DNA from: a virus | Taxonomy: Duplodnaviria; Caudoviricetes | Reading direction: 5' to 3' (one strand) | IMG/VR virus record: IMGVR_UViG_3300021958_000035 | Coordinates: 1-64,000 of that record | DNA length: 64,000 bases | Part shown: one piece after another, positions 1 through 64,000 of the stretch | Position numbering within the stretch: position 1 is the first letter of the stretch | How the letters are laid out: every line of letters begins with the position of its first letter | The notes under the pieces: model-generated | What the model was told of the DNA's origin: nothing | Database searches by the model: none | Seen by the model: the letters and a program-made list of their open reading frames with translations, nothing else | Position numbers and translations under genes: made by a program

Positions 1-46
1 AGTTATCTATAGTCAGCCATTTTCAATATTTTATTAAAGTACCCCC

Positions 47-75
47 TTGACATATGACGATACATACATTATAAT
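47..75 (+). promoter_or_regulatory. sigma70-type promoter, class A (TTGACA-17-TATAAT, CGAT in spacer)
   Basis: TTGACA 47-52, TATAAT 70-75, upstream TAAAGTACCCCC; the same architecture recurs in the window. Confidence 0.8.
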
Positions 76-217
76 AGTAGAACAGTACCTTACAAGGATT
101 CGTCTTACTCTAACAATACCAATCGAAACATGTTTAACAGTCAGTGAGAATAGCACAATTATAAGATCTCAAAGAACATAAAGAACCCTTTCAAATATCA
201 TAATGGAGGTGAGTAAA

Positions 218-415
218 TTGCAGGAAATTAAAGTTGAGAAAGGCCCGCCAAACCTTGACCGCGATGAGTGTGGTGACACTCCGGTAGTGTGGTCGCTAGA
301 TGGCGTGAACTGGGAGATATTTAAGATGGCTCTGTTTAGATCGATCCGGGAAGAGTCGTGGGTCAAAGAGATTAAGTATCATGCTGTAATTTGTATTTCA
401 AAACCATATTGTTGA
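218..415 (+). CDS. hypothetical protein
   Basis: ORF 203..415; GGAGGT RBS favours the TTG at 218. Confidence 0.55.
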   Translation: MQEIKVEKGPPNLDRDECGDTPVVWSLDGVNWEIFKMALFRSIREESWVKEIKYHAVICISKPYC

Positions 416-618
416 CGCTAACAAAATGGTGTACACGAGCCACCTAACAAAGAATATATGATTAATAATATGTCGCACTCTAACAATAAAGATTGCCAAG
501 ATAGCTACAGCCAGCGGTTTCGTAAATATTTCTCTGTCCTTATAGTATGTATATGCTATGTATCATGGGCAGTTTTTATTGCACTTGGGCGAGGGCTTTT
601 TTAAAAGGAGATAATTAA

Positions 619-1059
619 ATGACAGTAAAAGTTAAGCGTGGTCAAAAGATATGTTCACATTGTAATACAGCCAATGGTGTGCGTAGTTATGAATGTAAGA
701 GTTGTGGGCAAGAATTTACAATGAAGAAAAAACCAAAGGGCATCCGTAAAAAACAAGTAGAAAATTTTAAGACTCTACAAAAAGGCGATTGGATCAAAGT
801 TGTGGGCGGCTCTGGGCCATACTATGAAGATAGTGAAGGTGAGCGAGCATATTTCGTTAACAGAGGAAAATACAAAGTTGAGTATACTGACAATCAAGGT
901 ATACATGCTCATGGAGATTCTGGATATAATTATCTTTACATGGGTAAAAGTTGCCCCTCTCCTCTTTTAGACAGTATCATAAGATCACCATGTAAAATTT
1001 TGCTGTTAAAAAATATGACTGATCCGGCCCCGAAACGACGAAAATCTAGTCGCACCTAA
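619..1059 (+). CDS. zinc-ribbon protein
   Basis: AAGGAG RBS; CxxC...CxxC (CSHC, CKSC) followed by a basic beta-rich domain. Confidence 0.75.
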   Translation: MTVKVKRGQKICSHCNTANGVRSYECKSCGQEFTMKKKPKGIRKKQVENFKTLQKGDWIKVVGGSGPYYEDSEGERAYFVNRGKYKVEYTDNQGIHAHGDSGYNYLYMGKSCPSPLLDSIIRSPCKILLLKNMTDPAPKRRKSSRT

Positions 1060-1071
1060 TCCATACCGATT

Positions 1072-1114
1072 GTCTTAGCCCTATCCATCCGAATAGTCTT
1101 AGCCCTATCCATCC
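1072..1114. repeat. 19-bp direct repeat x2 (GTCTTAGCCCTATCCATCC), 24-bp period
   Basis: exact copies at 1072-1090 and 1096-1114, degenerate copy just upstream, then an AT-rich non-coding stretch. Confidence 0.85.
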
Positions 1115-1531
1115 CAGTCGCAAGCATGAGCATAGTCAGGCAAATATGAGTTATATATCTACTAATACATGTACCATACACACTATACAAAAAGAGGCTT
1201 TTACACACTAAATAGAGCTAAATGATGCGTTTTTACTGTGTTTTTAGCATAATTATAATTTACTTGTTGTTTGTTGAGGTGGTGTATTAACATATTATGA
1301 ACAACAAACCAGTTAAACATATTCATCATACTTCTGTTATTAGTATATATAGTATTGTTATTAGTATATTACCTGTATTTATTGATTATTTTGATCTTAT
1401 GGACTTGTAAGTATATAGCTTGGTAACTCCCCTGTTTTGTGTATACTCTCTTAGAAATTCCTAAAAACATAAACGTAATTTTCTTTGAGTGTAACATAAA
1501 AAGAAGAAAACTTAATCTTTAGGGGGGAAAA

Positions 1532-1789
1532 ATGTCGATTACTCCACAGCAAAATCAAGAATTAAAAGAGGAAATGCAACCAGTAATTGATGATCTGAAG
1601 AAAAAGGGAGTAAAATTTAACAGCACAGAATCAGAAGTCACCGGATTGGGTGACATTGTGGAATCAACTTTGCAGTCTTTTGGTGTCACAGAAGAGCGAT
1701 TTAAATCGTGGTTTAACTTAAAAGAGTGCAACTGTAAAGAGCGTAAAAAGTGGCTCAACAATTTATTTTCGTGGAAAAAGTCCAACTAA
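1532..1789 (+). CDS. small conserved phage protein (GLGD...CxC..R..WLN motif)
   Basis: AGGGGG RBS; GLGDIVE and CNCKERKKWLN motifs. Confidence 0.7.
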   Translation: MSITPQQNQELKEEMQPVIDDLKKKGVKFNSTESEVTGLGDIVESTLQSFGVTEERFKSWFNLKECNCKERKKWLNNLFSWKKSN

Positions 1790-1807
1790 CTTATAAGGAG
1801 ACTAAAT

Positions 1808-2158
1808 ATGTCTAATGAAGAAAAAAGAAACCCCGCTGGTAAGAACGTAGACAAGATTTGGAGCGTCGAATCCGCATCAGCAACATCCAGTTCAAGATTT
1901 GGTCACTGGGACGCTAAAAAAACAAAACCCAAACCTGAACCAGTAGCAGAAGAACCTGCACCAGAACCAGCACCAAAACCTGCTCCTGTTCAAAAGGGCG
2001 AAGGTTGGGTGTCTGGAACTACACTTAATAATATGGCAGATCATCTTAGAAGAGCAAAAAGATTGAAAATCACCATTGAGCAAGCTAAAGAATTGGTCTT
2101 AAATGATGAAGAAACCAAGGTTATTTATCAAAATCACCAAAAACAAGGAAAATTCTAA
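1808..2158 (+). CDS. hypothetical protein with Pro/Glu-rich linker
   Basis: AAGGAG RBS; PEPAPKPAP linker. Confidence 0.75.
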   Translation: MSNEEKRNPAGKNVDKIWSVESASATSSSRFGHWDAKKTKPKPEPVAEEPAPEPAPKPAPVQKGEGWVSGTTLNNMADHLRRAKRLKITIEQAKELVLNDEETKVIYQNHQKQGKF

Positions 2159-2168
2159 AGATGACCCC

Positions 2169-2196
2169 TTGACTTCGACGATAAGTATGATATAAT
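2169..2196 (+). promoter_or_regulatory. class A promoter
   Basis: TTGACT-16-TATAAT, GACGAT in spacer, upstream TAAAG...CCCC. Confidence 0.75.
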
Positions 2197-2254
2197 AAAT
2201 AGCGTGGCAAGCAATTGTCACGCTTTTTTTAACGACTTAGCAAAGGACAGTATT

Positions 2255-2806
2255 ATGGGATTGGATATTTTTTCTGGTCGTGGTGTTATCTTCACCTTAG
2301 ACGAATTTCTGCGTGTTATCAACGGCAAGAGCAAGGCAAGTGTTGTTGCTGCTTGTCTAACTTTCCACCAAAACCTTGTAGTAGACGCAAACCAGAATCT
2401 TGAGGACGAGTGGAAACAAGAGATTGCATCAACTTTCAAGCCTCTTGGCGATCTAAAAAGGTCCATGAAATTGGACGAGATCAGAGAAGTCATCGAATCC
2501 ACGGTAGAGGTTGGTGGCGAGGTCTCCAAGTACGGCGAGTGTTGGGTCAAGAAAGATAGCTTGGTGCAAGATTTATTTGTCAGTATTCTTGATGCTTGCC
2601 CACATGCAAATGATCTGCCACACATCCAAGAAGTTACCGCTTGGGGTTCAGGTCGCAACAATGGTTGGGATGTACCAAAAGGTGTTGCTTGTGTAGTTTT
2701 TGACTCAGATAGTTGTTACGAGCGTAAATTGTCCGATCAAGGCAAGGCGGTCAAAAAACTGTTTGGGAATTGTGATGAACTTGAATGGACAGAAATGAGT
2801 TGTTAA
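2255..2806 (+). CDS. hypothetical protein
   Basis: ORF 2204..2806; AAGGA RBS favours ATG 2255. Confidence 0.75.
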   Translation: MGLDIFSGRGVIFTLDEFLRVINGKSKASVVAACLTFHQNLVVDANQNLEDEWKQEIASTFKPLGDLKRSMKLDEIREVIESTVEVGGEVSKYGECWVKKDSLVQDLFVSILDACPHANDLPHIQEVTAWGSGRNNGWDVPKGVACVVFDSDSCYERKLSDQGKAVKKLFGNCDELEWTEMSC

Positions 2807-2825
2807 TATTTAAAGGATAAGAGTT

Positions 2826-3029
2826 ATGCAACGTGATCTTTTCGACGACAAGCGTTATTATTATGATTTTCAGTCTGATATTGCTGGCCTTGGCTCGCTG
2901 CGTGATACGCTGAAGGTAGCAGACACATTCAACCACAACGGTGTAACGTGGGAGATAATTGAACGAGAAGATATTAACCAGTGTTTTGTTATACAAAGGG
3001 TTAATCGTACAAACGATCAAGAATTTTGA
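2826..3029 (+). CDS. hypothetical protein
   Basis: AAGGA RBS, fits operon. Confidence 0.65.
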   Translation: MQRDLFDDKRYYYDFQSDIAGLGSLRDTLKVADTFNHNGVTWEIIEREDINQCFVIQRVNRTNDQEF

Positions 3030-3049
3030 AAAAACATTCAAGAGGAGGA

Positions 3050-3077
3050 TTGACATTGACGATACTTATGGTATAAT
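3050..3077 (+). promoter_or_regulatory. class A promoter
   Basis: TTGACA-16-TATAAT, GACGAT in spacer. Confidence 0.75.
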
Positions 3078-3102
3078 TAAACTCGTACCACCGGAGACAC
3101 AA

Positions 3103-3363
3103 ATGTTTGGAAAAAAGAAAATGACCATCAAAGACCGCCAAGAAATCGTTATCAACCAGTTATTTCAAGCCTGTTATGACGAATGGTGTGATGACCTGAG
3201 CGATGATCTAATCGAGATCATTGTCGAGATTGTAAGCCACAAACAGCAGAAAACAATGGAGGACATTTTCGGGGAGAGATTTTTAAAACTGGCACATCTT
3301 TTTATTGATGCGAGGAAATTACTTATTGAAATTGAGGAATTAGATAATACTGTGAATCAATAA
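3103..3363 (+). CDS. hypothetical protein
   Basis: GGAG RBS + ATG 3103 downstream of the promoter (the track's longer ORF overlaps the promoter). Confidence 0.65.
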   Translation: MFGKKKMTIKDRQEIVINQLFQACYDEWCDDLSDDLIEIIVEIVSHKQQKTMEDIFGERFLKLAHLFIDARKLLIEIEELDNTVNQ

Positions 3364-3377
3364 CGGAGGAAGATATA

Positions 3378-3563
3378 ATGATTACTGATCAATACCGAGT
3401 CTACCAATGCAGCAATGGTCGATATTCAGTTGTTAGTCGGCACGAGAACAAACAAGAGGCGATTGATGCGTGCAGCCACTTAAATGAAGCTGAACGTAAA
3501 GAGAATGGTGGTAAACTCGATGGGGGCCATTACTACCAAACAGACGTAGATGACCTTGATTAA
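3378..3563 (+). CDS. hypothetical protein
   Basis: GGAGG RBS. Confidence 0.65.
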   Translation: MITDQYRVYQCSNGRYSVVSRHENKQEAIDACSHLNEAERKENGGKLDGGHYYQTDVDDLD

Positions 3564-3594
3564 AAGACAATTGAAGATTGTTTAAGTTTACCCA

Positions 3595-3622
3595 TTGACA
3601 TTCCGATATTGTACTGTATAAT
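3595..3622 (+). promoter_or_regulatory. class A promoter (rIIA)
   Basis: TTGACA-16-TATAAT, CCGAT in spacer. Confidence 0.8.
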
Positions 3623-3657
3623 AGGCTGCACAACCAACCACTTTTTTGGAGATTACG

Positions 3658-5601
3658 ATGAAGTTAGAAACCCCACCACAAGACGTAGTGATCGCAGACA
3701 ATTTTGAGCAGCGTGACGTAGTTATTGGAGATGTCGCGTTCATTCTGGATTTGCTGAGTGATAAAATCTATTCTGATAAAGAATTAGCGGTCATCCGAGA
3801 ATTGTCCTGTAATGCTCACGATAGTCACGTTGTCGCTGGTACTCAGGACGTACCGTTTGACATTCATCTACCTACCCAGCTTGAACCTTGGTTCTGTGTC
3901 AGGGATTACGGTACAGGTCTAGCAGACAATGAGATTGCTGATATTTACAGTGCTATTGGGGTCAGCACCAAGCGAGATACCAATGAATTGATCGGTGCAT
4001 TTGGTGTGGGATCATTGTCTCCATACGCTTTGTGCGATGCGTTCACCGTTCGTAGTTTCAAAAATGGAGTAGTCAGAACATATCAATGTATGCGTGACGA
4101 GAAGCGAGTGCCAAAGGTTTTACCTCTAGGGTCAGCACCAACTGACGAGCCTAATGGTCTTGAGGTCAAGTTGACTGTCAACGGTAAGGTTAACGAGTTC
4201 GAGACTGCCGCTGAAAAAGTATTCTTATTTTGGGATGGAACAATTCCAAAGATCAACAACCAGCATGTAATTCGTAAGTGTCAAGAGATGCGTGACAAGT
4301 ACTTTTTCAAGGGTGATAACTTCGGCCTGACTCCATCTTGGGGTAGCATGTATGCTCTCATGGGTAACATCGCCTACAAGATTCCAGATTCGTTAGATGA
4401 GTTCGACGTTGACGGTTACTTAAAATTTGACCTTGGAGAGTTAGAGTTTGATACTGCTCGTGAGAATCTGTCGATGACCGACAAGACCAAAGCAGCACTC
4501 AAGGCTAAGTTTGCGTCAGTAAAAGATAGTCTCAGCGAGATTGCTATTGACCAGATCGAGGCAGAGGATACTCCGTTCAAGAAGGCAGCACTAGCAGAAA
4601 CTCTTGGCCAGCATCGCCTTGGTCATTTCGTGGGTCGCAACAACCTAGATTGCTATGCACTGCCCGAACCAGCAGAATCGGTGACGTACTGGCAGTCCAA
4701 CTATCGCGGCAGCGAGAAGTATCATACGAAAAACATCAGTGCAAATGTTAATGCTGAGTATTATCTGCACAAAGATCGTATGCAGACTCGTATTAAGTCA
4801 TACCTAAAAGATATGCCAAGTGGTCATACCTTATATATCTTCAAGGACTTGGCACAAGCGTTGGAGTGTAACATTCCAGTAGAAATGCTAAAGGACTTGG
4901 ATAATCTACCAAAAGTTCATCGTGTATCTTCTGGAACAACAAGTAAGTGTAAAACTTTACGGTTCAACTCCAATCGCGTGGGTTGGGGATACAGCGATCT
5001 CGGATACTGGCTTGAAACAGAGATCGAGATTGATGGTTCTGAGATTGTGTACGTTGAGATTAATCGCAACAAGCCTGTTGGTGGTAGTGGTGGGCTTACT
5101 GGTAATAATTATCAGATCAGTTCTACACTCAAGATTTCCAAGGAGCATATCGGTGAGATCAATTTGATTGGACTCAAGACTGCTTTCCTCAAGACCGCAG
5201 CATTTCGTAAGGGTGACTTTATCCATCTGGATGATTACCTTACGAGAGAGTACGCAAAGAAAGCACCAAAAACTTTTTTCGAGTTCAATAGTAGTGATCT
5301 GGATAGGTTCAAGTCGATCAACGAATACGTTGACCATGATGATGATGAAGTTCGTGAGATCGTTGAGCTTGCAAAAACCTGCGAGAACACTGAGGTTGCA
5401 GACATCTGTAAGAGTCTTGGCGTTGCTGTTGAGATGACCAAGTGTGACACGCTGCAAGAAATGATGGACGAATGGAATGATCGTCATAAAATGTTGACAA
5501 TTCTTTCTAAATCTGAGATCATGTCAAACAAGGCGATTGTTGCAGAATATATTTCTGGGACTTTGAAATCCTCAACATCCCGCCCTATGTGTACAGTATA
5601 A
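3658..5601 (+). CDS. rIIA: rIIA-like protein (N-terminal GHKL/HSP90-type ATPase)
   Basis: IYSDKELAVIRELSCNAHDSH, RDYGTGL, STK...IGAFGVG motifs; rIIB-like gene follows. Confidence 0.85.
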   Translation: MKLETPPQDVVIADNFEQRDVVIGDVAFILDLLSDKIYSDKELAVIRELSCNAHDSHVVAGTQDVPFDIHLPTQLEPWFCVRDYGTGLADNEIADIYSAIGVSTKRDTNELIGAFGVGSLSPYALCDAFTVRSFKNGVVRTYQCMRDEKRVPKVLPLGSAPTDEPNGLEVKLTVNGKVNEFETAAEKVFLFWDGTIPKINNQHVIRKCQEMRDKYFFKGDNFGLTPSWGSMYALMGNIAYKIPDSLDEFDVDGYLKFDLGELEFDTARENLSMTDKTKAALKAKFASVKDSLSEIAIDQIEAEDTPFKKAALAETLGQHRLGHFVGRNNLDCYALPEPAESVTYWQSNYRGSEKYHTKNISANVNAEYYLHKDRMQTRIKSYLKDMPSGHTLYIFKDLAQALECNIPVEMLKDLDNLPKVHRVSSGTTSKCKTLRFNSNRVGWGYSDLGYWLETEIEIDGSEIVYVEINRNKPVGGSGGLTGNNYQISSTLKISKEHIGEINLIGLKTAFLKTAAFRKGDFIHLDDYLTREYAKKAPKTFFEFNSSDLDRFKSINEYVDHDDDEVREIVELAKTCENTEVADICKSLGVAVEMTKCDTLQEMMDEWNDRHKMLTILSKSEIMSNKAIVAEYISGTLKSSTSRPMCTV

Positions 5602-5702
5602 TAAGAGTGTGCGGGTGAGGCGGCGTTCAGGGTGTCGTCCAAACCATAACCCGATGAAGTTGGATTCCCACCCCTCTTTTCTTTCAACCACAGGAGATTA
5701 CC

Positions 5703-6050
5703 ATGAGAACAAAAGCCAAAAAAAACACACAAAAACATAATGTTAAGCCAAAAGAACCACATAAGCCCACTATCCCTAATGATATTTTAAAGGTTTTCCT
5801 TGATCGTAATGTCACTAGGGAAGATGTAAAAAATATTACACAAGTAAAAGATGAATTCCTCTGGGAAAAGAATGGTGTAGAAAGATACCGAGTCAATATC
5901 TGGATGGAGAAAAGAATTGACGGTGCGTTTTGTAATAGGATCTATATTGGCTACACTTGGTTTCTACACTACAATCGTAAAGAGCAAACCATTGCCGACA
6001 AAACCCTTGGACGAGTTGAAAGTGAGGAAATTTCTAAAAATCTAAAGTAA
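5703..6050 (+). CDS. hypothetical protein between rIIA and rIIB
   Basis: AGGAG RBS; TATAAT at 5597-5602 upstream. Confidence 0.7.
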   Translation: MRTKAKKNTQKHNVKPKEPHKPTIPNDILKVFLDRNVTREDVKNITQVKDEFLWEKNGVERYRVNIWMEKRIDGAFCNRIYIGYTWFLHYNRKEQTIADKTLGRVESEEISKNLK

Positions 6051-6054
6051 CCCC

Positions 6055-6082
6055 TTGACAATGACGATAAATAAACTATAAT
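6055..6082 (+). promoter_or_regulatory. class A promoter (rIIB)
   Basis: TAAAGTAACCCC-TTGACA-16-TATAAT, GACGAT in spacer. Confidence 0.8.
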
Positions 6083-6123
6083 AGAATAGTCGAACCAATT
6101 ACTTTACTTTAGCGAGGAAAATT

Positions 6124-6948
6124 ATGCTTATTCACACTAAATCTAACGACAATCACTGGACTGTAGTTTTTAATGGTCAGCCTCATATGTTTGACCATAC
6201 CCACCCGCAGTACACTGGTCTTGTAGAGTGCGTACATGTTGGTGACTCTGACGAGTTTGTTCGTCTAATCAATACTGGTAGCGAGATCGAGAACTGGTCA
6301 GAGGGTAGCTTTGAGTTTCGTGATGGGTTCTTGCACTTTGAGGGCGAGCAGGTTGCCAATCAACCTACCAGTCGGGTCATTGAGATGATCCAGCAAGGTT
6401 TTCCTCATCAGCCCATGCTTAACTATTTGACAAATCTTTATGATAACGTGAGCGAACGTGCGGTTCAGGAATCCTACAATTGGTCAAGCCACAAGGGTCT
6501 GCCGATTACTGATGATGGTATGATGGTTGGCTACAAAGGTGTTCGATCTTATCGTGGCGATACTATTGATGTCAAGAATGGTGAACTTAACGAAGGAGAC
6601 CTAGTTGACATTTATACTGGCAAAACATTCCGTAATAATGTCGGTGACAAGTGCGGTATGAAACGACGACAAGTTTGTGATGACCATAGACAATCTTGTG
6701 CTGGTGGTCTGCATGTCGGTACTTACGAGTACGCTTGCGATTGGGCAGGAAACGCTGGCGTTGTTGTCTTGGTAAAGTTTAACCCAAAAGATATTGTCAG
6801 TGTCCCATCTGACTGTAGCTGTCAGAAGATGCGAGTGTCGGAGTACGAAGTCATCGCTATCGCCCGTGAACAACTTGAAGAAGCGGTTTATGAGAATTAC
6901 GATGACGATGATGAATTAGAGTTTTACGAATCAGAGGTAGGCTTCTAA
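6124..6948 (+). CDS. rIIB: rIIB-like protein
   Basis: LPITDDG..GYKGVR, C..GLHVG, VKFNPKDIVSVP.D...KMRV..YEV motifs. Confidence 0.85.
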   Translation: MLIHTKSNDNHWTVVFNGQPHMFDHTHPQYTGLVECVHVGDSDEFVRLINTGSEIENWSEGSFEFRDGFLHFEGEQVANQPTSRVIEMIQQGFPHQPMLNYLTNLYDNVSERAVQESYNWSSHKGLPITDDGMMVGYKGVRSYRGDTIDVKNGELNEGDLVDIYTGKTFRNNVGDKCGMKRRQVCDDHRQSCAGGLHVGTYEYACDWAGNAGVVVLVKFNPKDIVSVPSDCSCQKMRVSEYEVIAIAREQLEEAVYENYDDDDELEFYESEVGF

Positions 6949-6964
6949 TCGTGGTTGGTTAGAC

Positions 6965-7041
6965 AAAGAGGTTTTTGGTTAAAACTACGGTTTATTTCCC
7001 AGAACCTCTTTAGGGGTATGATTCGCTCTGCCCCTTTTTTT
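6965..7041 (+). terminator. hairpin plus intrinsic terminator
   Basis: AAAGAGGTT/AACCTCTTT stem, then AGGGGTA/TGCCCCT + T-run. Confidence 0.7.
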
Positions 7042-7060
7042 CTTTCTAGGAGACTTTGTT

Positions 7061-7279
7061 GTGCAAGACAAGAACAAATGTCTGATATTGAATGGGGATT
7101 GCGTTATGAAGAGTGAGCGAACACAGATTCAACAGAAGTTGATGGAAAACGCATTTGATACAACCTACTACGAATTGCAGGCGTTCAGAAAATCAAAAGA
7201 AGACTACTCCCCTTACAGCTATTTATTAGAAGATGGTGAAGACCTTGTATTTTTTGATGAGAAGACTTTAGAAGAGTAG
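7061..7279 (+). CDS. hypothetical protein
   Basis: AGGAG RBS, GTG start. Confidence 0.55.
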   Translation: MQDKNKCLILNGDCVMKSERTQIQQKLMENAFDTTYYELQAFRKSKEDYSPYSYLLEDGEDLVFFDEKTLEE

Positions 7280-7357
7280 GACTGGGAATAGTGTATAATG
7301 GAGTGGGAACGTGGATATTGTTAGGAGTCGCGTATCTTGCTCTTGGGAGCTATTTCC

Positions 7358-7741
7358 ATGTTTAAGCCTTGTAAAGCCTTTTTGTTTTTGTTAATGTCTT
7401 TTGCTGCCGGATTGATTTCTGTCTATGACAACGTACTGAGCGTAGTTTTCATGGAAACCTTGCCAGTAAATGAACAAAATCCTATGGCATCTAAAATCAT
7501 AGACCATATTGGTGTTGTGGGTTTGGTTTATATCAAAGCGGTCACAACTATTCTGGCTGTTTTGCTGATGTGTGTTTTAAGTTTCACAAAGTATAGGGTT
7601 GTGATAATACCAGTATTCATCTTTCAGTCCTTACTCTTTTATTATCTAACCTTTTACACACCTTCAGGAAGTTTTTGTGGAGAGACCGATTATTTTGCAC
7701 CACCTCTGGAATTGTTTTGGAGATTTTACACAGAAAATTAA
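7358..7741 (+). CDS. DUF5658-like membrane protein
   Basis: three hydrophobic helices with D...E.NP motif (YDNVLS...NEQNPMA). Confidence 0.6.
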   Translation: MFKPCKAFLFLLMSFAAGLISVYDNVLSVVFMETLPVNEQNPMASKIIDHIGVVGLVYIKAVTTILAVLLMCVLSFTKYRVVIIPVFIFQSLLFYYLTFYTPSGSFCGETDYFAPPLELFWRFYTEN

Positions 7742-7767
7742 ATACAAGTTATTGAGGGGAAGCAGAG

Positions 7768-7899
7768 GTGACTGTCTTTGCCGAAGAAGGCAAATCAAGT
7801 CTACCACCTTTGCCATTGGAAGAAATAGTTGAAGCACCTTTACCAGATCAGGAAGATGCGGTAAATGTCGAAAAACTTTATGAAGAGTTTGTTGAGTAA
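7768..7899 (+). CDS. small acidic hypothetical protein (43 aa, below track cutoff)
   Basis: GAGGGG RBS, GTG start, fills the gap. Confidence 0.4.
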   Translation: MTVFAEEGKSSLPPLPLEEIVEAPLPDQEDAVNVEKLYEEFVE

Positions 7900-8011
7900 G
7901 TGAACCTGTTTTAATCAAGGAGGAACGTAAAAGAACTACTAGTCGAGGAATCTTTAGAGACACAAGTCGTGAATCTAAATCTTATGGTTTAAAAATTTTT
8001 GGGAGAAATAA

Positions 8012-8419
8012 ATGAAAGTAATTTTGATGGTGGTCGCCATCTTAGCTGGATGTGTTGTGAGTAACGATGTTCAAGCACAGGACTGTTCATGTTCAAAGCC
8101 TAGCAAGGTTGTTGAATTTAGATGCCTTTCGCCCTGTGATGTATTCAGGGGTGTTGAATGTTATATAAAAGATGCAACGTGTAGAACTGCTCATGGTGCA
8201 GGTATGATTTTGTCAGCACCGTTTAAAGCAAAGATGTGTCTGCCTGAACCACAGGTATGGATCTATAAGCCTGCTGAGTGGCACTATAAGCCACCCGTTT
8301 TAAAAAGAGTACATCTATATGTACCTAAAATTAAAAAGGCTCCAGCGAGCGATCCTAAGCGTATGGTGCCTCCTCTGTACCGTTCACTAGAGAGTCATCA
8401 GTCTATTACGCTGTATTGA
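8012..8419 (+). CDS. secreted Cys-rich hypothetical protein
   Basis: signal peptide ending VQA, several Cys. Confidence 0.7.
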   Translation: MKVILMVVAILAGCVVSNDVQAQDCSCSKPSKVVEFRCLSPCDVFRGVECYIKDATCRTAHGAGMILSAPFKAKMCLPEPQVWIYKPAEWHYKPPVLKRVHLYVPKIKKAPASDPKRMVPPLYRSLESHQSITLY

Positions 8420-8449
8420 CTAAAGTTCTAGCACTAAATTATCTTTAAT

Positions 8450-8481
8450 AGGTCAGGGTCGAAAGATTCTGGCCTTTTTTT
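8450..8481 (+). terminator. intrinsic terminator
   Basis: GGTCAGGGTC-GAAA-GATTCTGGCC + T7. Confidence 0.85.
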
Positions 8482-8502
8482 GGATTTTTCTAAAGTTACC
8501 CT

Positions 8503-8530
8503 TTGACATTTGCCGATACTATGCTATAAT
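8503..8530 (+). promoter_or_regulatory. class A promoter
   Basis: TAAAGTTACCC-TTGACA-16-TATAAT, CCGAT in spacer. Confidence 0.8.
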
Positions 8531-8585
8531 AATAGGGTGCAACACACTAATCACGCTTGAGAGAGACTGATTATGAATAATTTGG

Positions 8586-8614
8586 TTGCATAACCGAAGT
8601 TTGTAGACTATAAT
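8586..8614 (+). promoter_or_regulatory. class B promoter (tRNA cluster)
   Basis: TTGCAT-17-TATAAT with GTAGACTATAAT. Confidence 0.7.
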
Positions 8615-8652
8615 AGTTTATAACGTATAGATATCATTTTATCTGCATTTTC

Positions 8653-8727
8653 GGGGTTGTACCTCAATTGGTTAGAGGACTCCGCTCATAACGGATGATG
8701 TTCTCGGTTCGAATCCGAGCAACCCCA
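8653..8727 (+). tRNA. tRNA anticodon CAT (elongator Met or Ile2)
   Basis: GGGGTTG/CAACCCC acceptor stem, TCCG-CTCATAA-CGGA anticodon arm, TTCGAAT T-loop; G1-C72 so not an initiator; CCA not encoded. Confidence 0.9.
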
Positions 8728-8730
8728 TTT

Positions 8731-8776
8731 GATGTAGCTCGTAGAGCTTACGGGGGTGCAATTCCCTCCCAGTCTA
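8731..8776 (+). pseudogene. 3' half of a class II tRNA (variable arm, T arm, acceptor 3' strand)
   Basis: AGCTC-GTA-GAGCT, GGGGG-TGCAATT-CCCTC, CCAGTCT-A, followed by the same ACTT end as the intact tRNAs. Confidence 0.55.
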
Positions 8777-8781
8777 CTTAT

Positions 8782-8853
8782 GGCTCTATGGTGTAAGGGA
8801 TAACATAACTCTCTTCTAAAGAGTTGATTTCCGTTCGAATCGGAATAGAGCTA
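8782..8853 (+). tRNA. tRNA-Arg(TCT)
   Basis: GGCTCTA/TAGAGCT acceptor, ACTCT-CTTCTAA-AGAGT anticodon arm, TTCCG-TTCGAAT-CGGAA T arm. Confidence 0.9.
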
Positions 8854-8933
8854 CTTAAAATTATCAACTACTGACTGACATAAGGAAATAAAATCTTCTA
8901 AACTTAAATCAGAATATTAGTATAGACACTTTT

Positions 8934-9007
8934 GGGAATATAGTCCAACTGGCAGAGACAACGAGTTTAAGCCTCGTCAAGTGCGGGTTCGAATCCCGCC
9001 ATTCCTA
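8934..9007 (+). tRNA. tRNA-Leu(TAA), short variable region
   Basis: GGGAAT/ATTCCT acceptor, ACGAG-TTTAAGC-CTCGT anticodon arm, GCGGG-TTCGAAT-CCCGC T arm. Confidence 0.85.
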
Positions 9008-9010
9008 CTT

Positions 9011-16897: not shown

Positions 16898-17422
16898 ATG
16901 AGAAAAAACATGAAAAAAGCATTTGTATTTGATTTTGATGACACGCTGGCAACTACTGACTGTCGTGTAATTGTTCGTCGCCAAAATAATCGCGGAAGTC
17001 AAGGCTTACCTGTTCGCAGATTAAACCCAAGCGAATACAATTCCGACTTTTTAGAGGATGGTGAGGAGTATGACTTCTCAGAATTTAATTCAGAGGAGTT
17101 TATTCGTAATGCAAATCCGACTTTTCTCATGGCACTTGCCGAAGAGGTTTACAGAGAGGGCCACGCTGTTTATATCTTAACTGCGAGGTTAGATAATGTG
17201 GTTGTTGCAATAGGTGACTTTTTGTTAGGACACAATGTTAGGCCAATGAAAGTTTTTGGTGTTGGTTCTGATGAGGTCAAGCTAGACATCGCAGTGGAAA
17301 AGAAAAAGGTTTTGGAAACCCTGTGCCAAGCGTTTGACTTGGTTTACTTTTACGACGACTGCGATAAGAATTGTAATCTCGCCCGCGAGATAGGATCTGG
17401 TATTAAGGTTTATACTATTTGA
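16898..17422 (+). CDS. HAD-superfamily phosphatase
   Basis: FDFDDTL motif I, ILTAR motif II, K motif III, FYDD motif IV. Confidence 0.85.
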   Translation: MRKNMKKAFVFDFDDTLATTDCRVIVRRQNNRGSQGLPVRRLNPSEYNSDFLEDGEEYDFSEFNSEEFIRNANPTFLMALAEEVYREGHAVYILTARLDNVVVAIGDFLLGHNVRPMKVFGVGSDEVKLDIAVEKKKVLETLCQAFDLVYFYDDCDKNCNLAREIGSGIKVYTI

Positions 17423-17429
17423 GGAGGTT

Positions 17430-17639
17430 ATTATCGTTTCGTTTCACGATCTTAAAAATACTTACCGAGAAATGCTAAAGAAAGCTAGCCATGTTGTCGA
17501 TAGTAATGGTACTCACATCAGCTTTCCAGAAGAGCTTTTTTTAAAGTTTGAGCAAGAATATAATTTGTGTTTTGTTGAACCGGAAGATGACCACCTGTTT
17601 AGAAGTTGGCAGGAAAACTATGAAAGGGAAGATGAATAA
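17430..17639 (+). CDS. hypothetical protein, probable non-ATG start
   Basis: GAGGAGG RBS at 17421-27, open frame to TAA overlapping the next ATG. Confidence 0.55.
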   Translation: MIVSFHDLKNTYREMLKKASHVVDSNGTHISFPEELFLKFEQEYNLCFVEPEDDHLFRSWQENYEREDE

Positions 17640-18196
17640 TGGGATATGAGTTTACTCAAGATTATGTCACCTATCGCATCCCGCAGTGGTTAGATCTCTT
17701 CGCGGATTTCATTGGACAGCCTGATATCCAGTTTCTGGAAGTCGGCAGTTTTGAGGGGCGTAGTGCGGTTTGGTTCTTGGAGAAAGTGCTTACGCATGAA
17801 TCATCGAAGTTGGTCTGTGTTGATTCTTGGAGTATGAGTGCGGAGAGGGAGCGTAGATTCGATTTGAATATCGCTAATTCCGGGCAATCACATCGGGTTG
17901 AGAAGAAGAAGACAAAGTCTCGGCGTGCGTTGGGTTGGTTCCCTGATGAGACTTTCGACGCGATCTACGTTGATGGTTCGCATGAGGCTTGTGATGTTTT
18001 ACTCGATGCTTTATTGGCTTTGCCTTTGCTTAAACAGGGTGGGATTTTGTTATTCGATGATTATGAGTGGCAGGATAAGGAAAATCATCGTCATCACTTG
18101 CCGAAGCCGGGAATCGATGCATTCTTGAGTCTTTGCGATTATCGGGTTGAGGTGATTCATAAGGATTATCAGATAGCTGTGAGGCGGGTTGCCTAA
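17639..18196 (+). CDS. class I SAM-dependent methyltransferase (Methyltransf_24-like)
   Basis: LEVGSFEGRS, CVDSW, FDAIYVDGSH, GGILLFDDY. Confidence 0.9.
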   Translation: MGYEFTQDYVTYRIPQWLDLFADFIGQPDIQFLEVGSFEGRSAVWFLEKVLTHESSKLVCVDSWSMSAERERRFDLNIANSGQSHRVEKKKTKSRRALGWFPDETFDAIYVDGSHEACDVLLDALLALPLLKQGGILLFDDYEWQDKENHRHHLPKPGIDAFLSLCDYRVEVIHKDYQIAVRRVA

Positions 18197-18284
18197 GATG
18201 CTACTCAGGAATAATTGACGCTCTTGAATATCTAATATACGAGCGTCAGACGATTGGTGGCTAAATTCGGAAAAGGAATAAATT

Positions 18285-18539
18285 ATGTACTGCATTGGGA
18301 ATTGTTACTGCTGGGCCTTGATACTTAGATTATTTTATGGAGGTAAGATCTTTGCTTACAGTAGTGAACTCGGACCAAAGGGTAGAGAAGTTAAACATTA
18401 TATGCTAAGAGATAGGAATGGGAGGATTCGACATTTTAAGAGAGTGTTTGATATTTTTCCACCACCATTATGCTTCTTATGTTTTGTAGGAAGAATTGAG
18501 TCATCGGGTAAAAGAAATAGGGGACATGATGAGTCGTAG
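18285..18539 (+). CDS. hypothetical protein
   Basis: AAGGA RBS. Confidence 0.6.
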   Translation: MYCIGNCYCWALILRLFYGGKIFAYSSELGPKGREVKHYMLRDRNGRIRHFKRVFDIFPPPLCFLCFVGRIESSGKRNRGHDES

Positions 18540-19095
18540 GTTTGACCATAGGGACGTAAATACTTTCAAAAAAGATATCAAGTTCTGCACAATGCTGGAA
18601 AAGCATTTCTTTCACCAGTGGCTAGAGATTGCAAAGGCCCGCGACCCTAAACTTTCATGGGAGAATAATGGTTGTGGTAATGACGGTGAGTTCATCGCCA
18701 AGGGCAATACCTCTGGTGCTGATTACAAGGTCAACGAAGTTCCATTAGAAATTAAATGGGTTCCTACCGCTGGTAAGTTTACCCTGAAAGAGAATGATTT
18801 AAAAGCGTACATTCGTGAGAGTGCAGACATTTTGTTCATCTATAACACAGGAAGTGCAAACCTTAGAAAACCTAAAGACTATGACCTTGACCGTCACATT
18901 GAATTGATTGAGGATAACGCATCAGACATTGGTTGGGGTATCATGCAATCATCCGATGTTAAAAGATTATACGATGACGCTAAAGAAAACAACCTGTTCA
19001 AGCCGATACCTTACATGGGTAACAAATCGGGCGTTGTGTTGAAGTCAAAAGACTTTCATAAATATTTCGTGGAGAGAGAGTGGACAACAAAGTAG
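18526..19095 (+). CDS. putative PD-(D/E)xK nuclease-fold protein
   Basis: E...ADY...LEIKW pattern. Confidence 0.55.
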   Translation: MMSRRFDHRDVNTFKKDIKFCTMLEKHFFHQWLEIAKARDPKLSWENNGCGNDGEFIAKGNTSGADYKVNEVPLEIKWVPTAGKFTLKENDLKAYIRESADILFIYNTGSANLRKPKDYDLDRHIELIEDNASDIGWGIMQSSDVKRLYDDAKENNLFKPIPYMGNKSGVVLKSKDFHKYFVEREWTTK

Positions 19096-19154
19096 AACTA
19101 TTAGGTTATTATGGAGACGACACTACCAATACTTTTCGGAATAGGGGAAACTAA
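19080..19154 (+). pseudogene. 5' stub of a second thyX
   Basis: VDNKVELLGYYGDD matches ThyX N-terminus ENKVELLGFYGDD at 10737. Confidence 0.75.
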
Positions 19155-19510
19155 TGTATGAATATCGTGCTAGAGTCAAACGGGTTGTGGACGGAGATAC
19201 TGTAGATTTTGTGGTGGATCTTGGCTTTAAGGTGCATATGGTTATACGAACCAGACTACTCGGAGTAGACACACCTGAGCGTGGCCACCCAGCTTGGGCT
19301 AAAGCTAAAGATATGTGTCAAGATTTATTATATAAATCAGCAGGTATACATAACCCAGTCCTGCACCCATACCATCGGCATGGGTTTCCAGTCGAAACTG
19401 AGGTAATAATCAGGACAAGTAAAACAGGAAAATATGGTCGTTGGTTGGTGGAGATCGATGGTGTTACAGATGAACTTGCCAAAATTTGGCCTTATGGAGA
19501 GAAGAAATGA
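19154..19510 (+). CDS. thermonuclease (SNase) family protein
   Basis: RVVDGDT, RLLGVDTPE, GKYGRWL. Confidence 0.88.
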   Translation: MYEYRARVKRVVDGDTVDFVVDLGFKVHMVIRTRLLGVDTPERGHPAWAKAKDMCQDLLYKSAGIHNPVLHPYHRHGFPVETEVIIRTSKTGKYGRWLVEIDGVTDELAKIWPYGEKK

Positions 19511-19616
19511 GTCACATTCTTTACAAGTCAGACACTTTGCCTCAGTTGACAGATGCAGATGATCGACTTAAAACATTAAATAAATATTACAAATTGTTGG
19601 ATTAGGGTGTATAATA

Positions 19617-20021
19617 ATGAAAGTATATGTTATCGTTTCGATTGCGGCAGAGGGTAAAGTTGTCACTGACTTTTCAGTAGAACCAGTTGGTGTATGCTCA
19701 ACACTTGAAAAAGCATTGGAATATGTAAATGAATTAGAAGCAAATACACATCAAGATCCCAAAGTGTCTAGCGAAATAGCTTATGACGTATTTGAGTTTG
19801 AGCTTGATGAAGAACCTCTAACGCTAAGTTTTCTTAAAAAAGAGATGCAGGCATTTCAGAATGAGGTACAAGACGATATTTTAGAATTAATGAAAACAGG
19901 ATATGTAGACCAGTTAATTGGAGAGGACGGTAACTTTTATTATACATTGACAGATATGGGCAAGGATGAAATGAAAACCATGTCTGAGCAAATAAAGAAG
20001 TTCTTTCGCAAGAAAGACTAA
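19617..20021 (+). CDS. hypothetical protein
   Basis: acidic ORF with C-terminal winged-helix-like YYTLT..G. Confidence 0.7.
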   Translation: MKVYVIVSIAAEGKVVTDFSVEPVGVCSTLEKALEYVNELEANTHQDPKVSSEIAYDVFEFELDEEPLTLSFLKKEMQAFQNEVQDDILELMKTGYVDQLIGEDGNFYYTLTDMGKDEMKTMSEQIKKFFRKKD

Positions 20022-20257
20022 ACATGTAGACGTTGTTATTGAAACAACGCAGGACGCGAGTTCGACTCTCGCCGCCTCCAATTACCAAACCAAGGGGGCG
20101 TAATGGTATCGACTGGTTGCGTAGGTAATTACTGCATGTCGAGGTTGGTCAGTTGGCCTCGTAAAAAGCTGACTAAAATTTAATTGCAGAACCTTGTTTT
20201 GCTTTGGCGGCGTAAGCTGTCTGGGGTCTTGCCAGTACCTTATTATCCAAACTGGCT
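20022..20257 (+). ncRNA. ssrA: circularly permuted (two-piece) tmRNA; tag reading frame AEPCFALAA*
   Basis: T arm + CGCCTCCA (20073-80) precedes GGGGGCG (20094-100) with G3-U70 pair; pk1 GAGG/CCTC + TTGGTCAGTT/AGCTGACTAA; tag ORF 20186-20215. Confidence 0.9.
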
Positions 20258-20262
20258 TTTAC

Positions 20263-20334
20263 AAGCGGTAATGTTCCAAGGTGGCGACAAGGATTCCAAA
20301 TCCTCGTGGCTAGGTTCGATTCCTAGACCGCTTA
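20263..20334 (+). tRNA. tRNA-Trp(CCA)
   Basis: AAGCGGT/ACCGCTT acceptor, AGGA-TTCCAAA-TCCT, CTAGG-TTCGATT-CCTAG; weak D arm. Confidence 0.8.
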
Positions 20335-20352
20335 CTTTTTTTGGAGGTTACT

Positions 20353-20886
20353 ATGTCAGAGAAACTTATACTGTCTTATTTAATGCAAGAGAATCGACCT
20401 GATGATTGGGATAATATGTTCTTCGCTACTGCAACTTTGTGGTCGCGTAAGAGTCATGATTCCGAAACTCAGTGCGGTTGCGTATTAGTAAAGAATAAGA
20501 CAATTATAGCAACAGGTTATAACGGTTTTATTAGAGGTGTAAACGACTTCATGCTTCCTGACACAAGACCTGCTAAGTATCCTTTTATGATTCACGCAGA
20601 GGCTAACGCTATTTATAATGCTGCCCGTGAAGGTCAAAGCACAATGGGTGCAAGAGCTTATATTACAGCAATCCCATGTCGAGAATGTCTACAGATGTTA
20701 TGGCAGTGCGGAATCCACGAAATCTACTACACCAACATCTCTTCACCAAAGTCGTGCATGTGGAGCGATGGTTACAATGAAATACTAGAGCAGATTGAAG
20801 ATAGGATTGAGTTTAAGTTTTTTCCTAAGAATTACCTATGTAATTATCCACTTATTGAATCCGCAGAAAAGTTTGAAAATTTATGA
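20353..20886 (+). CDS. dCMP deaminase
   Basis: TGYNG, HAEANA, PC..C motifs. Confidence 0.9.
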   Translation: MSEKLILSYLMQENRPDDWDNMFFATATLWSRKSHDSETQCGCVLVKNKTIIATGYNGFIRGVNDFMLPDTRPAKYPFMIHAEANAIYNAAREGQSTMGARAYITAIPCRECLQMLWQCGIHEIYYTNISSPKSCMWSDGYNEILEQIEDRIEFKFFPKNYLCNYPLIESAEKFENL

Positions 20887-20893
20887 AAAACAC

Positions 20894-20922
20894 TTGACAA
20901 ATCGCGGTTTGTAGACTATAAT
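20894..20922 (+). promoter_or_regulatory. class B promoter (ssb operon)
   Basis: TTGACA-17-TATAAT with GTAGACTATAAT. Confidence 0.85.
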
Positions 20923-20973
20923 ATAGTAAACCGAAACAAAGCCAATTTAAACATTTTACAGGAGTGGATAGAA

Positions 20974-21192
20974 ATGCCGAGTATGGCGGAAATGGTAGAA
21001 GCACACCTTTTAAATGTGCAACGTGAAATCCAAACCCTTGAGGAAAGGAAGGTTGTAATCGACACAGAAATTGATAAGCTGAAAAATTATCTGGCAGAAG
21101 GTCAGGTTACTTTAAGACAAGTAAACAACACACAAAAAAAACAGGATGCACCCGCATCCACAGTATCTAGTCCCAGTTTAGGAGGATCTTAA
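20974..21192 (+). CDS. small coiled-coil protein
   Basis: AGGAG RBS, heptad pattern. Confidence 0.7.
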   Translation: MPSMAEMVEAHLLNVQREIQTLEERKVVIDTEIDKLKNYLAEGQVTLRQVNNTQKKQDAPASTVSSPSLGGS

Positions 21193-21503
21193 TGGAAAGT
21201 AATGAGTTTTATACGGCACTCACACGATTGCCAAGTAGTTATTTCAGTACAGAAGGTAAACTCACTGGCTCAATCGCTGGCGGTCAATACCGTGGCGAAG
21301 CAGTAAACCCAGTAACCGCACTCGCATACAAAGCTACGGGTACAGTTTATGGAACTAACAAGCGGGAGACTTTTCGGGCTGGTAAAACCTTGGGCCTGAA
21401 CCGAGGCTTTACTGAAACAGTTTACAACGCTACCACGGGCGGTTCGAATCGTGGTAATACACAAGTAGTTCGTGGAAAAATTCGATCAGCTTTAGGAGTT
21501 TAA
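21192..21503 (+). CDS. hypothetical protein
   Basis: GGAGG RBS, coupled. Confidence 0.75.
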   Translation: MESNEFYTALTRLPSSYFSTEGKLTGSIAGGQYRGEAVNPVTALAYKATGTVYGTNKRETFRAGKTLGLNRGFTETVYNATTGGSNRGNTQVVRGKIRSALGV

Positions 21504-21505
21504 TT

Positions 21506-21853
21506 ATGAATCAGAATTGTTGGAATGGTGCAGGACGTTTGACCAAGGATGCAGATTTTGGTGAAACCAAGAAGGGTACACCAATGTCTAAGTTTCGCTT
21601 GGCAGTAAATGATCGTCGAAATGACGACACGTTGTTTATCAATGTCCTCTGCTTTGGAAAGATGGCAGAGGCTCTCAATCCCATGCTTCTCAAAGGTCGT
21701 CTAGTTTCGATCACAGGAAAGCTCAAGGTTGACGACTATGAAGACGAGAACCAGCAGAAGAAGAGTTCTGTTTGCATTATGGCAGACGAGATTTCTGTTG
21801 GACCCGATCCTTCAACAATCACTCCAAGGGGCCATACGATCAAGCAAGACTAA
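21506..21853 (+). CDS. ssb: single-stranded DNA-binding protein
   Basis: GRLTKD, FRLAVN, KGRLVSITGKL OB-fold motifs; lacks the acidic DDIPF tail. Confidence 0.9.
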   Translation: MNQNCWNGAGRLTKDADFGETKKGTPMSKFRLAVNDRRNDDTLFINVLCFGKMAEALNPMLLKGRLVSITGKLKVDDYEDENQQKKSSVCIMADEISVGPDPSTITPRGHTIKQD

Positions 21854-21980
21854 TTCTAGCTGTATGTGGGAGTAACAAATGAAATGTTGTGGGTAATGAA
21901 TCCCATCCTTCCATTTTCTTACATCTTCTTGGCTAACAGTCAGGTTAAACGACTGACTTTCCCTTCACAGCCAAGAATAT

Positions 21981-22015
21981 ACCTCGTTGAGCATGATGCT
22001 TGACGAGGTTTTTTT
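21981..22015 (+). terminator. intrinsic terminator
   Basis: ACCTCGTTGAGC...GCTTGACGAGGT + T-run. Confidence 0.85.
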
Positions 22016-22036
22016 GTGAAAATTCCTAAAGTCCAC

Positions 22037-22064
22037 TTGACAAATAGCCGATTCATGGTATAAT
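22037..22064 (+). promoter_or_regulatory. class A promoter
   Basis: TAAAGTCCAC-TTGACA-16-TATAAT, CCGAT in spacer. Confidence 0.8.
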
Positions 22065-22102
22065 AGAGGAAAATCAAATCACTTTAGTCTAGGAGAAAAT
22101 CA

Positions 22103-22597
22103 GTGTCACCAGAAACCCTTATGTTTACTGCCAAAATGTTGGGTACAGCAATCGCCGTATTTATGGGTATTTGCTTTTTTATTGGTCTTATTGCTGGGGA
22201 AGAGGGTGGAGTAGTACCACTTAGATTGTTAGATAAAGCGGGTAGTGTAGACGATCAACACCTTTTTGCTATTGCTACAGGTAATGAAGAATACTTAGCT
22301 GCACATTGTACGCTTGATCCAAAGGTGCAGATTCAGAATGAGAAACTAGAAATTCAGAGACTTAGAAACAAATACGCAAGGATAAAAGTAGAGCAGCAGA
22401 TTGCAGACCTTGAAAACAAAAAGAGAAATGATACAGCAGGAACTCAAACTAATCCATTAATGGCAGAATGTGTTAACGCTTTGATGGGTCTTGGTGAAAA
22501 CGAATCAAAAGCAAGGGCTAAAGTCAACAAATATTTTGCAAACAATCCAAACACTAAAACTATAGATGAATTTATTGCAGGAGTATTTCAAAGATGA
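22103..22597 (+). CDS. membrane-anchored coiled-coil protein with RuvA C-terminal-like helical domain
   Basis: N-terminal TM; ECVNALMGLG...KA motif. Confidence 0.6.
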   Translation: MSPETLMFTAKMLGTAIAVFMGICFFIGLIAGEEGGVVPLRLLDKAGSVDDQHLFAIATGNEEYLAAHCTLDPKVQIQNEKLEIQRLRNKYARIKVEQQIADLENKKRNDTAGTQTNPLMAECVNALMGLGENESKARAKVNKYFANNPNTKTIDEFIAGVFQR

Positions 22598-23640
22598 GAA
22601 TTAACCTTCAATCCCCGATTAATCAATTAGGATACGGCGTTGCCTCACTAAACATACTCAAGGCATTACAGAATAAAGCAGAAGTTTCCCTTTTTCCTAT
22701 CGGGCAACCGCAAGTCACCAATCAGGAAGATGCAACTGCGGTCAGGAAGGGTGTGGAAGTTGCAAAAACATTTGACCCACAAGCACCCTGTATTAAAATT
22801 TGGCATCAGAACCAGATGGCAGAACGTATAGGGTCAGGTAAGTTTATTGGCTTCCCTATCTTTGAGTTGGACACATTTAATAATATGGAAAAACACCATA
22901 TGTTATCGTGTGATGAACTCATGGTTTGTTCAGAGTGGGCAAGAAACGTTGTTGCAGAGAATGCTTGTGGTAACGGTAAGATTCACGTTATTCCTCTTGG
23001 TGTAGACGCAGAACTATTCCCACCAGCACCAGTAAGGCAGGATAACAAGACAATCTTCTTCAACTGTGGCAAGTGGGAAATCCGTAAGGGGCACGATATT
23101 CTCATTAATGCTTTCAAAAAAGTGCTTGAGCATGGAGAGGATGCAGAATTGTGGATGATGTGTAGCAATCCATTTAACTCCCCTGAAGAAGATGCCCGAT
23201 GGAGTCAGCTTTATAACCATCCAAAAGTCAAGCTAATTCCAAGGGCTGACACACAAGCAGAAGTGTATAATATTATGTCTCAAGTAGATTGCGGTGTCTT
23301 TCCTTCTCGCGGAGAAGGCTGGAATCTGGAACTTTTAGAAATGATGTCTGCTGGTAAGCATGTGGTGACTACCAATTATTCTGCTCATACTGAGTTTTGC
23401 ACTGAAGAAAACAGCGGACTCGTGACGATAAGCGATGTAGAACCAGCGTTTGATGGGAAGTGGTTCTTTGGTCAGGGTAACTGGGCAAAAATCACAGAAC
23501 ATACTCAGCTTGATTTGTATATGAAGATGATAAATTATATTCTGGACAAGAGGGGTACTTTGAACGAAGCTGGAATTGAAACTGCCAAAAAGTTCTCTTG
23601 GGAAAATACAGTCGATCAAATCCTAAAGGTATTGGAGTAA
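22594..23640 (+). CDS. glycosyltransferase family 4 (GT-B)
   Basis: GKWEIRKGHD, PSRGEGWNLELLEMMSAGK. Confidence 0.9.
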   Translation: MRINLQSPINQLGYGVASLNILKALQNKAEVSLFPIGQPQVTNQEDATAVRKGVEVAKTFDPQAPCIKIWHQNQMAERIGSGKFIGFPIFELDTFNNMEKHHMLSCDELMVCSEWARNVVAENACGNGKIHVIPLGVDAELFPPAPVRQDNKTIFFNCGKWEIRKGHDILINAFKKVLEHGEDAELWMMCSNPFNSPEEDARWSQLYNHPKVKLIPRADTQAEVYNIMSQVDCGVFPSRGEGWNLELLEMMSAGKHVVTTNYSAHTEFCTEENSGLVTISDVEPAFDGKWFFGQGNWAKITEHTQLDLYMKMINYILDKRGTLNEAGIETAKKFSWENTVDQILKVLE

Positions 23641-23642
23641 AA

Positions 23643-23981
23643 ATGGGAGATGAAAGAAGTACGCTAGTAAGTCTTCAGTATAGCATTGATGCCAATGGTG
23701 AAATATACATAGATATATCCTTAGAGGATTATTCAGAAGAAATAATTAAAAAATTCGCAGTTTTATTGGCTTCAATATCTACAACAAGTTTCGAAGTTCA
23801 AACACTTAAAGTGGCACAAGACACTTTTCTTGCAAATGGTAGACAAAAAGAAATGCTTATGCTTACTAAAGAAATGCTCGAAAAACAAAGGGTGTTTAAC
23901 AAATTAAATGAAGGAGAACTGGTTGAGAAGAAGGAAAATAATCAGGATGACCCATTAATTAAACCAACTGACCTAATGTAA
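23643..23981 (+). CDS. hypothetical protein
   Basis: GGAG RBS + ATG 23643. Confidence 0.7.
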   Translation: MGDERSTLVSLQYSIDANGEIYIDISLEDYSEEIIKKFAVLLASISTTSFEVQTLKVAQDTFLANGRQKEMLMLTKEMLEKQRVFNKLNEGELVEKKENNQDDPLIKPTDLM

Positions 23982-23991
23982 GGAGTCTATC

Positions 23992-24432
23992 ATAAAAAAA
24001 ATAAATAAAAAGTTGCAGATAGGATGGCAGAAATATGAAGACACAATAGAGTCCCAACTAAATAACCCTCTTTTGGAGATGATTATAAATAAAAGTATGG
24101 GTCCAGAGATTCCTTTGGAAGATTTAGACGAAAAAGAATTAGAGCAGTTAGAAAGTATGCCTACACAATTTGAACCTAATTTTATGGTTTCAATTGATAA
24201 CCAATTGATGGAGAAAGTTTCTATGGCACAAAGCCTTGATTGTTGGCTGGGCCACACTAATTTTAACATAACAGAAAAAATTAGAGATAAAATTGAAAAA
24301 AGTGAAGGTGTTGAAGCATTGAAGATATGTAGTAGATACAGATTCTTCCTTGGCGTTGGCAAAATGTTTGAATTTACAGATGTCAGAAATAATATTGAAA
24401 ACCTACTTACTAATTTTGAGGACAAAAATTAA
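23992..24432 (+). CDS. hypothetical protein (possible ATA start)
   Basis: AAGGAG RBS 6 nt before in-frame ATA; WLGHTNFNIT...GVE...RYRFF.GVG motif. Confidence 0.7.
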   Translation: MKKINKKLQIGWQKYEDTIESQLNNPLLEMIINKSMGPEIPLEDLDEKELEQLESMPTQFEPNFMVSIDNQLMEKVSMAQSLDCWLGHTNFNITEKIRDKIEKSEGVEALKICSRYRFFLGVGKMFEFTDVRNNIENLLTNFEDKN

Positions 24433-24433
24433 C

Positions 24434-24901
24434 ATGAACAAATACGAACAGTACCTAAATGACGTTGACACTATGAAAACTGCCTATAATGCAGCATCTT
24501 CATTCAGAAATATTCTGACCTCAGAAGAAATTAAAAGCTGTGTTTTAAAAGCACTGTTCAGAGCCGTGAATAAGTATGACAAATCCAGAAACGTAAAATT
24601 TACATCATACCTATACAACGGAGTAAGATTTGAGTGTCTTAGTCAGACTAAAACTAACAAAAGGCACAAGAGACGACTAACCAACGCCATTCCTGATACG
24701 CGAAATCCTATGGCAGAATTTGAAATGAAAGATGTAATTGAGTCAGTTTGTGACGATGCTGAGCTTATTTTCGACAGATTCTATAAAAATATGACAATTA
24801 CGGAGATTGCGAAGATCAGGAAAGTATGCGGAGAGACTGTCAGAATAAGAATTGCGAAAAATCTTGAAAAGATGAGGATTTCACTTAAAAAAAGTGTATA
24901 A
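24434..24901 (+). CDS. sigma-70 family RNA polymerase sigma factor (regions 2 and 4)
   Basis: A..KYD...KFTSYLY region 2; MTITEIA.......ETVR region-4 HTH. Confidence 0.8.
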   Translation: MNKYEQYLNDVDTMKTAYNAASSFRNILTSEEIKSCVLKALFRAVNKYDKSRNVKFTSYLYNGVRFECLSQTKTNKRHKRRLTNAIPDTRNPMAEFEMKDVIESVCDDAELIFDRFYKNMTITEIAKIRKVCGETVRIRIAKNLEKMRISLKKSV

Positions 24902-24976
24902 TATAACGGACTTGGACTACGATCAGGACACCGGGAAATCTAACACTTTTTATTTATTTCAATTAGGAGATTTACT

Positions 24977-25615
24977 ATGGCTACTGTACGTCCTTCCGGT
25001 GCTGGCGATGAAGTTGTTGGTAACGGAGAAGTCCGTGACGGTGGAACCGTCATTCGTGGTGGCTCAAACGCTGCCGGTGTCATGACTAAGAGCCTTACCT
25101 TGGCCGAGATTGCTGACGATCAAGGCCAAACCTTTGGTTCGAAGGTTGTTGCTAACGATGGAACAGGTAATCAATACACTGACAGGGTTGGTGTTGGTAA
25201 AGCTGTTTCTGGTGGCACAATCGCTTATCAGGCTAGTACTACTGAGTGGGTTGTTAAGGGTGGTAATGTTTCCACTACTCTTGGTGGTGTTGCTAACACA
25301 ACCTTGATTGGTGGTCAAGCCGGTCCTGACCCAGTTCGTGGCAATATCGCTAGTCTTGAAACGACCCGTGATTATGGTGATATGACTATTGATATATTGG
25401 CTGCTCCAGCTTCGGGTATCAATTCTTACAGAACTATTACTGGTGGTGGATCTGAGAAGAATTACATCGACCCCGCTGTTGCTGGTGGTGCAACCAACTC
25501 TGCTGACTCTGCTGCGAATACCACTCGTGCTATTCCCGGTGAGTTTGTTTACAGAGATGGTTCAGCGAACCCAATTCAGGATGACTTCAAATCAAAAGAA
25601 GCTCCTGAAGCATAA
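24977..25615 (+). CDS. Gly/Thr/Ala-rich protein, probably virion-associated
   Basis: AGGAG RBS, TATAAT at 24897 upstream and terminator downstream, beta-rich composition. Confidence 0.6.
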   Translation: MATVRPSGAGDEVVGNGEVRDGGTVIRGGSNAAGVMTKSLTLAEIADDQGQTFGSKVVANDGTGNQYTDRVGVGKAVSGGTIAYQASTTEWVVKGGNVSTTLGGVANTTLIGGQAGPDPVRGNIASLETTRDYGDMTIDILAAPASGINSYRTITGGGSEKNYIDPAVAGGATNSADSAANTTRAIPGEFVYRDGSANPIQDDFKSKEAPEA

Positions 25616-25632
25616 ACTTCCTATACAAATTT

Positions 25633-25664
25633 AACTTAGCCCTCAGAGATGGGGGCTAGGTTTT
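25633..25664 (+). terminator. intrinsic terminator
   Basis: AACTTAGCCCTCA-GAGA-TGGGGGCTAGGTT + TT. Confidence 0.75.
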
Positions 25665-25682
25665 CCTTTATGGAGGTTTATA

Positions 25683-26267
25683 ATGGTTACGCCGGAGTTT
25701 GCAGGAGCAATAGCAACACTTATCGGTGCATTCATCGGAGTGTTAGGTTTTTTGTACAAAATCTTTAGCTTTGTCAAGTCATTTCAAAGATTTGAAGAAG
25801 AAGTAAAGAAATCAATTAGCATTATTAAAGCAGAAGTTACGCCTAATAGTGGCAAATCTTTAAAAGATACTGTAAATTCATTGAAAAAGGCTTGTGATAG
25901 AATAGAAACTAGACAAAAGGTATTAGATCAAAGATCGAAAGCCGCCCTTCACTATAACGAGAGTCCGCTTTTTGAGACAGATATTAAGGGTAGATTAACT
26001 TGGTGCAACGAAGCATTTTTAGAATTAACAAACGACAACGGTGGTTGTAAAGACGAATTCGATTGGCTAACGGTTATCGAAGATGATCGAAGAGAGCATT
26101 TTCTGAAAGAGTTTGACTCTTGTTTGAAAATGTGCAGGAAGATTGACATTGAAACCATCTCCGTTCATGGAAGGCCCATACATTTTGTTGGACACCCTTA
26201 CAAACTTGGTAAAGGTATTCATGAAGGATTTTTAATTCATCTTTATTTACAGGAGAATGAGAAATGA
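25683..26267 (+). CDS. TM + coiled-coil + PAS-domain protein
   Basis: TM; PNSGKSLKD; FETD.KG.LTWCN..F..LT...W...I..DD PAS signature. Confidence 0.75.
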   Translation: MVTPEFAGAIATLIGAFIGVLGFLYKIFSFVKSFQRFEEEVKKSISIIKAEVTPNSGKSLKDTVNSLKKACDRIETRQKVLDQRSKAALHYNESPLFETDIKGRLTWCNEAFLELTNDNGGCKDEFDWLTVIEDDRREHFLKEFDSCLKMCRKIDIETISVHGRPIHFVGHPYKLGKGIHEGFLIHLYLQENEK

Positions 26268-26482
26268 ACAAAGGCAGTAAAAGATTTACTTTAAACTTGA
26301 GCGACATTTCTGGTGTCGTCAAAACCGCTATTTTGGTGGGCGGTGCAGCAGCACTGACTGTTATTGCAGAAAACTTGCATGTTCTTGACATTGGACATTA
26401 TGCTCCGCTTATTGTTCCAATCATCGCTCTTGGTCTTGATACCGCGATCAAGTGGCTCAAAGACGCTTCACCGAAAGATTAA
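26264..26482 (+). CDS. holin-like two-TM protein
   Basis: 72 aa, two hydrophobic helices, charged C-terminus. Confidence 0.55.
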   Translation: MNKGSKRFTLNLSDISGVVKTAILVGGAAALTVIAENLHVLDIGHYAPLIVPIIALGLDTAIKWLKDASPKD

Positions 26483-26499
26483 GACAGTAGGAGTAAATA

Positions 26500-27423
26500 A
26501 TGGACTTTAACACCGCACGCAATTTGCTTAACGCATATCGCAACGGTTTTGAGGGTGCTGTATGTGACCCAGAAGAAACCGCAGAATTGTTAGGCCGGTT
26601 AAAGACCCCACTTTTTGGTACTACTGCTTATAAGCTATTTGGAGCAGGGGAAGGTAAACTTTCCCTGCCCTTTCTTTCTTTGCTCAAATTCGATAAGGGG
26701 TTTGGCCCAGCAGAGCGGCAAACAACTGGCGACTGTGTAAGTCATGCAACTAGAAATGCATTAGACTTAACCAGAGCAGTTGAAATTGATATCAAGGGTG
26801 AGTCAGAAGATTTCATTGTTAGAAGTGCAACGGAGGCTATCTATCAAAGTAGAGGTCACAGAGGTCAAGGGATGACTTGCTCTGGAGCCGCTAAATACGT
26901 CTACGAGAAGGGTGGAATTCTTTTAAGAAAAGATTATGGCGACATTGATTTGTCTGTCTATAACTCAAACACTGGGTCACAAGGTCGCATTCCCGATAGT
27001 ATCTACAAGACTGAAGCTCAGAGACACCAAGTAGAGACCATATCTTTGATCTCTACAGTAGAAGAGGCCAGAGATGCTTTAGCTAATGGTTACGGCATAT
27101 CAGTGTGTTCTGGTTATGGTTTTTCTAGTAGGCGAGATTCTAAAGGTATAGCAAAGAGATCGGACGGTTGGTCACATGCTATGGCTTGGATTGCTTGCGA
27201 CGATACGAGAAAAAGATATAACGAAACCTTATTTTTGGTTCAAAACAGTTGGGGTAAATGGAATAATGGTCCCAAGGTTCACGGACAACCAGACGGTAGC
27301 TTTTGGATCAGAGAAAAAGATGCTAGAGGTATGTTGGGATCAAGAGGCTCTTGGGTCTTTAGTAATGTAAATGGTTTCCCCGCGAGAAAACTTCCCGACT
27401 ACGGATTCAATAAATATTTATGA
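26500..27423 (+). CDS. papain-like (C1) cysteine peptidase
   Basis: Q..GDC, HAM, QNSWG..W...GSFW catalytic motifs. Confidence 0.88.
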   Translation: MDFNTARNLLNAYRNGFEGAVCDPEETAELLGRLKTPLFGTTAYKLFGAGEGKLSLPFLSLLKFDKGFGPAERQTTGDCVSHATRNALDLTRAVEIDIKGESEDFIVRSATEAIYQSRGHRGQGMTCSGAAKYVYEKGGILLRKDYGDIDLSVYNSNTGSQGRIPDSIYKTEAQRHQVETISLISTVEEARDALANGYGISVCSGYGFSSRRDSKGIAKRSDGWSHAMAWIACDDTRKRYNETLFLVQNSWGKWNNGPKVHGQPDGSFWIREKDARGMLGSRGSWVFSNVNGFPARKLPDYGFNKYL

Positions 27424-27433
27424 GGAGATAAAA

Positions 27434-28015
27434 GTGTATAGAAACTCAGTATTTGCACTATCATTATGTTTGCTGGTTGTTGGTTGTAGTGGTATTGTCG
27501 CACAAGATTACGACCACGCTAAGAAAATTAGGGCTTATCAGGCGACACGTTTAGCTGTTGCTGTAATGAACACTCCAAATACAATTCCAGATGAAGACGA
27601 TGTAGAACAATGTGATGGCTCTGGTTATATTACTCATGGTGATGGTCACAGAACGCTTTGCCCCGGCTGTCCAGCCTGCAAGGAGAAAGATGGAAAAGAA
27701 CCTGTCGCTGCTGATATCGAACCAGAATACAATGTATATCATTTTGGTGCTGAATGGTGTGGGCCATGCCAGCAGATGATTAAGAATACTTGGCCTGATG
27801 AAAAAATGATTGAGTTTCTAAAAGATAAAAATGTAAAACTTTTTGTGTTCGATGCAGACAACGAAGATCATAAGAAGTATTTCTCGTACTATAAAGTGAC
27901 TTCGTACCCTACAATTATATTGTTAGATGCAGATAATTTGGATACCCCACTTCAAAGAAATGTCGGTGGAGTGAGTGCAGAGGTCATGATTAAACAATTG
28001 GGTAAGGCACTATGA
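27434..28015 (+). CDS. exported thioredoxin-like protein with Zn-ribbon
   Basis: GAGGAG RBS + GTG; signal/lipobox VVGC; CDGSG...CPGC; WCGPC; YPT cis-Pro loop. Confidence 0.85.
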   Translation: MYRNSVFALSLCLLVVGCSGIVAQDYDHAKKIRAYQATRLAVAVMNTPNTIPDEDDVEQCDGSGYITHGDGHRTLCPGCPACKEKDGKEPVAADIEPEYNVYHFGAEWCGPCQQMIKNTWPDEKMIEFLKDKNVKLFVFDADNEDHKKYFSYYKVTSYPTIILLDADNLDTPLQRNVGGVSAEVMIKQLGKAL

Positions 28016-28347
28016 ATGATTTAAACAAAGTAGCAACAAGAATATCTTCTCACGTTGCAGGCAAAGATAAGAACTTTGGGCTAGACCCAATGACTATCTC
28101 AATTATTATCAGCATCATCACCAATCTTGTAAAACTTTGGTGGAGTTGCAGAAGCAAAAGTAAGGTTCGTGAGCAACTGCGGAATCCCTCTTGGTTATTT
28201 AAACTCTTTCTCAAAAGAGAGATCAGAAAACAACAGGTCAAAGGAGGCTCCCGTAGAAATACGATGTACGGAGCTTTTCTTGATGTTGGCAAAAATTTGT
28301 CGGATAAAGAATTGAACAATATTTTAGAAGAGATTGGAGGAAAGTAG
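28012..28347 (+). CDS. hypothetical membrane protein
   Basis: DP.TI.III.II..L segment. Confidence 0.7.
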   Translation: MNDLNKVATRISSHVAGKDKNFGLDPMTISIIISIITNLVKLWWSCRSKSKVREQLRNPSWLFKLFLKREIRKQQVKGGSRRNTMYGAFLDVGKNLSDKELNNILEEIGGK

Positions 28348-28623
28348 ATGAATACATTTCAGTGGGTCATGCTAGCTGCTGCTATTTTTTTAGTTGCACC
28401 AGTGGTTTTTGAGAAGTTTAAAGGGCTTATTTCATCTGCCCCTACGTCGCCACCTGTGCCACCCGCACCTGAGCATGTGAATATTTGCGACGGACTGGTT
28501 GATGTTGTTAAGTGTTGGGAACACTTATGTGATTGCTGTGAGGCTCAGGGCATGGAGGATGCTGCCAGAGAACTCAAAGAAATCTTCCCGTTATTTGTGA
28601 TTCAGGAGGTAAAGAATGAGTAA
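28348..28623 (+). CDS. hypothetical membrane protein
   Basis: N-terminal TM, Pro-rich linker. Confidence 0.7.
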   Translation: MNTFQWVMLAAAIFLVAPVVFEKFKGLISSAPTSPPVPPAPEHVNICDGLVDVVKCWEHLCDCCEAQGMEDAARELKEIFPLFVIQEVKNE

Positions 28624-29095
28624 TCAACTCAGAACGATATTAGCTGCTGTTCTGTGTGTGATTGCACTTTTTGGCGAACCTGCATTTGAGTGGGTTAAAA
28701 ACAATGTAGATATTATCAATATTGTGCCAGACGATCCAGACGTAAAAGTGAATGAGCCATCTTTAGAGAATAAAGAATTAGTCGATGACATTGTCAAGAT
28801 TGATTTTTCAAAAGAAGATAGAGAGCTTGTTTCTTACTTCTTCCTAGAACTAGCAGACGTTTTAAGAGATGACGATAAGATCATCAAAACAACGGGCCAG
28901 TTTGCCAACTTTAATGTAATGGCAGGCATCCTGCATTTTGATACAGACTTTGCCGGTAAATACAGGGGTTTCGGTGACGCTGTAGAATATGCAGTCCAAA
29001 ATTCCATTGGTTTAGAGAATCAGCCTTTGACCGATAGTAAGCGTCAAGATCTTGTAGATGTCCTCGAAGCAGTAGCTTGGAGTGCCAATCAATGA
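28616..29095 (+). CDS. hypothetical membrane-anchored protein
   Basis: AGGAGG RBS, N-terminal TM. Confidence 0.75.
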   Translation: MSNQLRTILAAVLCVIALFGEPAFEWVKNNVDIINIVPDDPDVKVNEPSLENKELVDDIVKIDFSKEDRELVSYFFLELADVLRDDDKIIKTTGQFANFNVMAGILHFDTDFAGKYRGFGDAVEYAVQNSIGLENQPLTDSKRQDLVDVLEAVAWSANQ

Positions 29096-29265
29096 GCTTA
29101 ATAGATGTATTGCTTGACAGAATGATGGACAAGTACGGCATTGAGCGTAAAGATATTGACAAGGCGAAAAGAATGATGGATAAGGTTGAGTTCGTAAAAC
29201 GTAACGGCGAAAACTATTTGATTATCGACATTGGTGACGGAATGGAACTCTCTATCAAACAATAA
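29092..29265 (+). CDS. hypothetical protein
   Basis: ATGA-coupled start at 29092. Confidence 0.65.
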   Translation: MSLIDVLLDRMMDKYGIERKDIDKAKRMMDKVEFVKRNGENYLIIDIGDGMELSIKQ

Positions 29266-29272
29266 AAATTTT

Positions 29273-29316
29273 ACCTCTCTTTAGTGGAACGATATCTACT
29301 TTAGAGAGGTTTTTTT
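29273..29316 (+). terminator. intrinsic terminator
   Basis: ACCTCTCT..AGTGGA/TCTACT..AGAGAGGT + T-run. Confidence 0.85.
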
Positions 29317-29327
29317 GTACTTTCCTC

Positions 29328-29356
29328 TTGACAAAACCGGCTTCGTAGACTATAAT
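29328..29356 (+). promoter_or_regulatory. class B promoter (nrd operon)
   Basis: TTGACA-17-TATAAT with GTAGACTATAAT. Confidence 0.85.
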
Positions 29357-29412
29357 AGAGTACAAGAACCCGCTACATTCGACAATATTTGTATAAAGAT
29401 AGGAACAACTAG

Positions 29413-31641
29413 ATGCAGGTTACAAAACGCGGTGGATCTAAAGAAGATTTCTCAGTAGAAAAGATCCACAAAGTTGTAAGCTGGGCGGTTAAAGGTATTA
29501 ACGGTGTGTCACTCTCTGACGTTGAGATGAACGCGAACCTGTCCCTGTATGATGGAATTACTAGCTCAGAGATTCATCAGATTCTCATCAAGTCAGCAAG
29601 CGATTTGATATCAACATCTTCACCCAACTATCAGTATGTCGCCGCTAGACTGCTGAATATGCAACTCAGAAAAGAAGTTTGGGGCTACGGAGATCAGCCC
29701 ACTGACTTCCTGATTTTCATTCGTAGAAACGTAGATAATGGCATCTATGACCCACAACTGGAGAAGAAGTGGAGTGAAGAAGAAATTGATGCCTTTGGTA
29801 AGTATATTAGTCACAATCGTGATGATATGTTTACATATGCTGGTCTACAGCAAATGATTGATAAATACTTAGTAAAGAATAGAAGTACGGGCCATATCTA
29901 TGAGACCCCACAGTTTGCTTATATGGCTATTGCTATGTGTCTATTCGATGATATTAACGAGGTAAAACAAGCGTATGACTGTTACTCCACGTTTCAGATT
30001 AATCTTCCTACTCCTATTATGGCTGGTGTGCGTACCAATATTCGTCAGTTCGCATCCTGCGTTCTCGTCGATGTAGACGACAATCTTGATGCTATCTTTA
30101 GTAGCATACACGCCGTTGGAAAGTACACCGCTAGACGAGCAGGAATTGGACTCAACATCGGACGTATGAGACCAATCAACTCACCTATCAGGTGTGGAGA
30201 AGTCATCCATACAGGACTCATACCATACCTAAAAAACTTTGAGTCAGCAGTTAAATCAACGTCTCAGAATGGACTTCGGGGAGGATCGGCAACAGTCCAC
30301 GTACCTTTCTGGCACTTTGAGATTGAAGACATTCTTGTGCTTAAGAATAATGCAGGGACTGACGATAACAGAGTTAGAAAGCTGGACTACAGTATTCAGT
30401 TTTGTAAACTATTCTATGACCGTTTAATTGCCAATGAAGATATTACTTTGTTCAGTCCTCATGAAACAAATGGTTTGTATGAAGCGTTTGGTGATAACGA
30501 AAAGTTTGAAGAGCTATATCTTAAATATGAAGGCAAGAGATCACTAAAGTTTAGAAAGAAGATTCCAGCAAGAAAGCTGGCAGAAATCTTTGCTCGCGAA
30601 CGCTTGGAAACTGGACGTATCTACAGTATGAATATTGACTCAGCCAATGAACACGGATCGTGGAATGTACCATGTTATATGTCAAATCTGTGTCAGGAAA
30701 TTATTCACCCGACAAAACCTATTCAGGCCATTGATGATGCAGAAGGCGAGATTGGCATTTGCATTTTGTCTGCGTTAAACCTGTTGGAGATGAATGATGA
30801 GAAAGATATTGAAGAAGCGTGTCGAATTGCTGTACGGACTCTTGACTCTGTTATTGATTACCAAGATTACCCCGTACTTGCAGGCGAAAACTTTACCAAA
30901 AATAGGCGATCACTTGGAATTGGTATTACTAACCTTGCGGGTTTCTTAGCTAAGAATAAACTAAAATACGAAGATGCCGGAGCGTTAGAGTTGGTTCATG
31001 AGGCTATGGAACAGATCCAATGGAATCTCCTAAATGCAAGTTGTGAGTTGGCAGAAGAAAAGGGTGCATGTTCTAAGTTTGGTGAGACTAAATACTCACA
31101 GGGTTTGTTACCTATTGACTGGTACAAGAACACTGTAGACGAATTAATTAAACCTAATTATAATATGGATTGGGAGGGGTTGCGTGAAAGGATTAAAAAA
31201 CACGGTCTTCGGCACTCTACTTTATCTGCTATTATGCCTTGTGAGTCTAGCTCCGTTATTCAGAACTCTACCAATGGAATTGAACCCGTCAGATCGTTGC
31301 TGATTCACAAAAAGGCAAAGAATGGCGTGCTAAAACAATTAGTGCCAAACTATCACATGAGAAAGAACTTCTACACACTCGCGTGGGACATGCCAAACAA
31401 TAAAGCTATGCTCAACTTGGCTGCTGTGATCCAGAAGTTTGTGGATATGAGTATAAGTACAAACCTGTATTATAACTACTCTCACTATGAGGATGGAAAT
31501 ATCCCATTGAGTGTTCTTATTAAAGATCAAATCTATGGCTATAAGTATGGACTGAAGAATTTTTATTATGCCAACACACCTGATGGTGATGGCGAAACTG
31601 AAAGAGAAATGAATTGCGAATCTGGAGCTTGCTCGATTTGA
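29413..31641 (+). CDS. nrdA: ribonucleotide reductase class Ia alpha subunit
   Basis: ATP cone (VTKR.G), PTPIMAG, SCV, SNLCQEI, C-terminal CESGAC; uninterrupted. Confidence 0.97.
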   Translation: MQVTKRGGSKEDFSVEKIHKVVSWAVKGINGVSLSDVEMNANLSLYDGITSSEIHQILIKSASDLISTSSPNYQYVAARLLNMQLRKEVWGYGDQPTDFLIFIRRNVDNGIYDPQLEKKWSEEEIDAFGKYISHNRDDMFTYAGLQQMIDKYLVKNRSTGHIYETPQFAYMAIAMCLFDDINEVKQAYDCYSTFQINLPTPIMAGVRTNIRQFASCVLVDVDDNLDAIFSSIHAVGKYTARRAGIGLNIGRMRPINSPIRCGEVIHTGLIPYLKNFESAVKSTSQNGLRGGSATVHVPFWHFEIEDILVLKNNAGTDDNRVRKLDYSIQFCKLFYDRLIANEDITLFSPHETNGLYEAFGDNEKFEELYLKYEGKRSLKFRKKIPARKLAEIFARERLETGRIYSMNIDSANEHGSWNVPCYMSNLCQEIIHPTKPIQAIDDAEGEIGICILSALNLLEMNDEKDIEEACRIAVRTLDSVIDYQDYPVLAGENFTKNRRSLGIGITNLAGFLAKNKLKYEDAGALELVHEAMEQIQWNLLNASCELAEEKGACSKFGETKYSQGLLPIDWYKNTVDELIKPNYNMDWEGLRERIKKHGLRHSTLSAIMPCESSSVIQNSTNGIEPVRSLLIHKKAKNGVLKQLVPNYHMRKNFYTLAWDMPNNKAMLNLAAVIQKFVDMSISTNLYYNYSHYEDGNIPLSVLIKDQIYGYKYGLKNFYYANTPDGDGETEREMNCESGACSI

Positions 31642-31696
31642 ATACTATTTTGTAGCCTCTTTGAGCATTAGATAATTTAAGCAGGGGAGATAAACA

Positions 31697-32773
31697 ATGA
31701 AGACGATTTTTAATACCAAGAATGTCGATCCAATGTCACAACCGCTTTTTCTCGGTAAAGACCTTGGTCTTCAGCGATATGACGTAGTTAAGTATCCTAT
31801 CTTTAAAGAACTTGACAGCAAGCAGATGATGAACTTCTGGCGACCAGAAGAAATCGAACTCAAGAAAGATCGCGGCGACTTCAAAGAGATGTCGGACAAT
31901 GAGAAGTTTATCTTTACGTCTAATCTTAAATACCAGACTATGCTCGATAGTGTAATCTGCCGTGGCGTTCCTACCCTACTGGAGTTCGTCACCAATACAG
32001 AACTAGAAGCCTGCCTGATGACTTGGCAGTTCTTTGAGAAGATTCACTCACAAAGTTATAGCTATATCATTCAGAATGTCTTTGCTGACAGTTCCGAAAT
32101 TTTTAGCGGAATTTATGAAGATAAAGAGATTATGAAGCGGGCAAATAGTGCTATCGAAGACTATAATAACTTGATGGGTATGAGTTGTGACTCTACCAAA
32201 CCATCTAATCTGAAGAAGCAAATCTATATGACCATTGTTAGTATCAACATCCTTGAAGCCATCCGTTTCTATGTGAGTTTTGTTTGTAGCTTTGCGTTTG
32301 CAGAGAACAAGAAGATGGTCGGCAATGCAGATATTATCAAGCTCATCAAACGTGATGAGTCATTACATCTAGCTAATACTCAACAAATTCTAAAGATTCT
32401 ACACACAGAAGAGTCAGAAGGGTTTGTTAGTACAGCCGCTAAATGTCAAGACGACGCCATTGAAATGTTTGATAGAGCAGCGGCAGAAGAAAAAGAATGG
32501 GCATCGTACCTGTTCCAAAACGGATCAATCATTGGACTCAATGAGACTGTACTACATCAGTATATTGATTGGCTCTGTATGTCTCGAAGAAAAGCCATTG
32601 GGATTCCATACGAAAACGTTGGAAAGAACCCAATCGCAGGTTGGACGCAGGCTTGGATGCATAGCGAAAGCGTTCAAGTTGCTCCACAGGAACATGAAAT
32701 TACTAGCTACAAAATCGGTGCTAGTAAGAATGATTTAGACGATATGGATTTAGGAGGATTTACTTATGAATAA
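31697..32773 (+). CDS. nrdB: ribonucleotide reductase class Ia beta subunit
   Basis: FWRPEE, E.IHS.SY, LEAIRFY.SF, RDE.LH, APQE.E..SY. Confidence 0.97.
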   Translation: MKTIFNTKNVDPMSQPLFLGKDLGLQRYDVVKYPIFKELDSKQMMNFWRPEEIELKKDRGDFKEMSDNEKFIFTSNLKYQTMLDSVICRGVPTLLEFVTNTELEACLMTWQFFEKIHSQSYSYIIQNVFADSSEIFSGIYEDKEIMKRANSAIEDYNNLMGMSCDSTKPSNLKKQIYMTIVSINILEAIRFYVSFVCSFAFAENKKMVGNADIIKLIKRDESLHLANTQQILKILHTEESEGFVSTAAKCQDDAIEMFDRAAAEEKEWASYLFQNGSIIGLNETVLHQYIDWLCMSRRKAIGIPYENVGKNPIAGWTQAWMHSESVQVAPQEHEITSYKIGASKNDLDDMDLGGFTYE

Positions 32774-33098
32774 TGTATGTAAAGATTATTGTAATACTGG
32801 AACTGAATCTTATATTACAAAGATTACACAGTGGCATCACGACCGTAATCTTATTGAAGGGTCTACAGACAAAGATCAATTTTGTAAGCTAATGCAGGAG
32901 GCCGGTGAGCTTTCGGATAGTATTTGCAAAGGTAAAGATGTCTCTGACGATATTGGCGACATGATTGTTGTACTAATCAATATTGCAGAGAGGAACAAAT
33001 TAAACATCTCTAAATGTCTTGCGAAGGCATGGGATGACATTGAAGATAGGAAAGGTAAGATGGTTGACGGTGTGTTCGTTAAGGAGGCCGATCTATAA
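32766..33098 (+). CDS. MazG-like nucleotide pyrophosphohydrolase
   Basis: KL..EAGEL, DDIGD, I.DRKGKMVDGVFVKE.DL. Confidence 0.88.
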   Translation: MNNVCKDYCNTGTESYITKITQWHHDRNLIEGSTDKDQFCKLMQEAGELSDSICKGKDVSDDIGDMIVVLINIAERNKLNISKCLAKAWDDIEDRKGKMVDGVFVKEADL

Positions 33099-33121
33099 AC
33101 TTTTCCAGATAAGGGTTTTAA

Positions 33122-33793
33122 ATGAGAACTAAACGACAAAGACGAGACGACAACAAGAAATCTAATCACAAAATTAAGCCTTTAGAAGCAAAAACAGATA
33201 ATCAAAGAGATTATATTAGGGCGATTGTAGAGAATGACATTATTTTTTGCTCTGGCCCTGCTGGTTCTGGCAAATCGTTCATAGCCGCAGGAATTGCAGC
33301 AGAGCACTTATATAACGGAAAAAATGAGCAAATCATTGTAACTAGACCATTAGTTTGTACTGGTAAAGACATTGGGGCTTTGCCGGGAGAAATGGGTGAG
33401 AAAATCGCACCTTATCTTTTACCAATGGAAGAAAACCTAAAACACTTTCTTGGTCAAGCACACTACGGTCTTTATTCCAATGAGGGTAAGATCCAGTACA
33501 AACCTTTAGAAGTCATGAGAGGGTCTACATTTCATAACTCTTACATGATTTTGGATGAGGCACAAAACTGTACTGAAGATCAGATTAAAATGTTTGTCTC
33601 TCGTATGGGCGAAAACAGTAAAGTCATTATCAATGGAGATATTGAACAAGATGATCTGCGTGGTCGGAGTGGTCTTGAGTTTTGCATGAATAGACTAGAC
33701 CGTATTGACGGTATTGGAATCTGCGAATTAGACTATGAGGACATTCAGAGGAATGGGATTATAGGAAGATTTTTAAGAGCATTGGAGAACTAA
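33122..33793 (+). CDS. phoH: PhoH-like ATPase
   Basis: GPAGSGKS, MRGSTF, ILDEAQN, GD..Q.D. Confidence 0.93.
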   Translation: MRTKRQRRDDNKKSNHKIKPLEAKTDNQRDYIRAIVENDIIFCSGPAGSGKSFIAAGIAAEHLYNGKNEQIIVTRPLVCTGKDIGALPGEMGEKIAPYLLPMEENLKHFLGQAHYGLYSNEGKIQYKPLEVMRGSTFHNSYMILDEAQNCTEDQIKMFVSRMGENSKVIINGDIEQDDLRGRSGLEFCMNRLDRIDGIGICELDYEDIQRNGIIGRFLRALEN

Positions 33794-34147
33794 ATGCCAA
33801 CATATGTTTATGAGTGTAGTGCATGTGAACACTCTTTTGAAAAGTTGCAAAAGATGACTGACGACCCACTCAAGAAATGCCCTGAGTGTGGTAAGAAGAA
33901 ACTGTTTAAAGTTTTGACTGGGGGTTTTTATGGATTTGTTTCTGGAAGCGAAACTATTGGAGGTCTTGCGGATAAAAACGCTAGAGAAAACAAAAACAAA
34001 ATCGCAGAAGCAGAAGCAAAAAAACGTGAGTCAACACCAGAAGTACCAAAGGCTTGGTACGACAAGTATGGAAATGCTACACCAAAAGAAATTAATAAAA
34101 TGACACAGCAACAAAAAACTAAATATATCATGGGAGGCCGTAAATGA
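33794..34147 (+). CDS. FmdB-like zinc-ribbon protein
   Basis: [11 protein letters not shown]...CPECG. Confidence 0.85.
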
Positions 34148-34476
34148 GGTTTGTTGACGAAAAATTTTTACCACAAGAAGAAAAGACTGTACTTCTGTTT
34201 GGAAAAACTGGAGAAGTATTAAACAAAGATGAACAGCATAAATTGCCGCACTATGCTAAAATTGTGCAGAATTTAGAAGATAAAGAAACTTATTATATTA
34301 GAATCTATCAAAGTACACCATTCGACCCAACGGGTCCATACGGTAGAAGAGAGAGAAATCTAGATACGCAAATTAAAAGCGTTTCAAGAAGCACTTTTGA
34401 TTTTTATGTTACATATTTAAAAACTAATAATTCAATTTACTTAACCAAGGCTCAACGAGGATTTTTAAATGACTAA
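34144..34476 (+). CDS. hypothetical protein
   Basis: coupled ORF. Confidence 0.75.
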
Positions 34477-34774
34477 AAAGGGACCGCTCAGCAAGGCAGA
34501 GAAGTTTTACATTGAAGGCCATCTGGAAAAACCGATGGAAGATTTGTGCAAAGATTTAGATAGAGCTAAGTCTAGCATTGAGAAATACATTAAGACCATT
34601 CCAGTTGATGACAAGCAAAAGGCAGAAACCTTGCTGCTACAGCAGTTTGCCAGAAATGGAAAAGGGTCTACGGTTATGACTCAAAATGCAGCAGAATTGT
34701 CAGATGAAAAACGTTCTAAGTTTACAAATAATGGAACGATAAGAAGCTCCAAGTGTACCACGAATACTAGGTGA
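34469..34774 (+). CDS. hypothetical HTH-like protein
   Basis: LSKAEKFYI....DLCKDLDR.KSSIEKYI. Confidence 0.7.
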   Translation: MTKKGPLSKAEKFYIEGHLEKPMEDLCKDLDRAKSSIEKYIKTIPVDDKQKAETLLLQQFARNGKGSTVMTQNAAELSDEKRSKFTNNGTIRSSKCTTNTR

Positions 34775-34777
34775 CAA

Positions 34778-35212
34778 ATGGATGATAAAAAGTGGGGCGA
34801 ATTTTATTCGTCAGACAGAAAAAATATAAGCAAAGTCTTCGTAAAGGTTATGACGACCGATAAAAATCATTGGTTCTTTTCCGATTATGATATATGGTAC
34901 GAAGTAAAAGATTATTGTGAGAAAAATTCTGTGTTTATTCAGGATTTGCACTTGCAATTTCGGTCTAACAAATGTATAATAGATATAGGAGAGTGTAAAG
35001 CACTATATTTAGTGAGGTCCGCTCTCGGTGCTATAGGTCAACCGACAAAAAATTACTTCACCGTGGGAACATTAAACGATGGAGTGGTTCACAAGCAAAT
35101 GTGGTTGACTCCAGAATTAATTTTAGACAAGCAGTACGACGATGATTTGTCTGAATGTTTTAGCGAGGCTATAATCTACAATGAACAAAAGAAAAAGAAG
35201 CGAAAAGAGTAA
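34778..35212 (+). CDS. hypothetical protein
   Basis: operonic ORF. Confidence 0.75.
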   Translation: MDDKKWGEFYSSDRKNISKVFVKVMTTDKNHWFFSDYDIWYEVKDYCEKNSVFIQDLHLQFRSNKCIIDIGECKALYLVRSALGAIGQPTKNYFTVGTLNDGVVHKQMWLTPELILDKQYDDDLSECFSEAIIYNEQKKKKRKE

Positions 35213-35624
35213 ATACAAACACTTAACAACAGGAGACTATTGCACTTGTGCCCAATATGTTGCTGCAATTATGTGTCAACGTAATGCAGAAAACAAGAAT
35301 GAGGGGTCTTTACCCTACAAATTCTGGAACAAAAAACCTTGGGACTGGACTTACAAGAAACAGCTTTTTAAGGCCAATAGCATACTAAAGGACTACAGTG
35401 AAGAAGCACTTGTCAAAGTAATTGAATCACCAGAGTTCAAAGGTATCTTTTCACTAAACCATCCGAAAGCAATTGCAATTATTAAGAAGTATGAGCTACA
35501 GATTGAAGATCAGAAGTCAAAACCGAAGCAAGAAATTGAAGTTAAGAAAGACGCCAAGACTAGGAAAAAGAGTTATGGCGGGAAGAACCTTTTAAATAAA
35601 CTTAGGAAATTAGAGAATGGCTAA
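35181..35624 (+). CDS. hypothetical basic protein
   Basis: operonic ORF upstream of the recombinase. Confidence 0.75.
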   Translation: MNKRKRSEKSKYKHLTTGDYCTCAQYVAAIMCQRNAENKNEGSLPYKFWNKKPWDWTYKKQLFKANSILKDYSEEALVKVIESPEFKGIFSLNHPKAIAIIKKYELQIEDQKSKPKQEIEVKKDAKTRKKSYGGKNLLNKLRKLENG

Positions 35625-36726
35625 GAAAAAGAGTAAACCTATTGAGTACGACGATCCTACTGTCGCAACATTATGTAAGAAGTATGGTAATGTTATTCAG
35701 TCTGGCACCAAGGTGTTAGAGTCTCTGGAGACGTATGATACCATCAGTCTTAGCCCAGTACTTGATATGGCACTCGGTGGTGGGTTGCGTGAGGGTCAGG
35801 TTGTTGTAATGACTGGCGACCCAAAGACTGGAAAGACAACGACCGCTCTGTATGCTGCTGCCAAGGCACAAGCTAAAGGTAAGAAAGTATACTACCTAAA
35901 TACCGAAGGTCGTCTGACCAAACAAAACTTTCGTGGCGTCAAAGGTTTAGATATTGATGCTATTCAAATCGTCCAAGCTACAGACGATACACCTGTCGTA
36001 TCTGCTGAGACATATCTTAATATTATGGAGCGACTGATTAAAGAAGAAGAGAACCTTTTCTTGATCTGTGATTCTACATCTAACATGGTTCCGCAAGACG
36101 AGATTGATGGAGAGATCCGTACAGGTGTTCGTAATGCTCTACCACGCTTGTTGTCTATGTTTTTCAAGCGTATCAGCGGCGACGTATCACGCATGAAAAC
36201 TATTGCCGTGTTCATTACTCACAATATCGCCAACACTGGTGGTTCACGATTTTCACCTAATAAGATGGCAGACTGCGGTAACATGATACAGTTCCAAGCT
36301 GGAACTAACATGGTCATCACGCACCGTGGCAAATGGGAAGTACCCAAAGAGTCAGGAAATCACGTTGGTCAAGTTGCTAACTGGATAATCAAAACTTCTG
36401 CCGCTGGTGGCACGCCCATGAGTACGGCAGCAAGCTGGATTCGTTACGGCATCGGTATTGATGAGTCGCAAGAGATTGCAACTATTGCTACAGACTTCGC
36501 ACTGATTCAAGCAAAAGGTGCTTGGTATACAATTTCTTGTTTAGTCGATAAGGCTACACACCCCATCGTACACCAATACCTTTCAAGCAACGAAGTTGAT
36601 CCATCAAATGAAGAAGCTGTAGTCAAGGCGTTTAAGTTTCAGGGTATGGAGAAACTGGTAAACTTCTTAAATGAAAACGAAGAACTCAGAGATATTGTAA
36701 TTGAAGAAGTTAGAGAATTATTCTGA
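35617..36726 (+). CDS. recA: RecA/UvsX-like recombinase
   Basis: LDMALGGG, Walker A GDPKTGKTT, LICDS, IRYGIGID, KGAWY. Confidence 0.88.
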   Translation: MAKKKSKPIEYDDPTVATLCKKYGNVIQSGTKVLESLETYDTISLSPVLDMALGGGLREGQVVVMTGDPKTGKTTTALYAAAKAQAKGKKVYYLNTEGRLTKQNFRGVKGLDIDAIQIVQATDDTPVVSAETYLNIMERLIKEEENLFLICDSTSNMVPQDEIDGEIRTGVRNALPRLLSMFFKRISGDVSRMKTIAVFITHNIANTGGSRFSPNKMADCGNMIQFQAGTNMVITHRGKWEVPKESGNHVGQVANWIIKTSAAGGTPMSTAASWIRYGIGIDESQEIATIATDFALIQAKGAWYTISCLVDKATHPIVHQYLSSNEVDPSNEEAVVKAFKFQGMEKLVNFLNENEELRDIVIEEVRELF

Positions 36727-36756
36727 TCGCGGTGAGATTTCCTTTTGGAGATTTTA

Positions 36757-37170
36757 GTGAAAGTCACAGGCTTAAATGGTAGAGAGTATAATCTCGACAC
36801 CAAGAAATATTTGATTAACAATCGAAGTAAGCGTAGCTTCTATCACTTACAAGCTAGGAAACTTATAGTCGAGCTATTTCATCCCTATCAGGTACTTGAA
36901 GAAGTTACGCTTCCCGGTTCTTCTATAAAAAAATCCAAACTAGCCCTTGACTTTTTGATTCCATCGTGTGCAATAGGTATTGAAGTGCATGGCGAACAGC
37001 ACTTTAAATATGTGCCGTACTTTCATAAATCTAAGATCGGGTTTGCACAAGCAAAGAAGCGAGACTTGGATAAGAAAGAGTGGTGCAGAATTAACGAAAT
37101 CACAATTATAGAGCTACGTTGGGACGAAGGTCTAGAATACTGGAGGGAGAAAATTGAACGCAGCAGATAG
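36757..37170 (+). CDS. Vsr/DUF559-like endonuclease
   Basis: LDFLIP...IEVHGEQH...RD..K..WC. Confidence 0.8.
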   Translation: MKVTGLNGREYNLDTKKYLINNRSKRSFYHLQARKLIVELFHPYQVLEEVTLPGSSIKKSKLALDFLIPSCAIGIEVHGEQHFKYVPYFHKSKIGFAQAKKRDLDKKEWCRINEITIIELRWDEGLEYWREKIERSR

Positions 37171-37615
37171 ATTAAAAGTATTTGTTGAAGGTATTGAAAG
37201 GTACGTTACGGCGGAGAATATTTCTCCAACCAAGTTTAATCCAGAGTTTGCTGTTGCAGAAACTCTAACAGTAGAGAAGATGGAAAAGTTGACTCAGGAC
37301 GACTGCTTCAACCACGCTTATCAGTTATACCAATATGCAGACCATATAGCTTGGTGTCGATCAAAGTGTGAGAATGTTGTTGGATGGTGTAGAGAAAATC
37401 TTGGTAGCATTATAGCTAGTGAGGTGACACAAATCGAAGTACAGTTTATGAAATATGAAACTAAAGTTGATCTCATCAAAAGAGAAAACGACATAGCAAG
37501 AAGCATTAACGAGTGGTTGCTGACAGCACAAAGCCGACTAGAACTTTTAAAAAGTAGAGAATACAACGTTCGCCGCAAGGCTGATATCTTAATTGAAAAA
37601 GGGAAAAGAAGATGA
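37154..37615 (+). CDS. helical hypothetical protein (possible recombination mediator)
   Basis: coiled-coil pattern, located in recombination operon. Confidence 0.6.
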   Translation: MNAADRLKVFVEGIERYVTAENISPTKFNPEFAVAETLTVEKMEKLTQDDCFNHAYQLYQYADHIAWCRSKCENVVGWCRENLGSIIASEVTQIEVQFMKYETKVDLIKRENDIARSINEWLLTAQSRLELLKSREYNVRRKADILIEKGKRR

Positions 37616-38031
37616 GTGACGACATTGTAAAAACATTGTTAGAATCATTGACAGATGAGCAAAAGGCTCAGCTTGTGCAAGACTTGTTAAAGTCAAATCA
37701 AAATGGAGAAGCTCCAGTATTAAAAGAGGAAACGGTTTCCTCAAAACCTCAGCCAAATGTGACAAAGGACTTTAGAGTAGTTCAGAACGATAAATTAGAT
37801 AAAAGGAAAACTCCGGTGACAGCTAGAAGAAATCAGTGGGTAGATAAAGGCGAGGATCGTGATCCAAACTTTGACCCCGCTAAGTTTGAGAGTATGGGTA
37901 AAGCAGCACGAGACCGCAGACAAGCAAGAAAGAAGACTATTGAGTGCCACGTTTGTGGTCGTAGTTTTACTGTAAATCCCGCCTACGTATACGGCGAAAA
38001 CATTAGATGTAACCAATGCGTAGGGAGGTAA
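37612..38031 (+). CDS. hypothetical protein with C-terminal zinc ribbon
   Basis: CHVC...CNQC. Confidence 0.75.
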   Translation: MSDDIVKTLLESLTDEQKAQLVQDLLKSNQNGEAPVLKEETVSSKPQPNVTKDFRVVQNDKLDKRKTPVTARRNQWVDKGEDRDPNFDPAKFESMGKAARDRRQARKKTIECHVCGRSFTVNPAYVYGENIRCNQCVGR

Positions 38032-38032
38032 A

Positions 38033-39487
38033 ATGGATCAGCTTGCTGATACCGGTGCAGAGAGAGCAGTTCTAGCTGGACTCTTTGCATACGGGCTTGA
38101 ATCTTATGTTGAAATCAGTGACTTTCTTACGCATAACAGCTTCGCTAACCGTAACAATCAAGTCATTTACAAGTGTATCGAAAAGGTGTTGGAGAATGAT
38201 GCTGTAGCTGACATTCCAGCAATTCTTTCTGCTGCTGAACAACTTAACCTCACAGAAGTAGTCAAGACTGAACATGAGTTAGACTACATTCGTGACCTTA
38301 TGGACTATCCTGTTAAAAGGGGTAATACCCTGCATTTTGCTGCACAGGTTAAAAAGTTTGAGTTTGCACGCAACGCAAAACGTATCGCTAAAAAGATAGA
38401 TAAAGATATTGACTCCATTGTTGGCGATGAGAGCATTGATGATATTATCAATCTCGTAGAAACACCACTTATGGATTTCTTGCGTGACGATGAGTCAGGC
38501 CAAAACCCAGAGATGCTTGGCGATAATCTTGACGAATACATCGAATTTCTAATCGAAAACAAATGTGACCAAATAGGACTGACTAGTGGATTTCCCAGAT
38601 TTGATTCCGTCATTGGTGGTGGCTTACGTCGCAAGTGTGTGGATCTCGTATCCGCAAGGCCCGGAGTAGGTAAGTCTGTGTTTGCAGATAATGTTGCTCT
38701 GCATAATGCTAGGAATGGAATTCCCGTACTTATGCTCGATACTGAGATGAGCAAAGAGGACCACCTCAACAGAATCCTTGCTAATATCAGTGGTGTTCCT
38801 ATTCAGGATATTACAACCGGCAAGTTCTCAGAAGATGACGAGAAAGCTATTGCCGTTAAAAATGCGGCAGAAGAAATTAGAGATATCCCCTACACCTATG
38901 TTAGTGTAGCTGGTGCCCCCTTTGAAACCATTATGAATATCATCAAGCGATGGATTCTTCGTGAAGTGGGTCAGGACGAAAATGGCACAACCAACGACTG
39001 CCTTGTTGTGTACGATTATCTCAAGCTCATGTCGTCATCCGGCATCAGTAACAATATCCAAGAGTATCAGGCTCTTGGTTTCCAAATCACAGAATTACAT
39101 AACCTAACAGTTAAGTATGACTTCCCATGTCTATCATTTGTTCAGTTGAACCGTGATGGTATCACAAAGGAATCTACGGATGCTGTTAGCGGTTCTGACC
39201 GCATCATTTGGTTGTGTACGTCTTTCTCTATATTTAAATTAAAGTCCGCAGAGGAACTGGCAGAGGGCGGTCCAAACGGTGGTAATCGAAAGATTGTCAC
39301 TTTAAAAGCTCGTCACGGTGCTGGATTACTTGACGGTAATTATATTAATATGAATATGGTTGGCGAACATGCACAGTTGACCGAGTTGCGAACTAGAGAT
39401 GAAATAAGATCCTCACCCGATGGTGATGTGATCGAAGGTTCTGATATACCATTCTGTATAGAGGGAGATGATGATGCCGGAATGTAA
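38033..39487 (+). CDS. dnaB: replicative DNA helicase
   Basis: AERAVL, ARPGVGKS, DTEMS, VYDYL, QLNR, K.RHG. Confidence 0.93.
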   Translation: MDQLADTGAERAVLAGLFAYGLESYVEISDFLTHNSFANRNNQVIYKCIEKVLENDAVADIPAILSAAEQLNLTEVVKTEHELDYIRDLMDYPVKRGNTLHFAAQVKKFEFARNAKRIAKKIDKDIDSIVGDESIDDIINLVETPLMDFLRDDESGQNPEMLGDNLDEYIEFLIENKCDQIGLTSGFPRFDSVIGGGLRRKCVDLVSARPGVGKSVFADNVALHNARNGIPVLMLDTEMSKEDHLNRILANISGVPIQDITTGKFSEDDEKAIAVKNAAEEIRDIPYTYVSVAGAPFETIMNIIKRWILREVGQDENGTTNDCLVVYDYLKLMSSSGISNNIQEYQALGFQITELHNLTVKYDFPCLSFVQLNRDGITKESTDAVSGSDRIIWLCTSFSIFKLKSAEELAEGGPNGGNRKIVTLKARHGAGLLDGNYINMNMVGEHAQLTELRTRDEIRSSPDGDVIEGSDIPFCIEGDDDAGM

Positions 39488-39890
39488 ACCACCAGCACAA
39501 TGTTGTGTGACGAATAAACCTTGGGGTTCCTATACAGATTACTTTAGGGCTGACAATGTAGTATTTAAAACAATTGAAGTAAGTCCGAAGCAAAGACTAT
39601 CTCTACAGACCCATGAAGAACGTGCCGAGATCTGGGTTGTTATGGAGGGCGAGTGTCTTTGTGAAATAAATGAAAACGTTCGCAGACTTGGAAGGGGAGA
39701 GACGTTGGACTCAAATTGGATATTTATACAACAGGGAGATGTTCATAGACTTATTAACGACACAACGGAAAAGTGCGTGATCGCAGAGTTGCAATTTGGT
39801 AAGTGTTCTGAGCAAGATATTGTCAGATTAGAAGATGACTATAACCGGACAAAACCATTATTCAGTTCTAGGCAAAGTGTTCGATGTTGA
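39468..39890 (+). CDS. cupin, mannose-6-phosphate isomerase type II C-terminal-like
   Basis: KPWGSY, RLSLQ.H..R.E.W, HRL.N, DIVRLEDDY. Confidence 0.88.
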   Translation: MMMPECKPPAQCCVTNKPWGSYTDYFRADNVVFKTIEVSPKQRLSLQTHEERAEIWVVMEGECLCEINENVRRLGRGETLDSNWIFIQQGDVHRLINDTTEKCVIAELQFGKCSEQDIVRLEDDYNRTKPLFSSRQSVRC

Positions 39891-39970
39891 AAATTGATCC
39901 AGAACCGAAACTAGACTTTGATGATGTATTACTCGTACCACAAAGATCGAGATTACTACAAATATTATAA
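39884..39970 (+). pseudogene. 5' stub of a GMP reductase/IMPDH-family gene
   Basis: MLKIDPEPKLDFDDVLLVPQRS* matches the GuaC/GuaB N-terminal L.FDDVLL.P motif. Confidence 0.75.
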
Positions 39971-39985
39971 CGATCAAAGTGTCTA

Positions 39986-40450
39986 ATGATTACATACGCA
40001 GCGATACCCAGTCCACTGTTTGGTCACAAACAAATGGACGACGCAATTGAACTTGTAGATGAAGCGTTTGCCGCTGGGTACTTTAAGAACCATCTAGTAG
40101 AAATTAAATGTGCATGGATAGCACTTGATGGTGAGAAAGTAGTGGGATGGGCAGCGGTTGGAGACTGTATACTCCGATGCATTGTTGTGCATCCAGACTA
40201 TCGAGGACAAGGCATTGGAAAGAGATTAACAGAAGAAAGATTAAAGCATTTAGGAGACTGCAAAGAAGTGATCTCTTATGCTTGGATTAGACCAGATGGT
40301 AGATGTATGTCGTGTAAAAACCTAGAAAATTTCGGCTTTGAACTTTCAAAAGAGCTTCCTGAATACTATAATAATACTAGAAGCGACTGTAAATACTGTG
40401 GGAGTAACTGTACATGTGTAGCAAGACTGTACGTCAAAACACAACGCTAG
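39986..40450 (+). CDS. GNAT acetyltransferase
   Basis: VVHPDYRGQGIG motif A; C-terminal Cys cluster. Confidence 0.88.
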   Translation: MITYAAIPSPLFGHKQMDDAIELVDEAFAAGYFKNHLVEIKCAWIALDGEKVVGWAAVGDCILRCIVVHPDYRGQGIGKRLTEERLKHLGDCKEVISYAWIRPDGRCMSCKNLENFGFELSKELPEYYNNTRSDCKYCGSNCTCVARLYVKTQR

Positions 40451-41490
40451 ATCTGAACAAAGTGCGAGAGATCGTCTTCCAAGATATTTATAAATTGTTA
40501 GATAGTTTTAATCTAGAGTACACTCAGGACGCAGAAAACATTTTTATGAAGTGTCCTATTCATGAGGGCAGCGACAACCCATTCGGTGTGTCTATTGCAC
40601 TTGATAAGCAGGTATGGCGTTGCTGGACTCGTGGGTGTCACGATCACTATAGTTGTAATATTTGGGGATTCATCAAAGGTTGTCTGCAAACAGACTCATT
40701 CTCTGATGCACTCAAGTATGTTTGTAAATTGTATGATGTAAATGGAGCATCCAAAAATGGAACCAGTAGTAGTAATAATGATGGTGATAAGCCTGATGCT
40801 GATTTTAGTCAGCTTATACGTCAAATTAAAGGATATAGAAGAACAGAAAAAAGCTCATGTGAAATTGAGCATGTTGCAAGACCAAAAACTGAATCGTGTC
40901 CTTCGCCGTATTTCATTGCTAGAGGATACGAACCGGAAACGTTGCGATTTTTTGGGGTTCGAGAAACAACAAGTGATACCAGAGGCATCCTTCGATATAG
41001 GGCAACTATCCCCATCTGGGGCGTTGACAGAAGCTACTGTGGTTGGATCGCGAGATCTACACGAGATTTCATACAACCCAAATACATTTTTTCTAAGGGA
41101 ATCAGAAAAACAGATTACCTCTACAACTACTACAACGCCACTGCGGGAGGTTCTAATTCCAGAGATTGGAAAAACGATACCCTCTTTCTGGTAGAGGGGC
41201 AGGGCGATGTTTGGAGACTATGGGAGTGCGGAGTCAAAAATGCAGTTGGACTATTTGGTAAAGACGTATCATCACAACAACGCAAGTTATTGCTTAGTAG
41301 TGGTGCGACCAGACTTGTTGTCCTCACTGACAACGACCAAGCAGGGCGAGAGTCGAAGATTAAAATTAAGCGAGAACTAGGAAGATTATTTAAGTTGGTG
41401 TTTCCCAAGATGCACACAAAAGATTTGGGAAGCATGACATGTGAACAAGTTGATAAGAATATTTTACAGGATTTAAAGGGGTACTATTAA
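40414..41490 (+). CDS. dnaG: DNA primase (CHC2 zinc finger + Toprim)
   Basis: CPIH...CWTRGC; PKY; VEGQGDV; TDNDQAG. Confidence 0.9.
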   Translation: MCSKTVRQNTTLDLNKVREIVFQDIYKLLDSFNLEYTQDAENIFMKCPIHEGSDNPFGVSIALDKQVWRCWTRGCHDHYSCNIWGFIKGCLQTDSFSDALKYVCKLYDVNGASKNGTSSSNNDGDKPDADFSQLIRQIKGYRRTEKSSCEIEHVARPKTESCPSPYFIARGYEPETLRFFGVRETTSDTRGILRYRATIPIWGVDRSYCGWIARSTRDFIQPKYIFSKGIRKTDYLYNYYNATAGGSNSRDWKNDTLFLVEGQGDVWRLWECGVKNAVGLFGKDVSSQQRKLLLSSGATRLVVLTDNDQAGRESKIKIKRELGRLFKLVFPKMHTKDLGSMTCEQVDKNILQDLKGYY

Positions 41491-42314
41491 TGATTTTAGG
41501 AATATCAGGACGCAAGCAGGCAGGCAAGAATACTACTGCAAACATCCTACATGGAATTGTATTAAAAGAACAGGGCTTCATCAAAGATTGGAACCTTGGT
41601 TCTAATGGTCAGTTATTGATTCCATCCGATGGTGGTTCTGGATGGGGAGAGTTTTGGATAGAGCGTAAAGACGAAGAATTTGTAACTTGGGCAGATAATA
41701 ATATGTGGCCCTTTGTTAAGCTCTACAGCTTTGCAGACTATTTAAAAACTATTTGTATGGAGTTATTCGATATCCCATTTAGGTGCTTGTACGGCACAGA
41801 TGCGGAAAAGAACCAAACCCAAGAACATCTACTATGGGAAAACATGCCGGGAGTAATTTCTGAGTCTGCTGCCTTTCATTTAGAGTCGGATGGTCATTTG
41901 TACAACGGAAACCATAGACGTAAGTCCTTACTTAATCTCACCGTGCATGACCCCGGCCCAATGACCGCCCGTGAATTTATGCAGTTCTTTGGCACAGACG
42001 TTATGCGTAAGATGTACGAACCTATATGGGTAAAGTCTTGCATTGAGAAGATACAAAAAGAAAGGTCACAACTAGCAATAATTGCAGATATTCGCTTCCC
42101 CAACGAAGCGAAAGCTGTTGAACAAGCCGGTGGCAAGGTTGTTCGACTAACACGCGAGGTTTACGACGATAGCCATTCGAGTGAATCGGCTTTGGATGAC
42201 TACCCCTTCACAGATTATATTGACAATAAAATTGAAAGCATCGACGTTCTGATGGTGAAGGTCAAAGAATTTTACCGTAACCTAAAGGAGCGACATGTTA
42301 GTAACCTATGTTAG
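41490..42314 (+). CDS. deoxynucleoside monophosphate kinase
   Basis: GISGRKQAGK, SFAD.LK, RE.MQ..GTD..R, D.RFPNE, H.SE. Confidence 0.9.
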   Translation: MILGISGRKQAGKNTTANILHGIVLKEQGFIKDWNLGSNGQLLIPSDGGSGWGEFWIERKDEEFVTWADNNMWPFVKLYSFADYLKTICMELFDIPFRCLYGTDAEKNQTQEHLLWENMPGVISESAAFHLESDGHLYNGNHRRKSLLNLTVHDPGPMTAREFMQFFGTDVMRKMYEPIWVKSCIEKIQKERSQLAIIADIRFPNEAKAVEQAGGKVVRLTREVYDDSHSSESALDDYPFTDYIDNKIESIDVLMVKVKEFYRNLKERHVSNLC

Positions 42315-43335
42315 AAGTTCATCATATAACAATTATGATTTTTGCCAAATGCAGTATTTCCTGACCTATAATCTAGGTTGGAGAGGTTCTAGCGGTAAAC
42401 GAGCAGATATGGGAACTATGGCCCACAAGGTCATGGAAATTCTCGCTGGACTTAAAAAGTTTCAGCAGGACAATCCTCGTAGAAAATGGCTAGAAATTGA
42501 AGATGATAAGTGTGGCAAAGTCAGAGTTAGCAAGGATGATCTCTACACTGACGCTTTTGTAGACGAATTGATCGCCAGATCCATCAAGGATTACGGCGAA
42601 ACATCTACCCACAAATTCTACCGTAAGGAACGTCAGGAGATTACTGATACTGTTTATACGTTCTTGACTTGGAATAATAGTCAATTCGACCCTAGACAAA
42701 GAAATATTTACTATCCAGAACCGCACTTCGACATGCCAATCGAGGAAGATTGGGCAAAGTTCGACTTCGTAGACGCTAGCGGAAACACCCAAAAAGGGCA
42801 GTTAGCTATCAAGGGCACAATTGACCTCGTTACACTTCTTGACGAAGATACAATTGAGGTGGTTGACTGGAAAAGCGGTCGTCGTCTGAACTGGGCTAGT
42901 GGCGAAGAAAAAACCTACGAAAAAATGATGAATGACCCACAGTTATTGCTGTATTTTTACGCTATGTCCAAGATGTTCCCTGATTTTCCCAATAGAATTA
43001 TGAGTATTTTCTTTTATAAAGACATTGAGGGGAAACCAGATCCTACACCGTATAGTTTCTCTTTTACCAAGGAAGATGAAGACAGATTTCTAGGAATGCT
43101 CAGAAAGCGGGTAGAAGAAATTAGACAAAATACCAATCCATCCGTACTAGATCCAACCAGAACTGACTTTAGATGTAAATATTTATGTCATTTTTGCAAA
43201 AATAACTTCGAGGGCGAAACTGATAATATGTGTATAACTATAGAGAAGGAATTAGTTCAGCTTGGGATGGACGAGGTGGTGAAGAAACGCACTGCACCCG
43301 ACTTTAATATTGGATTCTACGAGGCACCCGGATAA
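42295..43335 (+). CDS. PD-(D/E)xK exonuclease, Cas4/AddB-like
   Basis: G.IDL...VVDWKSG, QL..Y, N-terminal Cys plus C-terminal CKYLCHFC cluster. Confidence 0.85.
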   Translation: MLVTYVRSSSYNNYDFCQMQYFLTYNLGWRGSSGKRADMGTMAHKVMEILAGLKKFQQDNPRRKWLEIEDDKCGKVRVSKDDLYTDAFVDELIARSIKDYGETSTHKFYRKERQEITDTVYTFLTWNNSQFDPRQRNIYYPEPHFDMPIEEDWAKFDFVDASGNTQKGQLAIKGTIDLVTLLDEDTIEVVDWKSGRRLNWASGEEKTYEKMMNDPQLLLYFYAMSKMFPDFPNRIMSIFFYKDIEGKPDPTPYSFSFTKEDEDRFLGMLRKRVEEIRQNTNPSVLDPTRTDFRCKYLCHFCKNNFEGETDNMCITIEKELVQLGMDEVVKKRTAPDFNIGFYEAPG

Positions 43336-43465
43336 TGAAAAGAGAGAATTCTTAAAGATTTCTGTCTCTGAGAGTCTAGCCGCAGTAGCGGGTTCGCAGC
43401 CTGAACGTGTCTCCAATTACAAAAATCACATAATGATGACCATAACGGTCGTGGGAGGCGAATAA
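43335..43465 (+). pseudogene. frameshifted Tat-signal ORF remnant
   Basis: restoring 1 nt gives MKRREFLKISVSESLAAVAG...GGE* filling the gap exactly. Confidence 0.5.
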
Positions 43466-43466
43466 G

Positions 43467-44729
43467 ATGAAAAGGCGAGATTTTTTAACTTACGGAACTA
43501 GTTTTCTTGGTGGAGCATATCTAGCGAGCGACAATATCGCTGTTTCTTATGCTGATGAATATTCCCCCAAAATTACTAAAAACGACAAAAGCGTAATCTT
43601 TCTGTGGATGGGTGGAGGAGCGACTCACATCGAGACATTTAATCCCATCCCAAATTCCACAGTAGAAAGACGGTCTGCCACTGGTCATATAGAGACTAAA
43701 ATTCCAACGGTAAAGATAGGTGGACTCTTCAAGGAAGTAGCTAAAAGATCTGATAAAATTAACATTGTCAGAAGTTTCGCTCATAAAGATTCTAACCATC
43801 AAACTGCTACTCATTGGGTTGTTGGTGGCGAGAGAAACCAAGGCAGTACTGTTCAGAATTATCCTAGTTACGGAGCTATGATTGCTGGCTATTACGGGCC
43901 AGTATCTCAACCTCATGGTCTACCCACCTATATTAAGATGAACAAAATTGATGGGGATGGAGCAGCTTTTCTTGGTCAGAAATATATGGGCTACGAAGCC
44001 AATAGAGAAGGCGTAGGCGATCTCCAGTTAAAGATGTCTAAGGAAAAATTCATGGAGAGAAAAGGTCTGCTAGACTTAGTAGAGAAACATTCTCCCTTCA
44101 AAGGACGAGGAGAAGACTGGAGAGAGTTCCAAAATCAAGCTCTCACGGCTATAACCGGCAAAGCGGCTGAAACTTTTAGAATTGAAGAAGATTCTAAATA
44201 CGGTACATTTAAGGATGACCAGTTGGGCAAGGATGCCTTAGCCGCAGTCAGAGCTATACAGAACGGTGCCAAGTTTGTAAATATCCAGTATGGTGGCTGG
44301 GATATGCACAGTAATATAGTAAATTCGTTAAATACTAGACAGGTAACTCTAGATAGATATGTTGGCCTACTTATGGACGAGTTAGAGGTCAGGGGTTTAT
44401 TTGAGAACACTCTTCTGGTTGTAGCCACAGAGTTTGGTAGAACGCCAAAAATAAACGGTAACGCAGGGCGTGACCACTGGAGTGGTAGTGTCCCCTTAAT
44501 GTTTGCTGGTGGAGGATACGACTTGGGCCGTGTAATTGGAACCTCCAGTGCAAACGCCGAATTTCCAGAAAACGGTGAGTGCAGTCCTATAGATTTAAGA
44601 TGGACTGTGTTAAACCATGTGGGAATCCACAAAAACAACACTTGGATGGGCATTAATGGAAGACCAATGCCTATTACTGGTAGTGAAGAGAAGAATATAT
44701 TAACAGATATCCACGTAGGGGTAGGATAA
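43467..44729 (+). CDS. DUF1501 family protein with Tat signal (second copy)
   Basis: MKRRDFL; LWMGGGATHIETF, GGWDMH, TEFGRTPKIN..GRDHW. Confidence 0.9.
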   Translation: MKRRDFLTYGTSFLGGAYLASDNIAVSYADEYSPKITKNDKSVIFLWMGGGATHIETFNPIPNSTVERRSATGHIETKIPTVKIGGLFKEVAKRSDKINIVRSFAHKDSNHQTATHWVVGGERNQGSTVQNYPSYGAMIAGYYGPVSQPHGLPTYIKMNKIDGDGAAFLGQKYMGYEANREGVGDLQLKMSKEKFMERKGLLDLVEKHSPFKGRGEDWREFQNQALTAITGKAAETFRIEEDSKYGTFKDDQLGKDALAAVRAIQNGAKFVNIQYGGWDMHSNIVNSLNTRQVTLDRYVGLLMDELEVRGLFENTLLVVATEFGRTPKINGNAGRDHWSGSVPLMFAGGGYDLGRVIGTSSANAEFPENGECSPIDLRWTVLNHVGIHKNNTWMGINGRPMPITGSEEKNILTDIHVGVG

Positions 44730-44826
44730 TAAAAAGAAGAAAATTTTATTATTATTAGTTAGAGTCGCAACACTTACCAATACGGTATAAATTATTTCCT
44801 CGATTACAACCTTATAGGAGTTAAAA

Positions 44827-45786
44827 ATGCCCCTACCAGAAAAGCGTGACGGTGAAAAGCCCGTAGAATTTATTGCTCGCTGTATGAGTGATCCAAAAAT
44901 TAACAAAGAATATCCAGATCAGAAGCAGCGTACAGCGGTCTGTATGAGCAAAGCCTGTGATGGGATGTCTCATATCGAAGCTGCTGACTTCCAGATCAAC
45001 TTTGAAGAGTATGGATTTACAGAAGAGATTACAGAAGACAATTGGTACTGCCCTGCGGAAGCAGAATACGAGACGGATATTGATTGGGGTGAAGCGACAG
45101 AGGAATGGGACATTTCAGAAGCCAAACCCGGACTCTGGGAAAATATTCGTAAAAAGAAAGATCGTGAAGGTAAGAATTACAAACCAGCAAAGAAGGGCGA
45201 CAAAGATCGACCTGATCCAGAGGCTTGGAAGAAAGCCCAATCGTTATGGAATAAAACCGTTGCTGAGTACGAAGAAGGTCAGATGCAACGTGAACAACTG
45301 ATGAAGATGCACCGTCAGCTTATGGAAATCGAAGAATACTTAGAAGGCGTAAAGTTTGAAGATTGGACTAAAGATATGATTTCTAAGTCTGAAGTCTATA
45401 TCCAAAACATTTATGACTTTATTAAGGCCAATAAAACAGAAGCCAGCTTCAAGTATGAAGATCCTAAGACTGGAGAAGTATACGAATATCAGCGTAAGGG
45501 CATCTATCGTAAAAATGGTCGCACTCTTGTTCCTGCTCGTGCTGCGGAATACCAAGGTCGCAAGGTTCAGCTTGGTAAACCTTTCCGTACTCCAAAGGGG
45601 CCAAAGAAAAGTGCTGTTTATGTTAAGAATGGTTCTGGCAAGGTTGTAATTGTTCGTTTTGGTGATCCTAATATGAAGATCAAGAAGAATATTCCTGAAC
45701 GACGAAAATCATTCCGAGCTAGACATAACTGTGACAATCCCGGTCCTCGTTGGAAAGCACGATATTGGAGTTGTCGGGCATGGTAG
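44827..45786 (+). CDS. modular phage protein (small conserved domains, C-terminal RRKSFRARH..C..WSC domain)
   Basis: FIARCM..EYPD..QR.AVC; KPGLWENIR; AEYQGRKV.LGKP...FGDP modules. Confidence 0.8.
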   Translation: MPLPEKRDGEKPVEFIARCMSDPKINKEYPDQKQRTAVCMSKACDGMSHIEAADFQINFEEYGFTEEITEDNWYCPAEAEYETDIDWGEATEEWDISEAKPGLWENIRKKKDREGKNYKPAKKGDKDRPDPEAWKKAQSLWNKTVAEYEEGQMQREQLMKMHRQLMEIEEYLEGVKFEDWTKDMISKSEVYIQNIYDFIKANKTEASFKYEDPKTGEVYEYQRKGIYRKNGRTLVPARAAEYQGRKVQLGKPFRTPKGPKKSAVYVKNGSGKVVIVRFGDPNMKIKKNIPERRKSFRARHNCDNPGPRWKARYWSCRAW

Positions 45787-47756
45787 AGAAGGACTTTTCT
45801 AAATGTCAGTGTCCAAAGGCGGGGTGGTGCGATCTTCTTAAAAAGGAAATGACCGCCACCCCTCCTAATTGGCAGTGGTGTCAAGAGCTAACAGAAGAAG
45901 GAAGAAAACAATATCACGACAGGGTTAACGGTGAAGTGAGAGTCGTCCGAAAAGCTACAGGTAAACACTTAGTAGGCACTGTAAACTTTGTTGATGATAT
46001 TCCTGAACCAACAAGCGATTATGCAGTTTGCGTAATTCCAGCAAATGAAATGGCAATGAATCTTCTTGATGCTACCCGCGAAAACATCAAGAAGTACGCA
46101 GAAAAGTGTAATGCTGATTATATAGAATTGACAGGAGATCAGGTCGAAGAATTCCCTATTTCTAATAAATTCAGACTAGAGAAAGTTGCACAAACCTACG
46201 AGAAAACACTCTTTGTAGATTGCGATATTGTGATAAAAGAATCTGCACCAAATATATTCGAGATAACACCCAATGATAAGATCTCTGCTTTCGATGAATA
46301 TCGCGTATACCTAGATCATCGGACCAACAACCATCTTTGGATAGATGATTCTATGCACAGAATCTCAAAGGCTCTTAATGTTGCTTATCGTGGAAAGACT
46401 ATGCTAAATAGTGGATTTATGGTAATCCCTAAATCCTGCTCTCAATATTATTCCCAGCCGAAAGTTCCTTACCCACGCCTATGGTGCTTTGACCAAATGT
46501 GGTTGACTCTAAACACACCAATAGAAAAAATTTACAAACTGGGAAGAGAATGGAATAATGTTTTTGACGCATCAGATTTTTGGGAACGTTTTGAAGAAAG
46601 TTATGTTTTTCACTTTAACAACATGAGGGATACAGAGAGTTTTCACGAAGACTCTAGAAGACACGCCCTAGCTACGCTGGCAGAGAATACAAATATCTCA
46701 GAATTTGATCTTAAAACTTCTTCGATTTGGAGCGATGTTTTTCCAAAGGTAGAAGAATATGACTTACCCGAAAACATGGATGAAGTAGAGTTAGTAACGG
46801 TTCATTTTAATCCGACAGGCTCAGAAACCTTGAGAAAAACTCATTCACTTTTCTTAGAAGGTTTGAGGAATGTTGCACCATTCGTAAAGTGCTACGAACT
46901 ACTATTCGACGATCAAGAGCAACAAATAGAAGGCTCGATAATTATAAGAGGTTCTTTGCAAAAGAATTGCTTGTGGCAAAAAGAAGCACTTCTAAATGTT
47001 GCAGTCAAAAACATTGAAGATGAAAAGAAGTATATTGTCTGGCTAGATCATGATTTATTGTTTTTAAACAAAGAATGGTTAAAAGTATCCATAAGCAAGA
47101 TGGAATCAGGTTTTGATTTTGTTCAGTTGGTTACGGATCTTGGTTGGGCAGATAGGACAGGAAAAGTACACATATATAAACCATCGAGATTATCTGTACT
47201 CAGAGATCTCGAACCATACTCAGGGTGGTCAGATGCCTTTCCGAAAAATCCTTATGGAAACCCCGGACTTGTTTGGGGTGGTAGGGTCGATGCTCTAAAA
47301 AGAATGGGAGAGAATCCGTTTCCAAATGCTGTCATCGGGAGCGGAGACGAATATTTTGCCCTCGGCGTAACCAGAACGACAAAGGGGGGTGTTTCACTTA
47401 TTGTAAAGATGATTGACGATCTTATAGCACAACCATATCTTCGGGCTACAGGGGTCAAATCAATAGAAGAGTGTCCACAAATAAAGAAATACGCACAATT
47501 TATGACAGAGAAAATAATTGATATGTCTAAATATTTGTTTTCCGTAACCACTGTAGAAAACTGCCCAGTTTATCATTTCTGGCATGGGGATAGCAAGCAC
47601 AGACAATATGCAGAACGACATTCGATAATTCAAGAGTGTAATTTAGATTTGTATGAAGACGTATTCATAAATGATGAAGGCATATACGAGTTTGTTAAAG
47701 ATAAATACGTTGCTTCCGAAAGGTTCTACAGATTTTTCTCAGAAAGAAAAGAATAA
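45780..47756 (+). CDS. multi-domain glycosyltransferase (two GT-A-like domains)
   Basis: LFVDCD, LNSGFMV, DQ..L; second domain WQKE.LLN, WLDHD, G.GD, HFWHG. Confidence 0.8.
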   Translation: MVEKDFSKCQCPKAGWCDLLKKEMTATPPNWQWCQELTEEGRKQYHDRVNGEVRVVRKATGKHLVGTVNFVDDIPEPTSDYAVCVIPANEMAMNLLDATRENIKKYAEKCNADYIELTGDQVEEFPISNKFRLEKVAQTYEKTLFVDCDIVIKESAPNIFEITPNDKISAFDEYRVYLDHRTNNHLWIDDSMHRISKALNVAYRGKTMLNSGFMVIPKSCSQYYSQPKVPYPRLWCFDQMWLTLNTPIEKIYKLGREWNNVFDASDFWERFEESYVFHFNNMRDTESFHEDSRRHALATLAENTNISEFDLKTSSIWSDVFPKVEEYDLPENMDEVELVTVHFNPTGSETLRKTHSLFLEGLRNVAPFVKCYELLFDDQEQQIEGSIIIRGSLQKNCLWQKEALLNVAVKNIEDEKKYIVWLDHDLLFLNKEWLKVSISKMESGFDFVQLVTDLGWADRTGKVHIYKPSRLSVLRDLEPYSGWSDAFPKNPYGNPGLVWGGRVDALKRMGENPFPNAVIGSGDEYFALGVTRTTKGGVSLIVKMIDDLIAQPYLRATGVKSIEECPQIKKYAQFMTEKIIDMSKYLFSVTTVENCPVYHFWHGDSKHRQYAERHSIIQECNLDLYEDVFINDEGIYEFVKDKYVASERFYRFFSERKE

Positions 47757-47770
47757 TTTTAAGAAACCCC

Positions 47771-47799
47771 TTACAAAATAGCGACCCGTAGACTATAAT
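47771..47799 (+). promoter_or_regulatory. class B promoter (dnaE operon)
   Basis: TTACAA-17-TATAAT with GTAGACTATAAT. Confidence 0.75.
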
Positions 47800-47845
47800 A
47801 GGGTAGTCGAGCAAAACATTGAATTAAAAATTGAAAAGGATAACT

Positions 47846-49477
47846 ATGAAGTGGTTTCCGCTACTGAACTACACCCACTATTCGCTACAGTACGGCTTTT
47901 CCAAGCCAAATGAGCTTGCTAAGAAGTGCAAGCAGAATTCTTACCCCGCATGTGGCATCGCTGATTACAAAACAATCAGTGGTGCTGTATCTTTCTATAA
48001 AGCCTGCATCGACAATGATATCAAACCTATTATTGGTTGTTCTTTCGATGGCTTTGCTCTTTTTGCCAAAAACCATGAGGGATGGCTGAACCTCATCGAG
48101 ATTGTCTCTACAATTGATACAGACGGTAATGAGGATCGAGGCACTATGGTTCGCCTAGCACGACAAGGCAACCTTATTTGCATTGCCAATTCAGAGGCTC
48201 TGTCTCCAATTACTGGCGATGACTTTTACCAATGGTCTGATGCTTTCTTAAAAACTTTTTACTCAGATAAAAGCCAAGCAGATTTGCACAGGATTGTGCT
48301 TTGTGGAAAACTAAAGACCACTCTACATAAAGTAAAGAAGAATGGCGTGGAACAAGATGACCTTTCTGTATTCTTTGATTCTAGTGATTTTTACCTTAAA
48401 GACAAGTTAGAGTCTGCAAAGTTAGTTATCGACGACCCTCGTATGGATGAGTTTGATGAAATCTTAAACAAGGTAGAGAATTTTAATATTCTTAGCAAGC
48501 CCATCCTTCCCAAGTTTGATATACCGTCTGATTATAAAAGCGAGGGCGACTACCTACGTCACCTCGCAAGACAAGGTTGGATGACACTACTAAATGACAA
48601 GATCAAGAGTGAGCTAGATAGAAAAACCTATGGCGACAGATTTAACAAAGAGTTTGCCGTTATTGAAAAAGCAAATCTGTTTGGGTATTTTCTCATCGTT
48701 TGGGATATTTTAAATTGGTGTCGTGAGCAGGGCTGGATGGTAGGTCCGGGCCGTGGATCTGCTGCCGGTTGCCTTATTTCCTACCTAGTTGGTATTACAG
48801 AGATTGACCCCATCGAGTTTAATCTGCTGTTTGAACGATTCTACAATGAGGGTCGTAATACAGAAGATCACATCTCTTTACCTGATGTTGATATGGACGT
48901 TCCCGGAAATAAACGTGATGAGATCATCGCTAGACTCAAAGAGAAGTACGGATCTAACAATGTTAGTCAGATGCTCACGTTTGGTAGATTGCAAGGGCGA
49001 AGTGCGATGAAAGAAGTTCTTCGTGTAAATGATGCTTGTGGTTTTGCCGAAATGAACGAGATCACAAAGTACATTCCAGACGAAGCCGCCATTTCTGACC
49101 AACTTTCACAGATGGACGAAGAAGATCGCTCTATCATTCGCTGGACATTACAGAATCGTGCAGACGACCTTATGGACTACTGCCATATCGACGATGAGGG
49201 TAGATTGCAGGGAGACTTTGCAGAATACTTCCAGCAGGCCATTGATATTGAAGGTACATTTAAGACACAGGGAAAACACGCTGCTGGCGTTGTTATCTCT
49301 TCCGCACCACTATACAAAGTTTGCCCTATGGTGAACCAAAAGAGTGGCGGCGAAAAGATTGCGGGATTGGAAATGAACGATCTAGAAGCACTAGGTCACG
49401 TTAAGTTTGACCTTCTTGGGTTGAATCTCCTCGATAAATTGATGTATATTGAAGAATTGCTGGGAAAATCAGCATAA
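47846..49477 (+). CDS. dnaE: DNA polymerase III alpha, N-terminal half (degenerate PHP + palm/thumb)
   Basis: THYSL, KPIIGC, GPGRGSAAG, PDVDMD, KHAAGVVI, KFDLLGL. Confidence 0.92.
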   Translation: MKWFPLLNYTHYSLQYGFSKPNELAKKCKQNSYPACGIADYKTISGAVSFYKACIDNDIKPIIGCSFDGFALFAKNHEGWLNLIEIVSTIDTDGNEDRGTMVRLARQGNLICIANSEALSPITGDDFYQWSDAFLKTFYSDKSQADLHRIVLCGKLKTTLHKVKKNGVEQDDLSVFFDSSDFYLKDKLESAKLVIDDPRMDEFDEILNKVENFNILSKPILPKFDIPSDYKSEGDYLRHLARQGWMTLLNDKIKSELDRKTYGDRFNKEFAVIEKANLFGYFLIVWDILNWCREQGWMVGPGRGSAAGCLISYLVGITEIDPIEFNLLFERFYNEGRNTEDHISLPDVDMDVPGNKRDEIIARLKEKYGSNNVSQMLTFGRLQGRSAMKEVLRVNDACGFAEMNEITKYIPDEAAISDQLSQMDEEDRSIIRWTLQNRADDLMDYCHIDDEGRLQGDFAEYFQQAIDIEGTFKTQGKHAAGVVISSAPLYKVCPMVNQKSGGEKIAGLEMNDLEALGHVKFDLLGLNLLDKLMYIEELLGKSA

Positions 49478-49491
49478 CTACGTGTCTTGAA

Positions 49492-49665
49492 ATTGATAGC
49501 TCGAAAGGGTATATCGAAGGAAACGTGCAGTGGTTGCACAAAAGGGTTAATATAATGAAAGGCAACATGGAAGAACAAGAGTTTTTAGACTTTTGTGAAG
49601 CTGTTACTTTTCAAAATAAAAGCCAAGAGATACAAAAAACTTTTTCACATTCAGATAGGAAATAA
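49492..49665 (+). pseudogene. C-terminal remnant of an HNH endonuclease
   Basis: IDSSKGYIEGNVQWLHKRVNIMK, no start codon. Confidence 0.75.
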
Positions 49666-49667
49666 CT

Positions 49668-50342
49668 ATGAATCGGGATATCGTCGTGTTCGACTTTGAA
49701 ACAGGAGGGCGTAACCCGCTCCGTTGCCAACCTACACAGATTGCTGCTATCGCACTTGACGGTAGGAACTTTAAGCTAAAGGGTTCATTTAATAGTATGA
49801 TGCGTCCCATTATAGATGATGATGAAGCTATTGCCGCTGGTGTTGACCCTATTGAAGAAGGAGCGTTGAAAGTAACGGGGCAAACAAGAGAACAACTTGC
49901 CAAGGCACCACTACCAAAGGGCGTTTGGAAGAAGTTCTGTACGTTTGTCAATAAGTACAATTGGAAGGGCACGCCCTACTTCGCACCCATTCCCTGCGGA
50001 TTCAACATTCTCGGATACGACATGAAGATCGTTGACAGGCTGTGCAAACAGTATGGACCGTATGATGACAAGCGATGCTGCCAGAAACTCTTTCATCAGA
50101 TTTATAAAATTGACGTAATGGACGATGTGTGGATGTGGACAGAAGGAGATCCAAATGTTAAGTCTATTAGTATGGATAGCTTGCGAGAAAGAATGGGACT
50201 ATCCAGTGAGAACGCTCACGATGCTCTCCAAGACGTTAAGGATACAGCAAATATCTGGATCAAACTGCAAAAGTCCAGACGAGCAGTCTACAGAAATATG
50301 AAATTTGAAAAAGCATTTGCCGATGGGAAATTGTTCGTATGA
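49668..50342 (+). CDS. DEDDh 3'-5' exonuclease (DnaQ/epsilon-like)
   Basis: FDFETGG, GFN..YD, AHDALQD. Confidence 0.92.
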   Translation: MNRDIVVFDFETGGRNPLRCQPTQIAAIALDGRNFKLKGSFNSMMRPIIDDDEAIAAGVDPIEEGALKVTGQTREQLAKAPLPKGVWKKFCTFVNKYNWKGTPYFAPIPCGFNILGYDMKIVDRLCKQYGPYDDKRCCQKLFHQIYKIDVMDDVWMWTEGDPNVKSISMDSLRERMGLSSENAHDALQDVKDTANIWIKLQKSRRAVYRNMKFEKAFADGKLFV

Positions 50343-50435
50343 GCGACATTGAATTAGAGGAAATTAAAAGATATATTTTGTCTATACCAAAATTTAATCT
50401 AGAAGAAAGTATTTTAGGAGATTATTGAGATTTAA

Positions 50436-52001
50436 ATGATTGACAAAAATGATCCAAAGGCTTGGGCCTTATACAAAGACGGATTGACTAAGGGGCTTTT
50501 TCAACTTGAGAGTAACCTTGGTCGTGCATGGTCCAAAAGAGTTGCACCGGAAAACCTTGAAGAACTAGCGGCATTGATCGCTATCATCAGGCCCGGAACG
50601 TTGAAGGCGGTTAGCGAGGGCAAGTCTATGACTCAGCACTTCGTAGACCGTAAACATAAAAGAGAAGATGTCGTTTATCCTCATCCTAGTCTAGAAGAAA
50701 TTCTAGAGACCACGTATGGCGTACTTGTATACCAAGAACAGGCTATGCTTATCGCGGTTAAAGCTGCGGGATTCAATGAGATGGAGGCAGATAACCTTCG
50801 TAAAGCTATTGGTAAAAAGAAAGCGTCTCTCATGACTGAGATTCGTGGACAGTTTATTGAGGGGTGTGGGAAGGTCGGACTTGTAGATCAAGACGCTGCA
50901 AACCAGATTTTTGACTGGATTGAAAAGTCGTCTCGTTATTCTTTTAATAAGTCTCACGCCGTTGCCTATGCACTCGATTCATACTGGTCTGCGTACTATA
51001 AGGCGAACTACACAAAAGAGTTCTTCTTGTCCTATCTGTACTATGCGAATGAAAAGCAAGATACTCATCGGGAAATCTATGAGCTAGTAAACGAAGCTAA
51101 ACTATTCAATATACTAGTAAAGACTCCTAAACTAAACAGGTTCTCTGAGAAGTTTGCCATCTTTGGCGATGACATTCAGTTTGGAGTTCGTGACGTTAAA
51201 GGTCTTACTGGTGTCACTGGTGATAAAGTTATCAAAGCTATTCACGAAACGTCAGAAGAAATCAATAAGCCTCTAAAAGATTTTACTTGGATGGATGTTC
51301 TCGTTTACATCGCACCTAAGATCACATCTACGGCTCTCAAGGCACTTTCTGGTATTGGATTTTTCTCTACCAAGTCAACTGGAGTGACTAGGAATCAAGC
51401 TCTTTACGAATACCTAATTTGGCGTGAGCTAACTAAGACAGAAGTAAAATGGGTAACAGAGAACTATCCTGAAAAGAAGTGGTCAAAACTACAGGATTGT
51501 TTCAAAGATCTGTCTCCTACCAAGAAGATGGGTGGTGGCTGTAGCAACGCCAATCGTAGTCAGATTGTGTACGGTGAGATTGAGATGCTAAAAAATCCAC
51601 CATATGAAATGTCTGATGAGCCGCAATGGGTTATTGCAGAAGAGGTCAAACTCTTGGGTTGTCCAATTTCGTATCAATACACAGATGCTATCGACGCATC
51701 AATCGCTAACACTACATGTCAAGAAGTAGCCAACGGAAAGTTTGGCAAGGATATTTGCATTGTAGCGAATGTCCAACGTGTAGCTAATCATAAAATTAAC
51801 AAGAAGAATAGCAAGCAAAAGGGCCGGATTATGTCGTTCCTGACAATCGAAGATGCCACTTGCTCTCTAGACAATGTTATCGTTTTCCCAGACGCAAGAG
51901 ACAAATATCAGTTTGTTCTCTATGAAGGTGCCAATCTCATGCTCTGCGGTGAGATCGAGAAGGATAATTCGTTTATTGTTAATAAAATTCACGAAATGTA
52001 G
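50436..52001 (+). CDS. dnaE: DNA polymerase III alpha, C-terminal half (fingers, HhH, OB)
   Basis: GLFQLES, IRPG, TYG..VYQEQ, YSFNKSHA.AY, E...LG, MSFLTIED. Confidence 0.92.
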   Translation: MIDKNDPKAWALYKDGLTKGLFQLESNLGRAWSKRVAPENLEELAALIAIIRPGTLKAVSEGKSMTQHFVDRKHKREDVVYPHPSLEEILETTYGVLVYQEQAMLIAVKAAGFNEMEADNLRKAIGKKKASLMTEIRGQFIEGCGKVGLVDQDAANQIFDWIEKSSRYSFNKSHAVAYALDSYWSAYYKANYTKEFFLSYLYYANEKQDTHREIYELVNEAKLFNILVKTPKLNRFSEKFAIFGDDIQFGVRDVKGLTGVTGDKVIKAIHETSEEINKPLKDFTWMDVLVYIAPKITSTALKALSGIGFFSTKSTGVTRNQALYEYLIWRELTKTEVKWVTENYPEKKWSKLQDCFKDLSPTKKMGGGCSNANRSQIVYGEIEMLKNPPYEMSDEPQWVIAEEVKLLGCPISYQYTDAIDASIANTTCQEVANGKFGKDICIVANVQRVANHKINKKNSKQKGRIMSFLTIEDATCSLDNVIVFPDARDKYQFVLYEGANLMLCGEIEKDNSFIVNKIHEM

Positions 52002-52041
52002 TTGTAAAAAACTGATTAGTGAGCTATAATAAGGAGTACAC

Positions 52042-52359
52042 ATGAACCATTGTATTTTTACAGGGTATCTATTATTTGACCCAAATGTGGGTTACGAACC
52101 GAATCCATCAGTTTGCACTTTTAAACTGGTAACATACGAGTACACAAGAAACAGGCGTGGTGAAAAGAAGCGTTACCCAACAACCGTAACCTTCCAAGCC
52201 TTTGATAGTGGTGCAGATGCCATCGCTAAACTAGGAAAGAGGGGGATGAAAATGACCGTACACGCTTCTGCCAGAAACGGTGTTCTTAAAACCGACTCTG
52301 TGGACGATATTATTTTTAGAGTTAATCAATTCGACTTTGGATGTTTGGACAAGGAATAA
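52042..52359 (+). CDS. divergent SSB-like OB-fold protein
   Basis: MN.CIFTG.L..DP, F.L, G.KMTV pattern. Confidence 0.7.
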   Translation: MNHCIFTGYLLFDPNVGYEPNPSVCTFKLVTYEYTRNRRGEKKRYPTTVTFQAFDSGADAIAKLGKRGMKMTVHASARNGVLKTDSVDDIIFRVNQFDFGCLDKE

Positions 52360-52360
52360 G

Positions 52361-54049
52361 ATGAGAAAAAAACGAATTCTGTTCTGTAGCGAAGCTACTT
52401 TCCTTAACACTGGATACGCGACCTACACTCGTGAGATCTTGAATTACCTACACTCCACTGGAAAATATGAGCTTGCAGAATTGGCAGCTTACGGTCAACG
52501 AAATGACCCAAGGGCAGCAAATATTCCTTGGAAATTCTACGGCGTTCAGCCAAACACAGACTGCGAACCGAAGGCAAGTCAGGAAGAACTTCAGGCGTTT
52601 GGATCATCCGCTACAAACCAATTTGGAGAATGGATTTTTGAGCATGTTTGCTTAGATTTCTTGCCTGATATCGTGTGCGATATTCGAGACTTTTGGATGC
52701 TCGACTTCGCAGAGAGAAGCCCTTTTCGACCCTATTTCGATTGGGTAATTATGCCAACGGTCGATGCTAGACCGCAAGCACGACAGTGGATTTCAACATA
52801 TGCTGGTGCTGATGCTTGTCTGACATACTCTGATTGGGCAGGAACTGTACTTGCAGATCAGTCTGGTGGTAAGATTAAGTATCATGGATCTTCACCGCCT
52901 TCTGCTCATCCAGCATATCACCCCATTGAAGATAAGAAAGCACACAAGCTATCTATGGGGATTGACCCAGAATATAAAATCATTGGAACTGTTATGCGTA
53001 ATCAACGACGTAAACTGTACCCAGATTTATTTGAAGCATTTAGGAAATTCTTAGATAAGTCGGAAAGCAAGAAGTATTATCTTTATTGTCATACTTCTTA
53101 TCCTGATCTTGGTTGGGATATTCCAGAGTTAATCTTGCAAAACAACCTGTCTTCACATATTTTGTTCACCTATATCTGTCCTGAGACAAAAAAGCCATTC
53201 CCATCATTGTTTAAGGGTGCTGTAGCACAGTCTCCATACACTGGAAAATGGGGTTCTACTCTATCAAACGTAAAGAATGGTGCGTCTTACGAGGATCTGT
53301 CTCGAATCCAGAACCTCTTTGATCTTTACACTCAGTATGCTAACTGTGAAGGTTTTGGCTTGCCCTATGTAGAAGCTGCTGCTTGTGGCGTTCCAGTATG
53401 CGGCACTGACTACTCTGCTATGGAGAGTGAGATTCGTAAACTGCAAGGTCATCCCATCAAACCGGCTGCACTTTATAAAGAGTTAGAGACTGGTTGTCTT
53501 CGTGCTGTTCCAGATAATGATGCGGCAGCGGAATATTTCCGTCACTTCTTTGAAGATAAAACTGACGAAGAACGTGCCGCAGAAGGTAAGCGAACAAGGA
53601 AGAACTTTGAAAAGCACTTCCAGTGGCACCTTAGTGGAAACAAGTGGGAGCAAATCTTTGACAATGCTCCTATTAGACCTATTGAGCAAACTTGGGCTTC
53701 GCCTCCACGGGTTCTAGATCCCGCAGGTAAGATTCCAGATGACCAATTGGAGAATGTAAGTCCAACTATGCAGGCTCAGTACCTTATCAGAAATGTTCTG
53801 AGAGATCCATCAAGGGTAGGAACATTTTTTGAATCTAGAATGATCAGAGATTTAACTTATAAGTCGTCTACGGGATCAACTGGTGGTATGTACTTTAATG
53901 AATGTAGTCAGGCATTTGATGGTGCAAATCAGAGACAAGTTTTTGATTTTCATGTTGCTTACGATTCTATGGTGGCACAAAGGGGTAGAATCAATAGCTG
54001 GGAACAAAAACGAATCGAAGTACTAAAAAATAAGGGAGTTATTAAGTGA
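52361..54049 (+). CDS. glycosyltransferase family 4
   Basis: TGYA, MRNQRRK.YP, EGFGLP.VEAAACG.P. Confidence 0.88.
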   Translation: MRKKRILFCSEATFLNTGYATYTREILNYLHSTGKYELAELAAYGQRNDPRAANIPWKFYGVQPNTDCEPKASQEELQAFGSSATNQFGEWIFEHVCLDFLPDIVCDIRDFWMLDFAERSPFRPYFDWVIMPTVDARPQARQWISTYAGADACLTYSDWAGTVLADQSGGKIKYHGSSPPSAHPAYHPIEDKKAHKLSMGIDPEYKIIGTVMRNQRRKLYPDLFEAFRKFLDKSESKKYYLYCHTSYPDLGWDIPELILQNNLSSHILFTYICPETKKPFPSLFKGAVAQSPYTGKWGSTLSNVKNGASYEDLSRIQNLFDLYTQYANCEGFGLPYVEAAACGVPVCGTDYSAMESEIRKLQGHPIKPAALYKELETGCLRAVPDNDAAAEYFRHFFEDKTDEERAAEGKRTRKNFEKHFQWHLSGNKWEQIFDNAPIRPIEQTWASPPRVLDPAGKIPDDQLENVSPTMQAQYLIRNVLRDPSRVGTFFESRMIRDLTYKSSTGSTGGMYFNECSQAFDGANQRQVFDFHVAYDSMVAQRGRINSWEQKRIEVLKNKGVIK

Positions 54050-55059
54050 AAACAATCGTAGTAACAGGATGTGCAGGACTACTTGGTTCTCATTTTAGTC
54101 GGCACCTTTTAAGCAAGGGGTATAGGGTCATTGGTATTGATGACCTTAGTGGTGGGTACGCTGATTATTTACCATCAGAACTTAAAGAGGGGTTTGAATT
54201 CTGGCCCTTGGATTTGACAGATGGTTCATGGACTCCAAAATCACTTGAGCATATCTTTGATCCCCGTAGAGATGTCGTGGCTTGCTATCACTTCGCAGCG
54301 TATGCTGCGGAAGGATTGTCGCCCTTTATCCGCACGTTCAACTACAAGAACAATGTTCTGGCCTCCGCTGCCGTTATCAACGCCTGTATCAACAACAACG
54401 TAAAGCTGATCTTCACTAGCAGTATGGCTGTTTACGGAAACCATTCCGCACCATTTTTCGAGCAAATGACTCCAGAACCAATCGACCCTTATGGTATTGC
54501 AAAGTACACTGTTGAACAAGATATCAAAGTTGCAAATCAGCAACACGGATTACGCTATAATATCATTCGTCCACATAATGTCGTTGGTATCTATCAAAAT
54601 ATCTGGGACAAATATCGTAACGTTGCAGGCATTTTTATTCGTCGCATCCTTGATGGTGAACCAATGCTCATCTACGGAGATGGCGAACAGACTCGTGCGT
54701 TTTCTGACATCAAGTATTACATGAAACCTTTTGAGCAACTTATCGACGGTCACGATAATGAACTTTTCAATATTGGTGCAGACAGGGCGTACACAATTAA
54801 TGAGCTTGCAAATACAGTTCAACGTGTAGCTTGGAAGAATGGTTTTGAAGCAGAGAAGAAGCACGTAGAGGGTCGTCACGAAGCTAAACACGCTTTTTGC
54901 GACCACTCCAAAGCGAAAGAGATGTTGAACTTTAGCGACGACACTAATCTAGAAGAAACGGTTGATGAAATGTTCAAATGGGCCATCGTTCAGCCAAAAA
55001 GAGAAACTAAGAAGATGCAGTACGAAGTACACAAGGGGATTTATGACTACTGGAAATAA
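54046..55059 (+). CDS. NAD-dependent epimerase/dehydratase
   Basis: TGCAGLLG, YGIAK (YxxxK), GDGEQTRAF. Confidence 0.93.
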   Translation: MKTIVVTGCAGLLGSHFSRHLLSKGYRVIGIDDLSGGYADYLPSELKEGFEFWPLDLTDGSWTPKSLEHIFDPRRDVVACYHFAAYAAEGLSPFIRTFNYKNNVLASAAVINACINNNVKLIFTSSMAVYGNHSAPFFEQMTPEPIDPYGIAKYTVEQDIKVANQQHGLRYNIIRPHNVVGIYQNIWDKYRNVAGIFIRRILDGEPMLIYGDGEQTRAFSDIKYYMKPFEQLIDGHDNELFNIGADRAYTINELANTVQRVAWKNGFEAEKKHVEGRHEAKHAFCDHSKAKEMLNFSDDTNLEETVDEMFKWAIVQPKRETKKMQYEVHKGIYDYWK

Positions 55060-55150
55060 AAAAGTAGACGAACATTATAATGTGGAATGTTCTAGGAGTA
55101 GCGATATTAATGAGCATCTCCAATGGATTGGGAGTGTTAAAAAGAAATGA
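55043..55150 (+). pseudogene. 5' stub of a probable methyltransferase gene
   Basis: 35-aa coupled ORF ending shortly after SDINEHL. Confidence 0.45.
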
Positions 55151-55908
55151 CTAAATTGCAGTTGCTAGATGTAGCAGTATTTACTTTCTGTTGGGGTACA
55201 GAGCACGTAGAGAAATCTCTCAGAGCCATGCTGATTGCGATGGATCAGGTAGACTTCAAACGTAGCGTCCTGATTACTGATAGTTCTAAAACTGATTTAT
55301 CTTTATTCGGCCAAGTCATTGATAGACACAATATCGAAGTGTGTGATATGAGTGTCGATCTCAATGGCAACCTTCAGAATGATGACGCGAATCGAAGTGG
55401 ATTCTGCGAAAGTTTCGTTCAGCAAACTAATAAGTATATTTTTGACGATTTCTGTTTGAATGTTCAGCATGACTCGACTATAATAGATATAGAGAAGTGG
55501 GATAATCGCTTCTTGCAGTATGATTATATTGGTGCCCCTTGGCCTATGCACATCATTCAAGCGAGCGATATGGTTGCTGGACGCATAGAAGAAATCCCGA
55601 ACGTTGTTGGCAACGGAGGGTTTTCTTTGAGAACACGAGCATTTGTAGAGGAATCAGCAAAACTAGGATGGGAACACAAGAACGAAGACCTTAATATTTG
55701 TGTTTTCAATTATGACACTATGACCTCCGCAGGAATTAAGTTTGCACCACCAGAACTAGCAGCACAATTTTCTAAAGAACATCAAACACCTTTTGGTATT
55801 TTTAATAGAAATATGCTGTTTAGTTATAACTCTTTTGGTTTTCACGGCGAGTTTAATTCTGCGGGTATGGAGTTCATTCAAGACTACGATTTAAAAGGAA
55901 TGGTATGA
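55147..55908 (+). CDS. DUF5672-like (GT-A-related) protein
   Basis: Q.D, YDYIGAPW, VGNGGFSLR, NED, FGFHG. Confidence 0.85.
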   Translation: MTKLQLLDVAVFTFCWGTEHVEKSLRAMLIAMDQVDFKRSVLITDSSKTDLSLFGQVIDRHNIEVCDMSVDLNGNLQNDDANRSGFCESFVQQTNKYIFDDFCLNVQHDSTIIDIEKWDNRFLQYDYIGAPWPMHIIQASDMVAGRIEEIPNVVGNGGFSLRTRAFVEESAKLGWEHKNEDLNICVFNYDTMTSAGIKFAPPELAAQFSKEHQTPFGIFNRNMLFSYNSFGFHGEFNSAGMEFIQDYDLKGMV

Positions 55909-56534
55909 AAGTTTTAGATACGAGAGATGACTATCTAGACTACATCAAAACACTGCTTCCAGAAAACCCGAAAGTTCTGGAGATTGGTGTAGAGCATGGG
56001 CATTTTTCAGAAAAGATTATGAAAGTTCTGGAGCCATCAGAGCTTCACTTGTTAGACCCTTGGGACTGGAATCTCGACAATGGACTGGTCTATCAAGAAG
56101 GTCATATGAGAAATGTACCCACTGCTCACAGCAATGTGAACATGCAGATTGTGCTGGAGAGAAAGTACGAAAAAGAAATTGCAGAAGGCAGAATTCATAT
56201 CCACAGAGGGTACTCTCATGAACTAGTCGATGAATTTGAAACAGCATACTTTGACTTTATTTATTTAGATGGTTGTCATTTGTATGAGTCTGTAAAGAAA
56301 GACATCGAGTGCTATGTGCTTAAGGTGCAACCTGAAGGCGTTTTGGGTGGGCACGATTACATTAGTCAGGAAACGTTGTTTATTCAAGAGGGTGTTACCT
56401 ATACCAATCAACTTGGATACGGAATTAAACAGGCCGTAGACGAATATTTAGAATCCAATCCGGTAGTTGGGATGTGTGCCTTAGTTAGTAGCGATATGCC
56501 ATTTCCTGATTGGGCAATTAGGAGGAAAAAATAA
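55905..56534 (+). CDS. class I SAM-dependent methyltransferase
   Basis: LEIGV..G.FS, FDFIYLDG.H.YE, GGHDY. Confidence 0.9.
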   Translation: MKVLDTRDDYLDYIKTLLPENPKVLEIGVEHGHFSEKIMKVLEPSELHLLDPWDWNLDNGLVYQEGHMRNVPTAHSNVNMQIVLERKYEKEIAEGRIHIHRGYSHELVDEFETAYFDFIYLDGCHLYESVKKDIECYVLKVQPEGVLGGHDYISQETLFIQEGVTYTNQLGYGIKQAVDEYLESNPVVGMCALVSSDMPFPDWAIRRKK

Positions 56535-57634
56535 TGAAAGTTTTATACATTGGATATTACAAAGAACATAGCGATTGGGGTAAGATTGCTAGGAACAACA
56601 TTCTAGCCCTAGATTCTGCTGGCGTAGATGTTGCATGTCGGTCAATTGTATTTGGCATCGACCATACTCCAGAAGAAATGAGAAGGTTTGAAGAAAAAGA
56701 CATTGAAGATTGCGATGTTTGTATACAGCACTTATTCCCAGACCATATGCTTCCATCGTCTAAATTCAAGAAAAACATCGCTATTTTAGCAAATGAATTT
56801 GTTGAAGCTAAACACTCTACTATTATAGAAAAGCTAGATCGTTTCGATCAGATTTGGGTTCCAAGTGCGGGGGCTGAAATTGCTTTTAAGGATACGCCTA
56901 TCGAAGATAAGATTAAACGAGTCCCATATGCATTTAACAAAGATAACTACAAAGCCACTACTAGTGCAATAAATGGGGGGATTGAAACAAAAGATAAGTT
57001 CAGATTCTATACCATTATCAATAATGAGGGTGATGGAGTAGAAAGAGTATTGAGATGTTTCCATTCCGAGTTTGATGACACAGATAATGTTGTACTCCTG
57101 TTAGGTGTAGACGAATCATGTAACAAGCAACTTATCGACCAGAAGATTGAAAAGGTAAAAACAGACTTAGGACTCAAGCCGCAAGCATCCGATTACAGGA
57201 AAGACGTATTCGTTCCAAGACTAAGCGGGTCTCATGAGCCACTTCATATTTTTTCAGATTGTTATGTTAGTTGTGGAACTCAAAGAACTTTGAATCTAGA
57301 AGAGTTTGAAGCCTTCGCCTTTGGCAACACACCAATTGTACCAAATTCAACAGACGCAGAGGAATACTTTTATGATTATGAATGTGTTGTAGCATCTATC
57401 TATCAAACAAATACAAACCGATCAAAAATGTGGCCGGATTTGAACAATGGCAAGGACTATGTTATCATACCTTGCGAAAAAGAAATGAAAGAGACGATGA
57501 GAAAATTGTACAGTGCTTGGTCAGAAAACCCAGTCATTTATAGTGTAAATAGAAAAAGAGAAGCATTTGAAATATTGGAAGTAATGTCGCTAGAAAATAT
57601 AGGAAATTATATGAAGGAGAATCTAAATGCTTAA
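56534..57634 (+). CDS. GT-B glycosyltransferase-like protein (divergent)
   Basis: MKVLYIG.Y...WG, DQIWVPS, EA.AFG..PI. Confidence 0.75.
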   Translation: MKVLYIGYYKEHSDWGKIARNNILALDSAGVDVACRSIVFGIDHTPEEMRRFEEKDIEDCDVCIQHLFPDHMLPSSKFKKNIAILANEFVEAKHSTIIEKLDRFDQIWVPSAGAEIAFKDTPIEDKIKRVPYAFNKDNYKATTSAINGGIETKDKFRFYTIINNEGDGVERVLRCFHSEFDDTDNVVLLLGVDESCNKQLIDQKIEKVKTDLGLKPQASDYRKDVFVPRLSGSHEPLHIFSDCYVSCGTQRTLNLEEFEAFAFGNTPIVPNSTDAEEYFYDYECVVASIYQTNTNRSKMWPDLNNGKDYVIIPCEKEMKETMRKLYSAWSENPVIYSVNRKREAFEILEVMSLENIGNYMKENLNA

Positions 57635-58607
57635 AATTCACTCTTTGATTCAAAAAGTGCAAAGGCCAAAAGACAAGGTTTATAACATCCTAACCTTCAA
57701 TACTCATGAGCGTTACCAGACTCAAGTTGCAAAGACTGGTCATAATTTTTACGCATTTAATTTTGATGGCGGGAAAGATTGGCTTACTGAACATGCACCC
57801 ATGCCAAGTAATTACTATCAACTTCCCAAAAATTCTGTTTTTCCGGGTGTAACCTTTGACTTTATTTTTGTCAATAGTAAATTTGGACAATATCAAATTG
57901 CTGAACAGATTAACTCTTCTTTGCAGTTGCCAGTATTGTGCTTAGAGCATACGTTGCCACATCTTAACTGGCCTGCGGAGCATCTTCTGCAATTCCAGAA
58001 AATGCGTGGTGATGTCAATGTATTTATTACGGAATATTCTAAAAGTAAATGGGGTATTCCCGGTGAAGTGATTTACCACTCTATTGATGCAGAGTTATTT
58101 AAACCGTCTGACGTTGAACGTAAACCTCAAGTCCTAACCGTTGCTCACGACTTTATTAATCGTGACTATGCTTTAAATTTCAATGGTTGGAATAGGATTA
58201 CAGATGGGATGAATAGAGTTGTAGTTGGAGAGACAGAAGGGTTATCCAAAGCAGCAGCATCGGTGGATGAGTTGGTGAAGCAGTATCAAGAGTCTTTGGT
58301 TTATATTAATCCAAGCACTCTCAGTCCTGTTCCTACATCCATGTTAGAAGCCATGTCGTGCGGCTGTGCGGTCGTTTCTACGAATACGTGTGATATTCCA
58401 AATATTATTAAACACGGCGAGAACGGCTTTCTGAGCAACGATGAGGGCGAATTGAGAGGTTATATCGAAAAACTATTAGCTGATCCAGAACTAGCAAAGA
58501 AAATAGGAGAATCTGCCAGACAAACTATTCTAGAAAGGTTCTCAGAAGATAGGTTTATTAATGAGTGGAACACTACTTTTGACAAAACATATGGAGTAAT
58601 TAAATGA
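57627..58607 (+). CDS. glycosyltransferase family 4
   Basis: P..MLEAMSCG..VVS, I.HGENGF, G..AR..I..RF. Confidence 0.88.
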   Translation: MLKIHSLIQKVQRPKDKVYNILTFNTHERYQTQVAKTGHNFYAFNFDGGKDWLTEHAPMPSNYYQLPKNSVFPGVTFDFIFVNSKFGQYQIAEQINSSLQLPVLCLEHTLPHLNWPAEHLLQFQKMRGDVNVFITEYSKSKWGIPGEVIYHSIDAELFKPSDVERKPQVLTVAHDFINRDYALNFNGWNRITDGMNRVVVGETEGLSKAAASVDELVKQYQESLVYINPSTLSPVPTSMLEAMSCGCAVVSTNTCDIPNIIKHGENGFLSNDEGELRGYIEKLLADPELAKKIGESARQTILERFSEDRFINEWNTTFDKTYGVIK

Positions 58608-59023
58608 AACTACAAATTATCAGACCAGAGCAAGATACGATTGGCGGCTACGAGGTAGCACAAATTACACAGCCTAATTCGCTTGAGTTGTCCCATATTG
58701 TAGACAATTCTTGTGAATCTATTCTAGCGGCAGATTTAATGGATTCTTTCAGTTCTAATACTGTGCGGCAGGTTTGTCAAGCATTAGTATCCAAACTTAG
58801 GCTCGGCGGTGAAGTTTCTATTGGTGGAACAGACGTTAGATTTTTCTATAAATTTCTGGCGAACGGTCTTCTTGATGTAGAGAGTGCGTGTCAAATTATT
58901 ACCGCTACATATTCCATGTCTACCTCTGATATGGCTGTAGAGGCATTGAAAAGTCTAGGGTTAGAAATCCTCACTGTGCATATGGATGGACTACACTACG
59001 AGGTTAAAGGAGTGAGGAAATAA
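58604..59023 (+). CDS. methyltransferase-like fragment/hypothetical
   Basis: DNSCE.I.A......KLR.GG pattern. Confidence 0.6.
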   Translation: MKLQIIRPEQDTIGGYEVAQITQPNSLELSHIVDNSCESILAADLMDSFSSNTVRQVCQALVSKLRLGGEVSIGGTDVRFFYKFLANGLLDVESACQIITATYSMSTSDMAVEALKSLGLEILTVHMDGLHYEVKGVRK

Positions 59024-59742
59024 TGGATTGTAGCAAGTGTGTGTTTAAGATGGAAAATGAAGGCGTTCAAACAGGATGTAGTGTTGGTCGCCTTCAGAAA
59101 TTGATTGATAAAGGCAAGGCTGATTTGAAGACATTAATGTTTGGTATGCCAGCAAGCGAGACTGTGTACGAATTGACCCAGTTTTGCAATATGTACAGGG
59201 AAGAAGAGTGTGACATAGATAAGCAAAGATACAATGTAATGCCTCTATTCGGAATTATTGCATCTCTTAAGCCTGAAGATACTTTTGAAGAGGTTGACGC
59301 ACTGTGTAAACATCTTGAGTCTCTGAAATATCCAAAGGAAAAGCTGAAGATCGTAATTTCAGCACCTAGCGGTCTAAAATATGCAGATAGTCTATTGCAT
59401 AGATTTATGATGTTAAAAGAAAACTTTATCGCAGCAGAGTTGGTGCTACATCTGCACAACGAAGCAAATGCAAGAGACAATGAAACGTTTAAAAAAATGT
59501 TAGAAGCTACCTATTTTGTCAAGATGAACGTGAAAGACAGATTTAACCTAGACGTTTTTCAGGTAGTAGATAAAATGCTTAATGACGAACTGAAACAACT
59601 GTGTTTTATAGAAAATAATTCAATACACATCGTGCTAAAGAGTGTCATTCAGCAAATATATTACAATTATGGAAGCTATGAAAAAGCCGTAAAAGGCTTG
59701 AAAACAATCTCTATGGAGCAGGGCAAATATGAAAAAATCTAA
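59023..59742 (+). CDS. hypothetical protein (degenerate GT-A-like)
   Basis: operonic ORF, N-terminal Cys motif. Confidence 0.65.
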   Translation: MDCSKCVFKMENEGVQTGCSVGRLQKLIDKGKADLKTLMFGMPASETVYELTQFCNMYREEECDIDKQRYNVMPLFGIIASLKPEDTFEEVDALCKHLESLKYPKEKLKIVISAPSGLKYADSLLHRFMMLKENFIAAELVLHLHNEANARDNETFKKMLEATYFVKMNVKDRFNLDVFQVVDKMLNDELKQLCFIENNSIHIVLKSVIQQIYYNYGSYEKAVKGLKTISMEQGKYEKI

Positions 59743-60490
59743 TAGCTTCATTACAAACGCTAGATCTAATAATTCTGGGTTACTCAGAGATGGGAAGATA
59801 ACTGTAATACTTCTGGCTGAAAATTATGGCTACAGGATGAAGTCTTACGGTTCCATCTCTTTGATAGAATTTGAAGGTCAAACGTTATTAGAAAGACAAG
59901 TAAGTGCGATTAAGTCTGTTTTTTTAGAGTCCGAAATAATCTTATGTTCAGGTTTTGAAACAAACAAAGTTTACCACTTTGTAAACTCTAAATTCCCAAG
60001 CAGTTATAACATTAGAATAGTAGAAAATCAAGTTTATTATCATTCAAATTGTTGTGAGGGTCTGAGATTATGCATGAACAATACGACCAACAACAGGATA
60101 TTAGTATGCGGTGGTGGTGTAGTGCTGACACCAAAATTCTTGAAAAGTCTTAATCTTAGAAAGTCATCAATATTAACTCAGGTGGGAAAGAAAGAAGACA
60201 CATTTGAGATAGGGGTGATACCAAACGATTCAAGATTAGAAAATATGTCTCTAGCGATTAAAGACAATGTATGGACCGAGCTACTGTACTTGACAGGAGA
60301 GCCACTCGTAAAATCTTTCTACAACTTAATATCCAAGGCAGAACTTAAAAACAAATTTCTGTTTGAGGCTATAAACTTATGGAAAGGCAGAAAGCAACTA
60401 AGTATTTTTGAAAACGATTCTGACCCAATATTTAAAATTGACAACATAAAAACCCTCAAAAGGATAACCAATGAAAATTTTGTTCCATAA
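59729..60490 (+). CDS. nucleotidyltransferase-like protein (degenerate)
   Basis: VILLA...G.RMKS.G..SL....TLLERQ. Confidence 0.75.
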   Translation: MKKSNSFITNARSNNSGLLRDGKITVILLAENYGYRMKSYGSISLIEFEGQTLLERQVSAIKSVFLESEIILCSGFETNKVYHFVNSKFPSSYNIRIVENQVYYHSNCCEGLRLCMNNTTNNRILVCGGGVVLTPKFLKSLNLRKSSILTQVGKKEDTFEIGVIPNDSRLENMSLAIKDNVWTELLYLTGEPLVKSFYNLISKAELKNKFLFEAINLWKGRKQLSIFENDSDPIFKIDNIKTLKRITNENFVP

Positions 60491-61364
60491 TTACGCAAGT
60501 TCAACCTCTACAGAACCTCTGTACCTTCATAACGCATTGCAAAAGTGCGGAGTGGAGAGCTTTATTTGGGGCGATCCCAGTATGAGTGCTTACGATGTTT
60601 TTGACACTACAAAGCCAGATGTATTTGTAACGCACTTCAAGACATTTAGTCAAGACATTTTTCAATACATGGAACAGAATAATGGATGCTCTCTAGTATT
60701 GAATGTAACTGGTGCATCTCAGTCACAAGTTGACTCTATCGAGAAAGAACTAGAGAAGTCGAGTATCAAGGTGTCTTTCTTGTTTACGAACAGTCTTGAA
60801 AATAAAATAAAAACAAAACTCAAGCTACACAACCTTCTACCTGCGGCAGACCTGTTTAATCTTCCACCTCAACAAAATGTTAAGTCTATTTTGCCAGAAG
60901 CTATAATCTCTGATAAATTTGACGAAAATGTTGAGAATTATATTGGTGAAAAGGACGTTTTCAATCTATTATATATTACGGAGGGAGACAAAGACAGCAA
61001 CTTTGACATAAGGGTAAATGTCAGAAACCTTTCCCAACTTTACAGAGTGTATGACAAGATGTCTTTAGTTGGAGACAATAACTTGTGTTGCTCTCAGTTG
61101 TTCTTTGACATGGCGATGTATTCCGACAATCCAGTTATTATAAGTTCGGACCAAGAAGGTTTCAATAAGTTTTTGGAGAATGTCTTCCAAGAGGCAAACC
61201 CTGAAGACAATTTAATGGGTGAAATTAGAAACCAAATCAAAAATAGGCATACACCATTTCATAGAGCTTGGAGATTAATGAAATTCTTGGGTGACAAAGA
61301 TGCGATGTCTAAAATTGACAACGTAAAAAATCAACTACCAACATTGATTAAGGATATGAAATGA
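60471..61364 (+). CDS. hypothetical protein (GT-B-like remnant)
   Basis: MKIL.., KPDVF, C-terminal HT..HR. Confidence 0.65.
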   Translation: MKILFHNYASSTSTEPLYLHNALQKCGVESFIWGDPSMSAYDVFDTTKPDVFVTHFKTFSQDIFQYMEQNNGCSLVLNVTGASQSQVDSIEKELEKSSIKVSFLFTNSLENKIKTKLKLHNLLPAADLFNLPPQQNVKSILPEAIISDKFDENVENYIGEKDVFNLLYITEGDKDSNFDIRVNVRNLSQLYRVYDKMSLVGDNNLCCSQLFFDMAMYSDNPVIISSDQEGFNKFLENVFQEANPEDNLMGEIRNQIKNRHTPFHRAWRLMKFLGDKDAMSKIDNVKNQLPTLIKDMK

Positions 61365-62071
61365 AACTATTGGTACAATTCCCAACATACGGAAGATCGG
61401 AGAAGTTCCTCCGTGTGCTGGACCAATACGTTGAGACGGTGAGTCCTCACCATGACGTATTTTTTAACATTAATTGTGATCTGAATGATTTAACTATGAC
61501 AAATGCTTATATCCAAGAAAGGATTAAGTTTATCTTGGGTAAGATGTCTAATGTAAGTGGAGTAGTTAATTATGATGAGAACACCAACAAGATCAGTGCA
61601 ATCAACGATCACATCGACGAGCATGAGTTTGACATCGTTATTTGTGCCAGCGACGATATGGTTCCCAAGGCTTTGGGTTGGGACAATGAGATTGCGATTG
61701 CCATGCAAGAACACTTTCCAGATCTAGATGGTTGTATTCATTTTAATGATGGGAACACAGATGGAGAACTTATTACCTTTTCTATTCTTGGAAAAGCATT
61801 GTATGACCATTTTGGTTACATCTATCACCCAGACTACAAAAGCCTTTATTGCGACGATGAGTTCACGCAAGAGGTAAAACGTATGGGTAAAGAGAAGTAT
61901 ATCAATAAAGTCATTATCTCTCATGAGCATTGGAGTATTGAAGGTTCTGAGAATCATAATCAAGCAGATATCGCTGTTCAAAAAACCCTGCACTACTCTG
62001 GGCGAGATCAGCTTGTGTTTAACGAGCGTAAAAAGATGGGCTTCCCTAAGCAAAGGATAACAAATGACTAA
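61361..62071 (+). CDS. glycosyltransferase family 2
   Basis: PT.GR, ASDD, Y..LYCD.E, HEH. Confidence 0.85.
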   Translation: MKLLVQFPTYGRSEKFLRVLDQYVETVSPHHDVFFNINCDLNDLTMTNAYIQERIKFILGKMSNVSGVVNYDENTNKISAINDHIDEHEFDIVICASDDMVPKALGWDNEIAIAMQEHFPDLDGCIHFNDGNTDGELITFSILGKALYDHFGYIYHPDYKSLYCDDEFTQEVKRMGKEKYINKVIISHEHWSIEGSENHNQADIAVQKTLHYSGRDQLVFNERKKMGFPKQRITND

Positions 62072-62690
62072 AGTTATTGGTTTCTCTCTATGGGGAGACA
62101 ATCCAAAATATACTGTCGGTGCAATAAGAAACGCACAACTCGCACCTGAGATTTATCCGGGTTGGGAGTGCCACTTTTATATTGGCGATGATGTGCCGCA
62201 AGATGTCATTGATACACTATCCACTGATAACACTGTTATTCTAATGAATGGATCAGGCTGGAACGCTACCTTTTGGCGTTTCCTGTCTGCTGATAAGGCT
62301 GATGTTTTTATTTCAAGAGATACAGACTCTCGGCTAAGCCCAAGAGAAAAAGCCGCAGTAGACGAATGGCTTGCTAGTGATAAAGACTTTCACATCATGC
62401 GTGACCATCCATACCACCAAACAGAGATTCTTGCGGGAATGTGGGGTTGTAGAAATGGCATCCTTAGTGGCATCAGAGATATGGTGTTTAACTATGATAT
62501 GAGAGACTACGATCAGACATATCAGAACGATCAGAACTTTTTAAGAGAGGTCGTTTGGCCTATAGTCCGAGATAAAACATTTGTTCATGACCCATATTTT
62601 AGCGTAGGGCATGAATTTCCAACCGTGAGAGAGGATACTCAAGACTTCGTTGGGCAAGTATTTGATGAAAAAGAAAGGCCACAATTTTGA
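62064..62690 (+). CDS. putative glycosyltransferase
   Basis: FSLWG...KY, WRFL, SRDTDSR, MRDHPYH, AGMWG, DQ.FL. Confidence 0.8.
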   Translation: MTKVIGFSLWGDNPKYTVGAIRNAQLAPEIYPGWECHFYIGDDVPQDVIDTLSTDNTVILMNGSGWNATFWRFLSADKADVFISRDTDSRLSPREKAAVDEWLASDKDFHIMRDHPYHQTEILAGMWGCRNGILSGIRDMVFNYDMRDYDQTYQNDQNFLREVVWPIVRDKTFVHDPYFSVGHEFPTVREDTQDFVGQVFDEKERPQF

Positions 62691-63547
62691 AAATCTTAAT
62701 TATACAAGAAAACGGTCATCATGACCTAAACAGAAACTTTAGAGAATGTTTTTGTCTAAAGCGTGGTTTTGAGCATCATGGTGCTACAGTAGAAATTTGG
62801 GGTAAGGGTCACGATGGTTTCGATCCAAATCCAGACCAGCGAATGTATGACCAATATTTCAGCCACTTCGATCTAGTGATTGCTATTGAAAACTGGGACT
62901 GGATGCCAGATATGAGTAGAATACACACCAAGAAATTTATCTGGGCGATTGACGCACACTGTAAAGGCTCGCGAGTATACGAGCAGTATGGATTTGACAA
63001 GGTTCTACATGCTTCCTCGATGTTTGCAGAGGATGGTTGTTGGCTTCCAAATTGCTACGACGACACTATTATTTATCCGTTAGAAAATTTACACTACTGG
63101 GAAGAAAATATCGACTACAAAAGTCATGGCATTGGTTTCTGTGGCAATGTAGTAAATAGACAGCCATACATTGACATATTAAAGGCTAATTTCCCACAGT
63201 TTAGATTTGACGAATTTGTGATTGGGCCGGACATGGTTGAGGCAGTCAATTCATATCTTGTGCATTGGAACGCTAATATTGGAGTTGATGTAAATTACAG
63301 AAACTTCGAAACGATGGGTTGTCAAACAATGCTTTTAACCTCTGAACACTCCGCCTACGGCCCGCTTGGAATTAAAGACGGAGTAAACTGCCTTACTTAT
63401 AGCAATACGATGGAAATGATTAACAAAGCTAAATATGCAATTGACAATGATAATTATAGAGAAGACATTGCGAGGGAGGGCTATGAACTCGTTAAACAAA
63501 ACCATACCTATAAAAATAGGGCACAACAAATATTGGAGATGCTATGA
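62687..63547 (+). CDS. CgeB-like glycosyltransferase (Glyco_trans_1_2 C-terminal domain)
   Basis: N.R.FE..G, IA..GY..V...HTY..RA. Confidence 0.85.
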   Translation: MKILIIQENGHHDLNRNFRECFCLKRGFEHHGATVEIWGKGHDGFDPNPDQRMYDQYFSHFDLVIAIENWDWMPDMSRIHTKKFIWAIDAHCKGSRVYEQYGFDKVLHASSMFAEDGCWLPNCYDDTIIYPLENLHYWEENIDYKSHGIGFCGNVVNRQPYIDILKANFPQFRFDEFVIGPDMVEAVNSYLVHWNANIGVDVNYRNFETMGCQTMLLTSEHSAYGPLGIKDGVNCLTYSNTMEMINKAKYAIDNDNYREDIAREGYELVKQNHTYKNRAQQILEML

Positions 63548-64000
63548 GAATAGTCGGACTTATGCTCGCCTCGAACAATGAGGAAAATGGTCGTTCTTAT
63601 ATGGACATGGTAACTGCCTGTAAAGAAACATGGATCGCAAACAGGCACCCTAATGTAGAAGTTATCGCTACTTGGGGTAAAACATACCAACCTTACATTA
63701 CAGAAAAAGTAAAAGAAGGAGAGTGGACACTCACTCAAGAAAATGATCTTCTGATAAATACAGAGGAACATAGAGCGAATCTACTTATCAAGACAATTAA
63801 GGGCATGGAATGTGCCTTATTGAAATACCCAGATTTGGACTATGTTTTTAGACCAAACTGCGGTAGCTACGTCAAAACAGACTTGTTGTATGAATTTTTG
63901 CAGGACAGGCCGAAAGAAAAGTATTTCGGAGGTATTCTTGGTAAGCACGAAGGTATTCCATTCATCTCTGGTGCATGTATGTTGTTCAGTAGAGATGTTG
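63544..64000 (+). CDS. glycosyltransferase-like protein (partial, runs off window)
   Basis: open frame from ATG 63544: KT...DYVFR.N..SY, FISGA...SRDV. Confidence 0.75.
   Translation, partial: MRIVGLMLASNNEENGRSYMDMVTACKETWIANRHPNVEVIATWGKTYQPYITEKVKEGEWTLTQENDLLINTEEHRANLLIKTIKGMECALLKYPDLDYVFRPNCGSYVKTDLLYEFLQDRPKEKYFGGILGKHEGIPFISGACMLFSRDV

Follow-up and report, generated by a model that had tools for sequence, protein, structure and literature searches.

A permuted two-piece tmRNA gene on a probable Planctomycetota phage and its virus-only family

Judging from sequence, the 64,000-nt stretch of DNA analysed here (the window; positions 1 to 64,000 of IMG/VR record IMGVR_UViG_3300021958_000035) very probably carries a functional phage ssrA gene in permuted order, which would specify a two-piece tmRNA and represent a clade of its own, restricted to viruses, among the known permuted tmRNAs. 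Circularly permuted RNA genes have a textbook example in two-piece tmRNA, for which three bacterial origins are assumed. The gene is of a kind already known; what is new is the clade, which fits none of the three described lineages and, when its IMG/VR relatives are compared with the matching bacterial genomes, is found on viral contigs only. The clade is characterized by failure on the lineage-specific models, by being the permuted form closest to standard tmRNA, by the lack of an encoded CCA end and of a promoter, and by a setting within tRNA arrays.

Results

Detection of the gene by tmRNA models

ARAGORN reports a permuted gene ('tmRNA*') with the tag AEPCFALAA*, together with a tRNA-Trp at 20263-20335, and the Rfam model of permuted tmRNA (RF04321) matches 20022-20215 with 83.8 bits against a cut-off of 47 (E = 1.4e-14). 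This match spans the entire model (positions 1-213), the acceptor piece preceding the coding piece. Applying the model of standard tmRNA (RF00023, cut-off 47) resulted in two swapped half-matches of 33 and 31.4 bits, which are not collinear. Upon inspection of the sequence, every element named in the original prediction was found where that prediction had placed it. The tRNA-like domain has a 7-bp acceptor stem, a T-arm with a TTCGA-type loop and a discriminator A; pk1 precedes the tag frame, which has a resume codon, a hydrophobic xLAA end and a stop codon; and the terminal pseudoknot of permuted tmRNA, a GGGG/CCUU stem with an A/C-rich loop 3, is present at 20223-20256.

The lineage-specific models behaved differently, and all three stayed below threshold. 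The betaproteobacterial model (RF01850) scored best among them, with 67.5 bits over a full-length alignment against a cut-off of 84, but its 3' hairpin was left unaligned, and the traits of its consensus (an encoded CCA, a promoter of its own and a terminal hairpin) are missing from the locus. The alphaproteobacterial model (RF01849) gave 42.3 bits against a cut-off of 50 over model positions 40-278, and the cyanobacterial model (RF01851) 43.5 bits against 70, with the tRNA-like domain alone being aligned. Consequently, the placement in the known class rests on RF04321 and on the terminal pseudoknot common to its members. One relative (L176) just passes the alphaproteobacterial model at 52.1 bits and scores best there, so that lineage-specific models cannot classify the family. 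Likewise, ARAGORN misses the tmRNA in three of the 13 related genes on which it was run (L174, L175 and L207, with resume codons GGC or GTC), although it is evident from the alignment, and automated annotation thus undercounts the clade. In practical terms, this is a family that escapes the lineage-specific Rfam models.

Organization of the locus

The features of the locus, all on the + strand, are as follows, with the basis of assignment in brackets.

19617-20021, +, upstream protein gene of 134 aa, function unassigned (ORF list; weak DUF4364 match at most)
20002-20017, +, 5' hairpin TCTTTC-GCAA-GAAAGA, probable 5' end of the acceptor piece (relatives, MFE fold)
20022-20080, +, core of the acceptor piece (RF04321 alignment, covariation)
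20022-20029, 20035-20038, 20045-20048 and 20050-20052, +, helix-2 strands of the acceptor piece (RF04321 alignment); ACATGTAG at 20022 pairs with CTGCATGT at 20132
20056-20072, +, T-arm GCGAG-TTCGACT-CTCGC
20073-20079, +, 3' acceptor strand CGCCTCC, with discriminator A20080
20081-20093, +, 13-nt intervening segment ATTACCAAACCAA (family comparison)
20094-20262, +, coding piece (ARAGORN, Rfam, family alignment)
20094-20100, +, 5' acceptor strand GGGGGCG, giving the G3-U70 pair
20113-20139, +, helix-2 strands of the coding piece
20140-20173, +, pk1, with stem 1 CGAGG/CCTCG and stem 2 GTCAG/CTGAC (family complementarity)
20186-20215, +, tag frame GCA GAA CCT TGT TTT GCT TTG GCG GCG TAA, encoding (A)AEPCFALAA* (ARAGORN)
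20223-20256, +, terminal H-type pseudoknot, with stems GGGGT/ACCTT and GCCAGT/ACTGGC and loop 3 ATTATCCAA (covariation)
20263-20335, +, probable tRNA-Trp (CCA) without an encoded CCA end, 6 nt past the pseudoknot (ARAGORN)
20353-20886, +, downstream dCMP deaminase gene (PHROG 174, E = 4.9e-35)

G20096 pairs with T20077, which constitutes the G3-U70 alanine identity pair. By inspection, no CCA is encoded at the end of the acceptor piece, where ATT directly follows CTCCA. The minimum free energy fold recovers the 5' hairpin, the outer part of helix 2, the T-arm and the acceptor stem (z = -2.2). A signal scan of the region revealed no promoter that stands out at the tmRNA locus, in agreement with the earlier view that the gene lacks a dedicated one, and the region 19000-21000 contains no terminator-like site, so none lies between the tmRNA and the dCMP deaminase gene. 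A promoter-like site at 19586-19615 was set aside, as the number of such sites in the region is that expected from shuffled sequence and the transcription start would fall past the ATG of the upstream ORF. The ortholog of this ORF in the closest relative (L048) is of equal length, without indels, and the differences between the two are distributed over the codon positions as 21/8/25, so that the ORF is regarded as a real gene; the 5' hairpin of the acceptor piece is formed by its last six codons (FFRKKD*).

The probable tRNA-Trp reaches 18.2 bits on the Rfam tRNA model against a cut-off of 29. Its minimum free energy fold is not a cloverleaf; the acceptor stem and T-arm are canonical, and the D-arm and anticodon stem are weak. 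As a separate observation, the spacer (xTTACCAAACxAx after CTCCA, 20081-20093) resembles the pseudoknot segment CCTT-ATTACCCAAAC (20238-20252), a resemblance that may be fortuitous or may point to a recognition element common to both or to a remnant of the permutation.

Structure and tag in related viral contigs

Searching IMG/VR with a generic permuted signature and then with two family-specific patterns returned 16 related viral contigs. The full proposed structure was encoded on a MAFFT alignment of 14 distinct family sequences, in which 87.8% of the cells are paired, compared with 36-48% after displacing the 3' partners by 1-3 columns. Twenty pairs are changed on both sides, against 13.3 ± 2.0 in shuffled alignments, and none of the 500 shuffles reached 20. 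Helix 2 (P2) is 98-100% paired and the acceptor stem and T-arm fully so (100%), two T-arm pairs having changed on both sides; the two stems of the terminal pseudoknot, at 100% and 97%, show compensatory changes. G3-U70 does not vary, all 14 sequences having U-G there (alignment columns 80-106). Four sequence types of pk1 stem 1 occur (CGAGG/CCTCG, GCTGG/CCAGC, GAGAG/CTCTC and CGTAG/CTACG), all of them complementary, and the same holds for the four types of stem 2; the low covariation count of stem 1 is caused by a one-column shift of its 3' strand in the MAFFT alignment. In combination with the detectors, the covariation bears out a compact permuted phage tmRNA with two pseudoknots, as had been predicted, and as far as sequence can tell the locus is a real RNA gene under selection.

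The tag frame is also kept across the family. The closest relative, which is 92.7% identical, has AEPCLALAA, and further relatives carry ADESLALAA, ANESLALAA, ANASFAMAA, VEENFALAA, VEKNFALAA, AEENFALVA and GVENYAMAA, the C-terminus always being ALAA, AMAA or ALVA. Within the last four tag codons and the stop the changes are synonymous (GCT/GCA, TTG/CTG/ATG, GCG/GCC/GCA and TAA/TAG). The proline and cysteine in AEPCFALAA are unusual among tmRNA tags.

A small stable hairpin occupies the 5' hairpin position in every member, unrelated in sequence and often with a UUCG or GNRA loop. The spacer keeps its 13 nt and a CCAAAC core in 15 of the 16 relatives and is 20 nt long in L174. CCA is encoded neither in any family member nor in the four tRNAs of the window phage. 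In many relatives the 5' hairpin begins directly at the end of an upstream tRNA (Thr, Val, Glu or Gln), and in several members a tRNA (Ile or Asp; Trp in the window) begins 4-6 nt past the terminal pseudoknot; the 3' flank of the remaining members holds a hairpin plus a T run or the ribosome-binding site of the next gene, and no tRNA follows the tmRNA of L048. The original suggestion that tRNA processing supplies the RNA ends is consistent with the family, in which tRNAs often abut both ends, but its specific form is not supported as a general one, since the tRNA-Trp is absent from L048. Matches to the manA RNA motif (RF01745) were also recorded near tmRNA and tRNA clusters, at L048:1452-1629 (-) with 59.5 bits and at L024:2452-2659 (+) with 100.2 bits.

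The phage and its host

The record, a linear viral contig of 95,216 bp from IMG/VR, has an estimated completeness of 57% and all its genes on one strand. It encodes a ribonucleotide reductase, DnaB, a split DnaE, the dCMP deaminase, SSB and an endonuclease. The host is probably a member of the Planctomycetota, as had been supposed, on the basis of DUF1501 genes: the window has two, all five related records tested have between one and four, and the best named homologs in a search of 5.8 billion proteins are without exception from Planctomycetota (52-56% identity; Pirellulales, Lacipirellula and Planctomycetales), closer matches being metagenomic contigs. DUF1501 homologs at E <= 1e-20 are present in 180 of 301 sampled Planctomycetota genomes.

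No smpB was found on the 95-kb contig, as expected from the original prediction, or in five related records. The record of L205 (G160) is a complete relative of 166,833 bp that carries a tmRNA of this family and three DUF1501 genes and lacks smpB; it likely gives the full size of the phage group.

Standard tmRNA was detected in 55 of 61 sampled Planctomycetota genomes and the permuted form in none of 151; in the tmRNA database the phylum is represented by 1,914 standard genes and one permuted gene. The acceptor motif of the family matches 30 bacterial genomes, none of which has a permuted gene. Recent capture from a host ssrA was considered and rejected, as the family bears no special likeness to the tmRNAs of those genomes with the best DUF1501 matches; together with the 30 motif-matching genomes, this indicates that the gene was not recently taken from a sampled host. 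Planctomycetota tags, e.g. ADENLALAA, ANNNYALAA and ANNQFAMVA, end like those of the phages, which fits the use of host proteases.

Comparison with phage-borne and bacterial tmRNAs

Two-piece tmRNA has been described in the OM43 phage Melnitz (Buchholz et al. 2022, PMC9004378), and 53 unique two-piece forms, 50 of them marine or aquatic, were counted among 18,146 phage genomes (PMC9004378). The generic permuted signature matches at least 120 IMG/VR contigs, with spacers of 3-33 nt, many of 5-8 nt, among the matches listed. Thus neither the phage-encoded nature of the gene nor its compact spacer is new: the novelty originally attached to a phage-borne permuted tmRNA is lost, and the spacer described as very compact is nothing special, given that 3-8 nt are common in other phage genes. 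Among the matches listed (L003-L122 and L191-L202), most phage permuted tmRNAs score best on the betaproteobacterial model, with 88-185 bits. Canonical beta-type genes on viral contigs reach 269-299 bits on that model (RF01850), and it follows that the phage forms are far more diverse than the bacterial beta lineage. Other permuted viral genes comprise a short-spacer clade of cyanobacterial type (113-148 bits) and a few of weakly alphaproteobacterial type. No BLAST match, either for the locus or for the tmRNA alone, was obtained in 50,697 reference phages.

The ssrA genes published for Melnitz, pelagimyophages and cyanophages (PMC9004378) share with the window a permuted order and a large lytic-type phage genome without smpB; these genes are likewise set among tRNA and nucleotide-metabolism genes, and in Melnitz, too, the phage gene is of a type unlike that of the host. 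However, the likely host phylum in the present case has one-piece tmRNA rather than another two-piece type, the window gene has no promoter of its own, and no glutamine riboswitch was detected here at the Rfam gathering threshold.

The betaproteobacterial two-piece tmRNA (Sharkady and Williams 2004, as cited in PMC9004378 and PMC11915505; RF01850) resembles the window gene in gene order, pk1, a tag ending in FALAA or FAMAA and a terminal pseudoknot with near-identical loop 3. It differs in the spacer, which is 25-45 nt long and able to pair whereas that of the window has 13 nt and is unstructured, and in its encoded CCA, promoter and terminator hairpin, all lacking in the window, where pk1 is larger and helix 2 retains the standard CAUGUAGAC motif. 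Genes of cyanobacterial type (RF01851) on cyanophage-like contigs are similar with respect to tRNA arrays, a very short spacer (5-8 nt) and the terminal pseudoknot, but have the lowest sequence identity to the window of all groups. Conversely, the standard one-piece tmRNAs (RF00023) of Planctomycetota and Spirochaetota show the highest identity in the tRNA-like domain, pk1 and tag, and share the GCAUGUAGAC(GUU) motif and similar tags, yet the window gene is permuted in order, has two pseudoknots instead of four, and ends in a pseudoknot unlike their pk2. CATGTAG and GTAGAC, both parts of CAUGUAGAC, are found in 14 and 5 of 39 standard genes, respectively, and in none of 99 other permuted genes. 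The family is nearer to the standards, among them E. coli, than to any group of permuted genes, and this applies to the acceptor piece, the 5' strand and the region of pk1 plus tag alike.

The terminal pseudoknot behaves in the opposite manner. It consists of a GGGG/CCUU stem, an A/C-rich loop and a variable second stem, also seen in L191, L041 and L013. With the loop AUYACCCAAA it is part of the betaproteobacterial and cyanobacterial Rfam consensus, and the alphaproteobacterial consensus has the same architecture; a 15-mer of it is identical to one phage beta-type gene, and the motif occurs in 36 of the 99 other permuted genes but in none of the 39 standard tmRNAs sampled from Planctomycetota and Spirochaetota. 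Its use as a marker of the beta lineage was rejected, as it is found also in cyanobacterial- and alphaproteobacterial-type genes. A mosaic of a host-like acceptor piece and a phage-like coding piece was likewise rejected, because every module except the terminal pseudoknot is closer to the standards.

Discussion

Origin of the permuted order

The most economical reading is that the family represents a branch of its own within the two-piece class, one that evolves slowly. The original prediction had instead raised an independent permutation, in which a standard one-piece tmRNA of Planctomycetota- or Spirochaetota-like type was rearranged, for example by tandem duplication and loss. In favour of that proposal, all three lineage models fail. 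In a tree of genes un-permuted computationally, with 22 Planctomycetota, 17 Spirochaetota and E. coli as Rfam-selected standards, the family forms a 100/100 clade on the side of standard tmRNA, apart from 98 other permuted genes; E. coli is the sole standard in this set from outside those two phyla. This tree replaced a first version, which was dropped as biased because its standards had been picked by a family-derived motif. The same direction is indicated by the closeness of acceptor piece, 5' strand and pk1 plus tag to the standards, by the parts of CAUGUAGAC that other permuted genes lack, by the acceptor motif, which matches Planctomycetota and Spirochaetota genomes only, and by the one-piece tmRNA of the likely host phylum. 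Still, a tree uniting all permuted genes in one clade was not rejected by an approximately unbiased (AU) test (p = 0.246), known two-piece genes are broken at the same points, and the nearness to the standards reaches as far as E. coli, as expected of slow evolution, without being greater for the tmRNAs of genomes with the best DUF1501 matches. As the terminal pseudoknot is common to the known two-piece lineages and present in none of the 39 standards, an independent permutation is considered unlikely, and a fourth two-piece origin, beside those of Alphaproteobacteria, Betaproteobacteria and Cyanobacteria, correspondingly doubtful. A broader formulation, that the clade is either such a fourth origin or the least-derived extant branch of one two-piece radiation carried by phages, is put forward with similar reserve; the single radiation is suggested by the presence of the terminal pseudoknot in the betaproteobacterial and cyanobacterial lineages, in the architecture of the alphaproteobacterial one and in most phage genes, and its absence from the 39 standards.

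A separate permuted tmRNA at L114:1215-1490 (-), with 94 bits on RF04321 and 53 bits on the alphaproteobacterial model, adjoins the standards, and not the other permuted genes, in both trees. It lies within a tRNA array, and a Twister-P5 ribozyme match was recorded at 7310-7367 of the same locus.

Proposed maturation and function

In the proposed mechanism, a + strand co-transcript would span the upstream ORF, the tmRNA, the tRNA-Trp and the dCMP deaminase gene, the tmRNA having neither promoter nor terminator of its own. RNase P would cut 5' of G20094 and, by cutting 5' of the tRNA-Trp, release the 3' end of the coding piece, whereas a 3' endonuclease or trimming after A20080 would remove the 13-nt spacer; the segment 20081-20093, flanked by the 3' processing site of the acceptor piece and the RNase P site, is presumably cut out. 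The processing of permuted transcripts by tRNA-processing enzymes has been described (PMC11915505). The coding piece may acquire its 3' end by a different route, given that the tRNA-Trp scores poorly and is absent from L048. The host CCA-adding enzyme would complete the CCA end, and the acceptor stem and helix 2 would keep the acceptor piece (about 20002-20080) joined to the coding piece (20094 to about 20262). Following charging by the host AlaRS via G3-U70, host SmpB and EF-Tu would deliver the RNA to stalled ribosomes, translation would resume at GCA 20186, AEPCFALAA would be added and synthesis would stop at TAA, the ALAA end directing the peptide to host proteases. Extra ribosome-rescue capacity during infection is the likely gain for the phage.

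An RNA that merely occupies the host system would be compatible with a phage that has no smpB. Such a decoy would titrate host SmpB or block host trans-translation without tagging any protein, and phage inhibitors of tmRNA that consist of the tRNA-like domain only have been described, namely the TLD-only RNA proposed as an inhibitor in mycobacteriophage DS6A (PMC4131195, PMC11915505). However, pk1, the resume codon, a nine-codon frame ending in ALAA or AMAA and its in-frame stop are kept with synonymous changes, none of which a decoy needs, and it is considered very improbable. The source being an incomplete, metagenome-derived viral contig, the permuted order could in principle stem from misassembly, or the locus could be a functionless fragment of a captured host gene. 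Against this, 17 contigs (the record and 16 others, from different samples) have the same arrangement, including the order, the 13-nt spacer and compensatory evolution, and this form is found in no bacterial genome examined; the chance of an artefact of either sort is accordingly taken to be minute. The functional two-piece tmRNA remains the favoured reading.

Implications

The permuted form is widespread on phages, well beyond the hosts that use it themselves. Within it, the present clade is the one nearest to standard tmRNA in sequence, which helps to work out how the permutation happened, and it provides a natural example of how tRNA-processing sites can supply some of the ends of an RNA, and in certain relatives all four. 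Since the terminal pseudoknot is common to all two-piece lineages and occurs in none of the 39 standards, the independent origin of the three bacterial lineages is put in question. If a single phage-borne radiation were true, these three 'independent' lineages would be linked by phage-mediated transfer, and Planctomycetota phages would be using a foreign gene form that must work with the SmpB of their host.
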